A program made the translations under genes and the position numbers. The notes under the pieces are model-generated. The model did not search any database and was not told the origin of the DNA. It was given only the letters and a program-made list of their open reading frames with translations. A DNA stretch of 52,975 nt, taken from Escherichia phage phiEcoM-GJ1. Shown in pieces: positions 1-52,975 of this stretch (within the stretch, counting starts at the first letter, position 1; each line of letters begins with the position of its first letter). The stretch lies in the sequence record NC_010106.1; one strand, written 5' to 3'.

Positions 1-156
1 CGATTAAATGGGAGAAGAGATTCGATGCGTTAGCGTCGTTTCTCTTTGAGCTAGAATAAAATAAGTAAGTTTTCAATATTACTTATTCCCAATATTGCTA
101 CAATATTTAAAGTAATATTAGGAATGCGTAAAGTTCAAAACCAAATGGTACATGGT

Positions 157-211
157 CGGTCAACTGTATCTAGACATAGACTCGTTCACAATCGGTCAGC
201 TGTATCTAGCC
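157..211. repeat. two copies of a 19-bp direct repeat CGGTCA(A/G)CTGTATCTAG(A/C)C
   Basis: Copies at 157-175 and 193-211 with 2 mismatches, 36-bp spacing, in the ORF-free left end. Confidence 0.6.
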
Positions 212-287
212 GGAATTTGTTCGAACAGAAGTCCGACTATGTTATAAAAATTTTTTATATAATTTTTTTAATTTAAATATTGTTACG

Positions 288-395
288 GAATTAATGAGAC
301 TCAAATTGTTTCAATTACTCACTTCGTTCGTCCGATATTAATGAGACTAGAATTGTAACGATATTGACGAGACTAGAATTGTGGCGATATTATTT
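288..395 (+). promoter_or_regulatory. three tandem ~26-bp repeats; candidate host-RNAP early promoters or operators upstream of the RNAP gene
   Basis: ATTAATGAGACTCAAATTGT / ATTAATGAGACTAGAATTGT / ATTGACGAGACTAGAATTGT; the third copy gives TTGACG-N18-TATTAT; an AT-rich tract precedes at 236-290. Confidence 0.4.
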
Positions 396-654
396 TTATT
401 TTTGGGCCAGCGGGGAGGGGAAGCCCAACGTCCTATCGGACTTAAAATACGGTCCCTACCCCAACTTTTTCCTACAGCCTATCGGCTTTCAAACAACACC
501 AAGTTAGGTGCTTCGCTTATAGGTCAAGGTCAAAGTCTCCGTGCTGTTGTAACAATGGCACAGGTTTGTGATATTAGTTGGAAGTGAATTGTGTAATGGC
601 TACGCTATTATAATCCGTTTCAGTTAAATCATACACAATCTTGGAGACTTACAA

Positions 655-2601
655 ATGACTACTATCACCACTCAAACTATCAAATCCGTTGTTCCTGCTA
701 TCACTGCTCTGGTATACCGTGCCAAAGAGAAACAGAACTATATGCAGCCTCAGACTTGTGCTATTGCTGCCTTAGCCATCTTCAAGATGATGACCTCTTT
801 CACTCGTGATGATGTTATCCCAGCCATTGCAATGGTTGAACTGGCTTCTGCTTCTATTGCTGATGCCAACCGTTATAACAACGACCTGAAAGCAATGCAC
901 TATGTTGACCCAGCTATCAACCTGATTGGTCTGGCTAAGCACTTTGGCTTCATCACCATGAACGAAGACAAATCGTTCCAGATGACTGATGCATGGATTG
1001 AACTGGTTACAACCAAAGATACCTCAGTTCCATTCACTGAGAAGGTAACAACTGAATCTCGTCGCAAGCCTTTCGTCAAAGGTGGCAAAGTTAAGCCATC
1101 CAAGACTCTGAAAGCTGCAATCGAATTCCTGCAAGATACTGCATATCACGTTGATGCTACAATGGTTAAGGTTATCTCTTCCATGATTGAGCAACGTACT
1201 TATGGTGGCTTGCAGATGCCAGAGGCAATCCAGACTGAACTCCATGTTTGGAACAATGCTGTAGCAATGGTTGGTCAGGACACTCTGTTCTCTGACTACT
1301 TTGCTGATAACCGTGGTCGTCTGTATCATGTTGCTTGTGCTGGTCCTAACCCACAATCATCTGACTTTGCTCGTTGCTTGTATTCCCACAATGTTGAGAA
1401 CACTGTGAGCAAGTTTAATGATGATGGTTCAACAACTCTGGCATACAACATGTTCATGCTTGAGCTGGAAGATATTGCTGGTGGAGACTGGACTTCTGCT
1501 AAACGTTTAACTTATGTTGCACAGAATCCTGTTGGTTCTTTGGCTCGTATGATGAACATGGACAAATCTGAACGTCCTTCTAAGCCATTCACTTATGTTC
1601 GATTAGCTCTGGATTGGTTCAAGTTTGAGACTACTGGTGAGTGCGATTCTCGCGTAGGCTTTGGCTTAGATGCTAAATGTTCTGGTACTCAATATCTGGC
1701 ATTCATTGCTGGTAACATGGAAATGGCTCGTGCAACAGGTCTGGTTGATTCTGAGACTAAGGCATCTGACCCATACCAGTTATCTCTTCGTGAACTGTTA
1801 AAGTTATTAGACCGTTCTTCAATGAAACCATCTCCTGAAATTATGGATGAATTCTTGAATCCGAAAGCTGGTCGTAAGTTTATCAAAACTCCATACATGG
1901 CTATCCAATATGGTGGTGGTAAAGCTGCATTAACTGGTTCTTCTGACTTTATCTCCTACATGACAGAAGCTCTCCAGATTCCTATGGAGAAAGCTGAGGC
2001 ATTTGCTGAACTGTGTGTAGAAGCAATCCATAACGCATTGGGTGAGAAGATTAACATGTTCATCGAGAAAGCTGCTGATGCTGCATACACTCGTTGTGTT
2101 GAACTTGGTAAAGAGTATATCACATATAAGCACACTGATGGCCAAGTTGTAATGAAGCCTTGCTTCCCATCTCGTGACATTTGTGATGCTTTCTCCATTC
2201 GCATTGATTCAGCAACTCGTGTAATCTTTGGCGTAATGTTGGAGGGTGAAGAGAAACCTTGGACCATTCGTGAGTCCAATCCAACTAAAGAAGAATTCAA
2301 ACGTACCTTCGTTGTTAACTACATTCAAGGTATTGATGCATTGGTTGCTCGTACTGTTGCAATCAAAGCTAAAGAAGCTGGTCTTCGTGGCTTTACTTCA
2401 ATTCACGATTGTTTCCGTTGCTGCTTAGCTGATGCTCCTCTCATGATGGAAGTAATTCGTTCTGCTTATATTGAAATCTTTGTTAATAATAATCAGTTTG
2501 AATCTCTGTCTAAGCAACTTGGTGGCATCAACATGTATCACGAGAACATCGTAACAGAAGAGCTTCTGATGAGCGAACACGCTTACTACTTCTGTCAATA
2601 A
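655..2601 (+). CDS. single-subunit T7-like DNA-dependent RNA polymerase, compact form
   Basis: 648-aa ORF with GGAG RBS; palm motifs in T7 RNAP order: GLDAKCSGTQ (motif A-like), KTPYMAIQYGGG (motif B-like), SIHDCFR (motif C-like); about 200 aa shorter at the N-terminus than T7 RNAP. Confidence 0.85.
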   Translation: MTTITTQTIKSVVPAITALVYRAKEKQNYMQPQTCAIAALAIFKMMTSFTRDDVIPAIAMVELASASIADANRYNNDLKAMHYVDPAINLIGLAKHFGFITMNEDKSFQMTDAWIELVTTKDTSVPFTEKVTTESRRKPFVKGGKVKPSKTLKAAIEFLQDTAYHVDATMVKVISSMIEQRTYGGLQMPEAIQTELHVWNNAVAMVGQDTLFSDYFADNRGRLYHVACAGPNPQSSDFARCLYSHNVENTVSKFNDDGSTTLAYNMFMLELEDIAGGDWTSAKRLTYVAQNPVGSLARMMNMDKSERPSKPFTYVRLALDWFKFETTGECDSRVGFGLDAKCSGTQYLAFIAGNMEMARATGLVDSETKASDPYQLSLRELLKLLDRSSMKPSPEIMDEFLNPKAGRKFIKTPYMAIQYGGGKAALTGSSDFISYMTEALQIPMEKAEAFAELCVEAIHNALGEKINMFIEKAADAAYTRCVELGKEYITYKHTDGQVVMKPCFPSRDICDAFSIRIDSATRVIFGVMLEGEEKPWTIRESNPTKEEFKRTFVVNYIQGIDALVARTVAIKAKEAGLRGFTSIHDCFRCCLADAPLMMEVIRSAYIEIFVNNNQFESLSKQLGGINMYHENIVTEELLMSEHAYYFCQ

Positions 2602-2608
2602 TGTAACA

Positions 2609-2638
2609 AGCCCTGTAGAGATACGGGGCTGTTCTTAT
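2609..2638 (+). terminator. candidate intrinsic terminator after RNAP gene
   Basis: 7-bp stem AGCCCTG/CGGGGCT (one G-U) with 8-nt loop, then T-rich GTTCTTATG. Confidence 0.45.
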
Positions 2639-2659
2639 GCATTAGTTGTTAATGAATTA
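2639..2659 (+). promoter_or_regulatory. copy of conserved ~20-bp motif (candidate phage-RNAP promoter), degenerate
   Basis: GCATTAGTTGTTAATGAAT, 40 bp upstream of the 2681 ORF; shares ATTAGTTG core. Confidence 0.35.
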
Positions 2660-2680
2660 AATCAAATTGGAGACTTTATA

Positions 2681-2848
2681 ATGTTCACAGTAACCTTAGT
2701 AACCTATTACGGTAAGCAAGTGTGTAAGAAGTTTGAGACTTTAGCAGAAGCAAGAGCCTTTGCAGCACGTGAAGAGAATATCTATGTAGAGTGTGAAATC
2801 ACAGATGGTGATAAAGTCTACGATGTAGTTAAGCCTGAACTCCACTGA
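2681..2848 (+). CDS. hypothetical small protein (55 aa)
   Basis: ORF MFTVTLVTYYGKQVCKKF... with GGAGACTT RBS identical in form to the RNAP RBS; below the ORF-track size cut-off. Confidence 0.5.
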   Translation: MFTVTLVTYYGKQVCKKFETLAEARAFAAREENIYVECEITDGDKVYDVVKPELH

Positions 2849-2860
2849 TTCCTAATATTC

Positions 2861-2889
2861 GGACAATATTGTTGCATGTAATATTGTCC
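2861..2889. repeat. perfect 10-bp inverted repeat GGACAATATT-N9-AATATTGTCC
   Basis: Arms 2861-2870 and 2880-2889 flank GTTGCATGT; lies just upstream of a motif copy. Confidence 0.6.
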
Positions 2890-3849
2890 CGATATTCGAC
2901 ATTAGTTGGATGTGAAGTAACAGAATACGGAGAAGTATTACTCACGTTGTTCGTGGGTTTCCGCATGTCATGTTGAAATCATTCTAGAAACATTTCAGCA
3001 TGTCAACTAAACACACAGCGTTGTAATGATGTGGCAATCATTGAACTCCCTGTCTTTGGCCGGACAAAGTTCCAGCAACCATGTGTGAAGTAGGATTATC
3101 ATTCGAAACTGTTCTTCCGGTGTTGAACTAACAACAGAACATCGTGTTAGCCATCTTGATTAAGTTACAAGAAAGTCAACAAACCTAAGCATGTTCACTT
3201 GTTTCAATATTGCTCCATCTCCTATTATCAAGGCCCACCCACAAGCCGGGAGATAACTTTGGCAAGACTGGAACTTTTGGACATGCTTCTTTCTTTCAAT
3301 CAGAATTCGAAAGAAGAGAAGAGTCGGAGCAAAGCCGCGAAACTAATCCCGTAGCCCGCCCCGATTTTGAGCAACAAATATTGTGACAATTGCGTCGCAG
3401 TATGGCATGTAAATATTGCTACAAATTGGCATGTTGGAATGTGGCAGAATTGTTAGAGGACTAATCACCTCGAAGATACAATCGTCTACCAATCTGGCAT
3501 GTTAATTTTGTAACAGTATTTGTGCCAATTTCGCATGTAATAAATGTATCAATATTCACCCAATATTCTTGCAACCCGCATGAATACTGGCTTCCAGCCA
3601 AGCGAAGGCTTTATCATCGCATGTAATATTGTGACAATATTGGGATAAAACCCCTTTATTTATTTCTGTAGTTTTGTATTAAATGGACGGTTTTCCGTAC
3701 CTGTTGCGCCACTTCTTGATGTGCCAAATACATTCCAAGATAGGAGCAAACCTGTAATTAATGATGCATGTTTAATTGTGACAAAATTCGTCTATTTGGC
3801 AGATGAGTTAGTTGCAATTAAGCATGTTCATTTATCATTAGTTGCATGT
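2874..3849. repeat. array of about 12 GCATGT-containing degenerate direct repeats in a ~1.1-kb ORF-free region
   Basis: GCATGT at 2874, 2963, 2998, 3189, 3405, 3429, 3497, 3533, 3619, 3766, 3822, 3844, mostly followed by A/T-rich (T)AAT(A/T)TTGT; second palindrome AATATTGTGACAATATT at 3625-3641. Confidence 0.55.
2899..2919 (+). promoter_or_regulatory. conserved motif ACATTAGTTGGATGTGAAG (candidate phage-RNAP promoter)
   Basis: Near-consensus copy; core ATTAGTTGGATGTGA. Confidence 0.45.
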
Positions 3850-3855
3850 GAATAA
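3835..3855 (+). promoter_or_regulatory. conserved motif copy ATTAGTTGCATGTGAATAAG
   Basis: About 190 bp upstream of the first small early gene at 4046. Confidence 0.45.
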
Positions 3856-4045
3856 GACCAAATCTCTGTAAATTCTGCTGAAATTGTGTGACAGATTTTA
3901 GAGAGATTATGTCTCCAAGCTAATCATTGTAGTTTTTCGGCACTTGCTGTGTCACATACTCCCTGCAACTTTAAGGTGGATTAAGGTAATACAAGACCTC
4001 CACAATCGTTCTGTAGGGAGTTTTCTTTTAACTTTGGAGAATAAA

Positions 4046-4294
4046 ATGGATACTGTGATTAAAGCTGCTTACTTCAAAGACCTGCCAGATGGACAAATCT
4101 TTACTGTTCGTTCTGTGAAGTGGATTAAAGTAAATGAGTCAGATAAGTACAATGCCGTAAAGTTCTTTGATTCAAGTAAGGCATGTACTTTTAGCGACAA
4201 TATTGTTGTCAATATTGAAGTCGAATTAGAGCCAGATGATTCAAATGATGAAATCATCCTGCGTAAAACTGTTGGATACACCAAAGGATTCTGA
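4046..4294 (+). CDS. hypothetical protein
   Basis: ORF with GGAG RBS before the internal ATG (MDTVIKAAYF...); the track ORF 3944..4294 probably over-extends 5'. Confidence 0.5.
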   Translation: MDTVIKAAYFKDLPDGQIFTVRSVKWIKVNESDKYNAVKFFDSSKACTFSDNIVVNIEVELEPDDSNDEIILRKTVGYTKGF

Positions 4295-4295
4295 A

Positions 4296-4526
4296 ATGAA
4301 TTATGCACTGTATCATTATATAAGCAGGACTGGACTTGTTCGTCATGCTTTGGTCAACATTAAAACTAAAGATGTGATGTTGGCCGATATGTCAATTTAT
4401 GGAAACAACTTAGTGTGGAAGCGTGCTGCAAATCCTAGTCATGTTTGGCTTGTAATCCAGTCTGACAAATATCACAAAATTGTTGCAATGGCTAATCGCC
4501 CAGAGCACATCGTACCGAGGAAATAA
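4296..4526 (+). CDS. hypothetical protein
   Basis: ORF MNYALYHYISRTGLV...; tightly packed with neighbours; start chosen at internal ATG. Confidence 0.45.
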   Translation: MNYALYHYISRTGLVRHALVNIKTKDVMLADMSIYGNNLVWKRAANPSHVWLVIQSDKYHKIVAMANRPEHIVPRK

Positions 4527-4528
4527 TC

Positions 4529-4717
4529 ATGGACTTCATCGTCTACTTTAAGTTAAATGGTGTAGAGCAAAGATTGTACTTCAATTCTTTACTTCGTTTG
4601 CAACAGTGGGCGGAGAAGTTTGTTGGGTATGACTTTGAATACATCAACGCATGTACACCTGACGAACATGAGGAAATCGTGTTCAGTGGATTAAATCAAA
4701 TTCTGGAGGCAAAATGA
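4529..4717 (+). CDS. hypothetical protein
   Basis: 62-aa ORF with GAGGAAA RBS. Confidence 0.5.
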   Translation: MDFIVYFKLNGVEQRLYFNSLLRLQQWAEKFVGYDFEYINACTPDEHEEIVFSGLNQILEAK

Positions 4718-4874
4718 AGCTCAAATATATGACCAAAACGGTTACATATATGGCTATGTATGGTGCTTCAAAGCGTAAGGCTAAGAAATTAGCAAGAGCT
4801 GCAAATCCTCGCATGCCAGCACGTAAAGTGGCCAAAGTTATCAACTCTGTATTTGGTATCTGGAGTATAAAATG
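4714..4874 (+). CDS. hypothetical small basic protein (53 aa)
   Basis: MKLKYMTKTV...; GGAGG RBS; overlaps neighbours by 4 and 3 nt. Confidence 0.45.
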
Positions 4875-5045
4875 AACGACCAACAATTCAACACATTCAT
4901 GCAGCAGATTAATCATCAAGAACTGATGGAAGCTATCAAAGGCAAGAAGCCAGTCGAACGTAAATATCGTAAAATTGATAATTATATGCCAACAATCATT
5001 GCATGTGTTGGTGTTGCTATTGTTCTATACTTCCTGGTGAAATAA
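4872..5045 (+). CDS. hypothetical small membrane protein (57 aa)
   Basis: MNDQQFNTFMQQ...TIIACVGVAIVLYFLVK has a hydrophobic C-terminal helix; a 28-aa hydrophobic peptide ORF follows at 5045-5131. Confidence 0.4.
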   Translation: MNDQQFNTFMQQINHQELMEAIKGKKPVERKYRKIDNYMPTIIACVGVAIVLYFLVK

Positions 5046-5140
5046 TGTCGATTGTTAAGAAATTAGTATTCTGCATTCTAATGTTCCCTCTGGTGCTGCT
5101 CGTTGTGGGCAGCTTCATGTACTTAAACTAAGGTAATCAA

Positions 5141-5440
5141 ATGCCATCTTTACTTGAATTCTCGAATGTAGCAAATGTTGCTAAAAATTCTATTCCGAAA
5201 AATCCAGATGTAATTGCATACATGCGTGTTGATGTAAGTCTGTTGGCCTTTGTAATGGACCACATCAACCGTGTCGAAGCGCAGTTGTCTGAGTCTTACG
5301 AAACAGTTGACACTCTTCGTGGACTTCGTAGTGCGGAACAAAGCGCTTATGATGAACTGATGGAGCAAAAGAACAAGCTCCAGGAACAGTTGGCAGATGC
5401 ACTTCAACAAATTGAAGAGCTGACACCAGCATCTAAATAA
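5141..5440 (+). CDS. hypothetical protein, predicted coiled coil
   Basis: 99-aa ORF with AAGG RBS; heptad-like C-terminal region. Confidence 0.55.
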   Translation: MPSLLEFSNVANVAKNSIPKNPDVIAYMRVDVSLLAFVMDHINRVEAQLSESYETVDTLRGLRSAEQSAYDELMEQKNKLQEQLADALQQIEELTPASK

Positions 5441-5454
5441 ACTTAGGAGTTATT

Positions 5455-5718
5455 ATGGCTACCAAAACAGGCATGATGATTGTCCCAAGCCGTAATAACT
5501 CTTTAAGCGGCTTTACACCGTATCGCATCTATCGTGTACTCTCAGGGACTGGCGAAGCGAATCTTTCAGAAGTTGCTTTGAAGCTAGGCAGGATGGTCCA
5601 CTCCGACATTTCCTGTAACGTTATCGACGACGAAGGTAAAATCCGTTTTGTAACAATGGACTTCTTCCGTGAATTTAAATTAGAATCTGAATTAGGAGTT
5701 TTGTACCATGAAATTTAA
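5455..5718 (+). CDS. hypothetical protein
   Basis: 87-aa ORF with AGGAG RBS. Confidence 0.55.
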   Translation: MATKTGMMIVPSRNNSLSGFTPYRIYRVLSGTGEANLSEVALKLGRMVHSDISCNVIDDEGKIRFVTMDFFREFKLESELGVLYHEI

Positions 5719-5935
5719 ATGTGTTGCTTCCAACAAAGACTACGTTCCAGTTGGCCTAATCATTGAGGGTGAAGCTGTTTCACCTTTGGAATTTAAAGTT
5801 ACCAAATCTGCTGAGAGCATTTCTCCAGCATTTCGTAAAGGTGCTGTCGTTCCTATGAATGGTGCATTCTGGACATGGCAGCGTGACCATCGAGCAGAGT
5901 TTGCAGATATTTGTGAACAAGGTGTACTTCAATAA
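5708..5935 (+). CDS. hypothetical protein, paralog A of a tandem pair
   Basis: MKFKCVASNK...WTW; GGAG RBS; shares KFKCV and WTW with the next ORF. Confidence 0.55.
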   Translation: MKFKCVASNKDYVPVGLIIEGEAVSPLEFKVTKSAESISPAFRKGAVVPMNGAFWTWQRDHRAEFADICEQGVLQ

Positions 5936-6141
5936 TGGCTAAATTTAAATGTGTAAAATCAAAATCCTATGGAGATTGCTCTCCTAAAGTTGGTGACGTG
6001 ATTGAGGGGAAACTCAAACATGGCCGAATCTTAATTTCGAAGGACAGTGACCGTAAGAATGTGCTTGGAAACCCATATTGGGTTGATGGAGAAAACACTC
6101 TTCTAAAAGGTAATGTCTGGACTTGGGAAGAAGTTAAATAA
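5935..6141 (+). CDS. hypothetical protein, paralog B of a tandem pair
   Basis: MAKFKCVKSK...VWTWEEVK. Confidence 0.55.
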   Translation: MAKFKCVKSKSYGDCSPKVGDVIEGKLKHGRILISKDSDRKNVLGNPYWVDGENTLLKGNVWTWEEVK

Positions 6142-6147
6142 TTTCCT

Positions 6148-6174
6148 CAACCACTTTTGTAATGAGAGTGGTTG
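6148..6174 (+). terminator. candidate terminator hairpin
   Basis: 8-bp stem CAACCACT/AGTGGTTG with 11-nt loop directly after the stop at 6141. Confidence 0.4.
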
Positions 6175-6204
6175 CTGAATATTATTAATTAACTTGGAGC
6201 ATTT

Positions 6205-6495
6205 ATGAAACAACGTACTCGTTTACAACGTGACCCAGCCACAGGTCGCTTGTTGCCAGCATATTTGAAAGTTGGTGACTTAGTTTATACTCGTGACTTT
6301 GCTTTTGATATTTGCCCAAGCAAAGTCTATGTAGTTCTTGCCACCAGCTTGTCAAAACCTAAAGTGTTATTTGGTGCACTTGAGCCAATTCAGTTAACCG
6401 GAACTCAATTTGTCATTAAAGACGATTCTGGTTGTAACCGCGTATTCAGTCTTGAGGGTGGTTTGTCTAAATGGGAGAAGATTAAGCGTGAGTAA
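6205..6495 (+). CDS. hypothetical protein
   Basis: 96-aa ORF with GGAG RBS. Confidence 0.55.
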   Translation: MKQRTRLQRDPATGRLLPAYLKVGDLVYTRDFAFDICPSKVYVVLATSLSKPKVLFGALEPIQLTGTQFVIKDDSGCNRVFSLEGGLSKWEKIKRE

Positions 6496-6508
6496 GAATT
6501 ATATAGAA

Positions 6509-6721
6509 ATGTTTAAGCGCCTTTCCGTAAATGGTCAGGAGTTCTTACTGAATGATGCAAGACAAGATGTGGAGCTGTCTGATAAATACAGCCTATCATA
6601 TCAGAGAACCATTGTGAAGTGGACGTTCTCTTATATGTCCTTCGATGTTCCAGGAGAAACGCTTGTAATTAGCGGTTCTGGAGACTCAGTTTTAGCAGCT
6701 TTGGAGAAACTAAAGCAATGA
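6509..6721 (+). CDS. hypothetical protein
   Basis: Track ORF 6410..6721 overlaps the previous gene; internal ATG at 6509 (MFKRLSVNGQ...) is the more likely start. Confidence 0.4.
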   Translation: MFKRLSVNGQEFLLNDARQDVELSDKYSLSYQRTIVKWTFSYMSFDVPGETLVISGSGDSVLAALEKLKQ

Positions 6722-7005
6722 ACAAGAATTCGATTTTACGTTATGTTGGTGAAACTAATTATTACTTCACCAAAGGTAAGAAATACAAGGTCGTCGCTGG
6801 TCGTGGTGACGGTGTTCCTCGCAACAATGGTACACTCGGTGCGTATATTCAATCTCATTTGGGTTTTGTCGTTAATGATGATAACCGCAATTTATCTTAT
6901 CGTACATTCTCCAATTTGTGGGAGCTTGTGAAAGATTCTGGCGAAGTAAGTTGGTACAAGCCTGAATCAAGTATTGACCCTATTCCTATTTCCAAGTCGA
7001 TGTAA
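6718..7005 (+). CDS. hypothetical protein
   Basis: 95-aa ORF overlapping the previous stop. Confidence 0.5.
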   Translation: MNKNSILRYVGETNYYFTKGKKYKVVAGRGDGVPRNNGTLGAYIQSHLGFVVNDDNRNLSYRTFSNLWELVKDSGEVSWYKPESSIDPIPISKSM

Positions 7006-7045
7006 ATTAACAAGGAGCATTCATTGAGTGTTCCTGATTAATTCA

Positions 7046-7066
7046 ACATTAGTTGGATGTGAGAGA
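7046..7066 (+). promoter_or_regulatory. conserved motif ACATTAGTTGGATGTGAGAG (candidate phage-RNAP promoter)
   Basis: 88 bp upstream of the 7136 gene. Confidence 0.45.
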
Positions 7067-7135
7067 CAAAGCTATTCCGTGGTTAGCAATGTCACTGAAA
7101 CTTAAACCGTAAATTAACTTAAGAGAATCTTAATC

Positions 7136-7516
7136 ATGGCACAATATTCAGACGTAAACACTGGCATCATCGGTTCCAATGGCTTCAAGAAAGACCCAAA
7201 ACATCCTGACGTTCGTGGACGTATTAACGTTGACGGAATCTGGTATTGGGTGTCTGGTTGGAACAAGCAAGCCAATGGTAATGAATTTACCTCGCTGGCA
7301 CTCACCATCATGACTCAAGAACAAGTTGATGAAATGATGCGTAAGCGTGAAGAGAAAGCTAAAGCCAAAGCTCAACCTCAAGCCGCCGCACAACAGCAAC
7401 GTCAGCAACCTTCTGCTGCACAGCAACAGCAAGCACCTACTCAACAGCAAGCTCCGCAGTCGTCTGGGTATAACCCAAATGAGCCGCAGGACTTTGACTC
7501 AGACATACCTTTCTAA
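7136..7516 (+). CDS. small protein with Q/A-rich linker and SSB-like C-terminal tip DFDSDIPF
   Basis: 126-aa ORF; the last 8 residues match the conserved acidic tail ending in IPF of bacterial SSB (E. coli SSB ends DFDDDIPF); the N-terminal ~70 aa are Trp-rich (IWYWVSGW). Confidence 0.6.
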   Translation: MAQYSDVNTGIIGSNGFKKDPKHPDVRGRINVDGIWYWVSGWNKQANGNEFTSLALTIMTQEQVDEMMRKREEKAKAKAQPQAAAQQQRQQPSAAQQQQAPTQQQAPQSSGYNPNEPQDFDSDIPF

Positions 7517-7637
7517 TTGGAGATGCCCTATGAAAATTTTATGTTTTATAGGGCTACATAATTGGGAAATTTCACATGAAAACGATTATGTAACCTTTTG
7601 GGTGTGCAGACACTGTTCAGCAATGCGTGAGGAATAT

Positions 7638-8328
7638 CATGGCAAATAGATTTGTTGAAATACCTGCCAATTTGGTCAAACCTGGTGATGTATTGGTTTA
7701 CGGCAACAGAGAATACCGGATTGAAAACATCCTACGGTTTAGTGATGCAGTTCAGTTGCAATATTCTGGTGGGTACTACAATTTTGAATTTGGCCGCATA
7801 GTCAAAGTGCTCGACAGGCCACCAGCTTTGGAAACTCCAACAGCAACATTCAACACACAGATAACACCAGTATTTCTTCCTTACGGGGAAGCAGTGAAAC
7901 CATTCTCAGATGAAGAGGATGTTAAAGGTGCTGATGTGGAAGTTGGCGATGTTATCTGGTTTAAGGGTAATTGGGCAACTGTTACAAATGTGTACAAGCA
8001 TCCAAATTCGCCATACAATAAAGTCAATATTGACCATGATGGTGTAAAAGGTTTGCAAGTGCGCCTGACATTAACTGGAACTTATTCGAGAAAGGTAAGA
8101 GCAGTAATGGAAACATTAAATATTCAAAATGCAATCGAAGCACAACGTATTCTTCTGCAAAAGCTGGAGCAAATGTTGGAATTAACCCAGCTTGCACCAA
8201 CAGGAGATGGCAAGATTGCAATTGGCAACTGTAACATTCGCGTGGACAAGGCATCAATCACTAAAGCCGCACGCGATGAAATGAAAGCTGCCGCAAGCAA
8301 ATCCGCAGAGCTTATCAAGAAGCTGTAA
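7638..8328 (+). CDS. hypothetical protein
   Basis: Long ORF; start chosen at ATG 7638 (MANRFVEI...) after GAGG. Confidence 0.55.
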
Positions 8329-8383
8329 TTAACAGAGGTCATTCCACTTCGAGTGGCCTCGATTAATTATCACTGGAGCATTT

Positions 8384-8734
8384 ATGAAAACTTTATACAT
8401 TGCACTTACAATTTTGTTTGGAGTATTCGCATTCAAATCAGAAGCGTCTGTTCGCAGCTTTCAGTGTGGCGGGTACAAAATGTCCGTTGAAACAATCACA
8501 ATGAGCCAGCCACTCATTGTAACAATTTCTTTGCACGAAGGTACTTGGATTGAGATTCCAGATAATGGAAATCCTAACCCAATGTCAACAGTGTTCTACA
8601 ATACACAGAGCAGTAAGCTGGCCTTAGTTGGTGTTGACGCTGAGGAACGTTTGGTGCTACAGATTTATCGTGACATTGACTTCTTTCATGCCAAATTTCC
8701 ATTGTTATCAACCTATTGTAAGGAAGTTAAATGA
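8384..8734 (+). CDS. secreted (signal-peptide) hypothetical protein
   Basis: N-terminus MKTLYIALTILFGVFAFKSEA has a basic n-region, hydrophobic core and A-x-A-like cleavage site; GGAG RBS. Confidence 0.55.
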   Translation: MKTLYIALTILFGVFAFKSEASVRSFQCGGYKMSVETITMSQPLIVTISLHEGTWIEIPDNGNPNPMSTVFYNTQSSKLALVGVDAEERLVLQIYRDIDFFHAKFPLLSTYCKEVK

Positions 8735-8964
8735 CGTCATCCGAATTTACCATTGATGGAGTTCAATACCTGCTGGAATCCGATTGCGAATATCGCCAAT
8801 GGGCAGTAATTCACGACCGAGTTGTAAAATACTTGGAACGTGTGGGTAAGGAAACTTCCAAATCCATGTTGTTTGAGGCAACAGTTCTAGGAACAACCTC
8901 AATCAATAAGGAATTAGTATCCTTCAAATTAACCATTCACCCTAGTGGAAATAATTTTCAATGA
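8731..8964 (+). CDS. hypothetical protein
   Basis: 77-aa ORF, translationally coupled. Confidence 0.5.
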   Translation: MTSSEFTIDGVQYLLESDCEYRQWAVIHDRVVKYLERVGKETSKSMLFEATVLGTTSINKELVSFKLTIHPSGNNFQ

Positions 8965-9236
8965 TTTCGATAGACCAAGTTCCTGTTGAACTAAGTAAGG
9001 CAAAAGGAAAGTTGGACAATGCCAAATCCGACTTGTCGGCCTTCGATTTAAATGCTCCAGTTGATAAAGTTAAAGTTTTCATCGACTGTATTAACGGATG
9101 GGTGCTTGTTGAGCATGCAGTCCTTAGAGCACTACTTGTTGACGAAGTTAACAAAGCTCAGGCAGCATTTGACGAGCTTGATGAACTCAACACACTGTTG
9201 AACAACACTTTAAACGATGCATTAAAGGGTAAATAA
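8961..9236 (+). CDS. hypothetical protein
   Basis: 91-aa ORF, translationally coupled. Confidence 0.5.
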   Translation: MISIDQVPVELSKAKGKLDNAKSDLSAFDLNAPVDKVKVFIDCINGWVLVEHAVLRALLVDEVNKAQAAFDELDELNTLLNNTLNDALKGK

Positions 9237-9631
9237 TGAATGTTAAGCTCGGCCAACGTTCTTTAGACCGACTTAAGGGAGTAAATCCTCCATTAGTTGC
9301 AGTTTTCAAACGGGCATGTGAAACCATGCCCTTTGATGTAACTGTTCTGGAGGGTTTACGCTCTTATGAACGTCAACAAGAGCTTTTAAAGCAGGGTGCA
9401 ACCAAAGTTTCTATTAGCCGACACATGTCAGGCAATGCTTTAGACATTGCACCATATCCAATTGACTGGAATGACCTCGAACGATTCCAAATTGTGGCTG
9501 AACACATGTTCAAAGCTGCAAAAGAGCTTGGAATTGTCATCCGATGGGGTGGAACATGGGAACGTTCATTCACTAAGCCAGTGAAATGGGCCAAGTTCCT
9601 TGATGCACCACACTTCGAACTTCCAGCATAA
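9236..9631 (+). CDS. peptidase M15-family protein (VanY/L-Ala-D-Glu peptidase-like), possible cell-wall hydrolase
   Basis: Zn-ligand pattern typical of M15 peptidases: SRHMSGNALDI and DAPHFEL; 131 aa; no signal peptide. Confidence 0.7.
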   Translation: MNVKLGQRSLDRLKGVNPPLVAVFKRACETMPFDVTVLEGLRSYERQQELLKQGATKVSISRHMSGNALDIAPYPIDWNDLERFQIVAEHMFKAAKELGIVIRWGGTWERSFTKPVKWAKFLDAPHFELPA

Positions 9632-9651
9632 CTTCATCAATGGAGCATCCG

Positions 9652-10197
9652 ATGGAAAACCAAATTATTCAAGCAGTAACACAGCTTAAGTCCTGGCGTA
9701 GAGATGAAACCTTATTGGTTCGTTTCTACACAGGCGAAAACAATTCTAAATTTGAAGATGTGTGGATTGATGGACTGTCTTGGCGTCTTTATGATTTCGA
9801 CATGTCAGAATATTTGCATGAAGATTATGGCATCGAGTATCCAGAAACAGGTACTTATGACATTCTCGAATCAAGTGAAGCAGATGTTACAGAAGTTTGC
9901 TTTGTTGATGGGTTATTCAGCATTCGCAGATATGACAAATTCAACGAACTGCTTACTGACACTGACTTGGATATAATTCTTGCTGCATTCCGTAGCGATG
10001 AAATTGACATTTTCACTGTTTACGACTTGAACGACATGTTCATCACACGTTGCGACTCAATTGTGGACTACTTCAAGCAAGACGATGGGATAGAAGTTCC
10101 TGAAAACCTGCGTCCGTACATTGATTGGGATGCGATTGCAAGAGATTACGGAAGTGATTACATCTTCTCTGAGGGAGTATTGTTCCGCAATGCGTGA
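9652..10197 (+). CDS. ArdA-like acidic protein, candidate anti-restriction DNA mimic
   Basis: Very acidic ~180-aa protein; C-terminal segment EVPENLRPYIDWDAIARDYGSDYIFSEGVLF resembles the conserved ArdA C-terminal region (recalled from memory); early-region position. Confidence 0.5.
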   Translation: MENQIIQAVTQLKSWRRDETLLVRFYTGENNSKFEDVWIDGLSWRLYDFDMSEYLHEDYGIEYPETGTYDILESSEADVTEVCFVDGLFSIRRYDKFNELLTDTDLDIILAAFRSDEIDIFTVYDLNDMFITRCDSIVDYFKQDDGIEVPENLRPYIDWDAIARDYGSDYIFSEGVLFRNA

Positions 10198-10429
10198 TTT
10201 AGCAATTAACGAAATTGAGGCTGGATTGATTGTTCACCACCAGCCTCGTAACACTTTCTATCGTATTCTTGGGCCTACAAAGATTAAAACCCACCCCGGA
10301 GATTGGGTAGACGGGTTTGCTTACCAGGAAGTGAAGAAATATGGGAATCACACTTTCTTGAGTATTGATTCTTCTACTATTTACACACGACCGAAAGAGC
10401 TATTCGACTCAGATTGGAAAACACTATAG
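10193..10429 (+). CDS. hypothetical protein
   Basis: In-frame internal ATG overlapping the previous stop (ATGCGTGA); the track ORF starts earlier at 10121. Confidence 0.4.
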   Translation, partial: RDLAINEIEAGLIVHHQPRNTFYRILGPTKIKTHPGDWVDGFAYQEVKKYGNHTFLSIDSSTIYTRPKELFDSDWKTL

Positions 10430-10497
10430 TTCCAGGCGGTTTCTTCGAAGTGCCAAGCGGGTTTTGTACTCGCATTGGCCTTCGGCTTTAGTCTGAA

Positions 10498-10518
10498 ACA
10501 TTAGTGGGATTTGATTCT
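10498..10518 (+). promoter_or_regulatory. conserved motif copy ACATTAGTGGGATTTGATT (variant)
   Basis: Shares the upstream TCTGAAAC with the copies at 10639 and 13124. Confidence 0.35.
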
Positions 10519-10638
10519 GACCTCTTAGGGAAGAAAGGCATTATACACTTATCGCCAAATGGGTGTCAAGCACTTTCTTCATTTATTTTAATTTATTCTT
10601 ATTATTCTTTTTGTTTGGAATATTGGAATAATTCTGAA

Positions 10639-10659
10639 ACATTAGTTGGAATTGAAGAA
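10639..10659 (+). promoter_or_regulatory. conserved motif copy ACATTAGTTGGAATTGAAG
   Basis: Second copy in the same ORF-free 600-bp interval. Confidence 0.4.
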
Positions 10660-11028
10660 ACAACATCAGATAAGAGCTTTGTAACTAGGTAGTCCGTCTG
10701 GTACCAAGACGTGTGAGAACGTTCGATTCGTTCTACAAAGCTCTTTTCGATGGAATGTTTCCATCATATACATTTATCTTTTAACATAGGCCAAAAGGGC
10801 CAGAATACTTATTCGCAGAAAAGCTATTCACTTGTTATAGGCGATGTATTGGGATGAATTGGTACAAGATACTGAGGCTTTTGGGGCCAATAGAACAGCA
10901 GGAGCCGTGATGCGGCAGACTCATCTGTATGCTTGTCATTCGCAAAATTTGTGTGGCCTTTGTTAATTGGTTTTGGAGAAAGTCCAACTCACAATTATAG
11001 ACCTAAGGCCAACATACAAGGAGCATAA

Positions 11029-11430
11029 ATGATAGTAACTCCAATAAAAGTTAAGAAGAGCAAATTATCTTTACAAGAGAGGACACTAAGAAGCACTATC
11101 AGAGGTATAACAGCAAATAGGATTTCATCTGGAGATATCCAGGCAAAGCCTTGTAGGGTGTGTGGAAGTACATTTGTTGAGGCCCACCATTGGGATTACA
11201 GAACATACAAAGTAATCTTCCTTTGTGCCAAACACCACGTCGAGTGGCATAACCGACAGCGGTACTTCGAGCATCTTAACACAGCGTATGGCATCAAATT
11301 CGTGCACAGACCCAAGCCATTCCGGTTTAAATGGGTGTGGGTGAAGAACCATATGGGCTATCGCCCGAGGCCGTCAGAGACGATGCCAAGCGTCATACGG
11401 CGTGGTCAAAAATTAATCAAGGTAATCTGA
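11029..11430 (+). CDS. HNH endonuclease
   Basis: CRVCGSTFVEAHHWDYRTYKVIFLCAKHHVEWHN: Cys pairs and His cluster typical of HNH nucleases; AAGGAG RBS. Confidence 0.75.
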   Translation: MIVTPIKVKKSKLSLQERTLRSTIRGITANRISSGDIQAKPCRVCGSTFVEAHHWDYRTYKVIFLCAKHHVEWHNRQRYFEHLNTAYGIKFVHRPKPFRFKWVWVKNHMGYRPRPSETMPSVIRRGQKLIKVI

Positions 11431-11611
11431 AAACGCAGCCAAACGTACCCAGAAGACCTAAAAATTTTGACAGTGCAGTTATCCAGAATTGACACAAACA
11501 GTAGGCAGTAGGCTGATTTTCGGCCTTCCTGCGCTACTCTGTGGCCTGTTTCATGGGCCAAAAGATGAGAAGAGAAGTCACAAACACTGAATCGAAAATT
11601 GGAGAGTTCCT

Positions 11612-11821
11612 ATGGTTCAAAAATACGGTGCAATTAATCACAAAAACTTTCAGTTTAAGGGCTACACAATTGAAGAACTGTTAGAACTTGTTGAAGGTTG
11701 GGAGAATAATGCAGAAGCAATAGGTAGTGACCTTTATGATATGACTGGTGACTTGGCTATTGGCCCTAAAATCATGCGCGACTTAATTGCCAAAATTAAG
11801 GAGTTGCAAAATGGTTCGTAA
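11612..11821 (+). CDS. hypothetical protein
   Basis: 69-aa ORF with GGAGAG RBS. Confidence 0.5.
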   Translation: MVQKYGAINHKNFQFKGYTIEELLELVEGWENNAEAIGSDLYDMTGDLAIGPKIMRDLIAKIKELQNGS

Positions 11822-12131
11822 GCATTCTGCTAAAGTTTTGACGTTGAGAAATGTTCTAATGTTCCCTTCAAGTGGGGAAGGAGAGGAAGAAACAATCCAC
11901 TTCGTTCTCGTTGGTGGGCGTTGGTACTATAACGGCACTAATTCTTTCCACGTAAGTCTGTCTGAGAAAGATGGATTCTGGAAACACACCTTTAAGGAGT
12001 TGCTGGAAAGCAGTGCCAACTACACCCTTGCCGAAGTTAAGAAATACTTCTACCTCGGACCAAACAAGTCCATGCAAATTGCAACTCGCGAATGGACAAC
12101 AAACCAACCAATTTACGGAGTTCCATTTTGA
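11811..12131 (+). CDS. hypothetical protein
   Basis: Start taken at ATG 11811 (MVRKHSAK...) after GGAG; the track ORF starts at 11787. Confidence 0.5.
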   Translation: MVRKHSAKVLTLRNVLMFPSSGEGEEETIHFVLVGGRWYYNGTNSFHVSLSEKDGFWKHTFKELLESSANYTLAEVKKYFYLGPNKSMQIATREWTTNQPIYGVPF

Positions 12132-12418
12132 ACTTACAAGACAAATCGAAAGAAGAGTTGATTGAGATTATCCAGAAAGAGCATGAACTCGCTGGCATCA
12201 CAATTAACTTTGAACTCCAGGCAATGCAAGCTGTTGCTTTGGGTCATGGCCTAATGGCTACACTCATTCATGCCAAGAATGTGTTAGGCGTTAACGACGA
12301 AAAATACCAAATTCTGGAGAAAGCTGCGCAAGAGCGGATTTCGCAGTGCTTGGTGACATTAGTTGATTTGGGAATCGACGCAGAAACTGCAAACAAACGT
12401 ATCCTACAAGGCCACTAA
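12128..12418 (+). CDS. hypothetical protein
   Basis: TTG start after GGAG, overlapping the upstream stop (TTGA); alternative ATG start at 12092. Confidence 0.4.
   Translation: MNLQDKSKEELIEIIQKEHELAGITINFELQAMQAVALGHGLMATLIHAKNVLGVNDEKYQILEKAAQERISQCLVTLVDLGIDAETANKRILQGH
12356..12376 (+). promoter_or_regulatory. conserved motif copy ACATTAGTTGATTTGGGAAT (variant, inside a coding region)
   Basis: About 45 bp upstream of the 12420 start codon. Confidence 0.3.
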
Positions 12419-12419
12419 A

Positions 12420-13094
12420 ATGTCTTATCATGATGATGACAAAGAGATTGCACTATCAACGTGTAAGCAATGGCTCAATGATAATGATGCCGTCTATCTT
12501 GCCAAGGAAGATGTTATCATTATGTGGGTCCATTTTAATCCAGAATCGAAGCGCGGTGAGTGGCAACGCTACAAGATGAAAGAGGCTTGTCGCATAATTA
12601 AAGCCACACGCGCTGGCTTCTCTGCTATGAAGTATATTAAGCCAGAGATGCTAATGCTTGCTGCACAGGAAGAAGAACGTGCATATAAGCAAGCTGTAAA
12701 ATCTCGTTCAACTGTTCCTCCAGAGTTCTTTAATTTGGAGCGCGCTGGACACTTCAACAATTTAGAAATGTTGACACTGTGCCTGTTGCAAGAATTAGTT
12801 GGAAGAGGACAAAACATTGAAGCTGTTTGTCTTGGAGAACTCATGAAAGAGTTGTTCTCGGCAAAGGGCTTTGCTGTGCCAAACCGAACTTTACGCTGGA
12901 AATTGTTGCGAGCAGTCGCGCAAGAAGCTGGTGTAGTTGTTCGTGACAGAACAAACCGACTCACTGTGACTGGAGTTGGGCGTTTTGTAGCAATACAGAT
13001 TGAGGGTTATGACGAATCAATCATCACTGAACTCACTGTCGCTGAGACAAAGGATTTAGTAAATAAAACACTAGAACGATTCAATAGATATTGA
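12420..13094 (+). CDS. hypothetical protein
   Basis: 224-aa ORF from ATG 12420 (MSYHDDDKEI...); the track ORF starts at 12363. Confidence 0.55.
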   Translation: MSYHDDDKEIALSTCKQWLNDNDAVYLAKEDVIIMWVHFNPESKRGEWQRYKMKEACRIIKATRAGFSAMKYIKPEMLMLAAQEEERAYKQAVKSRSTVPPEFFNLERAGHFNNLEMLTLCLLQELVGRGQNIEAVCLGELMKELFSAKGFAVPNRTLRWKLLRAVAQEAGVVVRDRTNRLTVTGVGRFVAIQIEGYDESIITELTVAETKDLVNKTLERFNRY

Positions 13095-13123
13095 GTCGTT
13101 TGACGAATCAGAGCAGTTCTGAA

Positions 13124-13144
13124 ACATTAGTTGGATGTGGAAAG
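13124..13144 (+). promoter_or_regulatory. conserved motif ACATTAGTTGGATGTGGAAAG (candidate phage-RNAP promoter)
   Basis: 93 bp upstream of the codon-optimised 13219 gene. Confidence 0.45.
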
Positions 13145-13218
13145 AGAAAGGCTCTTTAATTTTTATCTAAGTCACGTCACCGTGGCGTGCAAAACTATTC
13201 AATATAAGGTATATACAA

Positions 13219-13557
13219 ATGGCTAAGATTGTAACCGTAACTCAGTACGAAGCTAACGATGGTTCCCTGTTCCTGACCGAAGCAGAATGTAATGCGCATG
13301 ACTTCAAACTGGAAAACGGTGCTAAAATTGAGAAAGCTGCCGAAGCGTACCTGAACACCGTTGGCGCTATCGACCGTTCTCGCTCCATGCAGAAGAACAC
13401 CATCGAGCAGTTCCTGGCATTCTACCTGCCGTGGGTTGAAGCTGGTGAGCCGGAAGTTGAGCGTACTAAGTTCGATACTCCGAAAGAAGCTAAAGTTGCT
13501 GACGCAAGTGTTGCCGAAGCTGCCGAAGCTGCTGTTGAAGAAGCTCCGGTATTCTAA
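13219..13557 (+). CDS. hypothetical abundant protein with acidic/Ala-rich C-terminus ending in F
   Basis: 112-aa ORF, AAGG RBS; CTG/CCG/CGT-rich codon usage resembling host highly expressed genes; ends ...AEAAVEEAPVF. Confidence 0.65.
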   Translation: MAKIVTVTQYEANDGSLFLTEAECNAHDFKLENGAKIEKAAEAYLNTVGAIDRSRSMQKNTIEQFLAFYLPWVEAGEPEVERTKFDTPKEAKVADASVAEAAEAAVEEAPVF

Positions 13558-14455
13558 GTTGCCGATGGCAAACTTGAGAGACTAAGCTAAATCGATCTGG
13601 CACGCACTGGAAGATTTCCGGTGCTGCCTTGAATCCATTCCGAGTGAGTGGGTTTCAATTTGTGCATAATCCAAACACCATTGCATGAGCCTTCGACGGA
13701 AGGCAATGTTGGGAAATTTGTTGTGTACAAATTGAAGTAGTTTTCTGAGTCTTACGACGGGCCTAAACTGCCTGAAGTTATTGCGACTGTTTTAAACACT
13801 AAACACAAGTGCAAATGATTCTGAAATGCGAGTTGCGGCTTAATTAAATTTAAGTCCTCTCCGTGGTCTTCCAATCCCATGTAACCAAATTTGGCGCATT
13901 GTGGCTTCGAGATGTGATTAATAAATCGGAGCAATAATTAATTTGTATTCTGCGATGCAATGCAGGCTTAAGTCCCTCAGTGCGCGTAGGGATGTGACAG
14001 AGTACAAACTTAATTATGCAGTTGGATATTTCTAGAGGACGGACGAGCACACTGGAATGTCTTCAATTGGTTTAGTGTGAGAAGCTATGCCAATGTGAAA
14101 CGTAACTCCTTGGGGAAGTGCTCCTCTGGATTTCCCTCCACACAGGAATCTCAAGCCTGTGGCAGCGACTTCGAAGCTGCACTGCGTAACCTAATTCACC
14201 CTAAAGTGAGTTGCCCTGAGCATGGAAATAAACTGCTCATAACCGATGGTATCTACAAAGGTAGATTAAATCAGGTTGCCTGTTGGTACTTGGGTTCAAC
14301 ACCTGCTTGCACTCGCAAAGTAGTGCCTCGTACCTGAGATGAAGTGAGTCGGGACCATCAATCCCACGTTATGTCAAAACACAGTAGGCGACTCACGGAT
14401 TCTACAAGCCTCGCAGTTCGGGAAAACCTGCGTTATCAAAACCCCCTTATTCTTT

Positions 14456-14550
14456 GGACGAGTAGCTCAGAAGGTTTGCATTGTGCTCAGTCAGGTAGAG
14501 CAATCTGTTCGACAGATGTGTCGTTGGTTCGAATCCAACCTTGTCCGCCA
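14456..14550 (+). tRNA. tRNA-like element, non-canonical (possible degenerate or interrupted tRNA)
   Basis: Acceptor stem GGACGAG/CTTGTCC (one G-U), T-arm GTTGG-TTCGAAT-CCAAC, discriminator G plus CCA; TAGCTCAG and TCAGGTAGAGC D-arm halves are separated by a 20-nt insertion that duplicates GCTCAG; the anticodon-arm region forms a hairpin with only a 5-nt loop, so no anticodon can be assigned. Confidence 0.35.
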
Positions 14551-14575
14551 CTCTCAACAACAACATGGAGTCCTC

Positions 14576-14716
14576 ATGGACATTGATGCATTAGACAATT
14601 TGGACTTCGGTGCTGCCGAAGAAGCAATTGAAGAACTCAAGAAGAAGCAGGACGAAGAAGCAATCGTTCCTGGTGCTGGCGATAATGACTGCTCAAGCGG
14701 TGCGTGTGCCATCTAA
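14576..14716 (+). CDS. hypothetical small acidic protein (46 aa)
   Basis: ATG 5 nt after GGAG, directly downstream of the tRNA-like element. Confidence 0.3.
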   Translation: MDIDALDNLDFGAAEEAIEELKKKQDEEAIVPGAGDNDCSSGACAI

Positions 14717-14724
14717 GGTGATTT

Positions 14725-14961
14725 ATGCAACAGCTTAAATCAATAGTTCTTGGCGTCCTGACTGCATTTGGTATTCTTATTGCAGTGTTCCTCAAAGGCA
14801 AAAGCTCAGGCAAAGCCGAGGAGCGTCAGGAAGCCACAGAGAAGCAACTAGATTCATTAAAAGAATCTATCGAGATTAAATCGCATGTTCAGAAAGAAGT
14901 GTCTAGCAGTTCTGATAGCAATGTCGATAGTGAGTTGCTCTCAAAGTGGGTTCGTAAGTGA
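14725..14961 (+). CDS. small membrane protein with N-terminal TM helix and charged helical tail (i-spanin-like or other bitopic membrane protein)
   Basis: AAGGTG RBS; IVLGVLTAFGILIAVFL hydrophobic segment, then a K/E-rich region. Confidence 0.5.
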   Translation: MQQLKSIVLGVLTAFGILIAVFLKGKSSGKAEERQEATEKQLDSLKESIEIKSHVQKEVSSSSDSNVDSELLSKWVRK

Positions 14962-15094
14962 TTATTGCTTAATTGCACAGCCAATATATTTGGATGTTGC
15001 AGAAGTGAAAATCTTATCACGCGAAACCAAAACACAGATTTTAGTCCACAATGAAACGTGGGCACAAAAGTGTTCTCAACTTACCCGACAGTGA
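14885..15094 (+). CDS. predicted lipoprotein (o-spanin-like or Llp-like), overlapping the 3' end of the upstream ORF in another frame
   Basis: MFRKKCLAVLIAMSIVSC: basic n-region, hydrophobic core and lipobox-like IVSC; starts inside the 14725 ORF in the +1 frame. Confidence 0.4.
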   Translation: MFRKKCLAVLIAMSIVSCSQSGFVSDYCLIAQPIYLDVAEVKILSRETKTQILVHNETWAQKCSQLTRQ

Positions 15095-16027
15095 GTGAAC
15101 AAATGCTCGCCATCGCATTTCATTTGGCAGTCCGGTACGGGACTTTAAACACACGTACATCATAGTCGAGGGAGTGCGCGACTTTAAATAACGAGACTCT
15201 AACCACTTGTGGTATGGTAGGTGTAATTCCTGCAAGTTGCTCTGGGCATAACAATTGAAATTGCTGCCTCGCATTGAACGCGAGAAAGTTCAGGTAGTCA
15301 CTTCCTAGAACAGTGGCCGGGAACAGACCTAGACAAAAGTGCTTGAGAACGTTAGCTCTGTCTTGCCAGCATTAATGGCACGTTGGCCGCGTAAAGGCCA
15401 CAGCGTCTGACCAACGTATCGGTCACCAAATTCAATGGATTCGTAGAGTTAATTAAACCTGCACGATGGGATAGGGATGAAGCATCCGAGGCCGACTGTG
15501 TAATTGTGAACGTGGAGTTCACCGAATCCGCCAAATCAATGGGCTAGTGCAAATGTCAGTCACTAGAAGATGTGTTGCAAAACGTCTTCCATGATGTGCA
15601 AAGTGTCAGTCACGTGCCCACCACTTTCCTAACAGTTATGCCTCTGTTCAAAAGGCTCAAGAGAGCGTCTGGCATACCGTAGCGATACGGCTTAGTTGCG
15701 CTGATTGTGTTGTGCAGAAAGAAAGTTCAGGCTTTCGTTTGGGTTACTCCTCATCCCGAAGTTAGCTGGATTCAAAATCCAGACTATGTTCCTATACACA
15801 TGAAATATGCAAGTCGAGGGTTCTTAATGTTCAAACATGATGCGAGCATTAAGCGGGTTTATACTTTTCCCGATGGTCCCCATAAACAAGGCTGATTCAC
15901 TTGGGCGGTTCGAATCAAATTTAATAAGTGTCTTGGCCGCAGTGGAAACATCATTTAAGCCAATGTATTGTAATGTTCGTAATAGTCCACGTCAGGACAC
16001 TTACTTAAATTTTAACTGGAGAGAAAC

Positions 16028-16258
16028 ATGAAAACTGCTGAAATTGCCGAAGAGATTTATAAGGCTGTAATAGCCAGTCAAATTACCAGTGAAGTCCTGC
16101 ACATGGATATTGAAGAAGTTCGCAATGCCTTTGGCGGTTTTGCAATCTTGTCAATAGAAGCTGCGGAAGCACTGACAAACACGTACAACCATCGTGAATA
16201 CGAGAAGCGGTCTGTACTAAATGCGTCGCTAAAAGAAATTCAGGCGTCATTAAAATAA
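16028..16258 (+). CDS. hypothetical protein
   Basis: 76-aa ORF with GGAGAG RBS. Confidence 0.55.
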   Translation: MKTAEIAEEIYKAVIASQITSEVLHMDIEEVRNAFGGFAILSIEAAEALTNTYNHREYEKRSVLNASLKEIQASLK

Positions 16259-16314
16259 TACCATTATCATGGTGCGGAGCTAATTTATCTCCCACCATAT
16301 GAACCGGAGAGCAA

Positions 16315-16965
16315 ATGATTACTGCAACACTCGTTGACCACATGGGCAGCGACCTCACAACTGTTAATGCTGCACGAGCTTCTTATGGTGCAGAGTCCCA
16401 TGAGATGACATTGCGCGACGAAAAGCTCATTGAATTTCTCGCAAGGCATAAGCACAATACACCTTTTGCCCATGCGTATGTAACATTACGCTGCACTGCA
16501 CCAATCTTTGTTGCACGCCAACTGGGTAAGCACCAGGTGGGCTTTCGTTGGAACGAAGTTAGCCGTCGTTACAAAGATGGCGAAGCAATCGAAATTGAAT
16601 GCTTTGTACCTGATGTGGTGTTTGGTCGTCCTGAAAAGTTGATGACTCAGACTGCACAACCATTGCCACAGGATTTTGCTGACGATATTCACTATCGCAT
16701 GGAAATCCACAACAAGGCTTGCATTGCAGAGTATGAAACGTTAATTGGTTTGGGGATTGCTCCAGAGCAAGCCCGAATGGTGTTGCCACAATCCATGATG
16801 ACTACATGGATTTGGACTGGCTCTTTACTGGGCTGGGCTAATATGTACAAGCAACGCTCTACAGAGCACGCCCAATATGAGGCACGTTTGTTTGCAGAAG
16901 AAGTTAATAAAATTATGTCAGAACTATTTCCGGTTTGCTGGAAGGCTTTGACTAATCAGGAATAA
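16315..16965 (+). CDS. thyX: ThyX-like flavin-dependent thymidylate synthase homolog with non-canonical signature
   Basis: Resembles ThyX across the N-terminal half (HxxTPFxHxxxTxxxxAPIFVARQ...S-RY); the position of the canonical RHR-x7-S signature reads KHQ-x8-S. Confidence 0.75.
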   Translation: MITATLVDHMGSDLTTVNAARASYGAESHEMTLRDEKLIEFLARHKHNTPFAHAYVTLRCTAPIFVARQLGKHQVGFRWNEVSRRYKDGEAIEIECFVPDVVFGRPEKLMTQTAQPLPQDFADDIHYRMEIHNKACIAEYETLIGLGIAPEQARMVLPQSMMTTWIWTGSLLGWANMYKQRSTEHAQYEARLFAEEVNKIMSELFPVCWKALTNQE

Positions 16966-16985
16966 TAGTTGAAGGAGGTCTGGCG

Positions 16986-17429
16986 ATGAAGCTAGCCAAA
17001 AGCTATATATATAAGGTCGCCAGCACCCGAACACTTACTTGGACCCTCAATGGTAAAGGTTATTTGTCTGCAACCATGCGATATAATAATCACAAATATA
17101 CTATTTATAAACATGTCCTAGTATTCTTTATTCATAATGGGTACGTTCCAGAAGAGGTTGACCACATTGATGGCAACACATTGAATAATGAACCGAGCAA
17201 CCTCAGAGACTCTACTCGCTCGCAAAATTGCAGCAACAGGAAAGTGTTCTCTAATAACGCTCTCGGTGTAAAAGGCGTCCGTAAAGTAGGTAACTCTTAC
17301 CAGGTAAGAGTCTGCCACAACGGTAAGACAACGTATATGAGGGCTTCTTCACTGGAAGAGGCCCAAATTATGTCCAAAAGAATAAGGCAATCTCTGCACA
17401 AGGAGTTCGCCAACGAAGGTAAAATCTAA
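16986..17429 (+). CDS. HNH-AP2 homing endonuclease (copy 1 of 3)
   Basis: HNH core HVLVFFIHNGYVPEEVDHIDGNTLNNEPSNLR followed by an AP2-type DNA-binding segment GVKGVRKVGNSYQVRV...; GGAGG RBS. Confidence 0.8.
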   Translation: MKLAKSYIYKVASTRTLTWTLNGKGYLSATMRYNNHKYTIYKHVLVFFIHNGYVPEEVDHIDGNTLNNEPSNLRDSTRSQNCSNRKVFSNNALGVKGVRKVGNSYQVRVCHNGKTTYMRASSLEEAQIMSKRIRQSLHKEFANEGKI

Positions 17430-19192
17430 TGAATATTAAACAATGCGTCGCGAAGATAAAGCACGATGTACCTGGTTGTAAATCTACGTCTGGAAAATCT
17501 TTGCAAGTTTGGGTTAATACAGACGAATCTGGAAACACATCATATTCTGGATTTTGCTTTGCATGTGGTGTTCTTGTTCCAAATCCATATGGAACAGATG
17601 CAGAGAAGTTTCCCGAAGTCCATATCAAGACGCCAGAAGAGATTCAGGCAGAGGTGGATGAAATAACATCTTGCCCTCCACTTGATTTGGACCACAGAGG
17701 CATAGAGCCTGAGTTTTGGAAGGCTGCTGGTGTGAGGCTGTTGTATTCTGAATACGACGGGAAAACGCCCAACGCATTGGCTCACGGGTATACCAAGAAT
17801 GGTAAACTTGTACGTTGGAAAATCAAATTACTAAATAAGAAGGTTATGTGGTCAGTTGGGGATACTCAAGATAATGACCCATATAACTTTATGGCTGCGA
17901 AGGCCATTGGAGGTAAGACATTATTCATTACCGAAGGTGAAGAAGATTGTATTGCTCTCCGTCAAATCCTTAAAACAATGAATCGTGGCAGTGCTTATGA
18001 AGACCTCGACTTTGCTGTTATTAGCTTAAGTGATGGCAGTAGCTCTGTGCATAAATGCCTTTCTCGTGTTGCAGAAGAAATCAAGCAACGTTGGGAGCAG
18101 GTTGTTATCGTATTTGATGACGATGAACCTGGACGTAAAGCTGCCAAAGAAGCGTGTCGATTGTTGCCTGGTGCAATGATTGCAACACTTCCAGCTAACG
18201 ATGCTAACGATTGTTTGAAGCGTGGCTTGCTCAAAGCTACTCAATCTGCTGTTGTGTTCCGTGCTGCCCGTCCTCTTCCTACAGCACTTGTCAACAAAGA
18301 ACTTCTTATGGAAGAGCTTGATGATGAGGTTGAGCAGGGTGTGGATTATCCTTGGCCCAAGTTAACCGACTTAATGTTTGGTCAACGTCGAGCCGAAGTT
18401 ATTACAATCGGTGGTGCAGAAGGTGGTGGTAAAACTACCTTGTCCCGTCAGATTGTGCATCACAACATTACCAAGCACGATTGGGGAGTGTTTACTGCAT
18501 ACATGGAGGAAACTCCTACAGAAACACTGCGCCGAATGGCTGGCCTTAATGACAACTTGCCATATTGGGAACCTGCGTTTACTCGTGAAGACCCTCGATA
18601 TGATGAAGCTAAGTTCCGTCAAACTGCTGCGAAGATGCTTCGTAACATGGAGATTTGGGACCGCAAGCAAGCTGGAGAAGACCCTTATGAAACCTGGGAT
18701 GGGTTAAAGACGATTCTTCGTCAGATTGGACCAGACATTGATATGTTTGTCCTTGATAACTTAACCTACTTATCGGAAGGGATTTCTGCCTCAGAGAAGA
18801 ACGACTTCTTAGGTAAGCTGTATGCAGATATTACTAAGCTGGCAGACCAATACCAGTTCCATGTGAATATCTTGTCGCACCTCAACCCTGTGGCAAAAGG
18901 TCAGCGACCTCATGAAGATGGCGGACGAATCAAGAAGTCAGACTTTACTGGCTCTCGTGCTGCTGCTAAATATTCTCATGGTATGTTTGGCTTTGAGCGT
19001 AATAGCCAGGCAGTTGACCCAAACTGTTCTATTATTCGTTCCATCAAAGCTCGTAAGAGTGGTAAAACAGAAGGCTTCAAGACGTATTATGACACCGAAT
19101 CTGGTCGAATTATTCAACGTTCTTGGGATGACTCTCTGTTCGAAACTAAAGAGATTGTTCAACTTACTAAGAAGAACGGTCCACACCAATAA
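17429..19192 (+). CDS. DNA primase/helicase (T7 gp4-like)
   Basis: N-terminal Cys cluster (CFACG), TOPRIM motifs FITEGEEDCIAL and IVFDDDEPGRKAA, Walker A GGAEGGGKTT, Walker B-like MFVLDNL. Confidence 0.9.
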   Translation: MNIKQCVAKIKHDVPGCKSTSGKSLQVWVNTDESGNTSYSGFCFACGVLVPNPYGTDAEKFPEVHIKTPEEIQAEVDEITSCPPLDLDHRGIEPEFWKAAGVRLLYSEYDGKTPNALAHGYTKNGKLVRWKIKLLNKKVMWSVGDTQDNDPYNFMAAKAIGGKTLFITEGEEDCIALRQILKTMNRGSAYEDLDFAVISLSDGSSSVHKCLSRVAEEIKQRWEQVVIVFDDDEPGRKAAKEACRLLPGAMIATLPANDANDCLKRGLLKATQSAVVFRAARPLPTALVNKELLMEELDDEVEQGVDYPWPKLTDLMFGQRRAEVITIGGAEGGGKTTLSRQIVHHNITKHDWGVFTAYMEETPTETLRRMAGLNDNLPYWEPAFTREDPRYDEAKFRQTAAKMLRNMEIWDRKQAGEDPYETWDGLKTILRQIGPDIDMFVLDNLTYLSEGISASEKNDFLGKLYADITKLADQYQFHVNILSHLNPVAKGQRPHEDGGRIKKSDFTGSRAAAKYSHGMFGFERNSQAVDPNCSIIRSIKARKSGKTEGFKTYYDTESGRIIQRSWDDSLFETKEIVQLTKKNGPHQ

Positions 19193-19253
19193 CAGAGCTG
19201 CTACGCTGCATGGTTCGCCCACCAGCGTGGCCCTCGTCAACATGGATTAAGTA

Positions 19254-19739
19254 ATGTCCGATGAACAAAAGATTTCTCTGTGGCGAAGTATGTTTTCCTA
19301 CACAGAGGATGGTAAACTTTACAGGAAGATGGAGTCCGGCAAGTTGAAACTTGTTGGTAGCCCTTGTGGACGAGATAAACTCTATCTTAATGTGCGTGTC
19401 GGGAAGTCATTCGAGTACGTGCACCGGATTATCTTTGGGATGCACTATGGATTCTTGCCAAAGCAAGTTGACCATAAGGTGGGATTTGATAACTCACCAA
19501 GCAATCTTCGTGCGGCAGACAACCAACAGAACAATTGCAACGTTGTCAGAAAACTTGGCGCAGTGCCTTTCAGAGGCGTATCCAGAATGAAGAATGGTAC
19601 GTTTGTAGCCAGGATAAGAAACGGAAATTCGAGGATATACATTGGGACTTTCCCAACTGCCAAACAGGCTGCTTTAGCATACAACGAATTTGCAATAAAA
19701 CTCCACGGAGAGTTTGCGATAATCAATAGGAACATATAA
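19254..19739 (+). CDS. HNH-AP2 homing endonuclease (copy 2 of 3)
   Basis: HRIIFGMHYGFLPKQVDHKVGFDNSPSNLR ... GVSRMKNGTFVARIRNG; inserted between primase-helicase and DNA polymerase. Confidence 0.8.
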   Translation: MSDEQKISLWRSMFSYTEDGKLYRKMESGKLKLVGSPCGRDKLYLNVRVGKSFEYVHRIIFGMHYGFLPKQVDHKVGFDNSPSNLRAADNQQNNCNVVRKLGAVPFRGVSRMKNGTFVARIRNGNSRIYIGTFPTAKQAALAYNEFAIKLHGEFAIINRNI

Positions 19740-21673
19740 TGCTCTATCCTTGGGAAAATATGTATGCCAGTGACATTGAAACAACTGGCCTGTTGGAGCA
19801 AATGCGCAAGCAAGCTGCACCACGTCTTCACAACATCGGATATATTGATGTTCTGACTCGTGAAGAAACTGTAATAGAGTGGACCGACAGAAAGTCTATC
19901 CAGGCATTTCTGGATACAGGCCCAACATTAATCATGCACAACGGCGCAACCTTTGACTTTGAGGCACTGAGGTTCCTGGGCTACGACGTTTCAAAATGTA
20001 CACTAATTGATACTTTGTTTATCAGTTGGTATCTGCAACCTCGTCGTGTTAAGCACGGCTTAGAAGGTTACGGCGAAGAGTTTGGTGTGCCAAAACCAGT
20101 CATTGAAGATTGGGAAAATCAAACTCAAGAAGAGTACAACCATCGTGTGATGGAAGACTGCAAGATTCAGTTGAAGCTGTGGGAACAGCAATACATTCAA
20201 CTCTTGAAGATTTATAAATCTCCTAGCGAAGTTAAACGCTTCGTTGAATACCTGATGACAAAAGCTCGTCAACAAGTTATTCAACAACGTACTCGCTGGA
20301 AGCTGAACATTGAGAAGGCATTGGCATTTAAGGCCAAGCTGGAACCAATGATTAAAGAGAAGACCGACGCATTGGAAGCATCAATGCCGCGTATTCCAGA
20401 ATATGTAATCAAGACCCGTCCAGCCAAATGCCACAAAATGAACGGACAATTGTCTGCCACTGGTATTAAGTGGAAAGCTGTTTGTGATGCAAACGGTTTA
20501 GACTGGAAAGACCCAGACTTAGCTATCAAAGTCCTGAAGGGTTATAAGGAACCAAACGCTGGTTCTCACGTACAGATTAAAGATTGGCTGTTTAGCTTAG
20601 GCTGGGAGCCAGAAACATTTAAGTTTGACCGCAATAAGGAAACAGGTGAGACTCGCCAGATTCCTCAAATCACTGTGAAGGATGAAGATGGCAATCCTGA
20701 AATATGTCCAAGCCTCCATAAGTTGGCAGAAAGAAACCCCGAATCTGGTATTCAACATCTTATTGGGATGGGCGTGTATAAACACCGTCTCTCTGTTGTT
20801 AATGGTTTTCTTCGCGACGTCGATGAAGACGGATACCTTACTGCACGATGCGGTGGCCTTACCAATACTTTACGCCTTAAACACCGCGAACTTGTTAACC
20901 TCCCTTCTATTCGTGTATTTGGCGGTGAAGAACTTCGTTCAATGCTGGAAGCGTGGCGCGAAGACTACGAACAGTTAGGTTCTGACTTGTGTTCCCTGGA
21001 AGACCGTTGTAAGCACCACTTCCAATGGATGTATGACCCTGAATACGTTAAGAAGCAGTTGGCACCAGACTATGATGCTCACCTTGCAATCGGCGTAATT
21101 GGTGGATTTATTACCGAACAGGAATCTCAGGACCACAAGGACGGAATTAAGAAGTGTAAACAACGTCCAATGTTTAAGACCACAAACTATGCTTGTCAGT
21201 ATGGTGCTGGTGTACCAACTGTAGCTCGTTCTGCGGGCTGTGACCAGACTACTGCTGCACGACTGCATAAAGCATATTGGGACTTGAACTGGTCTATCAA
21301 AGAGATTGCTGCGAACACCAAAGTTATCACAGTTGATGGTCAGATGTGGCAACAGAATCCAGTAAACAAGTTCTGGTATTCGTTGCGTACAGAGAAAGAC
21401 CGCTTCTCCACATTGTGTCAGGGCACTGGTGCATATGTGTTTGATATTTGGTGTAACAACATCATTGCAATTTGTAATGAACGTTGGGGATGTGACCCGC
21501 TTCTGTCTGGACAATTCCACGATGAATTGATTCTCCAGGTTAAGAAAGGCTTCCGAGATTTGTGGACGGACTTACTTAATGAAGCAATGGACCGAACCAA
21601 CAAAGAACTTAAACTCAATCGTGATTGTGCATGTGATGTACAATTTGGCGATAACTACGCAGAGATTCACTAA
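19739..21673 (+). CDS. family A DNA polymerase (T7 gp5-like) with 3'-5' exonuclease domain
   Basis: Exo I motif YASDIETTGL; polymerase motif A-like DLCSLEDR, motif B KTTNYACQYGAG, motif C QFHDELIL. Confidence 0.9.
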   Translation: MLYPWENMYASDIETTGLLEQMRKQAAPRLHNIGYIDVLTREETVIEWTDRKSIQAFLDTGPTLIMHNGATFDFEALRFLGYDVSKCTLIDTLFISWYLQPRRVKHGLEGYGEEFGVPKPVIEDWENQTQEEYNHRVMEDCKIQLKLWEQQYIQLLKIYKSPSEVKRFVEYLMTKARQQVIQQRTRWKLNIEKALAFKAKLEPMIKEKTDALEASMPRIPEYVIKTRPAKCHKMNGQLSATGIKWKAVCDANGLDWKDPDLAIKVLKGYKEPNAGSHVQIKDWLFSLGWEPETFKFDRNKETGETRQIPQITVKDEDGNPEICPSLHKLAERNPESGIQHLIGMGVYKHRLSVVNGFLRDVDEDGYLTARCGGLTNTLRLKHRELVNLPSIRVFGGEELRSMLEAWREDYEQLGSDLCSLEDRCKHHFQWMYDPEYVKKQLAPDYDAHLAIGVIGGFITEQESQDHKDGIKKCKQRPMFKTTNYACQYGAGVPTVARSAGCDQTTAARLHKAYWDLNWSIKEIAANTKVITVDGQMWQQNPVNKFWYSLRTEKDRFSTLCQGTGAYVFDIWCNNIIAICNERWGCDPLLSGQFHDELILQVKKGFRDLWTDLLNEAMDRTNKELKLNRDCACDVQFGDNYAEIH

Positions 21674-21945
21674 TGCAAACTGTATATTCCATCTTTGATA
21701 TGCAAGAGTCAGAGCACCATATGTTTGCCACTGATTCCGAAGTTCCTTCAAAGGACGCTGTAATTGCGTTCCTTGAAAAGATTAAGGACAAAGTTTTCGC
21801 TTCGTCCGACCCACAGTCTCAAGCATTTAACGATGAGACATTTAAAAGCCTCCAAACTTTAATTTCGGCAACGTCTTCATTTGAAGAGCTGTCCGAAGCA
21901 TTAGTTGGATATGACTTCCGACTTGCTATGTTGCAGGTCGACTAA
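21673..21945 (+). CDS. hypothetical protein
   Basis: 90-aa ORF overlapping the polymerase stop (TAATG). Confidence 0.55.
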   Translation: MQTVYSIFDMQESEHHMFATDSEVPSKDAVIAFLEKIKDKVFASSDPQSQAFNDETFKSLQTLISATSSFEELSEALVGYDFRLAMLQVD

Positions 21946-21975
21946 CTCCTAAACTGAAATTTAAAGGTACTCAAA

Positions 21976-22842
21976 ATGGCATTTGCTGCTCCTACACTGG
22001 CCTCGAACAAGACTCCTTCTGCTGCACCATTACTGGAAGCGGGTGGTTATCCTGCTCGTGTTTGCCGTATTATCGACCTGGGCTTACAGCCTGGTTCTGC
22101 TAAATATCCTACTCCTTCCTTGAAACTTCTGGTGACTTTCGAACTGCTCGACGAGTACATGAAAGAAGTTGACAGTGAAGGTAAAATGGTCATGGTTCAA
22201 GACCCAGACGAAGATGACGGCATCATGATGGCGAAGAATCTTGAAGATAAGCCGCGTTGGTTTGACTTTGAGTTTACCTATAATGCTGACGGCTTCATGG
22301 GTGAGAACTCCCACATCTACAAATTCGCCAAGGCGATTGATGCACTGGAAGTTAAACCTAATCTGGAACAAGGTATTCAGGGCCATCCTGCCAAGAACCT
22401 GCCGGATTGGTTGGGCGAACCTCTGATTGTTGGCATTGTTCAATATACCAAGCAGTCCGGCAAGAATGCTGGTCAGGTTGCGAACAAGGTTGCTACCTTC
22501 TCTCCGATGAAGTCCAAAGAGAAGAAAGAAGCTAAAGCTCTGGTGAACCCGACTGTATTCTTCGACATGTCTGAGCCAGACCTGGAAGTATTCAACAAGC
22601 TGCCTGGTGGCGAATCTCCGTATGCAATCAAGAACCGTATTACTTCCGGTGTTGATTTCTACAAGACTAAGCTGTCTGCACTGTTAGGCGGTAAACCTGC
22701 CGATGAAGGTGCTGTACCGAATCAGGCTTCTGATGAAGAAGTTGATGCAGCTATGAAAGCTGAACTGGAAGCACAGGCTGCTGCAAAAGCACAGCGTGAA
22801 GCGGAAGGTGGTGCTGCTGGCGGTACAGGTATGCCGTTCTAA
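21976..22842 (+). CDS. hypothetical abundant protein (possible ssDNA-binding or replisome accessory protein)
   Basis: 288-aa ORF with host-optimal codon usage, followed by a strong terminator; Ala/Gly-rich C-terminus ending GMPF; the function is a guess from context only. Confidence 0.6.
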   Translation: MAFAAPTLASNKTPSAAPLLEAGGYPARVCRIIDLGLQPGSAKYPTPSLKLLVTFELLDEYMKEVDSEGKMVMVQDPDEDDGIMMAKNLEDKPRWFDFEFTYNADGFMGENSHIYKFAKAIDALEVKPNLEQGIQGHPAKNLPDWLGEPLIVGIVQYTKQSGKNAGQVANKVATFSPMKSKEKKEAKALVNPTVFFDMSEPDLEVFNKLPGGESPYAIKNRITSGVDFYKTKLSALLGGKPADEGAVPNQASDEEVDAAMKAELEAQAAAKAQREAEGGAAGGTGMPF

Positions 22843-22852
22843 TTATAAATAT

Positions 22853-22877
22853 GGCTCCTTCGGGAGCCTTTAATTTT
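22853..22877 (+). terminator. intrinsic terminator
   Basis: GGCTCC-TTCG-GGAGCC hairpin followed by TTTAATTTT. Confidence 0.65.
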
Positions 22878-23913
22878 GGAGCTTACCAAAGTGAGTAAGA
22901 AACGAGTTTTGTTGCTGGTTGACGGCGACATGGTTGCATTCAGTCACTGTGCTGCTGAGGAATACGGCAAAGATTCAGAAGATATTAACTTTGCTAAGAT
23001 TCAAATGTCAATGGATTCCAAGATGGAATTCCTTGCGAAACGTGTAGGAGCTACAGAAGTAGTTACCTGCATTTCACCATCCAAAACATTCCGTAATGTT
23101 CTTGCCGAGAATTACAAAGGCAATCGTGATGATGTTTGGCGACCAGAAAACTTGAAGAATGCGAAAGCACATCTTATGGTTGCCTGGAATGGCGTATGGA
23201 TGAAAGGTCTGGAAGCAGATGACCTCCTTGCCGTATTCGCACGTCATGAATACGAAATGACAATGGGTAAACGTAATGAGATTAAGAGCCTCAAGCGCAT
23301 TGGTCCTTGCACATATGATGAAGTCTGGATTGCGTCGCTGGACAAAGACTTGCGACAAATCGGGCAGAATGGTGGTGCTGGTCCGGTAATTAAACATTAC
23401 CAATGGGAACGAGAAACCCAGGGTATTGGTGAGAAGGTTGTAACTCCAAAGGATTACGGCGAACTCAAACTAATCATCAAGGATAATGGCAAAACGAAGA
23501 AGAAAGAAGTTAAAGGCAATGGCCCTAAATTCTTCCTGCATCAATTGCTTATTGGTGACTCAACGGATAACGTTATGGGTTGCGGAGTTCTTGAAGAAAG
23601 AATCTACAAAACTGGTGCCAAAGCTGGAGAAGCTTATTTCCGTCGTGATGGCATTGGTGCAGTTGCTTCATTCGAAATGCTGGATGGTACAACCTCCTAT
23701 GCAGAAGGTTTGAAGAAAGTTATTGGTGCATATATTATGCGCTTCGGGGATGGTTGGGAACAAGAGCTGCTCAAAGTGGGCCGTCTTGTTTACATGCACC
23801 ATCAAATTGAAAAGGGCAATTGTGTTCGCCTGTGGCATTACAAGAACATTAACGAATACTTTGACCTTAAAGAGAATCGTATCCTCACTCAAGAAGAGTA
23901 CCTCCAGAAATAA
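22876..23913 (+). CDS. 5'-3' exonuclease / flap endonuclease (FEN family)
   Basis: LLLVDGDMVAF and GDSTDNVMG match the conserved FEN/PolI 5'-nuclease acidic clusters; start uncertain (TTG 22876 or GTG 22891). Confidence 0.75.
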   Translation: MELTKVSKKRVLLLVDGDMVAFSHCAAEEYGKDSEDINFAKIQMSMDSKMEFLAKRVGATEVVTCISPSKTFRNVLAENYKGNRDDVWRPENLKNAKAHLMVAWNGVWMKGLEADDLLAVFARHEYEMTMGKRNEIKSLKRIGPCTYDEVWIASLDKDLRQIGQNGGAGPVIKHYQWERETQGIGEKVVTPKDYGELKLIIKDNGKTKKKEVKGNGPKFFLHQLLIGDSTDNVMGCGVLEERIYKTGAKAGEAYFRRDGIGAVASFEMLDGTTSYAEGLKKVIGAYIMRFGDGWEQELLKVGRLVYMHHQIEKGNCVRLWHYKNINEYFDLKENRILTQEEYLQK

Positions 23914-23924
23914 TTGGAGTTGGA

Positions 23925-24449
23925 ATGGCTTACGGTTATTGTGGAACGGAAGCCAAGTTTGTATCTTGGCTCCAATCTGCTATTCGAAGTGTTTGGTCTA
24001 AACACCCAAGCAAACTTGCGCTGATACAATCTCGACGCATTGCATTGAAGGTTGGTGACTCAAAGAAACCAATCTTCCACATTCAATGCTACCATTGCAA
24101 GAAGTTGTATAAGCTCAAAGATATTGAAGTAAACCACAAAGTTCAAGTTGGTGGCCTTCTTAAGTTGGAAGACCTGCACCGCTTTGTGGACAACCTTTTA
24201 CTGGTTCAGCCAGAAGATTTGGAATTGCTGTGTAAAGATTGTCACGGCATTATTACATACATGGAGCGATATGGTGTATCACGTCGTGATGCAGTCATTG
24301 AGAAGAAGTGTATCGCATTTGCCAAATTGTCTGACGAAGAGCAAATTGCCAAGTGCAATCTTGCTAAAATAGAGCCAGTTCCTAAAACCAAAATCGGACG
24401 CAAGAATGCTGTTCGAGAATACCTGAGAAAGAATCTTAATGTCTATTAA
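23925..24449 (+). CDS. HNH/endonuclease VII-like Zn-binding nuclease (possible junction resolvase)
   Basis: CYHCKK ... EVNHK ... CKDCH pattern; GGAG RBS; lies in the replication/recombination module. Confidence 0.55.
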   Translation: MAYGYCGTEAKFVSWLQSAIRSVWSKHPSKLALIQSRRIALKVGDSKKPIFHIQCYHCKKLYKLKDIEVNHKVQVGGLLKLEDLHRFVDNLLLVQPEDLELLCKDCHGIITYMERYGVSRRDAVIEKKCIAFAKLSDEEQIAKCNLAKIEPVPKTKIGRKNAVREYLRKNLNVY

Positions 24450-25194
24450 GCTCCTCGATGATGGTACAAGATACACAAAGGCTCACGCACATGATTGGGA
24501 AGACCCAGACTGCCGAATCAAAGGGCGCTGTGAACTCTTCATCAAGATTGACGGAATTCGAGCTATCCGTAATAAATCAGGTAGTGTCTGGAGTCGTAAT
24601 TCCAAACCCCTACCTCATTTGGACCACTTACAGTTCAGAGATGCTGAGATATTCCGTAATAGTTGGAATGAGACTTCTAGCATCCTCGGACGTATTGACC
24701 CACCAAGCATCCCTCTAACCCAGGACAATGTGTATGAGTTGAGCGATGGTGCTGTTGACCCACGCCTGTACATCGGCTGGTGCAAAGACCCAAGCAATGA
24801 AAACCTTAAGGCATTGATGGATAAATATCTGGCGCTTGGTCATGAAGGTATCATTGTCCGTGATGCAAAAGGTAAATGGTGGAAGATTGTACCATATAAA
24901 TATGCCGATGTGAAGATTACTGGTATGAAAGAAGGTACTGGTGCTCTTAAAGGTATGTGTGGTTCTATCTCCTCGAACTACGGCAGTGCTGGCTCAATGG
25001 TGAAAGATTGTCTGGCAGACCACGGCATTCCAGAATCTAACACATTGATTCGTAAGTGGTTGTGGGAACATCGCCACGAGCTAATTGGTTCGATTATGCA
25101 AGTTCGATATCGTGAGAAGACAGAAGCTGGCAAATTCCGCTTCCCTTCTTTGGTTCGCCTTCGTACAGACAAGAGTGAGGAAAGTTTTGATTAA
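24439..25194 (+). CDS. ATP-dependent DNA ligase (small)
   Basis: Adenylation motif I KIDGIR; C-terminal FPSLVRLRTDK resembles ligase motif VI; 251 aa. Confidence 0.75.
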   Translation: MSIKLLDDGTRYTKAHAHDWEDPDCRIKGRCELFIKIDGIRAIRNKSGSVWSRNSKPLPHLDHLQFRDAEIFRNSWNETSSILGRIDPPSIPLTQDNVYELSDGAVDPRLYIGWCKDPSNENLKALMDKYLALGHEGIIVRDAKGKWWKIVPYKYADVKITGMKEGTGALKGMCGSISSNYGSAGSMVKDCLADHGIPESNTLIRKWLWEHRHELIGSIMQVRYREKTEAGKFRFPSLVRLRTDKSEESFD

Positions 25195-25813
25195 GCGTTT
25201 AGCTGTCATTCTTAATGGCCCACCTGGCTGTGGTAAAGATACAATTGCCAACAAGATAGTTGCTGCCGAGGAATCATACTTTCTCGGTAAGCGTCGATTC
25301 ACTAAACACCAGTTTAAGGATGCACTGTATGAGCATACTGCCAAACACTTTCAAGTCGATGTGGACAAGTTTATCCACTATGCTTCGGACCGTGACCTCA
25401 AAGACTCTATCTCCCTTGCAGGTCTTGGTGGCAGAACACCTCGTCAAGCTCTTATTCACGCTAGTGAAGACATCTATAAACCTCGCTACGGACAAGACTA
25501 CTTCGGTAAGGTTGAAGCTGCTCGTGTTGAAGAACTCACGGGGCGTATGGGTGGCATTATTAATGTCATTTATCCCGATGGCGGTTTTGGTGATGAAGTC
25601 GTTGCCATTGAGTCTGCTTATGATTTTGTCCTCATTGTGCGTTTGCATCGTGATGGTTTTGATTTCACGGGCGATTCTCGCAGATACATCAACCTCCCAG
25701 ACACACCTACCCGCGTAACAGTGGACGAACATTTAGTTGATGGTAAAGTGGGTGATTCTGTATTCAAAGTGTTCAACTGGATTGAGCGCGTAACTTATCA
25801 AGTAGAGAAATAA
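25187..25813 (+). CDS. P-loop nucleotide (dNMP) kinase-like protein
   Basis: Walker A LNGPPGCGKDT near the N-terminus (compare T4 dNMP kinase GVKRSGKDT, from memory); start uncertain (TTG 25187 or GTG 25175); the track ORF 25085.. overlaps the ligase. Confidence 0.6.
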   Translation: MIKRLAVILNGPPGCGKDTIANKIVAAEESYFLGKRRFTKHQFKDALYEHTAKHFQVDVDKFIHYASDRDLKDSISLAGLGGRTPRQALIHASEDIYKPRYGQDYFGKVEAARVEELTGRMGGIINVIYPDGGFGDEVVAIESAYDFVLIVRLHRDGFDFTGDSRRYINLPDTPTRVTVDEHLVDGKVGDSVFKVFNWIERVTYQVEK

Positions 25814-25815
25814 TC

Positions 25816-26415
25816 ATGTCTTGCATGACCCAAGTTGTTGCAGTTAAACGAGTGCATCCTAATGCGAAATTACCTGTGTACGCTACTGCTGGCGCTGCTG
25901 CTGCTGACGTTTGCACTATCTCCGATAGCACTGTTGTCATCAATCCCGGCTGCTCTGCTGTTTTCGATACTGGCCTCCAATTCGAGATTCCAATTGGATA
26001 CGAACTCAAAGTACATAGCCGTTCTGGTCATGGCTTTAAGTCTGGCATTCGCCTGGCAAACTGCACAGGAATTCTGGACTCCGATTATCGTGGCAATCTT
26101 ATGGTTAAGCTGCACAACGACTCGGACACAGCCTTTGTGGTTCAGCCAGGTGAACGTATTTGTCAGGTGCAAGTTAGTAAAGCTACTCAACACCATTTCG
26201 TTGAAGTTGACCGCTTGAATGCAACTGGTCGTGGTGAGGGTGGCTTTGGCTCAACTGGTCGTGTGGAACTTGGTCAACATGAAAGACCACACATTCCTGA
26301 TGGTTCACACTCGCACAGCATCTCTATTGTTGGTGATGGCGGTGTGAAAGTGTCTTTGCCAGGTACTGTTGAAATCACTGGTTCCCACACCCATGGGGCC
26401 GAACGTTACAAATAA
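25816..26415 (+). CDS. dut: dUTPase (trimeric type) with ~50-aa C-terminal His-box extension
   Basis: Motifs HSRSGHGFK, GILDSDYRGN, GERICQ, RGEGGFGSTGR in canonical order; extra C-terminal GSHSHSISIVGDGGVKVSLPGTVEITGSHTHGAERYK. Confidence 0.85.
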   Translation: MSCMTQVVAVKRVHPNAKLPVYATAGAAAADVCTISDSTVVINPGCSAVFDTGLQFEIPIGYELKVHSRSGHGFKSGIRLANCTGILDSDYRGNLMVKLHNDSDTAFVVQPGERICQVQVSKATQHHFVEVDRLNATGRGEGGFGSTGRVELGQHERPHIPDGSHSHSISIVGDGGVKVSLPGTVEITGSHTHGAERYK

Positions 26416-26432
26416 TCTGGAACCTATCTGAA

Positions 26433-26762
26433 ATGAAACTGTCCTCACCTGTTGTAGTAAATAACCGCAAAGTTAAATTTGCATATCTCAAGTCTAATGT
26501 CACCTCCACTGGTGGCGGGACTTATCTCACCCGTGCACTTGCAGTTCGCAACGAAACAGGTGCGGATGTTATCGTTTTCATGCTTCCTCATGGTGAAAAC
26601 ACAATCAAGAACGTCGAACGTATCAAGCGTGGGCGCGAAGATTTAATGTCGGCTGTTAAGCCGCTGATACTGCCATTTAAGATTGTGGTGGTTGTTGGTT
26701 CTACCCAAGCATATCTTGAAGATTTCTATAAAGATATGGCCTGGAGCGATATTAAATATTAA
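26433..26762 (+). CDS. hypothetical protein
   Basis: 109-aa ORF; could be a small terminase subunit by position, but there is no motif support. Confidence 0.5.
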   Translation: MKLSSPVVVNNRKVKFAYLKSNVTSTGGGTYLTRALAVRNETGADVIVFMLPHGENTIKNVERIKRGREDLMSAVKPLILPFKIVVVVGSTQAYLEDFYKDMAWSDIKY

Positions 26763-26779
26763 GCGACACGCGTAATTAG

Positions 26780-26805
26780 GGAGGCTATCTGGCCTCCTAT
26801 CTTAT
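26780..26805 (+). terminator. candidate terminator hairpin
   Basis: GGAGGC-TATCTG-GCCTCC followed by TATCTTATT; nested in an outer inverted repeat AAGCGAC...GTCGCTT. Confidence 0.4.
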
Positions 26806-26817
26806 TCGGAGTCGCTT

Positions 26818-27003
26818 ATGCGCACAATACAATGTCCTAACTGCCATTATGAAATTGCAGAAGATGATTTCATAACGCAGCAATGTCCTATCTGTGATTC
26901 ATACATGCCACTAAACCGCCTGTATTTAAAGGCCGATTCTGGTTTAGGCAGCATCATTCGCATCAATCCCGTGCAAACTCAGCCATTAGTGGATTGTGAT
27001 TAA
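26818..27003 (+). CDS. zinc-ribbon small protein
   Basis: CPNCHYEI ... CPICDSYM: two CxxC pairs; 61 aa. Confidence 0.5.
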   Translation: MRTIQCPNCHYEIAEDDFITQQCPICDSYMPLNRLYLKADSGLGSIIRINPVQTQPLVDCD

Positions 27004-27514
27004 AAACAAAGAGAACGAATCAATGTCAATACTAAGAGACAGATTGGTTCAATTACTTCACTACGACGAAGCTACTGGCATCTTTACATGGGTGCACGCC
27101 AACAGTAACAGAGTCAAAGTTGGTGATGTTGCAGGCACTATTGGAAGTGCTGGTTACATCTACATTAAGGTTGACGGGGTACGCTATGGCGCACACCAGC
27201 TTGCATTCATCTTTATGGGTGAAGAAGTTCCTGAAGTAATTGACCATGTAGATACCGTACCTTCCAATAATGCTTGGTACAATCTACGTCCTGCCACTTG
27301 CCAGAATAATTCCTATAACATTGGAATAACTTCCAGAAACACCTCTGGGATAAAGGGAGTTGGTTGGGATAAAGAGAGAAAGAAGTGGGTTGCCAAAGTC
27401 TCACTAAATGGGAAGCAACACACTCTTGGAAGATTTACATCTAAACTTGATGCTGAGGCAGCTGCCAAGCTGTTTAGAGAGAAGAACCACAAAGAATTTG
27501 CAAGGAGTCTGTGA
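26996..27514 (+). CDS. HNH-AP2 homing endonuclease (copy 3 of 3)
   Basis: HQLAFIFMGEEVPEVIDHVDTVPSNNAWYNLR ... GIKGVGWDKERKKWVAKV; immediately upstream of the terminase gene; start GTG 26996 or ATG 27023. Confidence 0.8.
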   Translation: MIKNKENESMSILRDRLVQLLHYDEATGIFTWVHANSNRVKVGDVAGTIGSAGYIYIKVDGVRYGAHQLAFIFMGEEVPEVIDHVDTVPSNNAWYNLRPATCQNNSYNIGITSRNTSGIKGVGWDKERKKWVAKVSLNGKQHTLGRFTSKLDAEAAAKLFREKNHKEFARSL

Positions 27515-29529
27515 TGGCAACTGATGACCTCGGACCGGAGTTTAATGATACAGTAGCCTCGTATCTCGCCAAACACTACGGTGACGTATTAAAAGTCTCA
27601 AGAGAAAGATTCTGTATTCTATCTTTGCCATTGCTCCGTCGATATATTTCAGAAAACACTGCAATAGTTGACAGCTATGAAGAACAAATTCAAGCAGAGT
27701 TAGAAGGCCAGGGTCTTGAAAATGATGCTGTATTGCGTTCCGTTTTCAGAGCACAACTTGAGCGTCTTCGCTCTGGCGACAAGAAAGACTCGACTGCCTA
27801 TGCAGACGAGTTGAAGAAAGGTATTCAAGCAGGTGTTACTGACCGTGTTGCAGGTTCCACATTGGAGGAGCCAAACTCGGAGCATGATAACACCGATGAA
27901 CTTGTAGACAAGATTCTGCATGACCCACATAACGTGGACCCAACTGTAATCCCTGCCAAGGTTGCAGAACGTGTTCGCAAAATCTTGATGAAAAGTTTCG
28001 AAGCCTTTGGTAAATGGCAGTTCCATATTCAAATGGGATTTCCATTTCAAGCACAAGACTTTCACGATGTGATATTCAATGTTGGTCAGAAGGTTGTTGA
28101 TGGCGAGATTGACCGCTTAATAGTGACCATTCCTCCACGACACTCTAAGACTCAGCTTATGAGTATTGCATTGCCCTTGTATTCATTTTGCCACAATGAA
28201 TCAAGCCATAACATTATCACCTCGTATGCAGAAGACGTTGTTCTTGAATCGAGCGGTTACATCCGTGCTGTAATGATGGACCCGCTGTTCCAACGCATAT
28301 TCCCGAAGGTGAGAATCGACCCTAACAAACGTTCTCTTGAACGCTGGGGTACAACCAAAGCTGGAGTTATGCACGCAGTACCTACTGGTGGTAAGCTAAC
28401 TGGTAAAGGTGCTGGACTTCTTGTTGCAAAATACTCTGGCTGTTTCGTGGTGGATGACGTTATCAAACCGAAAGATGCCTACTCTGACACAGTTCGAGCA
28501 GAAATCAACGACCGATTTGATAACACCTTCATGTCACGTCTTGCCAACGATGGTTGCATAACTGATTCGTACGGAAACCAAATTAAGTGTGCCCGTACAC
28601 CAATGGTTATCATCATGCAGCGAGTTCACGACCAGGATTTAGTTGGTTATATACTCCGTGGTGGCTCTTCTGACAAATATCATTATCTCAATATCCCAGC
28701 GATTATTGAGAAAGGTGTCGGAAGTGCTGAATGGTATGATAAGTTAATCAAGAAGCAGAACTACACTCATGCTATTCCCATTCTGTATAATTTGAACAGG
28801 AAGGAAGAGAAGTCTGCATTGTGGCCTTCACGTAAGAGCTTAGAATCTCTGGAGGCAATGAAAGAGTCTAACCCATACACATACAATTCACAGTATGCTG
28901 GCGACCCATCTGCACAAGGCCACGGCCTTATCAAAGAAGATTGGTGGCAAGAGTATGAACCAGACGTTTTCGACAGAAGTCGCATAGTCAGAAGCTTTAT
29001 TACAGCGGATACGGCATCAACTGCCAAGTCCTATTCTGATTATTCGGTCCTTAAGCATTGGGGCGTGACTAAAGAGCGTGATGTTTATTGTTTAGATATT
29101 ATGCTTGGTAAGTTTGAAACTCCAGAACTCAAGACTGCTATCATCGACTTCTGGAACAAATGCAACAAGTTGGACTTGAAGTGTGTAGGTTGTATTCCTC
29201 GTGCATTGTACATGGAAGACAAGTCTGCCGGACAATTCTTGAACCAACAATTTATCAGAGATGGGAGTGTCCGAGTTTTACCATTGCCTCGTGATGGGAT
29301 TAATGGTAATGACAAGGTAACTCGATTCCTTAACGCAATCCCATATTTCTCACAAAAGAGAATATTCTTCCCTGCTGGTCATGAACACATCGACCACGTT
29401 AGACGTGAAATACTTGGATTCACTTCTTTGGGTAGTGGTACTGGACACGATGATTGTGTCGATAACGTTTCAGATATGGTTGCAATCGAATTCTCAGGCC
29501 CAAGTGCCAACTACTCCGCATGGATGTAA
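27514..29529 (+). CDS. terminase large subunit with ~190-aa N-terminal extension
   Basis: P-loop-like IPPRHSKTQL starts about residue 200; size and position immediately upstream of the portal gene; AGGAG RBS. Confidence 0.75.
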   Translation: MATDDLGPEFNDTVASYLAKHYGDVLKVSRERFCILSLPLLRRYISENTAIVDSYEEQIQAELEGQGLENDAVLRSVFRAQLERLRSGDKKDSTAYADELKKGIQAGVTDRVAGSTLEEPNSEHDNTDELVDKILHDPHNVDPTVIPAKVAERVRKILMKSFEAFGKWQFHIQMGFPFQAQDFHDVIFNVGQKVVDGEIDRLIVTIPPRHSKTQLMSIALPLYSFCHNESSHNIITSYAEDVVLESSGYIRAVMMDPLFQRIFPKVRIDPNKRSLERWGTTKAGVMHAVPTGGKLTGKGAGLLVAKYSGCFVVDDVIKPKDAYSDTVRAEINDRFDNTFMSRLANDGCITDSYGNQIKCARTPMVIIMQRVHDQDLVGYILRGGSSDKYHYLNIPAIIEKGVGSAEWYDKLIKKQNYTHAIPILYNLNRKEEKSALWPSRKSLESLEAMKESNPYTYNSQYAGDPSAQGHGLIKEDWWQEYEPDVFDRSRIVRSFITADTASTAKSYSDYSVLKHWGVTKERDVYCLDIMLGKFETPELKTAIIDFWNKCNKLDLKCVGCIPRALYMEDKSAGQFLNQQFIRDGSVRVLPLPRDGINGNDKVTRFLNAIPYFSQKRIFFPAGHEHIDHVRREILGFTSLGSGTGHDDCVDNVSDMVAIEFSGPSANYSAWM

Positions 29530-29744
29530 ATATGGCGGTTATCACTCGTTTAGATGCCCGCTCACGCAAGAACAACTCCTTCCAGATTCAAGATTTGGAA
29601 GGAAACATTTTATGTGTGATTGAGGCAGTTTCTACCACAGAGAGCGACTGTGTTAAGTTAAAGCACGAGTCAAATCTGCGACTCCACACCTCCGACAACA
29701 TTCAAATTGTTAAGGGTAATGGAACTATTCTAAGGAAGAAATAA
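29520..29744 (+). CDS. hypothetical small protein
   Basis: 74-aa ORF between terminase and portal. Confidence 0.4.
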   Translation: MDVNMAVITRLDARSRKNNSFQIQDLEGNILCVIEAVSTTESDCVKLKHESNLRLHTSDNIQIVKGNGTILRKK

Positions 29745-31060
29745 TGACTTCCAAGAAGAAAAATAATCTCTCTGTTAAAGTTGCAGATGGGTTAGAAAAC
29801 CTTGTAACGGGGTTGGGCGGTCAGGCAGATAAGTCTACTTTTAATCAGTGGTCTTTCTCCAACAAGAACGCGAACTATCGCGAACTGATGAACCGCTTCC
29901 GTGAGGATTGGGTATCACAGAAAGTGTGTACCGTTATTCCTCAAGACATGACGCGTAAGTGGCGACATATTGATAGTGAAGAGGGACGCAAAGCAGATAA
30001 GAAACTTCGTATTCGTAAACTGTTCCGTGAGGCGTATCAATGGGCCAGATTGTATGGGACTTCATTTGTTCTGCTCGACCTAAAAGGTACGGGCAAACTC
30101 GATACACCATTGCGACTGGATAACTTGAAGACTGGATGTATTAAATCCATGAGAGTTATTGACCGCTCACGCTTATTTGCCGCAGGGACTATGGTTCTGG
30201 ACCCTTTGAGTCCTCACTATGGTTTGCCAGAGTATTACACTTTGGCTGGGTATCCCGGCTATATCCACTACACTCGTTTTCTTCGGTTCGAGGGTACTGA
30301 ACTGCCGCTGTTCGAATTCCAACGTAACATGTGGTATTCCGATTCGGTACTTATTCCACTGCTGAAAACGATTGACCAATTCTATACAACTGCTGCTGCT
30401 GCTGCCAGCCTTGCTCAAGAAGCCACAATTGATGTGGTAACTGTCGAAGGCTTACAATCTCTGCTTACATCACCGGAAGGTGAAGCTGCTGTGATGAAGC
30501 GCTTCAAACTCATGAAGCTGGCAAAGAGTATTTATAACGTCTTAATTCTCGACAACACTGAGAAATACGACACCAAGTCAATTGCACTATCTGGTGTGAA
30601 AGATTTGATTTGGGAATACTTGAAGATAGTTGCTGCCGCAGTTGGTATTCCGGCTACACGTTTCCTTTCTGCATCTCCAGACGGTATGAACGCTACGGGC
30701 GAATCTGACCTCGTAAACTATATCGACTTGTTGACTGGCTTGCAGACTTCTGTGTTCGACCCTCGTTTAGATGTGGTAGACAAGATTGTCCAAGCGCACT
30801 TTGGCATTGAAGAATATGACTACGAATGGTTAGATATCTTCCCTGAATCCAATGTTGAGAAAGCGAAGCGAGCTAAAGATTTGGCATTTGCTGTTGACCT
30901 GTTGGTTAACAACGGTACTATCACTACCGAAGTTGCAAACGAAGTCATGTTCCATTCGGGCGTGTTCGGAACTTGTAGCCTTGGCAAACCAAATCCTAAT
31001 CCTCCTAACATCCAAAAGGGTAACGCAAGTGAAGCAAAACCAAAACCTGGTTCAGCTTAA
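29744..31060 (+). CDS. portal protein (putative)
   Basis: 438-aa ORF directly downstream of the terminase and upstream of scaffold/capsid genes; AAGGAAG RBS; assigned by position and size. Confidence 0.6.
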   Translation: MTSKKKNNLSVKVADGLENLVTGLGGQADKSTFNQWSFSNKNANYRELMNRFREDWVSQKVCTVIPQDMTRKWRHIDSEEGRKADKKLRIRKLFREAYQWARLYGTSFVLLDLKGTGKLDTPLRLDNLKTGCIKSMRVIDRSRLFAAGTMVLDPLSPHYGLPEYYTLAGYPGYIHYTRFLRFEGTELPLFEFQRNMWYSDSVLIPLLKTIDQFYTTAAAAASLAQEATIDVVTVEGLQSLLTSPEGEAAVMKRFKLMKLAKSIYNVLILDNTEKYDTKSIALSGVKDLIWEYLKIVAAAVGIPATRFLSASPDGMNATGESDLVNYIDLLTGLQTSVFDPRLDVVDKIVQAHFGIEEYDYEWLDIFPESNVEKAKRAKDLAFAVDLLVNNGTITTEVANEVMFHSGVFGTCSLGKPNPNPPNIQKGNASEAKPKPGSA

Positions 31061-32093
31061 CGACGAAGATACCGTGAATGAAGTAGTTTTGTTGAACGAC
31101 AAGGCTACTTTAACGACCCGTCGTTTACGTGACTCTGGCGAAATGATTGCAGAATGCACCATCGCTCGTACTGGCATCATGCTGTACAAAGCGAAAGAAC
31201 TTGGTGAAATTGCAAAACATCTGGACCCAGAATCTATTTGCCGTGTTCGTACCAAGCCGGAAGTATTATTTGACGAAGCAACCATCGAAGGCTGTCGTTC
31301 AATTCCGGTAACTATCGGCCATCCGAAAAATGATGTTAACATCAAGAACAACAAAGAACTCCAGAAAGGGTTCATCGAAGGGCGTCCAGTTGCAGACGGC
31401 TCTTTCTTGGCTGCATCAATCGTTTTGAATGACGAGCAAGCTATTCGATTAGTTGATTCTGGTGTTGACCAAATCTCCTTGGGCCATAATGCTGAACTGG
31501 CTGTATCAGAAGATGATGAAGCCGACTTCGATAAAGTTCGCATTATCCCTAACCATGCTGCAATTGTTGTTCGTGGTCGTGCTCAGACTACTCGCATTGG
31601 TGACTCTGGTGAAGAGATTGCCATTGTTGATAAGGCAACCTTTGACGTTGTTGAAGCAGAGCGTGATGCAGCGCTTGACAAGATTAGTGTCCTTGAACAG
31701 AAACTTGCTGATGCAGAAACTGCACGACTATCCGATGAAGCTATTCAGGCTGAGGTAGACAAACGTGTAGTTGCTCGTACAGCATTGCTTGTTGATGTGG
31801 CCCGTCTTGGCGACGAGTTCTCCAACCTCGATTTCTCCGGCAAGACCGATGCAGAAATTAAGTTGGCTGTAGTTAATAAATTGCATGATAAGGATTTCAG
31901 CGATAAGAGCGAAGACTATATCTCCGCCCGTTTCGATGCGGCCCTTGAAGATTGCGATTCCATTACTTTGGGAGATGCCCTGAATCAGTCTATGCAATTC
32001 GCTGCTAAGAAAGATTCAGAAGCTCGTAAACCTAAAGTTTCTATTTCCGAAGAAGCTAACAAACGTCGTTTAGAACGCTTCAACTCTTTATAA
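31029..32093 (+). CDS. prohead scaffolding/protease-like protein (putative)
   Basis: Between portal and capsid genes; C-terminal region is coiled-coil-like (VEAERDAALDKISVLEQKLADAETARL); the track ORF 30852.. overlaps the portal; start likely GTG 31029 or ATG 31143. Confidence 0.45.
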   Translation: MKQNQNLVQLNDEDTVNEVVLLNDKATLTTRRLRDSGEMIAECTIARTGIMLYKAKELGEIAKHLDPESICRVRTKPEVLFDEATIEGCRSIPVTIGHPKNDVNIKNNKELQKGFIEGRPVADGSFLAASIVLNDEQAIRLVDSGVDQISLGHNAELAVSEDDEADFDKVRIIPNHAAIVVRGRAQTTRIGDSGEEIAIVDKATFDVVEAERDAALDKISVLEQKLADAETARLSDEAIQAEVDKRVVARTALLVDVARLGDEFSNLDFSGKTDAEIKLAVVNKLHDKDFSDKSEDYISARFDAALEDCDSITLGDALNQSMQFAAKKDSEARKPKVSISEEANKRRLERFNSL

Positions 32094-32102
32094 GGTAAGA
32101 CA

Positions 32103-32576
32103 ATGCCAAAGCAAGATTGGTCTATTAATACTGGTGAAGCATATGCAGGTGAACAATATGGCCTGGCTACCACCAACTCCCAGCGCCTGACCTACGTTGC
32201 CGAAGAAGAAATGGCAAACTTTGGTCTGGCTGTTGTTCAAGGCACGGCATCCAATCAGGTTAAGCCTGGTATTGAATCCGACGGCACTGTTCTGGGCATT
32301 ACTATGCGCCAGATTAACATCGAATCTGCTACCCGTCCTGGTGATGGCACTGTTGCAATTAAAGCTGGCTGGCCTCTGGGCGTCATGCTGTCTGGCCCAA
32401 TCATGGTCAAACTGGTAACTGCAATCACCGATAAAGACATTGGCGTATCTGCCACTGGTCAATTTGGTGGTGTTGGTGCTGGCTATACTAAGGCAACCAA
32501 CCTGACTGCCCTGCGTTATCCGGCTGCTGCTGGTGATGTTGTTCCGGTCATGATTAACGTAGTCCCAAAGCCGTAA
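32103..32576 (+). CDS. capsid-associated protein (decoration-like), highly expressed
   Basis: 157-aa ORF with host-optimal codons immediately upstream of the major capsid gene; ends ...NVVPKP with a CCCAAAG heptamer two codons before the stop. Confidence 0.6.
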   Translation: MPKQDWSINTGEAYAGEQYGLATTNSQRLTYVAEEEMANFGLAVVQGTASNQVKPGIESDGTVLGITMRQINIESATRPGDGTVAIKAGWPLGVMLSGPIMVKLVTAITDKDIGVSATGQFGGVGAGYTKATNLTALRYPAAAGDVVPVMINVVPKP

Positions 32577-32869
32577 CGCCACCTCCAGCACCTACAGTAT
32601 CTGCTGTAGCTGCGGCTGTGACTGCGGATGCATCAACTTCTGATGCCACTGTGACTGTGGATAAGTTGTTTACGTTCGGCAACTCTACAGCAACGGACTA
32701 TAATTTCGCTGTTACACCTGCTGTGACTGGTGTTTCTGTGGCGGCAAACGGTACTGTGACTGTCTTGAGTGAGACAACCACTGCCACTTCTGCAACAATT
32801 AAGGCAACGAACAAAACAACCCCTAGCGTAACTGCAACTAAACAAATAGTTATTACGCCGAAGCCTTAA
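32558..32869 (+). CDS. Ig-like (Big_2-like) domain ORF in the -1 frame, probably expressed as a frameshift extension of the 32103 protein
   Basis: The -1 frame is open from 32558; encodes a Pro-rich linker PPPAPTVSAVAAA followed by a Thr/Val-rich beta-type domain; no RBS before its first in-frame GTG at 32618. Confidence 0.5.
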   Translation, partial: RSPKAVTPPPAPTVSAVAAAVTADASTSDATVTVDKLFTFGNSTATDYNFAVTPAVTGVSVAANGTVTVLSETTTATSATIKATNKTTPSVTATKQIVITPKP

Positions 32870-32924
32870 ATTGTACTGGCGCAATTAATCGTTGCGCCTA
32901 ACCAAACAAAATGGATTAAACTAC

Positions 32925-33932
32925 ATGCCAAAGATGATTAAACTGGCTGACGGTTCTGAATTTGAACTGAACGACGCCATCACCCGTATCCAGGATTCCG
33001 GCACTGTTGTCCTGAACGATGACGACGCAGTATTCTTTCAACGCCAGCTTGAGTTCATTGAAGCTCAAACTTACGACACTCTGTATCCTGAACTGGAAGC
33101 TCGTGCTGCTTTCGGTGTTGACACTACTGGCGGCGCTGGTATTAACACGCTGACCTACCGTTCGTACAACCATGTTGGTAAAGCTCAGGTAATCAACGCC
33201 CGTGCAACCGACCTGCCGAAGTCCAGCATTTCTGGCAAAGAATACAGCGTAACTGTTAAATCAGTTGGTACTGCATTCGACTACGATATTGATGAAGTAG
33301 CATCTGCTGCTGTCACCGGTCTGCCGCTGGAAACTCGTAAAGCAAATGCTGCGATTCGTGGTTACGAACAGTATGTGAACTCTGCTGCATGGTACGGCGA
33401 CCAGGCTAACGGCTTCGTTGGCTTCTTCGAAAACCCAGACATTACCAAAGCAACTGTTGCTCAGGGTGCTGGCGCTTCTACTAAGTGGAACGAGAAGACT
33501 CCGACCGAAGTTATTGCTGACCTGACCACTGCTGTGTCTGCGATGTATGCATCTACTCTGAAAATCATGCGTCCTTCCGAAATCTGGATGCCTGTTGAGC
33601 ACGAGCAGTACATCTTCAACACTGCACGTTCCGAGCAGTCTGACAAGACTATTGGTCAGTTCTTTATTGACAACAACCAGTTCATCAACTCCCGCGACAA
33701 AATCAAGGGTCTGAACGCTATCAAAGGTCATGGCGATGCTGGCTCTGATTGTTTCGTAGTTGTATGCCGCGAAGCTATGGGCAACCGTACCTTCCGTCTG
33801 CGTGAACCGCTGCCGTTAACTTGGCAACCAGTTCAGCTGCATGGCCTGATTTATGAAGTACCTGGCCGTGGTCGTTTCGCTGGCTTCCAGGCAATGTATC
33901 CGGCAGCAATCTCCATCAACTCCGGTATCTAA
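32925..33932 (+). CDS. major capsid protein (putative)
   Basis: About 335-aa ORF with host-optimal codon usage in the head module; start ATG 32925 or upstream TTG 32892; assigned by position, size and expression signature. Confidence 0.55.
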   Translation: MPKMIKLADGSEFELNDAITRIQDSGTVVLNDDDAVFFQRQLEFIEAQTYDTLYPELEARAAFGVDTTGGAGINTLTYRSYNHVGKAQVINARATDLPKSSISGKEYSVTVKSVGTAFDYDIDEVASAAVTGLPLETRKANAAIRGYEQYVNSAAWYGDQANGFVGFFENPDITKATVAQGAGASTKWNEKTPTEVIADLTTAVSAMYASTLKIMRPSEIWMPVEHEQYIFNTARSEQSDKTIGQFFIDNNQFINSRDKIKGLNAIKGHGDAGSDCFVVVCREAMGNRTFRLREPLPLTWQPVQLHGLIYEVPGRGRFAGFQAMYPAAISINSGI

Positions 33933-33939
33933 TCCAAAT

Positions 33940-33965
33940 GGCGGGAGAAATCTCGCCTAATTTAA
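33940..33965 (+). terminator. candidate terminator hairpin after capsid gene
   Basis: GGCGGG-AGAAAT-CTCGCC (one G-U) followed by TAATTTAA. Confidence 0.4.
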
Positions 33966-33975
33966 GAGAAATGTA

Positions 33976-34416
33976 ATGCAGCTTAAGAACAACGAAACTC
34001 GCAACCTCCAATTCTTCTTCTACAAGAAGGATAAGTCTGGCAATCCTGTATTGGATTTCGTGCATATTCCTGGCGGTGCAACTGTTGAAATTGATGATGA
34101 AGTGTACAAGGCAATTACATCTTCTGTCACTGAAGTTGAAGTGATGCGTGAAGAAGAAGTTAAGCTGGACGACTCCAACATCGGTGCTGACGTTAAGTCT
34201 GGCAAAGAAGCGCTCGTGATTAAGGAATACTACAGTACGGGCAAAACTCGTAAAGTAAACCTGGTCAAAGAAGCTATCAAAGCTGGCAGCCTGTCTATCG
34301 TTGAACGCGTGAAAGTTGGTATGCCTGACATTGATAAAGTGCTGGCTGCTAATGGCGTGAACATCAAAGATATGCCAGAAGAAGCTAAACTGGCCCTCTA
34401 CGATAAGTTGGCGTAA
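33976..34416 (+). CDS. hypothetical structural protein (head module)
   Basis: 146-aa ORF, co-linear with head genes. Confidence 0.5.
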   Translation: MQLKNNETRNLQFFFYKKDKSGNPVLDFVHIPGGATVEIDDEVYKAITSSVTEVEVMREEEVKLDDSNIGADVKSGKEALVIKEYYSTGKTRKVNLVKEAIKAGSLSIVERVKVGMPDIDKVLAANGVNIKDMPEEAKLALYDKLA

Positions 34417-34806
34417 ATGATAACACTAACCGATTTGGTGAAACGTTATCCGGCTATGGCTGACATGACCCAAGACCGTTTTGATATCTTAATTGAAGAT
34501 GCAAAACTTGTCATGGGGGCAATCGAATCGCGTTGGTGTGGGTTTTATGACCCAGCTATGGCATCACTTATTGCGCATTGGTCTGCAACAATTGACGACC
34601 TAATGCCTGGTGATGCCGCAATGCCAGCTATGCCTGTTAGTCGTACCGATGTGGACGATGTTCAGGTAGAGTTTAGCGACCGAATCATTTCAACAATTCC
34701 TTATGTTGAAGCTGATTTCATGTCTACTGTGTACGGTCAACGTTACTTGCAATGGCGGCGAATGGCATTTGCTGGGCCGAGGGTTAGCCCTGGGTCACAG
34801 TTTTGA
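34417..34806 (+). CDS. hypothetical structural protein (head-tail joining region)
   Basis: 129-aa ORF, translationally coupled. Confidence 0.5.
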   Translation: MITLTDLVKRYPAMADMTQDRFDILIEDAKLVMGAIESRWCGFYDPAMASLIAHWSATIDDLMPGDAAMPAMPVSRTDVDDVQVEFSDRIISTIPYVEADFMSTVYGQRYLQWRRMAFAGPRVSPGSQF

Positions 34807-35165
34807 TTAACCAGCGTCGGGCATTTAACCGCTACACAACCACTCGTATGTATCTTGAGGTATATCAAGAAGGTTACTACGATGACAAAAATAATTGGGT
34901 TGGTGATTCATATGCTCCAAAGAAACCCATCCGATGTACTCCCATACCTTATGGTGACAGGGATTCTGGCGTAAGCGGTCAATCGCTTAAGGCTACAGAA
35001 GTCGGAGAGCGCCAACCTGCATTCATGCAAGTACATTCCCGAACTGAAATGCCGATGAAGTCTATCCTTACTATCTACGGCCTTCGTTATAAAGTTATTT
35101 CTGTTTCTGACTACAAGGCAGCTGGGTTCTTTGAAGTCATTGCTGCTAAGGAGTTAGAGAAATGA
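34803..35165 (+). CDS. hypothetical structural protein (head-tail joining region)
   Basis: 120-aa ORF with TTG start overlapping the upstream stop. Confidence 0.45.
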   Translation: MINQRRAFNRYTTTRMYLEVYQEGYYDDKNNWVGDSYAPKKPIRCTPIPYGDRDSGVSGQSLKATEVGERQPAFMQVHSRTEMPMKSILTIYGLRYKVISVSDYKAAGFFEVIAAKELEK

Positions 35166-35674
35166 TTTACGATGAAGATATTCAGGCGATGAAGGATATT
35201 GTGGACGTCTGTGTTGGCGTCCCACGCTTCTCCTATGAGATGCAAGTAAACGCACCTCGACCATCTGAAAACTATGCCGCAATAAAGTGCGTGTCGTCAG
35301 TTAATCCAGGCTTTGACGAAACTCGAATCGAAGTCCGAAATGGCGAGGAAGTATTTGTTACGAGAGGGATTCGAATCTTAACCTTCTATATTCTCTTCTC
35401 ACGTCGTGGGAGTGAGTATGTTAAGTTTGACAACTCCTTCTTCCGTCCAGATGTTCAGGCTATGCTTAAGAGCAAAGGCTTTGCAACACTTGACAAAAAT
35501 CCACTGAATCTTGCCTCGTTAACTCTTGAGACAAATTGGGAATTCCGAGAAGGAATCCAAATTAAATTCAATGTTCTTCGTGAAGACGTAATGAATATTG
35601 GAACAATGTCTGACGCCAGTGTTGGCGGCAAATTCTATGATGGTGGTGAACCCATCTTAATTAAGGGAATCTAA
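35162..35674 (+). CDS. hypothetical structural protein (tail completion region)
   Basis: 170-aa ORF with GGAG RBS. Confidence 0.5.
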   Translation: MIYDEDIQAMKDIVDVCVGVPRFSYEMQVNAPRPSENYAAIKCVSSVNPGFDETRIEVRNGEEVFVTRGIRILTFYILFSRRGSEYVKFDNSFFRPDVQAMLKSKGFATLDKNPLNLASLTLETNWEFREGIQIKFNVLREDVMNIGTMSDASVGGKFYDGGEPILIKGI

Positions 35675-37123
35675 ATGGCAATTCCAATTTCCGATATCAT
35701 CCAGGTCAACATTGCGGTATCTCCTAACGCTGTTGCCGTGGAAGGTTTTGGTCCGCTCTTGTTCTTGAGCAAGCAGTTTGTTCCAGCACCAGGCGAACGT
35801 GTTCCTGTTCGCCAGTATTCCAGCATGGCTGCTGTTTCTGCCGATTTCCCATCTGGTGAAATCTACCAAGCTGCTTTGGCATGGTACTCTCAGAAACCGA
35901 CTCCGAAGTATTTCCTTGTGGGTGCTATCACTCATGAAGATGTTACTCCGGCAACTCCAGGCACTGTTACTGCATCTGCTGCCGCAACTCTGGAAACTAT
36001 CACTGCGCTGACTAATGGTGTGCTGTCTGTTAACGTTGACGGTATTGACCGCTCTACTGCGCCAATCAACTTCTCTTCGGCTTCCGACTTCGGTGCTGCT
36101 GCCTCTATGGCAAACGCTGCACTGGTTGCTGCGAACATTCCTGTAACCATGTCCCAGACTACAGGCACCTTTAAAGTTACTACCAACTCCACTGGCAGCA
36201 ACTCTATTATCGGTGATGTATACGGCTCTGCTGCCCCTGCATTCAAACTGTATTCTGCATCAAGTCCTGTATATGTTCAAGGCACTGATGAAGTGTCTAT
36301 TGGCACAGACCTCAACGCAATCTTGAACTCCACGTTCGACTTCTTCTTTGTTGCAATCGACCGCAAATATCGTGGCAGTGCTGAAGGTGACAACCAGATG
36401 ACTGTTGCCAAGTGGGCAGAAGCAAACGAGAAAGTGTTTGGTTGGGCTGACAACGATGCTCAAATTCTTGTTCCTGGTGCCGAGTCCAGCTTCAAGCGAG
36501 CTAAAGAACAAAACCTCCAGCGTACTTTGCTGGTGTATGATGCCTCTGACAATGGTGACGAGTATCCAGAGATTTCTATTCTGGGTCGTGCATCAACTGT
36601 CAACTTCAACGTTGCAAACTCCGCACTTGTCCTGGCATTCAAACAAGGTCCAGCTATTAAGACTGCTGACCTATCTCCGAACCAACTCGCTGCACTTGAG
36701 CGTGTAAATGGTAACGCATTCATCAACGTTGGTGGGAACACTATGTTCTACAACGGCAAGATGGCTGACGGTACTTGGTTCGATACCGTTCAGGGTGTAT
36801 CTTGGCTTACCTCCAAGATTCGTGCGAACGTATTCAACCTGTTCTACACCTCCACTACCAAGATTCCTTGGACTGATACTGGTGTGGCTCTGGTAAACCA
36901 ACAAGTAACTCTGGCTCTGGAACTGGCTGTGACCAATGGTCTGATTGCCCCAGGTTACGACAATGAAGGCACCTTCTATGCAGATGGCTACAAAGTCTTG
37001 TCTACCGACTTGGCTCTGATGCAATCTCAGAAAGGCGCTCGTATCTGGGAAGGTACTTCCTTCATTGCAATTGGCTCTGGCGCATTGCAGGGTGCAGTTA
37101 TCTCCGGCAACTTCGTTCAGTAA
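35675..37123 (+). CDS. tail sheath protein (putative)
   Basis: 482-aa ORF with host-optimal codons, immediately followed by a ~150-aa tube-like gene, a chaperone pair and the tape-measure-position gene. Confidence 0.55.
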   Translation: MAIPISDIIQVNIAVSPNAVAVEGFGPLLFLSKQFVPAPGERVPVRQYSSMAAVSADFPSGEIYQAALAWYSQKPTPKYFLVGAITHEDVTPATPGTVTASAAATLETITALTNGVLSVNVDGIDRSTAPINFSSASDFGAAASMANAALVAANIPVTMSQTTGTFKVTTNSTGSNSIIGDVYGSAAPAFKLYSASSPVYVQGTDEVSIGTDLNAILNSTFDFFFVAIDRKYRGSAEGDNQMTVAKWAEANEKVFGWADNDAQILVPGAESSFKRAKEQNLQRTLLVYDASDNGDEYPEISILGRASTVNFNVANSALVLAFKQGPAIKTADLSPNQLAALERVNGNAFINVGGNTMFYNGKMADGTWFDTVQGVSWLTSKIRANVFNLFYTSTTKIPWTDTGVALVNQQVTLALELAVTNGLIAPGYDNEGTFYADGYKVLSTDLALMQSQKGARIWEGTSFIAIGSGALQGAVISGNFVQ

Positions 37124-37135
37124 GGGGTGCGATAA

Positions 37136-37591
37136 GTGAAACAATATTCTTTCTATAATACCGACCTCATTATCGATGGTGCTCGTGTAGATGGTTTTAC
37201 TTCTGGTAATGCCATCATCACGGCTCGTCGTAACGCACCTCAACACCTGCCTGTTATTGATGCATATGGTAAGTTGGCTGTGGCTACCACGGCTGACCTG
37301 TCTGGTACGATTACTTTCCCGCTTCTGCAAACCGCAGATTGGAACGAAATCCTGTACAACCGTGCTCAGTTAACTCAGGCAACTGGCCTGTCTGGCAACA
37401 AGTCTCTGTGGCAACCGCTCCAGATTCAGATTGTTGACAAGATGGGTGATGTGCTGGTCAATGGTGTAAACGGCGCTATCTTGCAGCAACCTGCAATTCA
37501 GCGTGGCGTATCCTTCACGTCTAACGTGTGGGCTATCTTTGTAGAACGCCTCCAGATTAAGACTGGTTCTTATCCGGAAATTGGCGTTTAA
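37136..37591 (+). CDS. tail tube protein (putative)
   Basis: 151-aa ORF (GTG start after AAGGGG) between the sheath and chaperone genes. Confidence 0.5.
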   Translation: MKQYSFYNTDLIIDGARVDGFTSGNAIITARRNAPQHLPVIDAYGKLAVATTADLSGTITFPLLQTADWNEILYNRAQLTQATGLSGNKSLWQPLQIQIVDKMGDVLVNGVNGAILQQPAIQRGVSFTSNVWAIFVERLQIKTGSYPEIGV

Positions 37592-37603
37592 TTTGGAGTA
37601 AGT

Positions 37604-38062
37604 ATGGCTTGTGAATTGCTTCAACGTGAATTCACAAACTCCAAAGGCGAAACAGTGTTAGTCGTTGTTCGACAATTGTCGGCTTCGGCTGCACTGTCTC
37701 TTCACGCGGAGTTGGTAAGCAAGTTAGGCTCACGAGTATTTCCATTCATCGAAGGTAAATATAACTTCGCTGATATTATATACTTGATGCAGCAAGTAGA
37801 GCATACCGTATTCACAGAATTGTTTAAGCGTGTTATCAGCATGCACTCGTCCATAGACGGACAAGAAATCAAACCTGCATTATATGATATGCAGTTCAAT
37901 GGCGAATTGATGTTGTCTTGCCATGTCTTTGCTTTCGTGCTCGAAGCAAACTTCCTTGATTTTTTCAAGCAAGGGCTCGAAATCAACGAACAGAGACGAT
38001 TGGAGGCGGAGGAAGCATCCAAGCTGGCAGAGCAGAAGAATTCGAGTCCGGAGACAGTTTAG
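37604..38062 (+). CDS. tail assembly chaperone (G-like)
   Basis: 152-aa ORF upstream of the tape-measure-position gene; contains slippery heptamer T TTT TTC where the -1 frame opens. Confidence 0.55.
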   Translation: MACELLQREFTNSKGETVLVVVRQLSASAALSLHAELVSKLGSRVFPFIEGKYNFADIIYLMQQVEHTVFTELFKRVISMHSSIDGQEIKPALYDMQFNGELMLSCHVFAFVLEANFLDFFKQGLEINEQRRLEAEEASKLAEQKNSSPETV

Positions 38063-38238
38063 TATCCCTGTTCCCCGACATAAAATATTTTCTGCATCGT
38101 CCTATAATCGAAGACAGTTCTCTCTGCAAGTTACGTGAATTGCAGGATGGAACCTATTCGATTATGGACTTATTGCTATTCCACGACATTCTCGATTTGC
38201 GTAAGAAACTCGAACCAGTAGATGAAGACAATGGCTAA
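37960..38238 (+). other. -1 frame extension of the tail chaperone (GT-like frameshift product)
   Basis: The -1 frame opens at 37960 at the heptamer TTTTTTC (37960-37966) and runs to 38238, overlapping the next gene start by 17 nt. Confidence 0.5.
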
Positions 38239-41200
38239 TCAAAAAGATTTAATGAAGTTGAGCGTTAATGAGTTAATTGCATTAGGCTCTCAAAGCGGTC
38301 TGACTTTCCATGCTGGTATGAAGAAGTCGCACATGGTTCAACAACTTAGTGCGAGCGCTGCTTCGGGATGGCTGGATACAAATGCAGAATTAATGGGTGG
38401 GTCGTTTGAAGATGACAGTTTAATTACTGAATCTCTTGGCGACTCTTCCATGATTTCAGACGCTGCCCACATTGCACAAGTGCTTTCAAGTGCTGGCTAC
38501 ACAGAAGCATTTCATGCAGCAATGAATGGCCCAACACACCATGTAGAAGCTGTTCACGCATACATGGAAAGGCTTGGTGTCAACACAGATGATGTGTGGA
38601 TGCACATGCCAAAGCCAAATCCGAACTTACCGCAAGGTAGCTTCAACATGCTTAATGCGTACATGCGTGATACGCTGGCAGGTCATCAAGATATAATGCC
38701 GGAACTTCCTGGTCATTACACTGGTGACATTATGGGTGAATACTCTACAAACCGTGGAGATATTGCCAAATCTATGGGCTATCTTGCTCATATGTATGTT
38801 GACCGTCAACAATATGACGACCCAGACCGCTATGCACGAGATGTTTATCGTGTAGCCAAACGTTTAGAATCAGAATTGCCGCAAAACTTCCGTGAAGTTG
38901 CTGCTGTATCTGCAATGAATGTAGGTAATAAGTCGGGGCCAAGAGTTTCATACATGGATTCTCTCCCTCAACTTGGTTCCGAATCTATTGTTGGTGATAT
39001 TCAACATCCTCGCCAACCACTTAACGCATCTGGCCTACCTTTAGGCTCTATGGGTTCTGGCATTAAAGCTGAATATTCTTTATCTGCATCATTATCTGGC
39101 TCCCCAGGTTGGTCTGATGCAAGTAAATCTTTATATCAAGATGTATCTGGCGCAGTTAAATCTGCTGCTAAGGTATATGCTGGTGGTTCAGAACGAGGGA
39201 TGAACGCATATCGCACTCAATCTTCTGACCGAGATTTGATTCTTGATTCTGCATCTCGTTATACAGACCTTGCAGATGCTCGTTCTGGTTATGACAACCT
39301 AAAGAAAGATATTGGTGATGACCCTCGTTACTCTGGTGCATCTATTCGTGGCGTACTGGAAAATGCTCACCAATATAATGAAGCTGAAATCAGTAAGACT
39401 TTCGACCCTGCTGAACGTTTAAGAAATACTGGACCTACTGAACTTAGTACATCCAATGAGTTTACGGCAAATCTAAATGAACCGACAAGTTGGAACTCTG
39501 CAAGGGATAGAAGAGAGTCTATTGCTATTGCAAATCTCGATAGTGCTAGCGTTGGACAGCATAGTTCGGTTAAGTACCACGATGCGCTCGAACAAGGTAC
39601 GCAGGAGTGGCTTGATTTTCGTAAGCAGTATGATATTACTGGCTCTACTATTGGTGACTATCTGGGCCACAACCCCGCAACCAATAATAGCCCAATACAT
39701 ACAATGGGCGAAAAGATTGGCCTCACAGTAAGAAAGGATTCCCCACGAGCGCGCGAGAACTTTGAGCGTGGACATAGATTAGAGGCGTGGGCCAGACCCA
39801 GGGTAGGTGAACGATATGGGATTGAAATAACTGAAACTGGTGCAATCACAAACGACGACTATCCTGGCATGATGTACTCGCCTGATGGGCTAATTGGTGA
39901 TGATGCTTTGTGGGAACATAAAGCTCCAAATAACTTTAAAGATTTGGAAACAACTCCAAACTACATGGACCAGATGCAACTTGGTATGCATTTGAGTGGC
40001 CGTAGTCGCACACTGTTTACCCAAACTGTTGGCGAAGAGTCCAGAAGTCAGTGGGTTGAAGCCGACCCAACGTGGTTTGAACGTAACAAGAACAAGATTA
40101 TATCCTCTCAAGCACGCATGAATGCTGGACGCGAGTTTATGGAAAGCTCCGACCTTGAGGGAAAAGACCTTGTTAATGAAACCCGCAAAGTTATGTCTGG
40201 TGATGGAATTTGGGGCTACCAGACTCGTGACCACAGGGAAGGTGAGGGATATACTGCTGGCAAGCGCGGGATGGCTAAATATAGTGCTGCTGCTGGCACT
40301 GCTGCTGACCCGTTTATTGGCTCCCATTCTCCCTACAATCCAGAGGCATCTCGTTCAGGCTACCAACCAAACTTTGTAATGCACGAGCAAAACTTTCCAG
40401 CAACCACAGGAAATGGTGATACTGGAAATGACTCGATGGCATTGTCTGTTAAGAAAGGTATCCTTGCTGCTCAGGAAGAGAATAAGCAAAAGGGTATTGG
40501 TGCAGACGCAGACTTTGATGGCAAAGCTGATTCAATGGGTTGGAATCAGGAACGATTTGATGCTGCCAATGGTGGTGGAAGTGGTGGCGGCGGTGGTCGT
40601 GGCGGCTACTTCACAAGTGGTGGCAACTACTTCGATGACTACGGTCGTATGGGTGGTTCACTTGCTGCTGGCATTGCTGGTGGCAGTATTGGTTCGGCAA
40701 CCAACGGAGTTATGCAAGCATTGATGGCAACTCCTGCCGGACGTATGGCTGCTGTAGGCATTGGTGCTATTCAGATTGGCAATGAAGCTGCTGAATACAT
40801 GAATGACTTTATCGGCAACTCGCTTGATGCTGGTGTTATGAATCCTAATGAATATTCTTCCATGTCGCAAGGCTTGGAGATGTTAGGACTCAACTCACAA
40901 CAAGCGGCACGTATGAATCAAACCACACATAGTGCCTACAACACCATGCTTAACGGCGACCCCAGCGCCGCTGTGAACATCGTTCGCGGCAGTAGGGGAT
41001 TGCTCACCATAGGTGATATTCGCTCGACTGGCGGCGACCCTGTTGCCCTCGCTCGCATTATGCAGGAAAGAGGCAAGGAACGTGGCTGGAGTCAGGCCCG
41101 TATCGCTGGTGCTGCGCAGATGGCTGGGCTGGATGGTATGGCTCGTGCCTTCGACCGCACGGAATACAGCCATGAGCGAGCAGGTTCGGTGGTAGAAAGT

Positions 41201-41950
41201 GGTAGAAACTCTGACTTTGCCGAAGGTATGGCTCAATCAGAAATGTTGCAGGTGGAGCGCGCACAGCTTCTGCCAGGGTATAACGTGCCACAAAGTGTGC
41301 TATCTCATGGTGCTGCACTGTTCGAAGCTGGAAGCACTGCTGCTGGTGCTGCTAACTCTGGATACAGCCAAGCCCGACAAGTTGCTGCAAACGTTTATGA
41401 TTTCATTGCTGGTGAAGAGTCTGGTGGCAAGGAATACAACAAGGATGGTACACGAGTTACAAGCCCGACTGGTGCTCGTGGAATCATGCAGGTTCTTCCT
41501 TCTACTGCTCGTGACCCAGGTTACGGAATCAAACCTTCTGATGGAAGTCCTGAAGATGATGCTCGTGTCGGTCGTGAATACTACGATGCGATGTATAAAC
41601 GATTCGGTGGCGACCATGAGAAAGCAATGGCTGCTTACACGGATGGTGCTGGAACTGTTGACAAGGCTGTCGATAAGTTTGGAATGGATTGGCTCAGTGC
41701 TGTTCCGGCTCAGGCTCAGAAACGTGTTAAAGCATTCCGTGAATGGTCCAAATCTTCTCAATCTTTGGAAGAAGGTGCTACAGGGTTTACTCGCAATGGA
41801 ATGTCCTACGGTCAAACCCAAACTGTTGTCAATGTTAAGATTGATGCTAAGGTCAACAACCAGGTTGCTTCTGCTACAGTTGCAGTTCCTGGTGGCCAGA
41901 CTGTAACTCAACAAATGAACATGAACAACGGTGCACAACAAAGACGTTAA
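38222..41950 (+). CDS. large multidomain virion protein at the tape-measure position: HeH-like N-terminus, lambda-exonuclease/YqaJ-like PD-(D/E)XK nuclease domain, Gly-rich region, lytic transglycosylase (SLT) domain
   Basis: 1242 aa; N-terminal L..L.V.EL..L motif (Rho-N/HeH-like); residues ~440-640 contain QGTQEWLDFR...ITGSTIGDYLG and YSPDGLIGDDALWEHKAP...YMDQMQLGM, matching the lambda exonuclease/YqaJ active-site pattern; GGGSGGGGGRGG tract; C-terminal GEESGG...SPTGARGIMQV...AYTDGAG matches the SLT signature. Confidence 0.7.
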   Translation: MKTMANQKDLMKLSVNELIALGSQSGLTFHAGMKKSHMVQQLSASAASGWLDTNAELMGGSFEDDSLITESLGDSSMISDAAHIAQVLSSAGYTEAFHAAMNGPTHHVEAVHAYMERLGVNTDDVWMHMPKPNPNLPQGSFNMLNAYMRDTLAGHQDIMPELPGHYTGDIMGEYSTNRGDIAKSMGYLAHMYVDRQQYDDPDRYARDVYRVAKRLESELPQNFREVAAVSAMNVGNKSGPRVSYMDSLPQLGSESIVGDIQHPRQPLNASGLPLGSMGSGIKAEYSLSASLSGSPGWSDASKSLYQDVSGAVKSAAKVYAGGSERGMNAYRTQSSDRDLILDSASRYTDLADARSGYDNLKKDIGDDPRYSGASIRGVLENAHQYNEAEISKTFDPAERLRNTGPTELSTSNEFTANLNEPTSWNSARDRRESIAIANLDSASVGQHSSVKYHDALEQGTQEWLDFRKQYDITGSTIGDYLGHNPATNNSPIHTMGEKIGLTVRKDSPRARENFERGHRLEAWARPRVGERYGIEITETGAITNDDYPGMMYSPDGLIGDDALWEHKAPNNFKDLETTPNYMDQMQLGMHLSGRSRTLFTQTVGEESRSQWVEADPTWFERNKNKIISSQARMNAGREFMESSDLEGKDLVNETRKVMSGDGIWGYQTRDHREGEGYTAGKRGMAKYSAAAGTAADPFIGSHSPYNPEASRSGYQPNFVMHEQNFPATTGNGDTGNDSMALSVKKGILAAQEENKQKGIGADADFDGKADSMGWNQERFDAANGGGSGGGGGRGGYFTSGGNYFDDYGRMGGSLAAGIAGGSIGSATNGVMQALMATPAGRMAAVGIGAIQIGNEAAEYMNDFIGNSLDAGVMNPNEYSSMSQGLEMLGLNSQQAARMNQTTHSAYNTMLNGDPSAAVNIVRGSRGLLTIGDIRSTGGDPVALARIMQERGKERGWSQARIAGAAQMAGLDGMARAFDRTEYSHERAGSVVESGRNSDFAEGMAQSEMLQVERAQLLPGYNVPQSVLSHGAALFEAGSTAAGAANSGYSQARQVAANVYDFIAGEESGGKEYNKDGTRVTSPTGARGIMQVLPSTARDPGYGIKPSDGSPEDDARVGREYYDAMYKRFGGDHEKAMAAYTDGAGTVDKAVDKFGMDWLSAVPAQAQKRVKAFREWSKSSQSLEEGATGFTRNGMSYGQTQTVVNVKIDAKVNNQVASATVAVPGGQTVTQQMNMNNGAQQRR

Positions 41951-41955
41951 CGAGT

Positions 41956-41980
41956 TGGGGAGAAATCCCCAGCTTACTTT
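41956..41980 (+). terminator. intrinsic terminator after the tape-measure-position gene
   Basis: TGGGGA-GAAA-TCCCCA hairpin followed by GCTTACTTT. Confidence 0.55.
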
Positions 41981-41981
41981 A

Positions 41982-42002
41982 ACATTAGTTGAATATGTAT
42001 TA
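41982..42002 (+). promoter_or_regulatory. conserved motif copy AACATTAGTTGAATATGTA
   Basis: Only copy in the late region; 40 bp upstream of the first baseplate gene, directly after a terminator. Confidence 0.4.
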
Positions 42003-42022
42003 ATTTCAATAGGTATATTGCA

Positions 42023-43132
42023 ATGCCGTGGCTACGCAGAGTTGAAGTAATAGTTTCACGTAAAGAAGACCCGAGTATTCGAACAACATTTAAATCACAT
42101 CGTATTGATTTTGAAGTTCGTTCTACTGTTGGGTGGCCCGCCGATACAGCAAACATAACTCTGTTTAACTTGTCATTAGAAGAAGTTAAGTTCCTCCAAG
42201 ACAAGTCCTACGGAGATATGTATATTGAAATTCGTGCAGGGTATGCAGAAGATGAACGTTCCGATTCTAGTGGCGGAACTTCTAGTGGTGGTGTTAAGAA
42301 GTTTGGTCAAAAGGCTGAACAGAGCGACCGCGTAACAGTGTCCACCTCACTGCCAACCATCTTCTCTGGCATTATCACAAACGCAGTTGGCTACAGAAAG
42401 CCTCCTGAACATGTAACACAATTGTTCTGTATTTCCAAGGCATATGGTGCATCAACTGATTTCAAACAGCTGACTGCAATCAAGCCTGGAACCAAGCTAA
42501 TTGATGCAATGCGCTCAATGTGTTCTGACTATGGATTCAATACCATCTCTACATTTGGCGTTGAAGATTCAGTCCTTGAAACAGTAATGCCTCGTGGGCG
42601 TGTGTTTCACGACACATTCTTGAATGAATTTCGTAACATGCTTGGCGAATATAATTTGCTATACACTGTTACAACTGGTGAAGTTCAAATATTCCCAGAC
42701 ACCTTTGGTGATAAAGATGCAGTAAACAGAATGTCCAAAGACAGGGAGCCAGTTAAGCTGGATGCCAACTCAGTCATTGGGAATCCTGTTGCTGGAATCT
42801 GCACCTACACTTTAAACACATTCCTAAACCCATCTTTCCAACCAGGGATGATTCTTGATGTATCTCCTCTGCTTGGAGACGAGCTGCTTGCCAATGGTGT
42901 GACCTCCGTTTCTGGGGAGGGTATTGTTCTTAACACAGACCAGTCCGTATTCCGATGGGCTGTTGAAGACAAATACTTCATCATGGAAGTTGTGCATAAA
43001 GGTTCGACTCACTCAACCATTTATCAAACATCAATCACTGCAATATTGGGTGGCAATACAATGATGGGTGGTAAGGAAGCTGCGTGGCAGGAAATGTATG
43101 CTAACAGTGGAATGGCAATGGAGTCATTTTAA
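42023..43132 (+). CDS. baseplate/tail protein (putative)
   Basis: 369-aa ORF first after the tape-measure-position gene; assigned by position. Confidence 0.5.
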   Translation: MPWLRRVEVIVSRKEDPSIRTTFKSHRIDFEVRSTVGWPADTANITLFNLSLEEVKFLQDKSYGDMYIEIRAGYAEDERSDSSGGTSSGGVKKFGQKAEQSDRVTVSTSLPTIFSGIITNAVGYRKPPEHVTQLFCISKAYGASTDFKQLTAIKPGTKLIDAMRSMCSDYGFNTISTFGVEDSVLETVMPRGRVFHDTFLNEFRNMLGEYNLLYTVTTGEVQIFPDTFGDKDAVNRMSKDREPVKLDANSVIGNPVAGICTYTLNTFLNPSFQPGMILDVSPLLGDELLANGVTSVSGEGIVLNTDQSVFRWAVEDKYFIMEVVHKGSTHSTIYQTSITAILGGNTMMGGKEAAWQEMYANSGMAMESF

Positions 43133-44019
43133 TGTCTATCTTTGATACCGACCTCATTGGTGGTGTGTCCTCAGGCTTGAAGAATTTCAGCTATGGGCAT
43201 CATCCATCTATTGTTATGTGGTCCAATGGACCTGCATCTCAGAAAGAAGAGGAATCTGGACTGTTTGGTGGATTTGCGAAATCGCTTGAGAGCTTGCCTG
43301 TTGTTGGTGAAGCTGCCACCGAAAGTTTTAACTCTTTTAAATTTGATGCAATGGTTAGTGAAGAGCATGCGTCTGAAACAACTGTAACCAAGTTCCCTGT
43401 TAGTTCTGGCTTCATGGTTAGTGACCATGTTATTAATCAGAACAGGGTGCTTAAGCTGACTGCCGTTGCTGTCAACATGCAGAACTCCTCCATGTGGTCT
43501 GCATCTGTGCAAGGCTTATCTGTTGCTTCTGGCGCAATCTTCAATAGCCCAATCATCCCAATCCTTGGTGGAATTGCTGGTGGCGTTGCTTCTGCATTTG
43601 AAACAAGCAACCGAATCCAGTCTACCTACGATTTGTTTAACAGCTTCCGTGTTACGGGGCAGAAGTTATACATTTCCACCATTCTGGGACCTTATTTGAA
43701 TTGTGTAGTAACCTCAATCAAAACCAAACACGATAAGATGACTTCTGCAATGTTGTCGGTTGAAATCTTGTTTGAAGAATTACAGACAGTAGGTGAAGAT
43801 GTTCTTGCCAGCGAAGCTCGTAAGGCAATGGAATCAATGTCTGACTATTCTGAATTTGCGAAGGTTGCTCAAAGTTTGGGGATGGGTGTTCTTGGAGGTG
43901 TTCCACTTCCAGGGCTTGGTGCTCTTGGCACTCCTCCAACCAAACAGTTATCCAACTTGAAAGGTAAGTTGAGTAAACTTGCTTCTCCACTTTCTTCTAT
44001 CAAGGGACGTATCCTATGA
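43132..44019 (+). CDS. baseplate/tail protein (putative)
   Basis: 295-aa ORF, translationally coupled. Confidence 0.5.
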   Translation: MSIFDTDLIGGVSSGLKNFSYGHHPSIVMWSNGPASQKEEESGLFGGFAKSLESLPVVGEAATESFNSFKFDAMVSEEHASETTVTKFPVSSGFMVSDHVINQNRVLKLTAVAVNMQNSSMWSASVQGLSVASGAIFNSPIIPILGGIAGGVASAFETSNRIQSTYDLFNSFRVTGQKLYISTILGPYLNCVVTSIKTKHDKMTSAMLSVEILFEELQTVGEDVLASEARKAMESMSDYSEFAKVAQSLGMGVLGGVPLPGLGALGTPPTKQLSNLKGKLSKLASPLSSIKGRIL

Positions 44020-44378
44020 TTGAGCAGGAACATCAAGCTCTAAAACAGATTGCTGAACTTCTGCCTACCGGATATGTGAAGAGTGTTCCTTACAATATAA
44101 GTAAGGATGTTTCGTTTGAGTTTAATGGTGTGACAGTTAAAATGTCTGCACTGTATTTAAACGAATACTTAAACTGCTACATGTTTGACTTGGCTTGGGG
44201 AGCAACGGATAAGATATTCGGCATCCCAATTCGGTGCGGAATTAATATCCTTAAGCAGTACAAAACTCCGCTGCCAAACATGTATGCAGCTAACACAGTA
44301 TTCCCTGGTGAAGAAGTAACAAGCTACAGACAACTCTACCTGTTCATTATTGACGAGAGTGTACTTGAACGTGGCTAG
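44016..44378 (+). CDS. baseplate protein (putative)
   Basis: 120-aa ORF, translationally coupled. Confidence 0.5.
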   Translation: MIEQEHQALKQIAELLPTGYVKSVPYNISKDVSFEFNGVTVKMSALYLNEYLNCYMFDLAWGATDKIFGIPIRCGINILKQYKTPLPNMYAANTVFPGEEVTSYRQLYLFIIDESVLERG

Positions 44379-45165
44379 TCATAACAATAACCAAAATGCT
44401 CCTGACATTAACACAAGTTATCCAGGACATATCTACAACTTCGATGATGTAACGCAGACTTGCGAAGTCCAGCTTGCAATCGAAAACCTGTTTGTGGGTT
44501 ATGCCGAAGCCTATACCTTGCAGCCGAAACAAAGGTTGCAGGGTGTCCCTGTACAGTTTATTCAGGGTGGTGGCTGGAGCTTAACCCACCCTGTTCCCGA
44601 TGGTACTCCGTGTTATGTTCATTTCTCACAACGAGGAATAGACCACTGGTTGTCCCAGAACAAAGACAGCGCAGGCTTAATAAATGGGCGTCCTGCCCCT
44701 GAGTTTAGCCAATTGTTCTCCCACAACGCTGCTGTATGCACTATCGGGACTCAACCTTTGACCAAAGTTATTCCAGGATTTAATGGTGGAGTAGCAGAGC
44801 TGCGCAATGCAGACAGAAGCCAGAGATTGACACTGCACGGTGACGGTTTAATTGAAATCATTACTGGCGCTGCGAAGATTCAAATCACAAAAGATTCGGA
44901 GATTCTTGTTGAAGTTACGTCGCAAGCTACAGTTAAAGCGCCGCAGATTACATTGGATGGCGACACGACCGTTACAAAATCCTTAACAGTGATGGGTGGC
45001 ATGGCTGTATCTGGCACTAAAGATGGCTCTACTGCGACGTTCACTGGCAACTTTAAGATGGATGGTAACATGGTTCAAACTGGTTCCCTCACTCTTAATG
45101 GTATTAAGGTTGACGGTCACACTCACACTAACCCAGAAGGCGGCGATGTTGGGCCGATGAAATAA
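44359..45165 (+). CDS. baseplate spike protein (gpV/Mu gp45-like, putative)
   Basis: About 270-aa ORF; C-terminal beta-rich region with GHTHTNPEGG His-containing apex-like motif; GTG/TTG start. Confidence 0.5.
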   Translation: MYLNVASHNNNQNAPDINTSYPGHIYNFDDVTQTCEVQLAIENLFVGYAEAYTLQPKQRLQGVPVQFIQGGGWSLTHPVPDGTPCYVHFSQRGIDHWLSQNKDSAGLINGRPAPEFSQLFSHNAAVCTIGTQPLTKVIPGFNGGVAELRNADRSQRLTLHGDGLIEIITGAAKIQITKDSEILVEVTSQATVKAPQITLDGDTTVTKSLTVMGGMAVSGTKDGSTATFTGNFKMDGNMVQTGSLTLNGIKVDGHTHTNPEGGDVGPMK

Positions 45166-45536
45166 TGGCTGGAAATTTAGCTCTTGATTCAAACCACGAC
45201 ATTATTATTGGGCGTGGAACAACTCGTATTTCAGGTGCGGCTCAAGTTGCTCAGTTGGTTAAGTGTCGGTTGTTGACAATCTTCGGAGAATGGAAGCTCG
45301 ACAATTCGTTGGGCTTACCGTGGTTCGAAGCCATCTTCACCAAGCAAGTTCGACCATCGGATATTGAAGCTGCCATAGCAAACATTATCCGTGGAACTGC
45401 TGGGGTCCAACAACTTATCTCAATTGAGATTGATGCAGACTACCGAGCCAGAAGCCTTGGAATCTCCTTTACTGCATTGTCTGATTATGGCGACATTACG
45501 GAATTCTTAACATGGCAACAATCCAATACGGCGTAA
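45165..45536 (+). CDS. baseplate protein (gpW/gp25-like, putative)
   Basis: 123-aa ORF preceding a J-like gene; typical size and position. Confidence 0.5.
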   Translation: MAGNLALDSNHDIIIGRGTTRISGAAQVAQLVKCRLLTIFGEWKLDNSLGLPWFEAIFTKQVRPSDIEAAIANIIRGTAGVQQLISIEIDADYRARSLGISFTALSDYGDITEFLTWQQSNTA

Positions 45537-46669
45537 CAGAGAACGGTTTTGTTCGTAAACCTGTAGCCGATGTTGTATCAAATCTTAATAACAAATTCAT
45601 TGCTGCATTTGGTTCCAACTTTGATATTAGTCCTGAGTCACCTGACGGACAATACATTGGAATTATGGCAGATGAAATTGCATCGTGTTGGGAACAGGCT
45701 GAGCAGGTATTTAACTCTTACCGTCCAGGTGCTGTATCCGGCATTGGCCTTGATAACGTATGCGAACTGACGAACACTGTTCGATATGTTGACAAGCCTT
45801 CTCAAGCAACTGTCTTGTGTGCTGGTGATATGGGAACTGTTGTTCCTGCTGGCTCTGTCGTAACAGATGGAACCATGCGCTTCACCCTCGACACAGACGT
45901 AACACTACCAGGTGATGTAACTGTTATTGCAGAAGAAGTTGGTGAATACTATATTGCACCAAACACAATCAATCAAATTGTGACTCCTGTTGCCGGTTGG
46001 ACTTCTGTCAATAACGAAACGATTGGTGAGACAGGTATTAACTATGAACCAGACCCACAACTTCGAGCACGTCGAGAAAAGACCACGGCAGTCAGTAGCA
46101 CAGCCACGGTCGAAGCCATCTATGCTTCACTCGCTGACCTCGATATTGATTACATTCGTGTTCGTGATAATGATACCGGCTCTCCTATTGGCAGCCAGCC
46201 TTCTGGGACTATCTTTGTTGTAGTTGATGGTGGCACCAGTAACGATATTGCTCGACGCATTTATAATGCTAAGACTGGCGGTGTTCCAACTCACGGCGAT
46301 ATTGAGATTACTGTGTCTGACTCGAAGGGTTATCCACACGCTATCCACTTTAGCCGACCAACTTACACAGACATTTATGTCAAAGGTACGTTCCGTCGTC
46401 GTGCAAATGCCAACGTAAGTTCGAATGATGCTATTCGCCAGTTGACAGAAGCAACTGTTAACTACCTAAACTCCCTGCAACCAGGTCAGAGTGTTGTGTG
46501 GTCAAACATGTTTGCTCCAATCATGGCTGCAACACAGTCGCTTGAAATTGATTCATTGTTCATTGGCGTTGCTCCAAACCCAACTGGCATAACGACAATT
46601 GATTTGGACATTGACAAGCGTGCCCGTGGTGTTGCTGCTAATATCTCTTACTCTGACATAACGGTGTAA
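45512..46669 (+). CDS. baseplate J-like protein (putative)
   Basis: 385-aa ORF at the position and size of baseplate J. Confidence 0.5.
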   Translation: MATIQYGVTENGFVRKPVADVVSNLNNKFIAAFGSNFDISPESPDGQYIGIMADEIASCWEQAEQVFNSYRPGAVSGIGLDNVCELTNTVRYVDKPSQATVLCAGDMGTVVPAGSVVTDGTMRFTLDTDVTLPGDVTVIAEEVGEYYIAPNTINQIVTPVAGWTSVNNETIGETGINYEPDPQLRARREKTTAVSSTATVEAIYASLADLDIDYIRVRDNDTGSPIGSQPSGTIFVVVDGGTSNDIARRIYNAKTGGVPTHGDIEITVSDSKGYPHAIHFSRPTYTDIYVKGTFRRRANANVSSNDAIRQLTEATVNYLNSLQPGQSVVWSNMFAPIMAATQSLEIDSLFIGVAPNPTGITTIDLDIDKRARGVAANISYSDITV

Positions 46670-46670
46670 C

Positions 46671-47312
46671 ATGGCTGGTAAACATGGCTTAGACATGCTG
46701 CTTTCGCAGTATGCACTCTCACCAAACTTCCGCAAATATATTTCAATCTTCTTGGAAGAGTTTGCAGAAGTTAAGAAGGCCATGACCGACTCAGTTAAGT
46801 ACAGATACCTTGCAGATTCATTTGGCATCATGGTTGACGACCTTGCATATATTGTAGGGGCTTCTCGTACAATCTTTGGTGCCGCAGATCTTGGATACTT
46901 TGGCTTCTACGCCAACCCAGGTGCTTATCCTGCTGGCGATGATAATGACCCAGATGTTGGTGGTATTCTGAAATCAGATTACGACAGAGACTCTGGTGAC
47001 TTTGTTCGAACAGATGCGCAGTTGAAGAACGCAATACGCGCTCGAATCATTAAGATAACTGGCAACTGTACTATCGAACAGCTTATCATGTACATTGAGT
47101 TAGTTGTTGGCAGAGAACTAAAACTTCAAATCATTGAAGGGTTCCAGACAATGGACTACGTTGTTCATGAAAGATTGTCTGTGGCTGAGAAGGTTCTCAT
47201 GGCATACATGCTCCCGAACTTTAAACCTGTTGGAATTAAGATTACCCTCGCAGATACTGGAGGCAACATTGCTCTGGTTTATGGTTCTAAAGATTATCCT
47301 CCGGAGAAATAA
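46671..47312 (+). CDS. baseplate/tail-fibre-attachment protein (gpI-like, putative)
   Basis: 213-aa ORF between the J-like and fibre genes. Confidence 0.45.
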   Translation: MAGKHGLDMLLSQYALSPNFRKYISIFLEEFAEVKKAMTDSVKYRYLADSFGIMVDDLAYIVGASRTIFGAADLGYFGFYANPGAYPAGDDNDPDVGGILKSDYDRDSGDFVRTDAQLKNAIRARIIKITGNCTIEQLIMYIELVVGRELKLQIIEGFQTMDYVVHERLSVAEKVLMAYMLPNFKPVGIKITLADTGGNIALVYGSKDYPPEK

Positions 47313-48460
47313 TGACTCAACGTCTTAAGTTTAAATTTCCTTGGGCGCAAGACGGTGAAGTTGCAGACCCGGACTTGGATACCACTGCGCCAAGTTTTAT
47401 TGCAAACAGATATGCCGACTTAGGTTGGGAGGTTGAGAAGCCACCTAACGAGTGGCAGAACTTCTTATCTCAAATTAGTGATTTGAAGATTATCTCCCTT
47501 CTGTTTGGTGGCATTGCTGAGTTTGATTCAAGTGTGACTTATCAGGTTGGTGCAGTCTCTTCACTGAATGGTGTTGTTCGTATTAATACTTCCACGGGTT
47601 GGGAAGAGATAATGGACCTCAAGCAGGTTGACTATCTTAACGACGTTAGCAACTTGAGGTCTATCTATGATAACCACTTGGCTGCAACCAACCCGCACAA
47701 AGAAACTGTAGACACAATCACAGACAAAACTTATAACAAGTTTGCGATAGATAGTAGTTTTGGAAGTGCCACAGACCCAAGAACTATCGTGTACCACAAA
47801 CTACAGATGGGCCGTGTTCACCAAGAAACTCCCGAACAACTTGGAACACTTCCAACATCTGGTGGTAAGTTTACTGGTCCAGTGTCGCTGCTTGGTGGAA
47901 TGAAGTTTGGAACAAACATCACAATTCGACTGAACCCAGGAAATGGGAGAATTGAGATGCGTGCAGGTAATAGGATTCTGTCTATTGATGCACTTGGCAA
48001 TGTTCTGTGGAGCATAGTTGGTGGTGAAGAATATCCAGTAATGACGGAATTGAACTACTCAGAATTCCAGATTCGTTGGGGAAACAGGTTCGCACTACCG
48101 CAACCATACCTCGATATGAACATGAAAACATCTATCAACGATGCTATGTCGGTTCGTGGGTGGACTATTAGTACGTCGGATGCTCCAGTATTTAACCCCA
48201 AAGGTGGGATTAAAGTTGATGACAACACAATAACCTTTGAAGGTTTTGATGTTAACTGCCCAACATCAATCGTCATGTATGGAAGAGATGCTGCTGGAAA
48301 TCTTATTACAGCAAAGTCCGTAATGGCTCCATCTGCCGGATACACTTCAATGGCGACCCTGTTGACAAACATGGGATTCACTTCTGCCGTTTGGGTTGAA
48401 AGAATTACTTGCTACCCAACTCTTACCGCATATCAACAAACAATGTTAGTGAGGCCATAA
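47312..48460 (+). CDS. tail fibre protein (putative)
   Basis: 382-aa ORF with GGAG RBS downstream of the baseplate genes. Confidence 0.5.
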   Translation: MTQRLKFKFPWAQDGEVADPDLDTTAPSFIANRYADLGWEVEKPPNEWQNFLSQISDLKIISLLFGGIAEFDSSVTYQVGAVSSLNGVVRINTSTGWEEIMDLKQVDYLNDVSNLRSIYDNHLAATNPHKETVDTITDKTYNKFAIDSSFGSATDPRTIVYHKLQMGRVHQETPEQLGTLPTSGGKFTGPVSLLGGMKFGTNITIRLNPGNGRIEMRAGNRILSIDALGNVLWSIVGGEEYPVMTELNYSEFQIRWGNRFALPQPYLDMNMKTSINDAMSVRGWTISTSDAPVFNPKGGIKVDDNTITFEGFDVNCPTSIVMYGRDAAGNLITAKSVMAPSAGYTSMATLLTNMGFTSAVWVERITCYPTLTAYQQTMLVRP

Positions 48461-49857
48461 TGGCGATTCGTCCTAAACTGAACCGAGTCTGGACTTCAAA
48501 CAACTCTGTCGCAAGACGTGACCCAGGTGATGCGAAATATCTCCAGGGTTGGGTTGCAGAGATTCCAACTTACCAGGTTCTTAACTACCTACAATATAAG
48601 ATTGACACCACAATGCTTGCCCAAGCGGAGCGGGGAATCTTTGAGTGGGGTGATGATGTAAGTTATGGCGTTGGTAGTTTGGCTTGGGACGAAACAAACA
48701 AAACGATTTATGTTTGTACTGCAACCAACCCAAGTAAAACCTTACGCCCAAGTGCCAACTCTGCACAGTGGAGTCCAAGCTCCATCCAAGTTTCTCGTGC
48801 AAATTACGACTCAATTGTTGCAGCAATCAATGCACATATTTCAGACGTAACTACAAACCCACACCGAGTAACTGCTGCACAAATTGGTGCATATAACAAA
48901 GCAGAGCTGAATGCAATTGTTGCAAACTATCGTGCAATGGTTTTAGCACACACCACAGATTACAACAACCCACACCAACTCACTGCAACTCAGGTTGGTG
49001 CTGTTCCTGTAACTGGTGGTGCATACACTGGTGAAGTTACTTTCACAACCGTGTATCTGAATGATTCCAAGACTGCCCAGATTGTTAATGACGGTGGTCT
49101 GTATCTTCGCAATGGTAGCTACTATCTTGGAATCAGCGGGACCACAGGAAATCCAGAGGCAGGAACTGCTGCAAGCAAGTCCCGGATAGTCACAGAACTC
49201 ACCTTCCCAGACTTGAAAGCTGCACAAGAGGCTGAATATGCGGTAGAAGCGCCAGACTATGAAATGGCACTAATAGGTTCTGTAAACATACTTCGTGGCA
49301 CAGGAACATTCAGTACCGGAAGCTCCGAGCCTATGTACTTGGCATCATCTGGTGATGCCCTAACATTCGACAGCTCACCAACCAGCCCATCACAATCATT
49401 CAACGCCTCTTCACAACTTCCTGCTGGCTCGAGTATGACGGTCTGTGCCGATGTTATGAGGGTGTCACAGTCTGATACAAGTGATGGCAACTGGCAGCTA
49501 AGTTTCGGCACCGCAGATTTCAATATCACCATTGGGTACAATGGGTATACGACCATTAGGTACAGGAACCTCGCAGGAAATATTGCTACAATATTGCAGG
49601 GTGTAATCTCTCAAGATTTGAAAACTGTAGGTGTGTGGAACAGGGTGTCGGCAACACTTTCTGGAAGCACTATGAAGGTGTTTGTAAACGGTGCACTGCT
49701 ATTCTCCATAGAGCAAGAAGTGGGTGTTGCAGTGGGGAGAGCGCCATTTATAACTAAATGGGCTATGGTTGGGGCTACCACAAACTCTAGAATGTCTATT
49801 AGGTCTTTTAGGTTGTGGAACTCGGCACTAACAGATAAACAGATTTCAACTTTATAG
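48460..49857 (+). CDS. tail fibre/receptor-binding protein with C-terminal lectin-like (LamG/concanavalin-like) region
   Basis: Start ATG 48460 after GAGG; the C-terminal ~200 aa are a beta-sandwich-type Ser/Thr/Gly-rich sequence ending ...RSFRLWNSALTDKQIS. Confidence 0.5.
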   Translation: MAIRPKLNRVWTSNNSVARRDPGDAKYLQGWVAEIPTYQVLNYLQYKIDTTMLAQAERGIFEWGDDVSYGVGSLAWDETNKTIYVCTATNPSKTLRPSANSAQWSPSSIQVSRANYDSIVAAINAHISDVTTNPHRVTAAQIGAYNKAELNAIVANYRAMVLAHTTDYNNPHQLTATQVGAVPVTGGAYTGEVTFTTVYLNDSKTAQIVNDGGLYLRNGSYYLGISGTTGNPEAGTAASKSRIVTELTFPDLKAAQEAEYAVEAPDYEMALIGSVNILRGTGTFSTGSSEPMYLASSGDALTFDSSPTSPSQSFNASSQLPAGSSMTVCADVMRVSQSDTSDGNWQLSFGTADFNITIGYNGYTTIRYRNLAGNIATILQGVISQDLKTVGVWNRVSATLSGSTMKVFVNGALLFSIEQEVGVAVGRAPFITKWAMVGATTNSRMSIRSFRLWNSALTDKQISTL

Positions 49858-49865
49858 GATTCAAA

Positions 49866-50936
49866 ATGGCTAAAGGTTATTCTTTAGATGCGTTGGTGAA
49901 TGAGCACTACATAAAGTCTCGTACCGGCCTGGGTAATATAAGTATAGACACTATCACGGGAATGGATAGTGTTGGAGTATATTACCAATCACGCAACGAT
50001 TATGCCACCCTTGCAAATAAATATCCTCCAGGTGCTAATGCAGGTACTCTTGAAGTGTTGCCCCATAATGCCAACGTTGGCAGGGTAATGCAACGTTATA
50101 CAAACTTTAGTAATAAGCGTATGTGGGTGAGAAGTCAGAATGGCACGGTATCGGATGCTAACTTTGACGAGTGGACTGAGTTCGTTAACATGAACAACAT
50201 CTACAACGCAATCTATCCGATTGGCATTGTCGTCAAGTTTGACAACGCCACCAACCCGAACAACAACTTCACCGGAACTGTGTGGGAACAAATCATTGAT
50301 GGTCGTGTTGCCCGTGCTGCAACTGGTCCGGAAGCTGGGACGGCTGATGGTCAGATTGGTTCAATAGCTGGGTCCGATACAGCCAACATTGCTGTAACCA
50401 ACCTACCAGGCCACACACACGGGATGCAGAACCACACCCACGGCATCGCATCCCACTCCCACACAATGGCCCACACCCACACCATCAACCACGACCACGG
50501 TGCGGTAACATCTAGCTCTTCTGGTGCTCACACGCACAGCGTTAGTGGCACTGCCGCCTCTGCTGGTGCTCACCAACATACAGAAGGCTCTCCATTTACA
50601 GGAGATGTCAACTTTGGCACTACCACAAGCACCAGCAAGGACAACATATCTGATTGGCTCTACAGCCCGTCTACCAGGTATCCGCTAACTTCGTCCTCTG
50701 GTGCACACACCCACTCTGTGAGTGGTACAGCCGCCTCTGCTGGTGCTCATACTCACTCTGTTGACTTACCTAACTTCACAGGTACAAGTGGAGGCTCCAG
50801 CACAGGTAACACAGGCGGTACGGCACTGACTACTGGTGGTCCTAGCAACAACACTACTACCTCAACTGGTGACGGCACAGCGTTCGATGTTCGCAACGCC
50901 TCACATTACTATGCCTTCTGGAAACGGGTGGCTTAA
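49866..50936 (+). CDS. tail fibre protein with His-box (HxH) repeats
   Basis: GHTHGMQNHTHGIASHSHTMAHTHTINHDHG plus two copies of SSSGAHTHSVSGTAASAGAH; HxH boxes are typical of phage fibre proteins. Confidence 0.6.
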   Translation: MAKGYSLDALVNEHYIKSRTGLGNISIDTITGMDSVGVYYQSRNDYATLANKYPPGANAGTLEVLPHNANVGRVMQRYTNFSNKRMWVRSQNGTVSDANFDEWTEFVNMNNIYNAIYPIGIVVKFDNATNPNNNFTGTVWEQIIDGRVARAATGPEAGTADGQIGSIAGSDTANIAVTNLPGHTHGMQNHTHGIASHSHTMAHTHTINHDHGAVTSSSSGAHTHSVSGTAASAGAHQHTEGSPFTGDVNFGTTTSTSKDNISDWLYSPSTRYPLTSSSGAHTHSVSGTAASAGAHTHSVDLPNFTGTSGGSSTGNTGGTALTTGGPSNNTTTSTGDGTAFDVRNASHYYAFWKRVA

Positions 50937-50943
50937 GGAAATC

Positions 50944-51285
50944 ATGGAACGCTTATCCATTCAGATGTTTCTGGACCTAATGCACCAATATGGCGTTTGG
51001 CATGGATTGCTGGCTGGCCTGACGGCTTTAATCCGTGGGGCATATGAGAGTGAGGGTTTAAGCAAGGCGTTGCTGGATGCGACGCTATGCAGCTTAATCG
51101 GCTTGTTTGCATTTCAGGTCGCTGGCACATTTGAGACTTTCACGACTAACGTCACTATGCAGTTGGTTCTGGCTATCGTGATTGGTGTCATCGGTGCTAA
51201 CCTCATTATCACAACTGTCAGGGAAAGTTTCTCTGGCGCAATCAAACAACTTAATCCTTTGACGTGGTTCAAGAAGGCACGATGA
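50944..51285 (+). CDS. holin (class I-like, 3 predicted TM segments)
   Basis: 114 aa; hydrophobic segments GVWHGLLAGLTALIRGA, LLDATLCSLIGLFAFQVAG, VTMQLVLAIVIGVIGANLIIT and a basic C-terminus; AAGGAA RBS; immediately upstream of the lysin. Confidence 0.6.
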   Translation: MERLSIQMFLDLMHQYGVWHGLLAGLTALIRGAYESEGLSKALLDATLCSLIGLFAFQVAGTFETFTTNVTMQLVLAIVIGVIGANLIITTVRESFSGAIKQLNPLTWFKKAR

Positions 51286-51302
51286 AATGATAAGGAACTC
51301 GA

Positions 51303-51857
51303 ATGCTATCATTCAAAGTCCTTGCACTTCTGGCAGCTTTAGTTCACATCAACGCCCCAGCTTCGGTTGGGGCAGTGAACACTGCTATTATAGATTTTGC
51401 AAGTCATTCTTATTTAAATGGAAGTCTAAAACTATCTTCTTCACAACGCAAAGAGCTAGAATGCTACGCTAAAGTTATCTGGTATGAAGCTCGCGGAGAA
51501 GACAAACATGGAAAGATTCTGGTAGCTAATGTCGTCCGTAATAGAACAGAGTTCGGGAAGCCATTCGCTAACACCGTTTGTAATGTTGTCTATCAACGCA
51601 ATCAATTTGCATGGACACGAGAAGCAAAGAAGAAGAATGCTCAATGGAAGCATGTAGCAAAGGTTAATTATGCCACAGAACAACAACAAGTTCTGGACAC
51701 GATTAATGTTGCAATCTCTTTTGTATTATTTAATCAACCCTCTGTCACCAAAGCAACTCACTTTTGCACAGCATCGGAGAAGTGTAACTTCAAGAATGTC
51801 AAAGGATTGGGACGTTATGGTGGCCATAAATTCTATGAGTATCTAGGAAATCTGTAA
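51303..51857 (+). CDS. SleB-like cell-wall hydrolase (endolysin) with N-terminal signal or signal-anchor sequence
   Basis: N-terminus [24 protein letters not shown]; catalytic domain resembles the SleB/Hydrolase_2 family ([11 protein letters not shown]...VVRNRTEF...QFAWT). Confidence 0.7.
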
Positions 51858-52975
51858 TGGCTTACACTACCTTTTCACAAACCAAGAATAACCAATTACT
51901 AGAGCCAATGTTCTTTGGTCAGAACGTTAACGTTGCTCGATATGACCAACAGAAGTACGGCATATTCGAGAAGTTAATTGAGAAACAATTGTCATTCTTC
52001 TGGCGACCGGAAGAGGTAGACGTTTCCCAGGACCGTATTGATTATCAGAAGCTACCTGCAAACGAACAACACATTTTCACCAGTAATCTTCGTTATCAGA
52101 TTCTTCTTGACTCAATTCAGGGACGTGGGCCCAACACAGTTTTGCTTCCAATCGTGAGCATTCCTGAATTGGAGACGTGGATTGAAACCTGGTCTTTCTC
52201 CGAGACTATTCATTCACGTTCTTATACCCACATCATTCGTAATATTGTTACAGACCCAAGCATTATCTTTGATGAAATCGTAACTAACGAACACATCAAG
52301 GCACGAGCAATTGGCATCTCCCAATATTATGACGAACTCCAGCAACTCACTGCATTATGGCAGTTGTTCGGAGAAGGGAGCCATGCTGGTCATGAAATTA
52401 GTCTGCGTGAGTTGAAGAAGAAGCTGTATTTATGCCTCATGTCTATCAATGCATTGGAAGCAATTCGCTTCTATGTCAGCTTTGCTTGCTCATTTGCCTT
52501 CGCAGAACGTAAGTTAATGGAAGGAAATGCCAAGATTATTCGCTTAATTGCACGAGATGAAGCACTTCATTTGACAGGAACTCAGCACATGCTGAACCTT
52601 CTTGCAAGTGGAAAAGATGACCCAGAAATGGGTGAAATTGCTGCTGAATGCCGCCAAGAATGCCAGAAATTGTTCGAAGATGCTGCTCAACAAGAGAAGG
52701 ATTGGGCCGATTATTTGTTCAAAGATGGCTCTATGATTGGCTTAAACAAGCAAATTCTATGCGGATATGTGGAATATATCACGAATATTCGTATGCAAGC
52801 AGTTGGATTAGATGCTCCATTCAAAGGTGCAACTAACCCGATTCCGTGGATTAATGCATGGTTGAATTCGGATGCTGTACAGGTTGCTCCACAGGAAACG
52901 GAGATTAGTTCCTACCTGGTCGGGCAAATTGACTCCGAAGTTGATACCAATGCGCTCGGTGGATTCGAGTTGTAA
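51857..52975 (+). CDS. nrdB: ribonucleotide reductase class Ia beta subunit
   Basis: 372 aa, alignable end to end with E. coli NrdB as recalled ([11 protein letters not shown]...[11 protein letters not shown]...[21 protein letters not shown]...[22 protein letters not shown]), but with AT-richer codon choice than a host chromosomal gene. Confidence 0.9.

Follow-up and report, generated by a model that had tools for sequence, protein, structure and literature searches.

A tmRNA-like coding module within an island of structured RNAs in Escherichia phage phiEcoM-GJ1 and other enterobacterial phages

What does the genome of Escherichia phage phiEcoM-GJ1 encode between positions 13558 and 16027, where hardly any open reading frame is convincing? 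Positions refer to the window, that is, the whole stretch of 52,975 nucleotides that was analysed (NC_010106.1). An earlier note made from the sequence alone had described this interval as an ORF-poor island holding structured RNAs, a decayed tRNA cluster or a tRNA-derived element. Comparison with 12 relatives bears out the scarcity of genes: ORFs of at least 60 amino acids within 13558–14575 and 15095–16027 carry stops or frameshifts in most relatives and are intact in 0–4 of 12, whereas the flanking genes and the i-spanin, used as controls, are intact in 11–12 of 12. The exception, one minus-strand ORF of this size that is not broken in most relatives, is uninformative because it is situated in a stretch of ~100% identity. 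The note's statement that convincing ORFs are lacking holds outside 14576–15094; its wording passed over three real genes on the plus strand of this segment, a protein-coding interruption lying outside the RNA elements, and these are the only ORFs of the island that survive in relatives. According to the ORF list and the annotations of relatives, they comprise a 46-codon ORF (14576–14716), an i-spanin (14725–14961, intact in 12/12 relatives) and an overlapping lipoprotein o-spanin (14885–15094); an "Rz-like spanin" is annotated in flopper, EcoM1 and JL1. The relatives Pel53, DE15 and SA91KD carry inserted HNH endonuclease genes, each at a different point of the island. Identity of the non-coding blocks among relatives is 90–100%, equal to or above that of the flanking genes, and many island hairpins show compensatory substitutions. 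Global folds computed with RNAalifold for each 0.9-kb block were uninterpretable, and local helices with counts of supported pairs were therefore used instead.

The island sits within a single-strand transcription unit. The nearest upstream phage-type promoter (ATTAGTTGGATGTGGA, a motif taken from the SA91KD annotation) is located at 13126–13141 on the plus strand; this motif occurs 14 times in the window, always on the plus strand, compared with an expectation of 4.4. Neither a phage-type nor a sigma-70-like promoter was found on the plus strand inside the island (sigma-70 and terminator scan of 13000–16500). The upstream gene's stop codon is directly followed by a conserved stable hairpin (GGCACGCACTGGAAGATTTCCGGTGCTGCC, 13599–13628, plus strand) that is annotated as a rho-independent terminator in SA91KD, where two hairpins bear terminator annotation; it has no T-run behind it and is not called by the terminator scan of 13000–16500. 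A long 5' hairpin of 81 nt follows at 13655–13735 on the same strand, with a minimum free energy of -34.9 kcal/mol (z = -5.4 versus shuffles), an outer stem of 16 bp and a conserved 7x7 internal loop, CCAAACA / GAAAUUU. Its tip is the GCCTTC-GACG-GAAGGC hairpin at 13689–13704 that the earlier note had singled out and that is indeed present. The long hairpin demonstrates 81% identity, with compensatory stem changes, to an unannotated spacer in the tRNA cluster of Felix O1 (locus L001, 4001–4082), where a TTGACA-17-TATAGT promoter is found just upstream. In other Carltongylesviruses its place is taken by other alleles or by an HNH gene.

Directly after this hairpin lies a module (13739–13936, plus strand) consisting of an mRNA-like domain, a pseudoknot and a terminal hairpin, identified through profile homologs and sub-threshold Rfam matches to tmRNA. 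This key element of the island had been missed in the first reading. Almost every homolog retains the motif AGUUUUC with which the module opens, and the 60–70 nt upstream of the putative resume codon are conserved as well (AGUUUUCG...GCGACUUUGCGG...GAAAC), with no one consistent fold derived for them. Among Carltongylesviruses, positions 13808–14007 show 96–100% identity. A frame of ten codons, GCA AAT GAT TCT GAA ATG CGA GTT GCG GCT TAA (ANDSEMRVAA*), occupies 13811–13843 on the plus strand, its stop codon at 13841–13843. The last tag codons are embedded in a hairpin resembling helix 5 of tmRNA (13830–13861, plus strand), with the stop codon atop the stem: all homologs fold an outer and an inner stem with an apical UAA, and the outer stems covary (CUGG/CCAG, CUGAU/AUCAG, UGCAA/UUGCA, GAG/CUC), including a G-C to A-U compensation within Carltongylesviruses. 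The adjoining segment (13862–13894, plus strand) forms an H-type pseudoknot, in which stem 1 pairs 13862–13866 with 13877–13881 and stem 2 pairs the loop 13871–13874 with 13891–13894. Across 46 sequences 99.5% of cells are paired and 6/9 pairs have changed on both sides; in controls with partners slid by 1–3 columns, 28–65% of cells are paired and 0–2 pairs have changed on both sides. Phage P1 retains this pseudoknot with GUCG/CGAC. Downstream of the pseudoknot there is just a hairpin (13904–13932, plus strand), whose loop UGUGAUUAAUAA, containing the palindrome AUUAAU, is invariant in nearly all homologs while its stems compensate (GCUUCGA/UCGGAGC, GCCCUGA/UCAGGGC, GCCC/GGGC, GCCCAC/GUGGGC). 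We considered whether this loop or the UUUUCG motif pairs with a conserved complementary segment close by and set the idea aside, the enrichment being weak and inconsistent. In its GCA codon, ten-codon frame with the stop in helix 5, and pseudoknot thereafter, the module resembles the message part of tmRNA. Helices of 16–20 bp with variable tips flank it in all lineages.

The short frame behaves like a tag. In each of the 49 homologs checked, the frame runs for exactly 10 codons to an in-frame stop, and in 29 distinct homologous ORFs the variation at codons 1, 2, 3 and 10 is limited to the third position. Internal stops occur in 0/29 of these ORFs in the tag frame versus 24/29 and 23/29 in the other two frames. 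The 29 ORFs specify 18 different peptides, all of 10 residues and of the form AN[DE]x...[AV]A*; P1 has ANDDLMMVAA and Felix O1 ANDNVFLAVA. These patterns point to codon-level selection of the kind expected for a tag that is selected as a peptide; because the last four codons lie inside helix 5, conservation of the frame is partly structural. The resume-type codon is GCA in all homologs, with GCU once. It is preceded by AAGAUAAAU in 31 of 46 sequences and by AACACAAGU in phiEcoM-GJ1, which shares with Pel53 a variant just upstream of this codon, ACACAAGU in place of AAAUAAAU. Direct reading of the homolog sequences revealed no start codon or Shine-Dalgarno sequence ahead of the frame, so that it has the configuration of a tmRNA resume codon, GCA after an A/U-rich element opening a short frame with neither of these signals.

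tmRNA is regarded as a universal bacterial device and is defined by the fusion of a tRNA-like and an mRNA-like part. Among 4,227 Rfam families, the sub-threshold hits at the module in phiEcoM-GJ1 and nine other loci belong to tmRNA_permuted, alpha_tmRNA and beta_tmRNA, and tmRNA families are the only ones that hit it at this level in every member tested. Their scores of 16.9–27.3 bits fall short of the curated gathering thresholds of 47–84, the best E-value being ~1e-3 in a local search of locus L108. The Rfam tmRNA alignments span the resume context, the tag and the pseudoknot, with the model consensus ...UAAAUGC.AACGAU aligned there, and those of beta_tmRNA and tmRNA_permuted set the models' resume region and tag on 13811–13843. 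The best local alignment of the module to E. coli K-12 ssrA likewise falls on ssrA 78–143, the resume/tag region; this pairwise similarity is weak (z ~3.8 for phiEcoM-GJ1) and not significant in the other three cases, though always landing on the same region. The module is not joined to a tRNA-like domain having a 7-bp acceptor with G3:U70, a T-arm and CCA. ARAGORN in its tmRNA mode (-m) called no tmRNA in the island, nor in any of 38 extended homologs, and a custom T-arm and acceptor scan yielded only free-standing tRNA-like elements without G3:U70, with the exception of a separate Felix O1 element. Other Rfam families, including group I introns, riboswitches, Y RNA-like and ROOL/GOLLD RNAs, gave no hits in the island at E-values up to 10. 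A one-piece or permuted tmRNA with an acceptor stem formed by AAGAGCAUU / AGUGCUCUU (or by 13655–13670 / 13720–13735) was rejected: in three loci (L077, L098 and L140) the segments covary as local hairpins only, they are not preceded by a T-arm, and the upstream arm is missing from promoter-type members. A G:U located three pairs from "U-CCA" in the 13655–13735 hairpin was treated as chance because Felix O1 has UCA there.

The module is present without annotation in 496 phage records from Chaseviridae, Felix O1-like phages, Ackermannviridae, T1-like phages and P1, and in 670 of 5,426 complete E. coli genomes, or about one in eight; the phiEcoM-GJ1 version itself has no match in E. coli genomes by blastn. 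A profile built from eight phages recognized 62 full-length homologs among 119 IMG/VR pattern hits (E-values of 1e-28 to 1e-43). A bacterial source was considered and rejected, as no true homolog was present among the matches listed (at least 120) in representative bacterial and archaeal genomes. We found no description in the literature of a phage tmRNA-like RNA for these phage groups. The ~170-nt module with its pseudoknot is kept across phage families with unrelated neighbouring genes. Felix O1 has it within its tRNA cluster and P1 upstream of trnA; a lambdoid prophage carries it between pR'/tR' and the holin gene. In lambdoid prophages and in Chaseviridae it is near lysis genes. Some members possess their own sigma-70-like promoter right at the 5' motif, and some of these are located in tRNA clusters far from lysis genes. 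Wherever tRNA genes are nearby, they share the orientation of the module (13 of 62 IMG/VR loci), and in several lineages tRNA mimics are found downstream of it.

One such element in phiEcoM-GJ1 is located at 14456–14550 on the plus strand, and ARAGORN, the Rfam tRNA model and the annotations of relatives all recognize it. The earlier note had described there a tRNA-like sequence with acceptor stem, T-arm and CCA end, a split D-arm and a 5-nt loop, and had recommended an Rfam scan; the latter gives a tRNA match (RF00005) at 14456–14547 with 41.8 bits against a gathering threshold of 29, and its alignment agrees with that description (a D-loop excess of 23 nt). The element was already annotated as a 95-nt tRNA-Arg in ST32 and phiEcoM-GJ1 (PMC6266442). 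It shares with canonical tRNA-Arg or class II tRNA-Leu a 7-bp acceptor (GGACGAG/CTTGTCC, 7/7 pairs), a D-arm GCUC AGUCAGGUA GAGC, a GUGUC variable loop, the T-arm GTTGG-TTCGAAT-CCAAC and a GCCA end. Unlike these, it carries before the D-arm an insertion of ~20 nt that duplicates the 5' half of this arm and exists as two alleles, and its anticodon stem closes a 5-nt loop in an invariant hairpin, AUCUG-UUCGA-CAGAU, so that it departs from a canonical cloverleaf with an 8–11-nt D-loop, a 7-nt anticodon loop and a stable anticodon. ARAGORN calls it a class II Leu(CAG) tRNA with a poor D-arm, and Ser(GCT) or nothing in close relatives; tRNA-Leu(CAG) was rejected as the conserved structure, since this reading requires a D-arm of two pairs as well as an A-A mismatch and does not hold up across relatives. 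The element has no G3:U70 pair. It is dispensable: Yersinia phage PYps3T has lost it by deletion and retains the tmRNA-like module. Several non-canonical tRNA-like elements of 85–110 nt are found in the same island of Erwinia relatives, and the neighbouring tRNA mimics differ from lineage to lineage. Together with the conservation of the non-coding blocks and their compensating hairpins, these elements support the suggestions of structured non-coding RNAs and of a tRNA-derived element. Among the neighbouring mimics, only one element, in Felix O1, and a variant of an ordinary tRNA-Arg have alanine identity, and a universal tRNA-like partner was rejected, as the Rfam scan at gathering thresholds gave no tRNA hits in 18 of 18 further loci.

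On balance, we somewhat favour the reading in which the core of the island provides trans-translation with a tag template, nearby tRNA mimics possibly contributing. The island would be a cluster of stable structured non-coding RNAs contained in a long transcript that runs rightward from the upstream phage promoter, and host RNases may excise these RNAs at the long hairpins and tRNA-like structures. The core at 13739–13936 would be derived from tmRNA. During infection host mRNA is degraded and stalled ribosomes are probably numerous; such ribosomes could switch to the phage frame, and their products would receive an ssrA-like degradation tag specified by the phage. As the module lacks a fused tRNA-like domain of the alanine type, it would need a partner to enter the ribosome; candidates are the non-canonical tRNA mimics adjoining it in Chaseviridae, Felix O1, P1, T1-like and lambdoid phages, in a split two-piece arrangement. 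Going further, and only tentatively, we suggest that the module represents an unrecognised class of trans-translation RNA in at least six enterobacterial phage lineages (Chaseviridae, Felix O1-like, Ackermannviridae, T1-like, P1-like and lambdoid), a stand-alone tag template without its own alanine-accepting domain that would work either with a separate tRNA mimic, as a new split tmRNA, or through an undescribed route of entry into stalled ribosomes.

The absence of a fused tRNA-like domain also fits a rather doubtful alternative, in which the module is an untranslated tmRNA mimic, a decoy or regulator that binds a host factor (the SmpB tail, S1 or RNase R) or the empty ribosomal mRNA channel and inhibits or redirects host trans-translation, or whose invariant loops pair with host RNA. 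AGUUUUC and the UGUGAUUAAUAA loop hardly vary between unrelated phage families. This constancy suggests that what they touch is a conserved component of the host and not a co-evolving partner from the phage. Mycobacteriophage DS6A provides a precedent for a partial phage tmRNA: its molecule consists of the TLD only, and tmRNA is inhibited by a similar molecule (PMC4131195). However, third-position-only variation at codons 1, 2, 3 and 10, the fixed length of ten codons and the lack of in-frame stops are what selection on a translated peptide predicts, and a pure RNA decoy has no need of an ssrA-like C-terminus (xAA / AVA). The same coding-type selection is left unexplained if the hairpins are cis-acting parts of an mRNA (RNase III/E sites, stabilisers, terminators or attenuators) tuning lysis and downstream genes, with the tmRNA-like part as a co-opted relic. 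This reading, which we regard as unlikely, draws on the lack of an internal promoter in a single-strand transcription unit, on the flanking helices, whose length suits RNase III, on the nearby lysis genes in Chaseviridae and lambdoid prophages, and on the two hairpins annotated as terminators in SA91KD. It does not account for a pseudoknot module maintained among unrelated neighbours, nor for own-promoter members in tRNA clusters far from lysis genes.

Decay of a tRNA gene cluster into pseudogenes and homing-endonuclease leftovers with no present function would be compatible with the dispensable tRNA-like element, the scattered HNH insertions, degenerate T-arm-like hairpins at 14290 and 15766, and the gain and loss of cassettes. 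We consider it very unlikely. Purifying selection acts on the best-conserved part, which is no tRNA, and the earlier suggestion of a decayed cluster therefore finds no support as the principal interpretation. The non-coding blocks are at least as conserved as the flanking genes, hairpin pairing is maintained through double substitutions, and the module persists across very different phage families, contradicting neutral substitution rates. Least probable of all is that the interval encodes small proteins overlooked by gene callers: "hypothetical proteins" of 30–86 amino acids are annotated here in several records, but stops or non-triplet indels interrupt them in most close relatives, where control genes are intact, and substitutions are stem-compensatory rather than codon-periodic, except in the ten-codon tag frame.

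Taken as a tag template, the module is closest to bacterial tmRNA (ssrA), especially to the coding piece of two-piece (permuted) tmRNAs of beta- and alphaproteobacteria (RF01850, RF01849, RF04321), with which it shares the A-rich ..AUAAAU before GCA. Common to both are a ten-codon frame with an A-N-D/E start and an A/V-A end, a stop in the helix-5 hairpin, an H-type pseudoknot directly downstream and siting among tRNA genes. In contrast to tmRNA, the module has no G3:U70/CCA acceptor and T-arm domain fused or recognisably paired with it, one demonstrated pseudoknot, a size of ~170–200 nt versus ~360 nt, long flanking hairpins with variable tips, scores far below curated thresholds and a phage location. 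To our knowledge, the phage-borne copies of tmRNA are limited to complete ones, in a few mycobacteriophages and Bacillus phage G, and to one case of the tRNA half only. In a 2014 survey of the bacterial viruses in RefSeq, eight mycobacteriophages were the only ones for which ssrA was named (PMC4131195). The tmRNAs of cluster C mycobacteriophages such as Bxz1 and of phage G, like the DS6A molecule, are phage-encoded derivatives of trans-translation RNA, and DS6A resembles the present case in carrying just one half (PMC4131195). The Bxz1-type and phage G tmRNAs are complete and are found by standard tools, and DS6A has the tRNA-like half only, whereas the module corresponds to the other half, the message with the pseudoknot, and is carried by phages of Gram-negative enterobacteria.

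If the proposed role is correct, phages would tag proteins from stalled ribosomes with their own degradation tag during infection, and intervention in ribosome rescue and protein quality control would be routine for them. The mechanistic question would then be by what route a tag template lacking a fused acceptor domain gets to the ribosome. A common RNA gene would then be missed by ARAGORN, tRNAscan-SE, Rfam thresholds and PGAP, with spurious small ORFs filling its space. The novelty would lie in a tmRNA relative consisting of the mRNA half only, carried by ~500 sequenced phages including the workhorse P1; were it a decoy instead, it would represent a new anti-host RNA strategy.

The island also resembles phage tRNA clusters with homing endonucleases, such as that of T4, in its co-oriented small structured RNAs, interspersed HNH genes and phage-to-phage mosaicism, and presumably in maturation by RNase P/E. 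The T4 cluster also contains the species 1 and 2 RNAs, stable RNAs of unknown function. Unlike in such clusters, most island units are not decoding tRNAs and one is tmRNA-like; their departures include insertions at the D-loop or anticodon position, 5-nt loops and kissing D/T-like loops. Between the module and the tRNA-like element, further conserved hairpin modules with compensatory pairs occupy 13937–14455 on the plus strand (13972–13993, 14066–14094 and 14251–14266, the last with 3 such pairs). Within this segment, 14016–14197 is an optional cassette missing from Pel53 and SA91KD, and 14400–14444 is conserved out to the Erwinia phages, in which the hairpin modules occur in a different order.

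A second non-coding block (15095–16027, plus strand) is restricted to Chaseviridae and contains many conserved hairpins and no conserved ORFs. Compensatory changes were observed at 15202–15213 (three pair types), 15506–15522 (4 pairs) and 15766–15782, the last being T-arm-like (CTGGA-TTCAAAA-TCCAG); the hairpin at 15823–15853 has compensatory pairs and 0/127 cells unpaired. Positions 15635–15943 show 75% identity to Faunus. The direct repeat reported in the earlier note is present as GTGCAAA(G)TGTCAGTCAC at 15547–15563 and 15596–15613, with the 7-bp hairpin at 15566–15589 between the copies. That note had held that high variability or absence in close relatives would speak against structured RNAs; the core of the island shows neither, and the description applies to the repeat segment (15547–15613), which is deleted or replaced in several relatives.

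The ORF-poor island at 13558-16027 consists of a left non-coding block (13558-14455), a tRNA-like element (14456-14550), a 46-codon ORF that is a real gene (14576-14716), the i-spanin gene (14725-14961) with the overlapping o-spanin gene (14885-15094), and a right non-coding block (15095-16027); all long ORFs of the window are on the + strand. The earlier note described a 2.4-kb ORF-poor island with two intervals lacking convincing ORFs. This holds for both non-coding blocks, where ORFs of at least 60 aa are intact in just 0-4 of 12 relatives (11-12 of 12 for the flanking genes and i-spanin) because of stops and non-triplet indels; the three genes at 14576-15094 go unmentioned in the note. By projection, the o-spanin frame has an apparent -1 shift in four of the twelve relatives, probably an artefact of the alignment edge at the 3' terminus of the gene. 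The hairpin at 13689-13704 and the repeats at 15547-15563 and 15596-15613, with a hairpin between them (15566-15589), were all found as reported in that note. Another 15-nt direct repeat, GT(A/G)CG(G/C)GACTTTAAA, occurs at 15135-15149 and 15174-15188 (39-nt spacing), early in the right non-coding block.

The island shares 88-96% identity with its counterparts in Carltongylesvirus phages (ST32, SKA49, flopper, Bp7 and others) of the Chaseviridae. When ten genomes were aligned, the comparison across relatives proposed in the earlier note, conservation of the non-coding blocks equalled or exceeded that of the flanking genes, with 95-100% identity at 13808-14007 and 96-100% at 14258-14357 versus 83-93% for most of the upstream gene. 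Many hairpins stay paired despite double substitutions, even among close relatives, for example at 14251-14266 (three compensated pairs), 15202-15213 (C-G, U-A and A-U at one position), 15506-15522 (four pairs) and 15823-15853 (two pairs; 0 of 127 cells unpaired). The island is conserved, structured and non-coding, as the structured-ncRNA reading had anticipated. Conserved blocks alternate with cassettes that are replaced, deleted or HNH-invaded (13658-13757, 14016-14197 and 15508-15657), and the more distant Erwinia Chaseviridae show similarity in patches only, with a partly changed order. The island is a cassette-exchange hotspot at these three intervals and in two homologous loci (L002 1636-2076 and L005 940-1146). 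Among relatives, the hairpin at 13655-13735 is replaced by HNH homing-endonuclease genes or unrelated inserts in Pel53, SA91KD, PYps3T and DE15. Relatives also differ in whether they carry a 182-nt cassette, and the repeat segment has been lost or exchanged.

Carltongylesvirus-type phages use a T7-like RNA polymerase (PMC6872899, PMC12842549). The phage-type promoter motif ATTAGTTGGAnGnGGA, as annotated in SA91KD, has 14 copies in the window versus 4.4 expected, on the + strand every time. The copies nearest upstream of the island are at 12794 and 13126; the window scan found none within it, and no sigma-70-like promoter or intrinsic terminator was called on the + strand between 13000 and 16500. 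Seven close matches (0-2 mismatches) lie on the + strand of the first window quarter, at 573, 2901, 3837, 7048, 10641, 12794 and 13126, and weaker ones (3 mismatches) at 21900 and 41984.

In two short stretches, the left block resembles unannotated DNA of unrelated phages. The region 13663-13745 matches a spacer within the tRNA cluster of Felix O1-like phages, while 13783-13933 matches three places, namely the Ackermannviridae phages PH4 and Magnus, inside 3-kb ORF-poor regions with tRNA genes at the end, and Klebsiella phage VLCpiS13b, directly upstream of tRNA-Arg and tRNA-Met. Alignment of eight such sequences delineated a ~170-nt module, at 13739-13936 in the window, with an invariant TGTGATTAATAA. 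An IMG/VR pattern scan gave 119 candidate loci, and a profile search identified full-length homologs in 62 of these (E 1e-28 to 1e-43). Of the 62 loci, 13 have tRNA genes within 1.5 kb of the module, on the same strand in every case.

Every homolog has a tag frame of GCA, nine further codons and a stop. The window encodes ANDSEMRVAA (13811-13843) and Felix O1 ANDNVFLAVA, and other homologs have ANDDVVLMAA, ANEEVYLAVA, ANDDQFLAVA, ANDDLMLMAA and ANDNYALAAA; the E. coli tag, read in the K-12 ssrA (tmRNA gene) sequence, is ANDENYALAA. The 46 aligned sequences comprise 29 distinct ORFs and 18 peptides. Among these ORFs, changes at codons 1, 2, 3 and 10 are confined to the third position, and internal stops are absent from the tag frame (0 of 29), as opposed to 24 and 23 of 29 when the two alternative frames are read; codon 11 is the stop in all aligned sequences. 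Direct reading of the sequences revealed an in-frame stop 6-8 codons upstream and no AUG, GUG or UUG start or Shine-Dalgarno ahead of the frame. Judging from these alignments, the tag frame carries a coding-sequence signature indicative of peptide-type selection, the clean signal coming from codons 1-6 only, since helix 5 covers codons 7-10. Just before the resume codon, the window has a variant in common with Pel53 (ACACAAGU versus AAAUAAAU). Window 13802-13810, like Pel53, reads AACACAAGU, where AAAAUAAAU or AAGAUAAAU is found in all the remaining Carltongylesviruses and in most other lineages. Positions -5/-4 reportedly matter for frame choice in E. coli mutational studies, and for these reasons the window copy could have lower activity than its counterparts in relatives.

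The last tag codons and the stop sit in a two-tier hairpin, the outer stem of which covaries between lineages, followed immediately by an H-type pseudoknot. In the 46 sequences, 99.5% of pseudoknot cells are paired and six of nine pairs are changed on both sides, versus 28-65% paired and 0-2 such pairs when the partners are slid by 1-3 columns. In the terminal hairpin that follows, the stems compensate and the loop is invariant. Among 4,227 Rfam families, the sub-threshold matches on the module in the window and nine other loci are tmRNA_permuted, alpha_tmRNA or beta_tmRNA, and a local search of one homologous locus (L108) reached E about 1e-3; the Rfam consensus ...AUAAAUGC.AACGAUGA...GC.GC.UAA and the following pseudoknot align to the phage sequence. 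Local alignments with E. coli ssrA always fall on positions 78-143, weakly in themselves (z about 3.8 for the window, others not significant). Together, these data show the module to be derived from tmRNA and its tag frame to be under selection of the peptide type. The defining part of a tmRNA is an alanine-accepting tRNA-like domain; none was found attached to the module, ARAGORN in tmRNA mode gave no match, and all Rfam tmRNA scores are far below gathering.

Helices of 16-20 bp with variable tips flank the module in all lineages (the 13655-13735 hairpin in the window, AAGAGCAUU...AGUGCUCUU elsewhere). Their interpretation as a permuted acceptor stem was rejected, as the sequences with differing copies (L077, L098 and L140) covary as local hairpins only. 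Where a member has a sigma-70-like promoter of its own, it starts directly at the GAUAGUUUUCG motif and lacks the upstream arm. Given both observations, the helices more likely serve as processing or stabilising elements marking the ends of an RNA of ~180-200 nt.

A representative module was matched in 496 phage records of GenBank, in 377 of them over nearly its full length. The records cover phages of Salmonella, Klebsiella, Escherichia, Shigella, Erwinia and others, from the Ackermannviridae, T1-like, Felix O1-like and P1-like groups; almost all matches listed have no annotated feature beneath it. It is also present, and unannotated in the matches listed, in 670 of 5,426 complete E. coli genomes (568 places on plasmids, 151 on chromosomes). 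No bacterial homolog appeared among at least 120 pattern matches listed from representative bacterial genomes. In P1, the module lies between dmt and the tRNA-Asn gene, with the tag ANDDLMMVAA and a covarying pseudoknot (GUCG/CGAC). This copy (L261 2502-2700; OP279344.1 about 64938-65136) is unannotated, precedes the tRNA-Asn and tRNA-Thr genes and has an altered terminal loop; an additional "CACAACAGGUAAGGGUAUU + tRNA-like tip" unit follows tRNA-Thr. In the lambdoid prophage of E. coli FORC_028 (L262 3140-4215), the module occupies a ~1-kb unannotated gap between the Q antiterminator and holin genes, the position at which Stx phages have tRNA genes and stx; a pR'-like promoter and tR'-like terminator follow Q upstream of the module. 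Above-threshold Rfam matches near the module include STnc100 sRNA (Klebsiella phage Magnus, L021 4248-4462), Sib antitoxin RNA (L112 1600-1748), ColE1-type RNAI (L061 13188-13289) and int-alpA RNA (L045 264-330), suggesting that some module-bearing "viral contigs" represent prophage, plasmid or chromosomal contexts. For the RefSeq virus set, the 2014 survey underlying the tmRNA Website reported ssrA only in mycobacteriophages, with Bacillus phage G and the TLD-only DS6A added from outside it (PMC4131195). Our literature search, which did not extend to the 2004 P1 genome paper, found no published description of the module; an earlier mention is possible.

Transcription of the island would begin at the 13126 promoter or at earlier ones, and the long helices and tRNA-like elements would be where the transcript is processed. 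On stalled ribosomes, the module RNA may then template an ssrA-like tag (AAND... xAA), a predicted target of ClpXP-type proteases, with delivery by a tRNA mimic or some other route. The chief alternative is that the module is a tmRNA mimic that is not translated and works as a decoy, which accounts for the absent acceptor domain and the invariant loops but leaves the codon pattern unexplained. Cis-acting mRNA processing elements probably account for some of the hairpins, but not for the module. Both the decayed tRNA cluster suggested in the earlier note and small proteins encoded in the island are poorly supported, the island being structured and its longer ORFs broken in most relatives.

Many phage families have the module alongside tRNAs and tRNA mimics. 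The window mimic at 14456-14550, proposed in the earlier note, was detected by both ARAGORN and Rfam (41.8 bits versus a gathering score of 29), and the Rfam alignment agrees with the interrupted D-arm and 5-nt loop described there, giving the D-loop 23 additional bases and closing the anticodon stem with a 5-nt loop. Read directly, it runs UAGCUCAG-AAGG..., then a perfect GCUC-AGUCAGGUA-GAGC, and the "insertion" looks like a duplicated 5' half of the D-arm. The ARAGORN class II Leu(CAG) call was rejected: it needs a two-pair D-arm as well as an A-A mismatch, and near-identical relatives give Ser(GCT) or no call. The element is already annotated as a 95-bp tRNA-Arg in ST32 and phiEcoM-GJ1 (PMC6266442). 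Its inserted segment occurs as two alleles, and a clean deletion has removed the whole element from Yersinia phage PYps3T.

Mimics are often downstream of the module, and G3:U70 is absent from all except the Felix O1 element. Erwinia phage Faunus has four tRNA-likes of 85-110 nt missed by ARAGORN, one of which reaches the Rfam tRNA threshold; they are consecutive (L003 1764-2517), with perfect 7-bp acceptor stems, canonical T-arms and large insertions, and "hypothetical protein" ORFs are drawn over all four. In the tRNA-likes of Y2 and a related metagenomic phage, a long variable hairpin replaces the anticodon arm. T1-like and lambdoid members have a cloverleaf with a 9-bp acceptor-like stem and mutually complementary D-like and T-like loops (GCUGA/UCAGC), which in one locus (L094) matches tRNA with a 47-nt insertion; in the FORC_028 cloverleaf after the module, the D-like loop GGCUGA is complementary to the T-like loop AGAUCAGCG. 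A split tmRNA, composed of the module and a separate mimic, is offered as a hypothesis, since 18 further loci showed no recognisable mimic and the one in the window is dispensable. Felix O1 has a D-armless element with G3:U70, A73 and CCA. This unannotated 82-nt element (L001 4303-4384; NC_005282 about 25951-26032) lies 65 nt 3' of the module and has C1-G72, G2-C71, an encoded CCA and an anticodon-type loop CUUCUAA (UCU). The annotated start of the HNH gene ORF45 overlaps its T-arm and is therefore probably wrong.

Follow-up and report, generated by a model that had tools for sequence, protein, structure and literature searches.

Downstream of a tRNA gene, the genome of Escherichia phage phiEcoM-GJ1 contains two short overlapping open reading frames (14725-14961 and 14885-15094) which encode a membrane protein and a lipoprotein, far from the holin gene and the endolysin gene next to it. 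This raises the question which function such a pair has at such a place. A previous sequence-only reading of this DNA had compared the arrangement with Rz/Rz1-type spanins and had offered an early receptor-blocking lipoprotein module as the alternative. We analyzed the whole stretch of 52,975 nucleotides, referred to as the window, and conclude that the pair is very probably the two-component spanin of phiEcoM-GJ1. The comparison with Rz/Rz1-type spanins found support in matches to PHROG families, in homologous pairs that follow endolysin genes, in the topology signals of both proteins and in an entry of a published catalogue. The spanin function of the pair is thus indicated by protein signals, homology and gene context. 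The names i-spanin and o-spanin are used here for the two predicted products in this sense.

The i-spanin gene is located on the plus strand and reaches from the ATG at 14725 to the TGA at 14959-14961, encoding 78 aa. A Shine-Dalgarno sequence, AAGGTG (14715-14720, plus strand), can be read from the sequence four nucleotides before the start codon, and in phage Mangalitsa a ribosome-binding site is annotated at the matching place. The o-spanin gene on the same strand starts with the ATG at 14885 and ends with the TGA at 15092-15094. It encodes a precursor of 69 aa and, as predicted, a mature lipoprotein of 52 aa; its ribosome-binding site (GAGA, 14872-75) is weak. The start of the o-spanin gene is offset by 160 nt within the i-spanin gene and therefore lies in the +1 frame. 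Both the sequence and the list of open reading frames confirmed the earlier observation that the second frame starts within the first one and is read differently. The term embedded, which had been used for this arrangement, is wrong. Since the o-spanin gene extends 133 nt beyond the i-spanin gene, the pair has to be called overlapped. The overlap comprises 77 nt (14885-14961, plus strand) and is dual-coding, specifying the C-terminal motif of the i-spanin in one frame and, in the other, the o-spanin signal peptide. In a two-component spanin the o-spanin gene adjoins, overlaps or is embedded in its partner and is read in the +1 or -1 frame, and an overlapped +1 arrangement with 77 shared nucleotides was found here.

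An N-terminal transmembrane helix followed by a charged helical tail had been proposed for the first protein, and our analysis agrees with this description. The predicted transmembrane segment consists of residues 6-23 (SIVLGVLTAFGILIAVFL, codons 14740-14793, plus strand), a run of 18 aa without any charged residue and with a mean Kyte-Doolittle hydropathy of 2.68. The remaining tail of 55 residues contains 11 K+R and 11 D+E. An AlphaFold model of the single sequence (mean pLDDT 70.6) consisted of helices only, namely residues 2-26, 33-60 and 69-77. Similarly, Kongari et al. 2018 (PMC6139136, Table S3) assign residues 26-58 of the phiEcoM-GJ1 i-spanin to a coiled coil. The protein therefore shows the layout by which i-spanins are recognized, one N-terminal transmembrane domain and a predicted periplasmic domain of helical or coiled-coil type. 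Moreover, it carries a juxtamembrane KGKSSGK sequence and the conserved C-terminal motif VDSELLSKWVRK, and it is devoid of cysteines. The transmembrane domain is flanked by one K/R residue on the N-terminal and four on the C-terminal side, the net charges of these flanks being +2 and +1, respectively. Identical counts of one versus four are present in lambda Rz and P2 LysB, and the positive-inside rule was therefore dropped as an objection to a periplasmic i-spanin tail. The flank charges alone cannot decide on the membrane orientation (N-in/C-out) of the i-spanin.

For the second protein a lipoprotein signal with a lipobox-like IVSC had been noted, and this could be substantiated. The signal peptide MFRKKCLAVLIAMSIVSC (14885-14938, plus strand), which is followed by SQ, is composed of a basic n-region, a hydrophobic core and the lipobox IVSC (14927-14938). 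It matches the PROSITE-type lipobox pattern with the cysteine at residue 18, and this cysteine is invariant in 11 family members. Position +2 is occupied by serine, so that the Asp which would retain the protein in the inner membrane is absent. Hence, the signal for signal peptidase II, the lipobox cysteine and a residue other than Asp at +2, by which o-spanins are identified, are all present. The check for a lipoprotein signal and a transmembrane segment that had been recommended for the pair was consequently positive for both proteins, with the lipobox match in the 69-aa protein and the hydrophobic run 6-23 in the 78-aa protein. Among all open reading frames of the window the o-spanin is the sole plus-strand match to the lipobox rule. 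Nine further matches are located on the minus strand; they lie opposite large plus-strand frames wherever the list of open reading frames was checked, and their N-termini are unlike signal peptides. All genes annotated in phage ST32 are on the plus strand, and the same is true for Mangalitsa apart from one doubtful minus-strand exception. Besides the lipobox cysteine, the o-spanin has two predicted periplasmic cysteines, C28 and C63, neither of which varies within the family. A spanin is expected to carry one or more periplasmic cysteines in one of its subunits for homotypic disulfide links, and in this pair it is the o-spanin that provides them. The AlphaFold model of the o-spanin, again calculated from the single sequence, is of low confidence (pLDDT 51.2) and predicts a C-terminal helix.

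Both proteins belong to PHROG families of the lysis category that are annotated 'Rz-like spanin'. The i-spanin matched phrog_1026 with residues 1-78 (E 3.6e-20) and the o-spanin phrog_1275 with residues 1-67 (E 1.1e-17), which is nearly full length in both cases. Searches of Pfam and NCBIfam gave no meaningful match for either protein, and a search of a large protein database returned 2-3 near-identical matches per protein and no distant relatives. With tblastn against phage records, homologues of the o-spanin were found in 100 records, 56 of which were less than 60% identical. The hosts of these phages include Escherichia, Erwinia, Pantoea, Pectobacterium, Klebsiella, Proteus, Pseudomonas, Shewanella and Rhizobium. 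The BLASTP comparison with the lambdoid phage mEp390 revealed 33% identity for the o-spanin (E 4e-14) and 30% identity for the i-spanin (E 8e-8).

The gene context of the distant homologues is that of lysis genes. In mEp390 two holin genes and an endolysin gene are directly followed by the homologous overlapped pair, and in Lokivirus Shy the pair, which is annotated as i-spanin and o-spanin, comes after a holin and an endolysin gene. In Pseudomonas phage AF it is situated directly 3' of the endolysin gene. A scan of IMG/VR yielded six loci. In one of them (contig L009) the homologous pair follows a frame of 285 aa that by eye resembles a T4-lysozyme-type enzyme. In a second one (L010) the pair is preceded by a frame containing an M15-peptidase-like motif and by a small frame that is hydrophobic and holin-like, both likewise called by eye, and the motif SDYCLIAQPI is common to this pair and the window. 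A holin gene or holin-like frame thus lies upstream of the pair in three of these five distant loci (mEp390, Shy and L010). The i-spanins of mEp390/HK639, Lokivirus Shy/Halfdan and Pseudomonas phage AF, with 82-94 aa, resemble the one analyzed in our study in having a transmembrane domain and a motif of the D.EL..W.R type. Their o-spanins (67-78 aa, 31-36% identical to that of the window) contain a lipobox and two invariant periplasmic cysteines in the pattern C..(x)PI ... HN..W...C, and the genes overlap as well. However, these pairs immediately follow the endolysin gene, whereas the phiEcoM-GJ1 pair is 36 kb away from the holin gene. An alignment of 11 diverse o-spanins showed that C18 of the lipobox, C28, I34 and C63 are invariant and that P33, I52 and H55 are nearly so. 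The 11 aligned i-spanins have the transmembrane domain, a juxtamembrane KG+SSGK and the C-terminal D.EL..W.R motif in common. In the classification of Kongari et al. 2018 (PMC6139136) the i-spanin of phiEcoM-GJ1 is a singleton at a threshold of 40% identity.

The pair shares its functional class with lambda Rz/Rz1, and there are further parallels between the two systems. Rz has an N-terminal transmembrane domain with the same one versus four flanking K/R residues as the window i-spanin, and Rz1, like the window o-spanin, bears the signal of an outer-membrane lipoprotein and is read in the +1 frame of its partner gene. Nevertheless, no match to the families of lambda Rz and Rz1 (Pfam PF03245 and PF06085) was obtained at E values up to 10. 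When the family alignments were compared by hhalign, the probability was 0.4% for lambda Rz and 2.9% for Rz1, in the second case for the signal peptide only. Rz1 is fully embedded, proline-rich and has one cysteine, whereas the o-spanin of phiEcoM-GJ1 is overlapped, has two cysteines and a predicted helix. Rz comprises 153 aa with two cysteines; the window i-spanin is half as long and has none. Judged by these profile comparisons, the pair has no sequence relationship to lambda Rz/Rz1 beyond the signal peptide.

A parallel in the descriptive features is found in phage T4. Kongari et al. 2018 (PMC6139136) reported that an i-spanin without cysteine together with an o-spanin with two cysteines is the commonest combination and that T4 PseT.3/PseT.2 has it. 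In the T4 spanin both cysteines are required for lysis, and in the T4 genome the spanin genes lie far away from those for holin and endolysin (Kongari et al. 2018, PMC6139136). When compared by description, the window pair agrees with PseT.3/PseT.2 in the 0 + 2 cysteine pattern and in the position away from holin and endolysin. Moreover, a C-terminal helix is predicted for the o-spanins of both phages, in the case of the window by an AlphaFold model of low confidence. Again by description, the two systems differ in that the T4 genes are separated and encode proteins of 117 and 83 aa, whereas the genes of phiEcoM-GJ1 overlap and encode 78 and 69 aa.

The two-component spanins are taken here as a functional class in the sense of Summer et al. 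2007 and Kongari et al. 2018, in which the subunits bind to one another and their loss blocks lysis, leaving spherical cells that divalent cations stabilize. The pair described here was already catalogued in SpaninDB by Kongari et al. 2018 (PMC6139136), where Table S4 gives phiEcoM-GJ1 as overlapped, +1, with the coordinates 14724-14961 and 14884-15094 and an overlap of 77; the proteins are entered in Table S3 with 78 and 69 aa. As these coordinates are identical to ours, the finding is already known. It is correct but ordinary, since the spanin identity was published in 2018. In our search of the literature no experiment was found on any member of this family of short spanins (PHROG 1026/1275), and the genome announcement of Mangalitsa does not mention lysis genes.

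Following the models for lambda Rz/Rz1 and T4 PseT.3/PseT.2, the i-spanin would be anchored in the inner membrane, its helical domain projecting into the periplasm. After lipidation at Cys18 and cleavage, the o-spanin would be transferred to the outer membrane, where it would reside in the inner leaflet. By analogy, the C-terminal parts of both proteins may bind each other to form a complex that spans the periplasm through the peptidoglycan mesh. Disulfide links would be supplied by C28 and C63 of the o-spanin and none by the i-spanin, in line with the T4-like 0 + 2 pattern. This complex would stay inert until the holin (50944-51285) and the endolysin (51303-51857 and/or 9236-9631) have removed the peptidoglycan. 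It would then draw both membranes together and disrupt the outer membrane, thereby completing lysis.

The remote location of the pair deserves closer consideration. Three other genes of the window are candidate lysis partners, all of them on the plus strand. The first one (9236-9631, 131 aa) encodes an endolysin-type peptidase with matches to Peptidase_M15_4 of Pfam (E 4.6e-9) and the endolysin family phrog_465 (E 6e-55), and in Mangalitsa as well as ST32 its counterpart bears the annotation endolysin. The second one (50944-51285, 113 aa) encodes a holin of the lambda S family (Phage_holin_3_1, E 6e-8; phrog_126, E 7e-18). Adjoining it, the third one (51303-51857, 184 aa) encodes a cell-wall hydrolase or endolysin with a hydrophobic N-terminus (Pfam Hydrolase_2, E 3e-15; phrog_938). 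The publication on ST32 lists for phiEcoM-GJ1 the corresponding products gp21 (endolysin, 131 aa), gp73 (holin, 113 aa) and gp74 (endolysin, 184 aa), as well as gp75 (RNR beta, 372 aa) and a 95-nt tRNA, and the window contains frames of precisely these lengths and a tRNA of this size. The distance of 36 kb given in the sequence-only reading is right for the holin and Hydrolase_2 genes, but the second endolysin-type gene is located only 5.1 kb upstream of the pair. As nrdB (51857-52975) directly follows the holin and Hydrolase_2 genes, there is no spanin candidate behind them, and no further plus-strand frame with a lipobox exists in the window that could serve as an alternative.

Spanin genes usually lie in the lysis cassette beside those for holin and endolysin, but they need not do so; the distant homologues have this location, the phiEcoM-GJ1 pair does not. 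We compared the window with the genomes of Mangalitsa, 4HA13, PM1, Myduc, Orgeat and Faunus and found that the position of the pair is kept in six genera of the Cleopatravirinae (Carltongylesvirus, Sabourvirus, Suwonvirus, Myducvirus, Loessnervirus and Faunusvirus). In all six genera it follows conserved genes for hypothetical proteins, which are about 675 and 340-360 nt long, and precedes a primase/helicase gene, which except in Myducvirus is itself preceded by thyX. Because the lysis genes are dispersed in this genome, the position is conserved in six genera and T4 sets a precedent, the remote location is unremarkable. Taken together, the pair appears to have every feature of a two-component spanin on which the sequence can decide, except the position in a lysis cassette.

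Regarding transcription, the nearest promoter-like element upstream of the pair is a copy of the 17-mer ACATTAGTTGGATGTGA at 13124-13140 on the plus strand, a candidate promoter of a phage polymerase. This repeat occurs in nine copies, all on the plus strand, compared to 0.24 expected by chance, and it looks like the promoter of a T7-like RNA polymerase of the phage. The next copy downstream is at 21898, so the pair is probably transcribed together with the thyX-primase-polymerase block, an early/middle block that would start at the repeat at 13124. Within 13400-16400, Rfam and scans for promoters and terminators detected the tRNA (14456-14550, 95 nt) and nothing else above chance. In the standard model, which is based on lambda, spanins are inactive until the peptidoglycan is gone. 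Placement in an early/middle block would therefore be tolerated, because spanins, as known from lambda, are harmless until the wall is removed.

Several observations speak against the spanin reading. The predicted periplasmic parts of 55 and 52 residues are short, and it is not obvious how they bridge the periplasm. The o-spanin has a weak ribosome-binding site, the pair is not surrounded by a lysis cassette and its transcription is probably early or middle. Furthermore, the o-spanin model is of low confidence, and similarity to lambda Rz/Rz1 does not extend past the signal peptide.

Some of these observations would also suit a pair that descends from spanins but serves an added or different role in this family, for instance in early envelope remodelling or in the control of lysis timing. 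The conserved position away from the holin in six genera and the unusually short proteins would fit such a role, as would an acidic, cysteine-containing frame of 46 aa (14576-14716) which is located directly upstream of the pair and conserved in four genera. However, we found no positive sign of a second function, the T4 spanins are also apart from the other lysis genes, and the conserved residues are all those expected of a spanin (the lipobox, the periplasmic cysteine pair and the C-terminal motif). We therefore consider an added or different role very unlikely. One specific form would be a three-part module in which a spanin that is made early is restrained or assisted by the 46-aa protein; another would be an early envelope function such as exclusion besides the disruption of the outer membrane. 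Either of these would come as a surprise to us.

The alternative put forward in the sequence-only reading was that the lipoprotein and its membrane partner form an early module for superinfection exclusion or receptor blocking, like Llp of T5 or Cor. The probable early/middle transcription from the repeat at 13124 and the distance from the holin would be in agreement with such a module, and the annotation of Mangalitsa places a T4 Imm-like gene some 0.5 kb upstream. Nevertheless, neither Pfam nor PHROG nor NCBIfam gave a match to an exclusion family, and the pair is away from the tail-fibre genes (47-51 kb). Moreover, the homologues in mEp390, Shy, AF, L009 and L010 are found at the end of lysis cassettes and not beside receptor-binding genes. 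Nor does a lipoprotein of this kind require a partner in the inner membrane whose gene obligatorily overlaps its own. In addition, a receptor-specific blocker fits poorly since the homologues span phages of Escherichia, Pseudomonas, Shewanella and Rhizobium. The proposal of an early receptor-blocking module was thus not supported, and we regard it as highly improbable.

The spanin reading presupposes that both frames are genuine genes. The phage is a Carltongylesvirus of the Chaseviridae, and the closest records are those of other phages of this genus, among them ST32, flopper, Mangalitsa and the TH phages. We aligned the segment of the window with that of 15 close relatives (92-98% DNA identity). 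Both frames were open in all 16 genomes, and a deletion of 12 nt in the i-spanin frame of one relative is in frame. Variable columns numbered 33 of 160 in the part coding for the i-spanin only and 18 of 114 in the part coding for the o-spanin only. Of the latter, 11 were third and one was a second codon position. In the overlap 2 of 74 columns were variable compared to 51 of 274 in the single-coding parts, which corresponds to an approximately 7-fold reduction (Fisher p = 2e-4). Such a drop precisely in the doubly read stretch is what dual coding predicts. Both genes are real and under purifying selection. The idea that one or both frames are accidental and that the surroundings of the tRNA are non-coding and poor in ORFs might draw on the scarcity of long frames in this region and on several GenBank records that omit the second frame, start it later or call the first one 'endolysin', but it is refuted by the frames kept in 16 of 16 genomes including the relative with the deletion, by the third-position bias, by the reduced variation in the overlap and by protein-level homologues in unrelated phages, and its probability is negligible.

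The annotation of the pair is inconsistent among the relatives. In Mangalitsa (NC_048799) the products gp37 and gp38, which are 91% and 96% identical to the i- and o-spanin of the window, are annotated as 'Rz-like spanin'. Orthologues in Mangalitsa, flopper, 4HA13, PM1 and Myduc are listed in RefSeq as 'Rz-like spanin' or 'putative i-spanin'. In the GenBank records of several close relatives the i-spanin is mislabelled as 'endolysin' or 'L-alanyl-D-glutamate peptidase'. In other records the o-spanin is unannotated, or a start codon was chosen that cuts off the signal peptide. The comparative evidence fixes both gene models for relatives with a mislabelled i-spanin or a truncated o-spanin. Beyond correct annotation, the finding is of little significance. 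For the use of Chaseviridae in biocontrol or engineering it may be considered that lysis functions are distributed over three sites, the M15 peptidase being found at 9.2 kb, the spanin pair at 14.7 kb and the holin together with the Hydrolase_2 enzyme at 51 kb. As few two-component spanins are shorter, the family could possibly serve as a minimal model for the bridging of the periplasm. Finally, the length of the overlap varies within the family, from 4 nt (ATGA) in 4HA13 and Faunus to 77 nt in the window and about 80 nt in Myduc, and the range from 4 to 77 nt provides a small example of the evolution of overlapping genes.

Homologous spanin pairs were found in the Sabourvirus phage 4HA13 (locus L014, 2708-3192) and in the Faunusvirus phage Faunus (locus L028, 2696-3201). 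In both, the two genes overlap by 4 nt (ATGA), whereas the i-spanin gene (14725-14961) and the o-spanin gene (14885-15094) overlap by 77 nt in the window. Therefore, 'separated' and 'overlapped' architectures both occur within one spanin family. Variation was also observed at the o-spanin C-terminus, as TH23, MLP1 and one IMG/VR genome (L024, L023 and L008) carry a 1-nt deletion at the site corresponding to window position 15076 which alters the final codons (...KCSNLPDSE vs ...KCSQLTRQ). Since in three genomes this deletion changes the residues beyond C63, a periplasmic cysteine that is invariant across the family alignment, these residues seem, judged from sequence comparison, to be dispensable.

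GenBank records with annotation errors were those of PYps16N, PYps23T, PO103-1, Pel53 and Ecp_YSF. Among the records of relatives the 78-aa i-spanin is mislabelled as 'endolysin' or 'L-alanyl-D-glutamate peptidase', and the start of the o-spanin is placed later, giving a product of 57 aa or shorter which has therefore partly or wholly lost its signal peptide. Besides, the recorded host of one phage of the family is Staphylococcus hyicus, an odd entry because the phage encodes Gram-negative spanins.

Immediately 5' of the i-spanin gene lies an ORF on the + strand (14576-14716) that encodes a very acidic product of 46 aa, MDIDALDNLDFGAAEEAIEELKKKQDEEAIVPGAGDNDCSSGACAI. This ORF is present in 44 of 44 Carltongylesvirus records with 95-100% identity, and in the alignment of relatives 11 of the 14 variable columns within its final 52 nt are third codon positions. 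The product had no match in Pfam or NCBIfam. Small acidic ORFs with a D-C-x(2,3)-C-K-I end occupy the same site in Myduc, Faunus and Orgeat; no such ORF was found at the corresponding site in 4HA13 and PM1.

The sole tRNA of the window was predicted by ARAGORN to be a 95-nt tRNA-Leu (anticodon cag) at 14456-14550 on the + strand, and the Rfam match to tRNA covers 14456-14547. In contrast, a tRNA-Arg with a length of either 95 nt or 71 nt has been described in the ST32 paper and in the records of relatives. The tRNA and the spanin module are bordered by two stretches of about 0.9 kb each (13560-14450 and 15100-16020), for which the ORF list holds no convincing + strand ORF and Rfam gave no match above threshold. 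At these flanks Mangalitsa carries an inserted T4 Imm-like gene and 4HA13 an inserted HNH endonuclease, and the inserts of PM1 and Myduc are tRNAs located downstream of the spanins. These flanks look like a variable genome region.

Allowing up to three mismatches, the 17-mer ACATTAGTTGGATGTGA matched the window nine times (571, 2899, 3835, 7046, 10498, 10639, 13124, 21898 and 41982), exclusively on the + strand and against a chance expectation of 0.24. Judged from their coordinates, most copies are positioned between long ORFs in the left 22 kb. The 17-mer is probably a promoter for the T7-like RNA polymerase of the phage.

Moreover, the window contains two distinct peptidoglycan hydrolase genes. 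An M15 peptidase of the cytoplasmic type is encoded at 9236-9631 in the early/middle block, and the gene at 51303-51857, adjoining the holin gene, codes for a Hydrolase_2 (SleB-like) enzyme whose N-terminus is hydrophobic.

Follow-up and report, generated by a model that had tools for sequence, protein, structure and literature searches.

A KH-type variant of the ThyX signature in a Chaseviridae phage and in a clade of predicted flavin-dependent thymidylate synthases

The signature RHR-x7-S of flavin-dependent thymidylate synthases (ThyX) is said to have been described by Myllykallio in 2002. In the product of the gene at 16315-16965 of the DNA considered here (the 'window', which denotes the whole stretch of 52,975 nucleotides that was analysed), the corresponding residues read KHQ-x8-S, and a first-pass annotation took this deviation as a possible sign of altered substrate or cofactor handling, of a different nucleotide-modifying activity, or of lost catalysis. 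The question that the locus raises is whether a ThyX-like protein in which two of the three residues of the 'RHR' triad are replaced is still a thymidylate synthase and, if it is, which side of its active site has been altered.

Family membership and register of the signature

By its profile, its predicted fold and its substrate site, the product of the gene is a full-length ThyX. The Pfam profile PF02511 (Thy1) is covered from end to end (profile positions 1-191 of 191 by residues 5-207; E 6.6e-42, 143.9 bits against a cut-off of 24.8), so that it was wrong to confine the likeness to the N-terminal half of the protein, as had been done at first. The protein also scores above the cut-off of the NCBIfam equivalog model TIGR02170 (129 bits, cut-off 87.9), and it has a match to PHROG 85, 'thymidylate synthase' (E 8.6e-71). 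HMMER aligns residues 5-212 with the ThyX structures of Thermotoga maritima (1kq4) and Thermus thermophilus (6j61), each at E ~2e-26; of the 23 PDB matches, all but two chance ones (E >0.05) bear the name ThyX or thymidylate synthase. An AlphaFold2 model, computed with a 30-sequence alignment as input, was predicted with a pLDDT of 93.9 and a pTM of 0.88, and the top 50 PDB matches that Foldseek returned for this predicted model were all T. maritima ThyX (TM 0.76-0.82, probability 1.00, 33% identity). The gene is preceded by a Shine-Dalgarno-like element (Table 1), and the same CGGAGAGcaaATG is listed for ORF38 of the related phage ST32 (PMC6266442); scans for repeats, promoters and terminators around thyX returned nothing exceeding chance.

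Within this protein the variant signature can be read codon by codon, with eight residues (V75-V82) between Q74 and S83, and the reading of KHQ-x8-S in place of RHR-x7-S at 16528-16566 was confirmed at the level of the codons as well as by alignment. HMMER alignments to 1kq4 and 6j61 place K72, H73 and Q74 on R78, H79 and R80, and S83 on S88; the only difference in length between these two points is one extra residue in the window protein (VGFRW against IA-SY). On the T. maritima sequence, the stretch from K72 to Y86 falls on R78-H79-R80...E86-L-S88-G89-R90-Y91. MAFFT gave a register identical to that of HMMER, whether 131 or 16 sequences were aligned, and, because these registers agree, the position of the motif, for which an alignment with ThyX enzymes had been proposed as a check, was assigned correctly.

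The deviation might instead be an artefact of alignment, with a canonical RHR-x7-S lying elsewhere in the protein, and this explanation can draw on nothing but the one-residue indel in the loop. It was rejected, and deserves next to no credence: the tripeptide R-H-R is absent from the whole 216-residue translation, and the independent alignments (HMMER with two structures, MAFFT with 16 and with 131 sequences) are concordant, anchored by APIFVARQ upstream and by NE-x-S-x-RY downstream. Nor is KHQ-x8-S a sequencing slip, since KHQ-x8-SRRY recurs in 119 of the 120 homologues of the close set (the best 120 clusters at 90% identity, 68-98% identical to the window ThyX), the remaining one carrying KHS. 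The literal R-H-R-x7-S signature is therefore absent from the window ThyX, which keeps only its His and its Ser, and the same is true across the KH-type clade described below.

Table 1. Features of the window discussed in the text
Feature	Positions	Strand	Basis or remark
ORF with sub-threshold ArdA anti-restriction match	9640..10197	+	E 8.6e-4, 20.4 bits against a cut-off of 27
tRNA-Leu (anticodon CAG)	14456..14550	+	95 nt by ARAGORN; Rfam RF00005 over 14456-14547, 41.8 bits; single tRNA
Region with only short overlapping ORFs	~15100..16028		~0.9 kb, upstream of the thyX cluster; ST32 counterpart 16414-17404 unannotated
Shine-Dalgarno-like GGAG	16306..16309	+	5 nt upstream of the thyX ATG, read from sequence
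thyX coding sequence, KH-type (K-H-x...S-R-R-Y) ThyX, predicted flavin-dependent thymidylate synthase	16315..16965	+	ATG start, 216 aa
H47 codon (T. maritima H53)	16453..16455	+	H in 125 of 128 representatives
R68-Q69 codons (T. maritima R74-Q75, dUMP contacts)	16516..16521	+	invariant in alignment A1 (30 sequences)
Variant signature K72-H73-Q74-V-G-F-R-W-N-E81-V-S83-R84-R85-Y86	16528..16572	+	codons and alignments; K72 aag 16528-16530, H73 cac 16531-16533, Q74 cag 16534-16536, S83 agc 16561-16563, R84 16564-16566, R85 16567-16569, Y86 16570-16572
R78 codon of the window protein	16546..16548		loop GF-R-WNE
KQGS loop region (residues ~97-117)	16603..16665		KLM[TK]Q[TS]A instead of KQGS
R154 codon (T. 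maritima R147, dUMP phosphate)	16774..16776	+	R in 127 of 128 representatives
L172 codon (T. maritima R165; Mtb R190, Hp R165; FAD phosphate/ribityl contact)	16828..16830	+	never R in 128 representatives (A/L/Y/M)
R181 codon (T. maritima R174, uracil contact)	16855..16857	+	R in 128 of 128 representatives
HNH endonuclease ORF	16986..17429	+	147 aa, PF13392 E 2.9e-14; between thyX and primase/helicase
T7-like primase/helicase	17429..19192		thyX directly upstream
ORF with HNH and AP2 domains	19254..19739	+	between primase/helicase and DNA polymerase
Family A DNA polymerase	19739..21673		same replication module, downstream of thyX
ORF, positional counterpart of ST32 gp44 'HNH endonuclease'	23925..24449		zero Pfam match
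dUTPase	25816..26415	+	PF00692 E 1.1e-22; ST32 homologue gp47 annotated dUTPase
ORF with HNH and AP2 domains	26996..27514	+	just upstream of the large terminase
Ribonucleotide reductase (RNR) small subunit	51857..52975	+	PF00268 E 1.4e-49; last ORF, ends at the final base of the window

Active-site residues and distribution of the signature

The roles of the dUMP-binding and catalytic-loop residues of T. maritima ThyX were reportedly set out by Mathews in 2003. For the present comparison they were taken from PMC6514825 and PMC5003785, and all residue roles were transferred from reviews and structures of RHR-type enzymes. In such enzymes FAD is hydrogen-bonded at its AMP phosphate, its ribityl chain and its FMN phosphate by the RHR triad, by a Ser and by R190 (Mycobacterium tuberculosis, Mtb) or R165 (Helicobacter pylori, Hp; R165 also in T. 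maritima) of the neighbouring subunit, and the first Arg of the triad additionally bonds to the isoalloxazine and to dUMP (PMC6514825). That first Arg (R78) faces N1/C2=O of the reduced flavin, where a basic residue is common in flavoproteins, and H53 of T. maritima stacks on folate and flavin (PMC11940539).

When these roles are mapped onto the window protein, the dUMP-contacting and catalytic-loop residues of T. maritima (R74, Q75, E86, S88, R90, Y91, R147 and R174) are all kept, as R68, Q69, E81, S83, R85, Y86, R154 and R181, and H53 is kept as H47. The substitutions seen in the alignments are R78 to K72, R80 to Q74, R165 to L172, G89 to R84 and W76 to L70. Both of the arginines that contact the phosphate and ribityl parts of FAD (R80 and R165 in T. 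maritima, R97 and R190 in Mtb) are thus absent, with Q74 and L172 in their places; a His occupies the R165 position in T. thermophilus ThyX, so that an Arg there is not universal in the family. K72, at the position of R78 (on the flavin N1/C2=O and dUMP sugar side), retains the positive charge. Because the altered residues correspond to R78, R80 and R165, which form hydrogen bonds to FAD in RHR enzymes (PMC6514825, PMC11940539), the changes appear to lie on the FAD-anchoring side of the site, away from its nucleotide and folate side, with a first position that stays positively charged.

The distribution of the signature was followed in a second, more distant set of sequences. An exhaustive HMMER search of 1.84 billion representatives at 50% identity gave 7,014 matches at E<=1e-3, and the best 150 of these 7,014 (41-59% identical to the window ThyX) included 128 that were short enough for alignment. 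In these 128 representatives the first signature column holds K in 110 and R in 17, the second H in 116, and the third Q (66), K (22), T (15), V (6) or R (5), followed by S in 126, R at the G89 position in 120, R in 125 and Y in 126. K-H-x...S-R-R-Y would therefore define a large clade of ThyX, common to viruses and cells and not peculiar to the window gene. Phages of at least seven lineages carry it (Chaseviridae, Grimontviridae, Kuravirus, a Pseudomonas phage, a roseobacter Autographiviridae phage, N4-like Schitoviridae and Barbavirus); in Kuravirus, Grimontviridae, N4-like Schitoviridae, Barbavirus and the roseobacter Autographiviridae phage the KH signature and SRRY are accompanied by the same position in a replication or nucleotide module, although the Schitoviridae and Barbavirus proteins differ from the window ThyX in reading KHK and VENE. 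In the ThyX proteins of Bacillus and Streptomyces phages the triad reads K-Y-[VT] and the insertion is longer. The ThyX proteins of mycobacteriophage L5 (gp48, RHR-x7-S), cyanomyovirus Syn1 (RHR-x7-S) and the Bixzunavirus Grungle (RHR-x8-S) belong to the same family, with a presumed role in dTMP supply, yet retain RHR; since Grungle combines RHR with x8, the longer spacing is a polymorphism of loop length and not a part of the KH change.

Apart from the signature, the region of the 'KQGS' loop also varies. Only one of the 120 close, Chaseviridae-type homologues has KQGS, against 128 of the 150 distant representatives, so that the Chaseviridae subclade, with KLM[TK]Q[TS]A, differs in this respect from most other KH-type phage ThyX; Kuravirus and Grimontviridae have H-[DA]-G-S at this position.

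Several long ThyX homologues (470-600 aa) contain inteins with textbook ends. Four of them (P0129, P0203, P0232 and P0244) are interrupted inside the signature itself, as KHQ-x-G-F / C-L-[ST]-x-D-T...V-V-H-N / [SC]-W-N-E-x-S-R-R-Y, at a site that corresponds to the F77/R78 junction of the window protein, and two others (P0176 and P0255; C-Y-D...G-N, then T) between the equivalents of H47 and T49, in a conserved H-x-TPF site. Inteins typically persist in conserved functional sites, and their presence inside the KH motif therefore marks it as such a site. The residue that follows the junction is itself variable: R78 of the window protein is an Arg in a loop where most relatives have Ser (GF-S-WNE), an Arg that is shared by 8 of the 120 close clusters, and in the intein-bearing homologues this position (Ser or Cys) is the +1 nucleophile of the intein.

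The signature was also sought in bacterial chromosomes, by scanning a single genome from each GTDB species with a 10-sequence alignment, which yielded 69 loci; because the search patterns contained ARQL.KHQ, the scan favoured the KHQ type, and these loci are uninformative on its frequency. In four bacterial lineages the neighbours of KHQ-type thyX are long housekeeping genes, and the synteny is maintained from one species to another. In Spirochaetia (L021, a 1.79-Mb chromosome, and L019) it stands between genes for citrate synthase, an aldo-keto reductase and an SDR on one side and those for dihydroorotate dehydrogenase (pyrD) and OMP decarboxylase/phosphoribosyltransferase (pyrF-pyrE) on the other; in four species of Nitrospinaceae (L034, L040, L066, L076) it stands between AcrB and HlyD genes and those for LytB/IspH and MlaA; in Chloroflexota/Dehalococcoidia (L038/L042, L052/L058, L059) genes for 2-oxoacid dehydrogenase E2 and MFS transporters are near it; and in Poribacteria (L041, L043, L047) its context is likewise one of housekeeping genes. 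As its place is kept across species, and once lies beside genes of pyrimidine synthesis, cellular KHQ-type thyX behaves as a resident thymidylate synthase.

Many of the 69 loci are phage-like contigs mis-binned into metagenome-assembled genomes (MAGs). KH-type thyX stands beside phage genes in L029, L048, L050 and L087-L089 (assigned to a 'Rickettsiales' MAG, a 'Prochlorococcus' single-cell genome and an alphaproteobacterial MAG), which look mis-binned. Among these, L029 ('Rickettsiales', with ClpX and EndoIII neighbours) was rejected as a cellular locus on account of its abundant marine relatives, which point to a large phage, and L048 ('Prochlorococcus', with gp32) and L050 (with a family B polymerase) were rejected as phage-like. 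One of these ThyX proteins, P0282, occurs on 57 contigs, with Tara Oceans among the sources, in contexts of PhoH, Cpn10, MazG, a clamp loader and many small ORFs.

Predicted function and competing readings

The window ThyX is very probably a working flavin-dependent thymidylate synthase with a remodelled anchoring of FAD, and KHQ-x8-SRRY appears to be the mark of a clade and not a defect, with the dUMP and folate site unchanged. The location of the gene in a replication module, and the presence of a dUTPase and an RNR small subunit in the same genome, fit an active enzyme. [quoted passage not shown] E. coli uses ThyA, and synthesis of dTMP by the phage enzyme during infection would be independent of it.

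As to the altered residues, K72 would take over the contacts of R78 with flavin N1/O2 and the dUMP sugar, and a Lys could serve there as well; what R78 provides is a basic residue that faces flavin N1 (PMC11940539). The third Arg of the triad and the equivalent of T. maritima R165 would be dispensable in the KH clade. R84, beside the Ser of the catalytic loop, may add charge near the phosphates and offset the lost R80 and R165; at this position it is the backbone (of G89 in T. maritima, of Ala97' in PolB, which is discussed below) that binds the dUMP phosphate.

Canonical ThyX (T. maritima TM0449, PDB 1O26 and 1KQ4; T. thermophilus, 6J61) resembles the window protein in its full-length fold, its dUMP residues, the Ser, Arg and Tyr of the loop and the folate-stacking His, and differs in having R78, R80, R165, W76 and SGRY where the window has K, Q, L, L and SRRY, and in having one residue fewer between triad and Ser. 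The homology-annotated ThyX proteins of the same genus (ST32 gp38 and phiEcoM-GJ1 gp33) carry the same KH-type signature. Because the window protein shows the profile, the predicted fold and the substrate site of ThyX, while RHR-x7-S and the two arginines for the FAD phosphates are absent, it is best filed, on present sequence comparisons, as belonging to a variant clade of ThyX and not as a canonical member.

A ThyX fold with an altered motif might act on another substrate or make another product, for example as a UMP/dUMP C5-methylase of the PolB type, as a dCMP methylase, or as a hydroxymethylase that feeds DNA hypermodification, and for such a reading it can be said that the historical signature is not present, that several neighbouring phage ORFs are without a Pfam match, and that a ThyX homologue with a widened substrate range does exist (PMC5003785). 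That homologue, PolB of Streptomyces cacaoi (PDB 4P5A), is a ThyX-like, FAD-dependent UMP/dUMP C5-methylase and is homologous to the window ThyX (E 4.3e-17), which stands closer to T. maritima ThyX (E ~2e-26) in a comparison that, for PolB, is one of E-values only. PolB appears, by residue spacing, to retain the first Arg of the motif (Arg86), so that loss of the motif is not its defining trait, and its substrate range has been ascribed to Loop 1 (Tyr124, Tyr126), Loop 2 and Tyr99, and not to changes of the motif (PMC5003785). In the window protein the residues that contact uracil O4/N3 and the phosphate (R181, R154, R85, S83, E81 and Q69) are unchanged and the altered ones contact FAD, not the base; bacterial chromosomal thyX genes with the same signature lie in housekeeping contexts, including one beside pyrD and pyrF/E; and a Pfam search of 16 of the larger ORFs of the window (five of them matchless) found no kinase, glycosyltransferase or other hypermodification gene. 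The different nucleotide-modifying activity that the first-pass annotation had entertained thus finds no support in these comparisons, and a changed substrate or product is quite improbable.

More improbable still is a catalytically dead or decaying protein, whether as a relic or as a ThyX fold that has been turned to nucleotide binding or to a regulatory role. The replacement of two residues of the triad and the missing KQGS motif of the Chaseviridae subclade would be expected of such a protein, but the ThyX of T. maritima, which is an active enzyme, also aligns without KQGS. Loss of catalysis is further contradicted by purifying selection, with dN/dS values of 0.08-0.24 wherever dS is unsaturated (Nei-Gojobori; five Chaseviridae genes, from the window, ST32, PYps16N, Pantoea phage SSEM1 and Erwinia phage pEa_SNUABM_27), by an ORF that is unbroken in ~120 clusters of relatives and a motif that is nearly invariant in them, by the conservation of all substrate residues, by the confident AlphaFold2 model, and by the occurrence of the signature in the syntenic thyX genes of four bacterial lineages and of inteins within it.

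The first-pass annotation had also considered altered cofactor handling. As two side chains that form hydrogen bonds to FAD (the equivalents of R80 and R165) are missing, the affinity for flavin or its mode of binding could differ, and the two lost FAD-phosphate arginines together with the new Arg in the substrate loop raise the suspicion that the KH-type clade handles flavin differently. Its hold on FAD might be loose or the pose a different one, FMN might be accepted, or the reductant might be other than the usual one. Such a difference is plausible but, on balance, unlikely. If it were true, the textbook motif would cover only part of the family, and what is learnt about the inhibitors and mechanism of RHR enzymes could not be carried over to the KH-type enzymes, which phages and some marine and uncultured bacteria commonly possess.

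The sequences are already public under the name of ThyX, the homology-based annotation of the gene as thymidylate synthase stands in ST32 and in dozens of relatives, and an ordinary function is expected of it. Searches of the literature and the PDB found no characterised or solved KH-type enzyme (both PDB alignments that were inspected, T. maritima and T. thermophilus, are canonical RHR), no paper that describes the KH variant or assays a member, and nothing usable on ThyX motif variants, complementation by phage ThyX or mutagenesis of R78/R80; phage genome papers simply name the gene thymidylate synthase, and the Chaseviridae papers found are silent on the ThyX motif and on DNA modification. 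The RHR-x7-S signature was used in PMC2826268 (Stern et al. 2010), where ThyX sequences more than two dissimilar amino acids away from RHRX7S were excluded, and the signature of the KH clade departs from RHRX7S at both arginines and in its spacing; the 'ThyX motif' of the literature is not universal. A single characterised KH member would show which FAD contacts ThyX chemistry needs, and whether inhibitors aimed at RHR enzymes reach this clade.

Genomic surroundings of the gene

The window is an essentially complete genome of the Chaseviridae, genus Carltongylesvirus (ST32-like), with 91-94% DNA identity to Escherichia phages ST32, flopper, Bp7 and EcoM1 and to Yersinia phages PYps3T/4T. The ThyX of EcoM1 is the closest relative of the protein (98% identical), and the orthologues in the records of these relatives are annotated 'thymidylate synthase' by homology. 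The genome also encodes a T7-like RNA polymerase, and no thyA is annotated in the relative ST32. An RNR large-subunit gene was not noticed in the window, and an orphan beta subunit is likewise described in the ST32 paper.

The replication module is rich in genes that resemble those of homing endonucleases (Table 1). The HNH ORF that follows thyX looks like the insertion of a free-standing homing endonuclease; in ST32 and PYps16N, where this ORF is lacking, a gap of just 4-5 bases separates thyX from the primase/helicase gene. The region of short overlapping ORFs upstream of the thyX cluster holds short two-copy direct repeats only and no terminator-like site. Further upstream, the ORF with the ArdA match is, by its position, likely the counterpart of ST32 gp26, 'anti-restriction protein'.

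Follow-up and report, generated by a model that had tools for sequence, protein, structure and literature searches.

Among homotrimeric dUTPases (PF00692), the enzyme of Escherichia coli and the other solved representatives end one to three residues past motif V, the last catalytic motif. Extra residues past motif V are tolerated by the fold, and the Drosophila enzyme, for instance, carries a species-specific C-terminal tail of 28 residues. A different arrangement is found in the Duts of the staphylococcal phages phi11 and 80alpha, where a conserved trimeric core is combined with a hypervariable, allele-like segment; this segment, motif VI, is inserted between motifs IV and V, and the SaPI repressor Stl is bound through it.

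HxH histidine cages are a hallmark of virion fibres and spikes. Boxes of the form G-x-H-x-H-S/T-phi-S/T-phi (phi, hydrophobic residue) are encountered in T4 gp37 (2XGF), gp12, R-pyocin, P2 gpV and the phi92 apex, and are represented by PF03335. In T-even phages, His boxes reportedly mediate module shuffling in the distal tail-fibre genes gp37/gp38 (a finding credited to Tetart et al. in 1998). Where a fibre or spike is trimeric, the HxH copies of the three symmetry-related chains surround Fe (Zn in gp12) with six histidines in octahedral geometry; the role proposed for this cage is to stabilise the trimer or to hold the register of the chains (PMC6116203; bioRxiv 10.1101/2023.02.25.529910). 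Such cages are built from three identical chains and not from mixed trimers (bioRxiv 10.1101/2023.02.25.529910).

The window considered here, 52,975 nucleotides from Escherichia phage phiEcoM-GJ1 (NC_010106.1), encodes a dUTPase that agrees with those of E. coli and phage T5 in the motifs, fold and length of its core, and to which 51 more residues with two HxH boxes are attached past motif V. As in fibres and spikes, the box has the G-x-H-x-H-S/T-phi-S/T-phi form, is repeated within the chain and stands on a carrier predicted to be a three-fold homotrimer; unlike in fibres and spikes, the carrier is a cytoplasmic enzyme of nucleotide metabolism and displays two boxes only. As in T-even phages, conserved box stretches flank swapped segments in near-identical genomes, whereas the gene concerned here encodes an enzyme, lies 24 kb from the fibre genes and displays no detectable exchange with them. 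Moonlighting phage dUTPases were invoked as an analogy in an earlier note made from this DNA alone. The likeness to the staphylococcal Duts holds for the hypervariable accessory segment on a conserved core and fails for its position, as variability begins past motif V here; no motif VI-type insertion was found in the core, and the protein is therefore not a staphylococcal-type moonlighting Dut. The enzyme itself is known; what is new is a clade-specific, fibre-type accessory module carried by it, and no description of HxH tails on dUTPases was found in the literature.

The dUTPase gene and its surroundings

The gene occupies positions 25816..26415 of the window (+ strand; ATG start, stop codon 26413-26415) and, according to the open reading frame list and the sequence, encodes 199 amino acids. 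Residues 16-148 matched Pfam family PF00692 with a score of 80.7 bits, the cutoff being 22 (E 1.1e-22), the reading frame matched PHROG 135 (dUTPase) with an E value of 8.5e-63, and the annotation was the same in Carltongylesvirus genomes that are 93-96% identical. The catalytic core (residues 1-148, 25816..26259, +) contains all five motifs of trimeric dUTPases, which the earlier note had already recognised and which can be read in the translation: motif I, AGAAAADV (residues 25-32, 25888-25911); motif II, RSG (69-71, 26020-26028); motif III with the catalytic Asp, GILDSDYRGN (85-94, 26068-26097); motif IV, GERICQ (112-117, 26149-26166); and the P-loop-like motif V, RGEGGFGSTG, which ends at G148 (139-148, 26230-26259), all on the + strand. 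These motifs were invariant or nearly so across 52 homologues, and the whole core was nearly invariant among nine close phages.

An AF2 monomer model based on the 52-sequence alignment displayed pLDDT values above 90 over most of the core. Compared by Foldseek with the dUTPases of E. coli and H. pylori, the core model gave target-normalised TM scores of 0.85-0.93. The jelly-roll beta fold matched entries 6HDE, 8HRV and 1DUP at E values of about 1e-13, as well as the Duts of phage T5 (8QKY) and 80alpha (5CCT); the fold thus matched is that of a three-fold homotrimer. None of the solved dUTPase structures among the Foldseek matches covered the tail part. By profile, motifs and fold, the product is a member of the trimeric-type dUTPase family.

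The 2-kb region around the gene was 93-96% identical to Escherichia phages of genus Carltongylesvirus (Chaseviridae, Cleopatravirinae), namely BSBP01, JL1, SA91KD, SKA49, ST32, flopper and Mangalitsa. Record PP952070.1, entitled 'Staphylococcus phage Pel53' (host S. hyicus), displayed about 93% DNA identity to the E. coli phages of this genus and had the fibre in common with them; its host label is probably wrong, or the record reflects contamination. On the 5' side, dut is preceded by genes for an exonuclease, an HNH endonuclease, a DNA ligase and a dNMP kinase. On the 3' side follow the gene for a 109-aa protein (phrog_18523, 26433-26762), a terminator-like hairpin (26779-26798), a 61-aa zinc-ribbon protein, an HNH-AP2 endonuclease and the large terminase. 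According to this gene order, the dUTPase gene closes a replication and nucleotide-metabolism block.

Two further features of the genome deserve mention. The HNH-AP2 homing-endonuclease-like gene (26996-27514, +; PHROG 99, E 1.3e-61) sits between the 61-aa zinc-ribbon frame and the terminase start at 27511 and overlaps both. In BSBP01, SA91KD, EcoM1, flopper, FXie and ST32 the 61-aa frame is separated from the terminase start by 20 nt, so that the HNH-AP2 gene looks like a mobile insertion of roughly 0.5 kb. A single tRNA gene was detected at 14456-14547 (+; Rfam, 41.8 bits); its length of 92 nt, against a model of 71 positions, indicates that the variable arm is long or that an insert is present.

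The C-terminal tail and its HxH boxes

Past motif V the dUTPase continues for 51 residues, RVELGQHERPHIPDGSHSHSISIVGDGGVKVSLPGTVEITGSHTHGAERYK, arranged as RVELGQHERPHIPD-GSHSHS-ISIVGDGGVKVSLPGTVEIT-GSHTHG-AERYK, in agreement with the earlier note, which had put the extension at about 50 residues and singled out GSHSHS and GSHTHG. The linker (RVELGQHERPHIPD, allele A; residues 149-162, 26260..26301, +) belongs to one of two allele classes at the nucleotide level. It is followed by His box 1, GSHSHS (163-168, 26302..26319, +), read directly, whose second histidine was conserved more strongly than any other position of the aligned tails. The body (ISIVGDGGVKVSLPGTVEIT, allele A; 169-188, 26320..26379, +), also a direct reading, consists of three short amphipathic, beta-strand-like segments with G-rich or PG turns between them. 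His box 2 and the C-terminus, GSHTHGAERYK, span residues 189-199 (26380..26412, +), of which the box itself, GSHTHG, takes up residues 189-194 (nt 26380-26397).

The tail ends alike in dUTPases whose cores were only 57-67% identical, as in GAHDHGANRYK, GSHDHGAHFYK, ...NYKP (GEQNYKP) and ...VYK. The terminal ...YK or ...YKP, represented in the window by R-Y-K at 26404-26412, was also kept in relatives P0029, P0040, P0035, P0038 and P0042, while the rest of their tails was unrelated. A frameshift or read-through artefact was considered as the origin of the tail and rejected, since the frame is open and the annotation is identical in several independent genomes. No RNA element was detected in the tail-coding DNA by Rfam, promoter and terminator scans.

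Two sets of dUTPases were used to follow the boxes, a tail being counted as long when at least 14 residues followed motif V. The first set comprised the best 120 cluster representatives from a search of 5.8 billion proteins, the 48 closest of which mostly came from the phage family of the window. At least one HxH was present in 25 of the 31 long tails among these 48, against none of the seven long tails among the other 72. The second set comprised 146 more diverse dUTPases from 1.84 billion 50%-identity representatives; motif V was located in 131 of them, and none of the 24 long tails found on these carried HxH.

The boxes exceeded chance expectation: 41 HxH were counted in 1079 tail residues of the 48 related representatives versus none in 7265 core residues, and when each tail was shuffled, 10.5 +/- 2.9 were obtained and never more than 22 in 5000 rounds. 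The i/i+2 spacing is therefore selected beyond mere richness in histidine. The consensus of 33 distinct boxes was [D/phi]-G-[S/A]-H-[S/T/N]-H-[S/G]-phi-[S/T]-phi; as read from the sequence, this corresponds to the register of a beta strand, with the two histidines and the hydrophobic residues after them predicted on one face.

When the cores were arranged in a neighbour-joining tree, members with HxH tails fell into at least four subclades, core identity being as low as 57%, and were interleaved with tail-less members; the outgroup was devoid of such tails. Some natural tails of the clade displayed a single box or none, and the second box of SKA49 was broken (HTR). Loci of distant members were syntenic, with ligase, dNMP kinase, dUTPase, a small variable frame, the 109-aa gene and terminase in this order. 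An old tail that was lost repeatedly is the simpler history. HxH boxes on dUTPases are confined to this phage-family clade and conserved within it. The interpretation given in the earlier note was partly supported. Its view of the extension as atypical and of fibre-box type holds: the solved dUTPases end shortly past motif V, and while relatives are often tailed, it is the HxH box, with its spacing, that forms the conserved element of their tails. The metal binding, trimer-tip interactions or second function that the note also envisaged are possibilities.

In the AF2 monomer, residues 148-199 remained below pLDDT 50, and strands appeared in the body at 178-180 and 184-186 with low confidence; an obligate inter-chain fold and disorder fit such values equally well. 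The segments SISIVGDG, GVKVSLPG and TVEITGSH follow an eight-residue rhythm, which by analogy recalls triple beta-helices and may serve as a lead.

The reading proposed here is that of a homotrimeric dUTPase with a swappable tail stalk held by two His6 metal cages; taken as a whole it is tentative and falls somewhat short of an even chance. The predicted homotrimer would clear dUTP while the phage replicates its DNA. The accessory tail, which follows directly on motif V, comprises a 14-residue linker, a box of the form G-S-H-x-H-S-phi-S-phi, a beta part of about 20 residues, the second box and the terminal ...RYK. Given the three-fold symmetry of the enzyme, its tails are predicted to converge at or close to the symmetry axis, where they would intertwine into a short beta stalk with a His6 metal cage at either end. 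With two histidines from each chain, every box would give a six-histidine cage for Fe2+ or Zn2+, an arrangement that resembles those of T4 gp37, R-pyocin fibres and the P2 and phi92 spikes. The C-termini of trimeric dUTPases emerge peripherally, near the active sites; the 14-residue linkers would therefore have to reach the axis without blocking the closure of motif V. We infer that the tail would trimerise and bind metal and that it may have a downstream role: the stalk might tether the three motif-V arms, stabilise the trimer and project a swappable surface, possibly one for strain-specific interaction.

Tail alleles, selection and the slot 3' of dut

The tail proved to be a mosaic. Compared with the window at the nucleotide level, relatives displayed 96-98% identity in the core, 83-90% (allele A class) or 55-57% in the linker, and 89-93% (allele A) or 56% (allele B) in the body. 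Box 1 displayed 94-100% identity in five of the six full-length relatives and 89% in BSBP01, ST32 being excepted, and it kept this identity even where both flanks were at about 56%. Box 2 and the C-terminal end were 79-97% identical in all full-length relatives. Linker allele B, QYDPSLIVPSN, was found in SKA49, P0003, P0009 and P0010. Linkers A and B and bodies A and B were encountered in all four possible combinations, distributed over the window, P0003, SA91KD with P0004, and SKA49 with P0009; additional body alleles and deletions were found in P0010, P0013 and ST32. These swaps of linker and body occurred among phages with cores about 97% identical. To judge from the alignments, the boxes, which are kept at the DNA level, behave as joints between linker and body cassettes that phages exchange with one another.

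Synonymous divergence was also unequal along the gene. Between the window and its relatives, the core displayed pS values of 0.07-0.16 and pN/pS ratios of 0.02-0.14, and the tail 0.26-0.63 and 0.13-0.65, respectively. The synonymous divergence of the tail was thus three to four times that of the core, which indicates that the tail alleles either predate the DNA around them or were imported into it. With respect to the two nearest alleles, the tail codons displayed a significant synonymous excess (Fisher p 1.5e-4 and pN/pS 0.13 for BSBP01; p 2.3e-4 and 0.18 for JL1). The tail is therefore under purifying selection as a protein.

The tail was truncated or absent in about two thirds of the isolates: it was complete in about seven and truncated in about eight, such as flopper, EcoM1, Bp7 and Bp10, whereas at least 15, among them all Yersinia records, were devoid of it. 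In Mangalitsa, the dUTPase ends at GRV-stop and the next gene follows 20 nt on. All isolates of this census are plaque-forming, and the tail is therefore dispensable in the laboratory; the stalk would accordingly have to be regarded as a swappable add-on, dispensable for catalysis and plaque formation.

Immediately past the tail lies a variable slot, the far edge of which is formed in the window by a short spacer (26416..26432, +) followed by the 109-aa gene, whose ribosome-binding site and start are conserved; the GGAACCTATCTGAAATG junction was conserved at this edge. In relatives the slot was empty or contained a T7 Gp5.9-like RecBCD-inhibitor gene or another small reading frame, and it is a counter-defence or accessory hot spot. 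The T7 Gp5.9-like gene (PF25708, E 2e-11) was located directly 3' of dut in flopper (L006:1656-1862) and ST32 (L008:1723-1929) and at L019:2704-2889 and L020:3535-3693; FXie-2024a displayed another frame of 111 aa in the slot, which is empty in the window (26416-26432).

These observations bear on two explanations other than the caged stalk. According to the first, the tail would be flexible and not trimerised, its histidines binding metal or a partner chain by chain, and it would have a part in interaction or regulation that differs between strains, for example by modulating motif-V closure or by binding a host, satellite or defence protein, as staphylococcal motif VI does with Stl. The low AF2 confidence is in line with such a segment, as are the hypervariable sequence and length beside an invariant core, the high pS of the tail, which fits old alleles kept or exchanged under diversifying pressure, and the neighbouring slot, where the anti-RecBCD gene of relatives marks a counter-defence neighbourhood. 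Long C-terminal tails of other kinds are moreover common, being carried by 24 of the 131 wider dUTPases; those lack HxH, unlike the tail considered here. Against this explanation, the conserved element is an inter-chain cage motif with a continued beta register, which generic richness in histidine would not produce, and the tail has no known partner. We hold this explanation to be doubtful, albeit worth serious consideration. It partly overlaps the stalk reading, because a folded stalk could itself be an interaction surface.

According to the second, the tail would be a functionless by-product of the recombination hot spot 3' of dut, that is, a translated spacer or fibre-like scrap which became joined to the enzyme by read-through and is tolerated. 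Its dispensability would agree with this, since dUTPases of the Mangalitsa type and of all Yersinia records end at GRV and those of the flopper, EcoM1 and Bp7 types are truncated; so would the indels and unrelated small frames at the same position and the pN/pS ratio, relaxed relative to the core. The significant synonymous excess in the tail codons speaks against it, however, as do the reading frame, which was open in every full-length allele, and the conservation of the boxes and of the ...YK end across several subclades with cores only 57-67% identical. Nor does the fibre gene display the DNA similarity expected of a donor of such scrap. This explanation is disfavoured by the selection and distribution data, and we consider it improbable.

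Fibre-type boxes and significance of the tail

The phage also uses HxH boxes in a gp37-like fibre and in a phi92-type spike. As the earlier note had pointed out, the box type of the dUTPase recurs in the fibre frame at 49866-50936, where nine boxes of the G/A-H-x-H type were counted. This frame matched the tip of T4 gp37, an iron-binding needle (PDB 2XGF, E 0.0045). The T4 gp37 boxes GDHSHSVGI, GSHGHTITV and GNHSHTFSF share the format of the dUTPase tail, in which GSHSHSISI and GSHTHG follow the G-x-H-x-H-plus-alternating-strand pattern of fibre boxes. The tail aligned with the gp37 boxes at a BLASTP E value of about 0.1, and with the fibre of the window at a tblastn E value of 0.009, the similarity being restricted to the boxes. 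The Pfam profile Phage_fiber (PF03335) covered tail residues 16-24, that is box 1, with 16.9 bits against a gathering score of 20 (E 0.0067). It matched four of 22 tails (best E 0.0022) and was the only family to recur among them, in each case below threshold. A database search with the tail profile returned weak matches only (E 2.7-5.4), to small fibre fragments. The tail alone found no candidate among 5.8 billion proteins, and no fibre was found by PDB sequence searches with the tail or its profile. The dUTPase tail is not filed as a fibre repeat here because the PF03335 score is below threshold, the carrier is an enzyme of the replication module rather than part of a virion fibre or spike, and the cage is a prediction.

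Recent gene conversion from the fibre gene was rejected, since the tail-coding DNA had only chance words of 9-15 nt in common with the fibre gene and the rest of the window. Co-variation of tail and HxH fibre was likewise rejected: the fibre was equally present in phages with a tail-less dUTPase, and its best match (71%) was that of the tail-less Mangalitsa. Tail and fibre therefore assort independently. At the sequence level, their resemblance is one of motif type and does not reflect recent common descent or co-evolution.

Several structural genes of the window were characterised alongside. The fibre at 49866-50936 (+) displayed a Gp10_C-like collar and at most 71% protein identity to any fibre in 50,697 phage records, and therefore represents a new allele for receptor binding; within it, SSSGAHTHSVSGTAASAGAH(Q/T)H is duplicated, the copies lying at about 50520-50580 and 50697-50757. 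The 271-aa frame at 44350-45165 (+) combined a phi92-spike-type N-terminal domain (PF18352, E 4e-17) with a GHTHT box 13 residues from its C-terminus; it probably encodes the central baseplate spike, with a predicted iron-loaded HxH apex. Two adjacent paralogous fibre genes, at 47312-48460 and 48409-49857 (+), both belong to PHROG 8147, the second having a C-terminal concanavalin/laminin-G-like lectin domain (PF13385, E 3.5e-8).

A third explanation, that the tail docks the dUTPase on the baseplate, fibre or spike of the virion or on assembling fibres and so has a structural or assembly-associated role, could draw on the box type common to the phage's own fibre and spike and on the weak profile matches, which were to fibre fragments only; it is disfavoured by gene position, dut being the last gene of the replication and nucleotide-metabolism block and lying upstream of the hairpin (26779-26798) and terminase, and by the independent assortment of tail and fibre alleles, tail-less phages keeping the fibre, and as no virion proteomics naming dUTPase was found in the literature and HxH cages are made of three identical chains and not of mixed trimers, we regard it as highly improbable.

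The caged stalk remains our preferred reading, and a stronger version of it may be envisaged. The tail would then be an Fe- or Zn-loaded trimeric mini-fibre on the dUTPase axis with a second, strain-specific job, such as recognising or evading a host, satellite or defence protein, and the boxes would be joints of specificity cassettes. We think this version unlikely; if it were true, the adhesin-shuffling logic of tail fibres would have been transplanted onto a cytoplasmic enzyme.

The same conserved and selected box, on a three-fold metabolic enzyme, would be the first case found outside the virion. What the HxH cage does is an open question (bioRxiv 10.1101/2023.02.25.529910). The dUTPase tail would offer a small, soluble and easily purified model in which its role in register, stability or folding could be approached, and the natural full, truncated and absent alleles in plaque-forming phages that are about 95% identical provide ready-made controls. 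A hypervariable accessory segment was the feature behind the discovery of the staphylococcal moonlighting Duts, and with the present tail a family of phages of Gram-negative bacteria joins the short list of those whose dUTPases carry one.

Follow-up and report, generated by a model that had tools for sequence, protein, structure and literature searches.

Two isoforms of the capsid cement protein, produced from one gene by a -1 ribosomal slip that adds an Ig-like domain to the longer form, most likely explain as a whole a locus of Escherichia phage phiEcoM-GJ1, a member of the Chaseviridae (Cleopatravirinae). Comparisons with related sequences make the -1 programmed frameshift at the cement gene's end well supported. 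In the window, i.e. the whole stretch of 52,975 nt that was analysed (NC_010106.1), we established the sequence anatomy, its conservation, the selection acting on the -1 frame and two predicted folds.

The cement gene and the reading frame at its end

The features of the locus, all on the + strand, are as follows:

31092 to 32093 (+): prohead protease/scaffold gene (context), DUF2213 (Pfam PF09979, E 6.7e-31)
32103 to 32576, stop included (+): short capsid cement protein gene, 157 aa (ORF list; Pfam PF22758)
32103 to 32869 (+): predicted 255-aa transframe product (put together from its component parts)
32564 to 32570 (+): slippery heptamer C CCA AAG, proposed -1 shift site (X XXY YYZ phase, computed)
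32570 to 32617 (+): Pro/Ala-rich linker AVTPPPAPTVSAVAAA (-1 frame translation; without start codon)
32574 to 32576 (+): zero-frame stop TAA, one codon past the heptamer
32580 to 32620 (+): imperfect hairpin, possible stimulator in the window genome only (MFE fold)
32618 to 32869 (+): -1-frame domain predicted to be an Ig-like beta-sandwich; its stop TAA is at 32867-32869 (AF2 model, dN/dS)
32928 to 33932 (+): major capsid protein gene (context) (Pfam Major_capside PF09950, E 3.2e-46)

The cement gene sits between the prohead protease gene (labelled head maturation protease in the annotations of relatives; the profile-tested stretch begins at 31092 and the mechanical ORF at 30852) and the gene of the major capsid protein, which is the partner of the cement protein. 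An earlier note on this DNA, made from the letters alone, had described the 157-aa ORF, the C CCA AAG heptamer and the -1 frame, and all its coordinates were verified. The cement ORF begins with the ATG at 32103 and its product ends NVVPKP, the zero-frame 3' end being ...GTA GTC CCA AAG CCG TAA, and an open -1 frame stretches over 32558-32869. Past the slip, the reading would be ...VVPK-AVTPPPAPTVSAVAAAVTADAS...ITPKP-stop. The predicted transframe product comprises 156 zero-frame residues (M1 to K156) followed by 99 residues of the -1 frame, and the predicted K156-A157 junction would place the tryptic peptide AVTPPPAPTVSAVAAAVTADASTSDATVTVDK directly after ...VMINVVPK.

The 157-aa ORF product is a capsid cement protein of the Phage_cement family (PF22758), in agreement with the earlier description of it as capsid-associated. 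It matches PF22758 over profile positions 4-146 of 146 (E 5.8e-17; 62.6 bits for a cut-off of 27) as well as PHROG 563 (virion structural protein), its homologues carry PF22758 and mostly PF23982 too, and the gene order points the same way. A profile search of the PDB sequences with the cement profile returned no match, so that a fold search was needed to link the protein to solved capsids. Using Foldseek, the AF2 model of the cement protein (pLDDT 83.6) best matched Pam3 8hdt_G (E 2e-6, TM 0.69), the other matches in solved capsids being T1 9kzj_I (E 1.5e-5), E217 8frs_f, FCWL1, HFTV1 and Sf11. The two halves of the full 255-aa fusion were modelled separately.

A confident model of the 99-aa extension shows an Ig-like beta-sandwich (AF2 with 16 sequences: pLDDT 93.1, pTM 0.81, nine strands). 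Its best Foldseek matches in the PDB, with probability 1.00 and TM about 0.6, are the Ig-like domains of T5 pb6, 5ngj (E 2.7e-4, TM 0.62), phi29 gp8 (6qvk), Rib and invasin, and a PHROG match was obtained to 13745, 'Ig domain containing protein' (E 6e-7). These matches favour the Ig-like nature that had been predicted for the extension; the check proposed at the same time, a search against Big_2/Ig-like profiles, gave no Pfam match, and no Pfam family was found for the window extension even at E-values up to 5. Cassettes of relatives match 'Hoc-like head decoration' PHROGs and give Ig_3/I-set matches below the Pfam thresholds (best E 1.7e-5).

Conservation of the proposed slip site and selection on the -1 frame

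Within the window genome alone, the evidence for a frameshift is weak. The CCCAAAG heptamer occurs there at chance frequency (6 seen, 6.15 expected), so that one genome proves little, and -1 frames that stay open past stops are commonplace (median 56 codons), because in this compact genome the next gene usually begins there. An in-phase XXXYYYZ heptamer lies within the last 22 codons of 8 of the 120 ORFs, among which the cement ORF alone has the A AAG type that is efficient in E. coli, where C_CCA_AAG has been reported to be highly shift-prone (PMC5009743). Since the heptamer count and the open -1 frames are at background level, we dropped single-genome statistics as support and turned to comparative evidence. 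The window also has a chaperone frameshift, at 37960-37966.

It is the conservation of the site, its phase and the open frame across relatives that lies well above chance. Besides the window, 23 distinct loci spread over several genera keep the in-phase heptamer (24 in total; among them are phages of Carltongylesvirus, Loessnervirus, Faunusvirus and Suwonvirus, the Aeromonas phage phiA050, and contigs from IMG/VR and metagenomes), as C CCA AAG in 22 of the 23 and as C CCA AAA in the remaining one. In these loci, the zero-frame stop comes 0-1 codons after the heptamer and 93-192 codons are open in the -1 frame. L033 and L045 have C CCA AAA G, a compensated change that retains both the slipperiness and the frame relation. 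The heptamer is also missing from all eight loci that lack the extension (8/8). Proteus phage Myduc has the matching layout and a full open -1 extension, but its site reads G GCA AAG TAA, which makes tandem re-pairing impossible there. In PYps3T and PYps16T the extension has decayed, which indicates that at least some settings would not require the long form.

The extension is under purifying selection in the -1 frame only, its dN/dS being 0.08-0.19 in that frame versus 1.2-3.0 in the other two, and that of the cement gene 0.14-0.30. By -1-frame codon position, the variable sites number 38/34/85 for the domain and 7/7/13 for the linker. The linker protein is conserved across genera, with more synonymous than non-synonymous codon changes in most comparisons, and the -1 frame stays open over dS values up to about 2. 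The -1 frameshift predicted by the earlier note gains its support from these three lines of sequence evidence: the 24 loci that keep heptamer, phase and open frame, the purifying selection seen in that frame and in no other, and the eight loci from which heptamer and extension are both missing.

The window hairpin, a possible stimulator, begins 9 nt past the heptamer (MFE of 32540-32620, -23.8 kcal/mol; z -2.1) and is not conserved in other genera. Separate folds of eight genomes share no downstream RNA element, and a 7-bp stem (-4.6 kcal/mol) some 21-24 nt downstream is all that remains in the alignment fold; this stem is weak, mostly accounted for by conserved codons, and not claimed here as a stimulator. 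The window sequence has no SD-like site 10-14 nt upstream of the heptamer; GGTGAT, about 25 nt upstream, was rejected as an SD-like stimulator, being too distant and encoding a conserved Gly-Asp. As no stimulatory element is conserved, the frameshift efficiency could be very low. Some phage slip sites, such as that of lambda G/GT, work without a stimulator.

Proposed mechanism and its alternatives

We propose that the cement protein is of the trimer-forming, beta-tulip type, and that the majority of the ribosomes would stop at TAA 32574 to produce the 157-aa form. A minority, as we infer for both the slip and its efficiency, would move one base back on C CCA AAG, the P-site tRNA-Pro exchanging its CCA codon for CCC while tRNA-Lys, of which enterobacteria have a single one, passes from AAG to AAA. 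The slipped ribosomes would then read the Pro/Ala-rich linker and the Ig-like domain up to TAA 32867, thereby producing the 255-aa long form. Since the capsid-binding domain is common to both forms, both would be expected to enter the cement lattice, where the long form would point its Ig-like domain outward, a domain that presumably binds surface glycans weakly. The frameshift efficiency would set the number of long-form copies per capsid. In the literature that we covered, we found no earlier description of such a frameshift (a mention is possible in the phiEcoM-GJ1 and Y2 genome papers, which lay outside this coverage) and no chasevirus proteomic or structural study that could show the 255-aa form. 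No database record for the window phage annotates a frameshift at the cement gene.

GenBank treats the downstream ORF as a separate small gene, which five records annotate ('Ig domain containing protein'), and its translation could start from a GTG/TTG codon of its own, such as the GTG available at 32618 (codon 17, the first GTG of the window extension), or by termination-reinitiation, which the nearby cement stop could in principle permit. We regard this as improbable, as the annotated start differs in each of the five records and the window extension contains no ATG, its 16 linker codons contain no ATG, GTG or TTG, and no Shine-Dalgarno match lies 4-18 nt upstream of GTG 32618. No start or SD is conserved among the extensions (best SD matches, 3-5 nt): the first GTG/TTG falls anywhere from codon 10 to codon 58 in the window-type extensions, and at codon 80 in the Fifi451 type. 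It is so late in phiA050 (codon 58 of 100), Fifi451 (80 of 95) and flopper (52) that no full domain could be made from it. These data uphold the earlier statement that the extension has no RBS of its own, and the search for an independent promoter gave one promoter-like match, at chance level. Furthermore, the linker, which precedes every candidate start, shows protein-level conservation, heptamer and extension are co-present or co-absent, and a separate gene would produce a free 8-kDa Ig-like domain without capsid anchor.

We attach still less probability to the extension being the dead relic of an ancestral fusion in which the cement and Ig parts shared one frame until a 1-nt indel separated them, with only the 157-aa protein being made and the heptamer merely encoding Pro-Lys. 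An in-frame ancestor is conceivable from the in-frame fusion of T1, PYps3T shows that the extension region can decay, and the Pro-Lys C-terminus does belong to the cement protein; yet the -1-frame dN/dS is equal to or below that of the cement gene, the frame has stayed open over the dS range given above, unrelated cassettes are inserted in the same -1 register and a tandem duplication is retained in frame. An in-frame version is also absent from relatives, none being found among the 95 cement homologues (152-177 aa) in a 5.8-billion-protein database or among the 16 extension homologues (70-155 aa). A similarly slight chance goes to the long form arising through other recoding, i.e. slippage of the single tRNA-Lys on A AAG near a slowly decoded stop, or slippage of the RNA polymerase. 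Myduc, which keeps just A AAG by its stop together with the full extension, would fit tRNA-Lys slippage, as would the constant position of the stop, 0-1 codons from the site, but CCC before AAAG is kept in all but one of the sampled extension-bearing lineages even though the preceding residues vary (V-P, G-P, L-P, A-P, S-P), which points to re-pairing in the P site. As to the polymerase, a run of three A's is inadequate, transcriptional slippage needing far longer homopolymers. The -1 slip on C CCA AAG is the reading that we retain.

Comparison with other phages and exchange of Ig-like cassettes

The prediction of two capsid isoforms finds an analogy in T1, whose capsid carries both such forms, from two genes. 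Cryo-EM of T1 revealed 80 gp49 homotrimers and 60 heterotrimers comprising one gp48 and two gp49 (PMC11945409), the C-terminus of gp48, the minority form (60 copies versus 360), protruding from the capsid (PMC11945409; PDB 9KZJ). T1 gp48 (255 aa; Phage_cement plus Big_2) adjoins gp49 (158 aa; cement only), the E-values for PF22758 being 2.2e-30 for gp49 and 1.8e-17 for gp48, and that for Big_2 in gp48 4.6e-7. As predicted for the window, T1 has a short form as well as a long one that carries an Ig-like domain at its C-terminus, the long form being 255 aa in both, and its cement genes lie, as in the window, between the DUF2213 protease and PF09950 capsid genes. In contrast, T1 uses no frameshift: its two paralogous genes have their own starts and a terminator between them, and its Ig-like domain is a recognisable Big_2, whereas the window extension has no Pfam match. 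Neither BLASTP nor hhalign detected similarity of the window proteins to T1 gp48/gp49, so that the parallel rests on the shared Pfam family, fold and gene order.

The earlier note had stated that Ig-like domains are added by frameshifting in other phages, and this holds for T3, A2, A118 and A500 (PMC5009743). The frameshifted proteins are major capsid proteins, as in T3 gene 10A/10B, Lactobacillus A2, Listeria A118/A500 (-1) and PSA (+1) (PMC5009743). In all of these, as proposed here, one structural gene gives two products through a programmed shift close to its end, the minor product being a long isoform, which in T3 and A2 puts an Ig-like domain on the capsid surface. However, their carrier is an HK97-fold major capsid protein, whereas that of the window is an accessory beta-tulip cement protein, and their slippery sequences and stimulators are not those of the window. 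Lambda G/GT (G GGA AAG) shares the enterobacterial X XXA AAG class, the single tRNA-Lys and a minority long form, but it concerns a tail assembly chaperone that stays outside the virion, and the appended part is not Ig-like. In T4 Hoc, T5 pb10 and N4 gp17, a capsid-binding module carries outward Ig-like domains, but these proteins are encoded in a single frame, have unrelated capsid-binding domains and occupy hexamer centres rather than threefold axes. Finally, the phi29 head fibre gp8.5 has an N-terminal base that shares the cement fold (6qyy, E 4e-4) and a C-terminal projection pointing off the capsid, which differs in being a coiled-coil fibre encoded in frame.

Very probably, a known frameshift trick is used here on a new protein, a cement protein instead of major capsid or tail proteins, which would extend frameshift-delivered Ig-like domains to accessory cement proteins. 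Paired with T1, the window would illustrate two routes to the same capsid architecture, recoding of a single gene or a pair of paralogues. For annotation, what is now a 'hypothetical / Ig protein' ORF, or a gap left unannotated between the genes of the cement and capsid proteins, would be reassigned to a second isoform of the cement protein, as its C-terminal half, a correction that spans the sampled genera of the subfamily, including therapeutically used coliphages and phages of plant pathogens (Erwinia, Pectobacterium, Yersinia).

As judged from the sequences, the slip site and linker form a conserved junction for swapping Ig-like cassettes among related phages. Between Y2 and Nougat, which belong to the same species, homology ends 10 nt past the cement stop and resumes 10 nt past the extension stop. 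At least four unrelated Ig-like cassettes sit behind the same slip site, and flopper and L037 have two tandem in-frame cassette copies. The junction would be a natural exchange site for Ig-like domains, alone or in tandem, with a size of about 10 kDa, and the display copy number would follow the frameshift efficiency, a property useful for phage display or surface-adhesion engineering.

A more speculative proposal, which we put forward only tentatively, is that the slip site and Pro-rich linker serve as a 'docking port' for cassettes in the Cleopatravirinae, with a slip efficiency tuned to about one long subunit per trimer at a subset of sites. If so, a single gene would achieve what takes T1 two paralogues that assemble into 1:2 heterotrimers; in evolution, capsid lattices of mixed subunits would arise by frameshifting as an alternative to gene duplication, and the junction would act as a hotspot of surface variation that adapts phages to hosts or niches. 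The surface-display cassettes, under the 'docking port' proposal, would be the unrelated Ig-like domains (at least four), the tandem copies and extra ORFs.

The cement gene and its Ig-like extension

The window belongs to the Chaseviridae, subfamily Cleopatravirinae, with identities over this part of about 92% to the E. coli phages EcoM1 and PO103-1 and 90-91% to Mangalitsa and ST32. The gene order is portal (PF06381), DUF2213 prohead protease/scaffold, 157-aa ORF, -1 ORF and major capsid protein (PF09950). On re-reading the window, the positions that the earlier note had given for the ORF, the heptamer and the open -1 frame were exact:

32103-32576 (+), 157-aa ORF, ending ...GTA GTC CCA AAG CCG TAA
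32564-32570 (+), heptamer C CCA AAG, computed to lie in X XXY YYZ phase relative to the 157-aa ORF
32558-32869 (+), open -1 frame in the window translation

A slip at the heptamer would yield ...NVVPK-AVTPPPAPTVSAVAAAVTADAS...KQIVITPKP, a predicted product of 255 aa in total.

The 157-aa protein matches the Pfam family Phage_cement (PF22758, 'E217 gp24/Pam3 gp6'; E 5.8e-17, well over the curated threshold). The top fold match of its AlphaFold2 model (34 homologues; pLDDT 83.6) is cyanophage Pam3 8hdt_G (E 2e-6, TM 0.69), with further matches among the cement/decoration subunits of solved capsids (T1 9kzj_I, HFTV1, FCWL1, Sf11 and E217) and to the capsid-binding base of the phi29 head fibre. 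The family match and the solved cement subunits bear out the claim that this protein is capsid-associated. The 99-aa extension, which had been called Ig-like, earns this name by fold but not by Pfam membership: the Pfam profile search returned no family, whereas the model is a nine-strand beta-sandwich (pLDDT 93.1) whose best PDB matches are the Ig-like domains of the T5 tail-tube protein pb6 and the phi29 capsid protein gp8, then Rib and invasin domains. PHROG 13745 ('Ig domain containing protein') also matches it (E 6e-7).

Two side observations concern this region. The record PP952070.1, which bears the name 'Staphylococcus phage Pel53' and gives S. hyicus as host, matches the enterobacterial chasevirus module at window 32000-33000 with 91.7% identity; its host assignment looks doubtful. 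Between the stop of the extension and the start of the capsid gene, a gap of 58 nt holds an 8-bp hairpin at 32878-32898 (GGCGCAAU-UAAUC-GUUGCGCC; -13.3 kcal/mol for 32860-32930), which is not terminator-like since no T-run follows it; by eye, similar hairpins occur at the matching place in PYps3T and Nougat.

Conservation and cassette exchange at the junction

We compared 34 distinct loci, the window among them, drawn from GenBank phages, IMG/VR and metagenomes. In 24 of them (window, Carltongylesvirus, Loessnervirus, Faunusvirus and Suwonvirus phages, Aeromonas phage phiA050 and uncultured contigs), the heptamer is in phase, the zero-frame stop comes 0 or 1 codon on, and the -1 frame stays open for 93-192 more codons. 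The heptamer is C CCA AAG in 23/24 and C CCA AAA in the remaining one (L033/L045, ~1961-1975), where GGC CCA AAA GCC TAA replaces the usual GGC CCA AAG CCG TAA at equal length and with the -1 relation kept, which looks like a compensated pair that would keep the recoding site working. CCC is constant although the residues preceding Pro-Lys differ (VVPK, VGPK, ALPK, AAPK, VSPK). Conversely, the heptamer is missing from all eight loci that lack the extension, among them the Nefertitivirinae phages Spp001, pAh6-C and VPs20, and also L050, with a cement protein that shares 89% identity with that of the window.

Two loci keep the heptamer in front of a decayed or truncated extension. Yersinia phage PYps3T (L011 1656-1850) has an internal deletion plus an indel: the PPPAP linker and the mid-domain are gone, and a late frame break leaves the remnant IAITPKP in another frame. 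We read this as a viable phage that has naturally lost the predicted long isoform. In the metagenome contig OGVK01000246.1 (1960-2664), the -1 frame is shut after 12 codons and is followed by an ORF of 214 aa that has an ATG and matches no Pfam family, then by AT-rich sequence in place of the capsid gene; an assembly chimera or another kind of insertion may account for this locus.

Behind the same junction stand at least four unrelated extension types:

Type 1, window type
Type 2, I-set/Hoc-like, in Nougat and L027-L031 (PHROG 158, E 9e-28; PHROG 2973 'Hoc-like head decoration', 2e-23)
Type 3, Fifi451/L032 type
Type 4, Myduc type

In Y2 and Nougat, the same species by assignment, homology breaks off 10 nt beyond the cement stop and resumes 10 nt beyond the point where the Y2 extension ends; between these flanks Nougat carries an unrelated I-set-like domain and an extra ORF. 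That foreign domains always arrive in the -1 register would be hard to explain unless this register is read. In flopper (L007/L023, ~2962-3549 in L007) and L037, the 193-codon -1 extension contains two window-type domains in tandem and in frame. They are joined as ...IKPKP-PAPTVSAV..., so the repeat unit extends from one linker to the next. Records JL1, DE15 and SA91KD likewise show two matching places each. The extra ORF of Erwinia phage Nougat (L019 1980-2309), which separates the Ig-like extension from the capsid gene, encodes 109 aa from its own ATG and has no Pfam match.

Selection on the extension and its mode of expression

When variable sites among window-type sequences are counted by -1 codon position, the domain gives 38/34/85 and the linker 7/7/13, with the excess at the third position. 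In pairwise comparisons with the window, the extension has a dN/dS of 0.08-0.19 when read in the -1 frame and of 1.2-3.0 when read in the others, as compared with 0.14-0.30 for the cement gene; purifying selection therefore acts on the extension as a protein. The linker directly past the zero-frame stop is kept as protein, PK(A/V)VTPP(P)AP(T/S)V(S/T)AVA.

The earlier statement that the -1 ORF has no ribosome-binding site of its own held up. No window-type genome has an ATG in the extension, the position of the first GTG/TTG varies between codons 10 and 58 (in the Fifi451 type it is codon 80), and no conserved SD precedes these candidates, the best matches being 3-5 nt. Where GenBank annotates the downstream ORF, each record uses a different start; Mauresque, phiA050, PP101, PYps3T and Fifi451 have a gap instead, and 0/15 records inspected contain a joined CDS. 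In a database of 5.8 billion proteins, the 95 cement homologues all measure 145-177 aa, the extension homologues are all fragments of 70-91 aa, and no fused cement-extension protein is on record.

Taken by itself, the window hardly offers evidence for a site beyond chance. CCCAAAG occurs 6 times vs 6.15 expected, and a -1 frame open past a stop is normal in this genome because the next gene usually starts there. An in-phase XXXYYYZ is present in the last 22 codons of 8/120 window ORFs, the cement ORF being the only one of the X XXA AAG type. The weight of the frameshift evidence lies in the comparison with relatives: the in-phase heptamer and open -1 frame in 24 loci, the purifying selection confined to the -1 frame, and the absence of the heptamer from 8/8 extension-less loci support the proposed frameshift. 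We consider it very probable that a -1 shift at 32564-32570 yields the predicted cement-Ig fusion. RNA polymerase slippage as the source of the long form is unlikely, because the site offers a run of only three A's.

C CCA AAG, alongside G GGA AAG, is highly shift-prone in E. coli (recoding review PMC5009743). On the ribosome, tRNA-Pro and tRNA-Lys would slip in tandem by -1 at the heptamer, and GCC (Ala) would be decoded next, in the new frame. The single enterobacterial tRNA-Lys for AAA and AAG was reportedly found by Tsuchihashi and Brown, in 1992, to pair poorly with AAG and to slip readily onto AAA. Proteus phage Myduc (L014/L036, 1660-2006) is the only locus with the full layout (cement gene, stop, start-less 111-codon -1 ORF with a Pro-rich linker and an I-set-like domain) but with G GCA AAG TAA; this sequence would be unable to support tandem re-pairing, and single-tRNA slippage on A AAG beside the stop may operate there. 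As to stimulators, the window has an imperfect hairpin at 32580-32620, beginning 9 nt past the heptamer, with no comparable hairpin in other genera; the alignment consensus fold is a weak 7-bp stem too distant from the heptamer, and no SD-like stimulator was found at the right distance upstream.

A second -1 frameshift signal was seen in the window at 37604-38238, where T TTT TTC (37960-37966) is in phase in a 152-aa ORF that precedes the tape-measure gene (38222-41950; 1242 aa). The -1 frame has a TGA just before the heptamer, opens exactly at it and runs for 93 codons to 38238, a predicted canonical tail-assembly-chaperone G/GT arrangement.

Precedents and comparison with phage T1

Programmed frameshifting is an established way for phage structural proteins to gain Ig-like domains, with -1 shifts in T3 10B, Lactobacillus A2 and Listeria A118/A500 and a +1 shift in PSA; the explanation given is that mobile Ig-like domains landed out of frame (PMC5009743). 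The carriers in these cases are major capsid or major tail proteins, whereas that of the window is a predicted cement protein. The literature searched, which lay outside the original phiEcoM-GJ1 and Y2 papers, contains no description of a frameshifted cement/decoration protein or of any such frameshift in Chaseviridae. The finding is neat and useful to the specialist rather than very surprising; added interest comes from the cassette exchange at a recoding junction and from the one-gene versus two-gene comparison with T1. The out-of-frame landing of mobile Ig-like domains is said to be the explanation of Fraser et al. in 2006.

T1 and the window share the portal, DUF2213 protease, cement and capsid gene module, but at the cement position T1 has two genes where the window has one gene and a -1 ORF. 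ST49 (158 aa) is Phage_cement only (E 2.2e-30), whereas ST48 (255 aa) combines, in one frame, Phage_cement (residues 8-143, E 1.8e-17) and Big_2 (residues 176-240, E 4.6e-7); the predicted transframe product has the domain order and the length of the latter. The kinship is distant and is based on Pfam family, fold and synteny, with no pairwise similarity between the window proteins and the T1 cement proteins. Cryo-EM of the T1 capsid resolved 80 gp49 homotrimers and, on the quasi-threefold axes, 60 heterotrimers of one gp48 and two gp49, the C-terminal part of gp48 (residues 154-255) forming a weak, flexible outward protrusion that may aid adsorption according to the T1 authors (PMC11945409). 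Short and long, Ig-tipped cement subunits on one capsid are therefore an observed architecture in T1, where the long form is a minority (60/420 subunits, from the copies reported). A low frameshift level would fit the T1 cement stoichiometry. RefSeq still labels ST48 (L049 13744-15049) 'hypothetical protein', despite Phage_cement, Big_2 and the capsid model.
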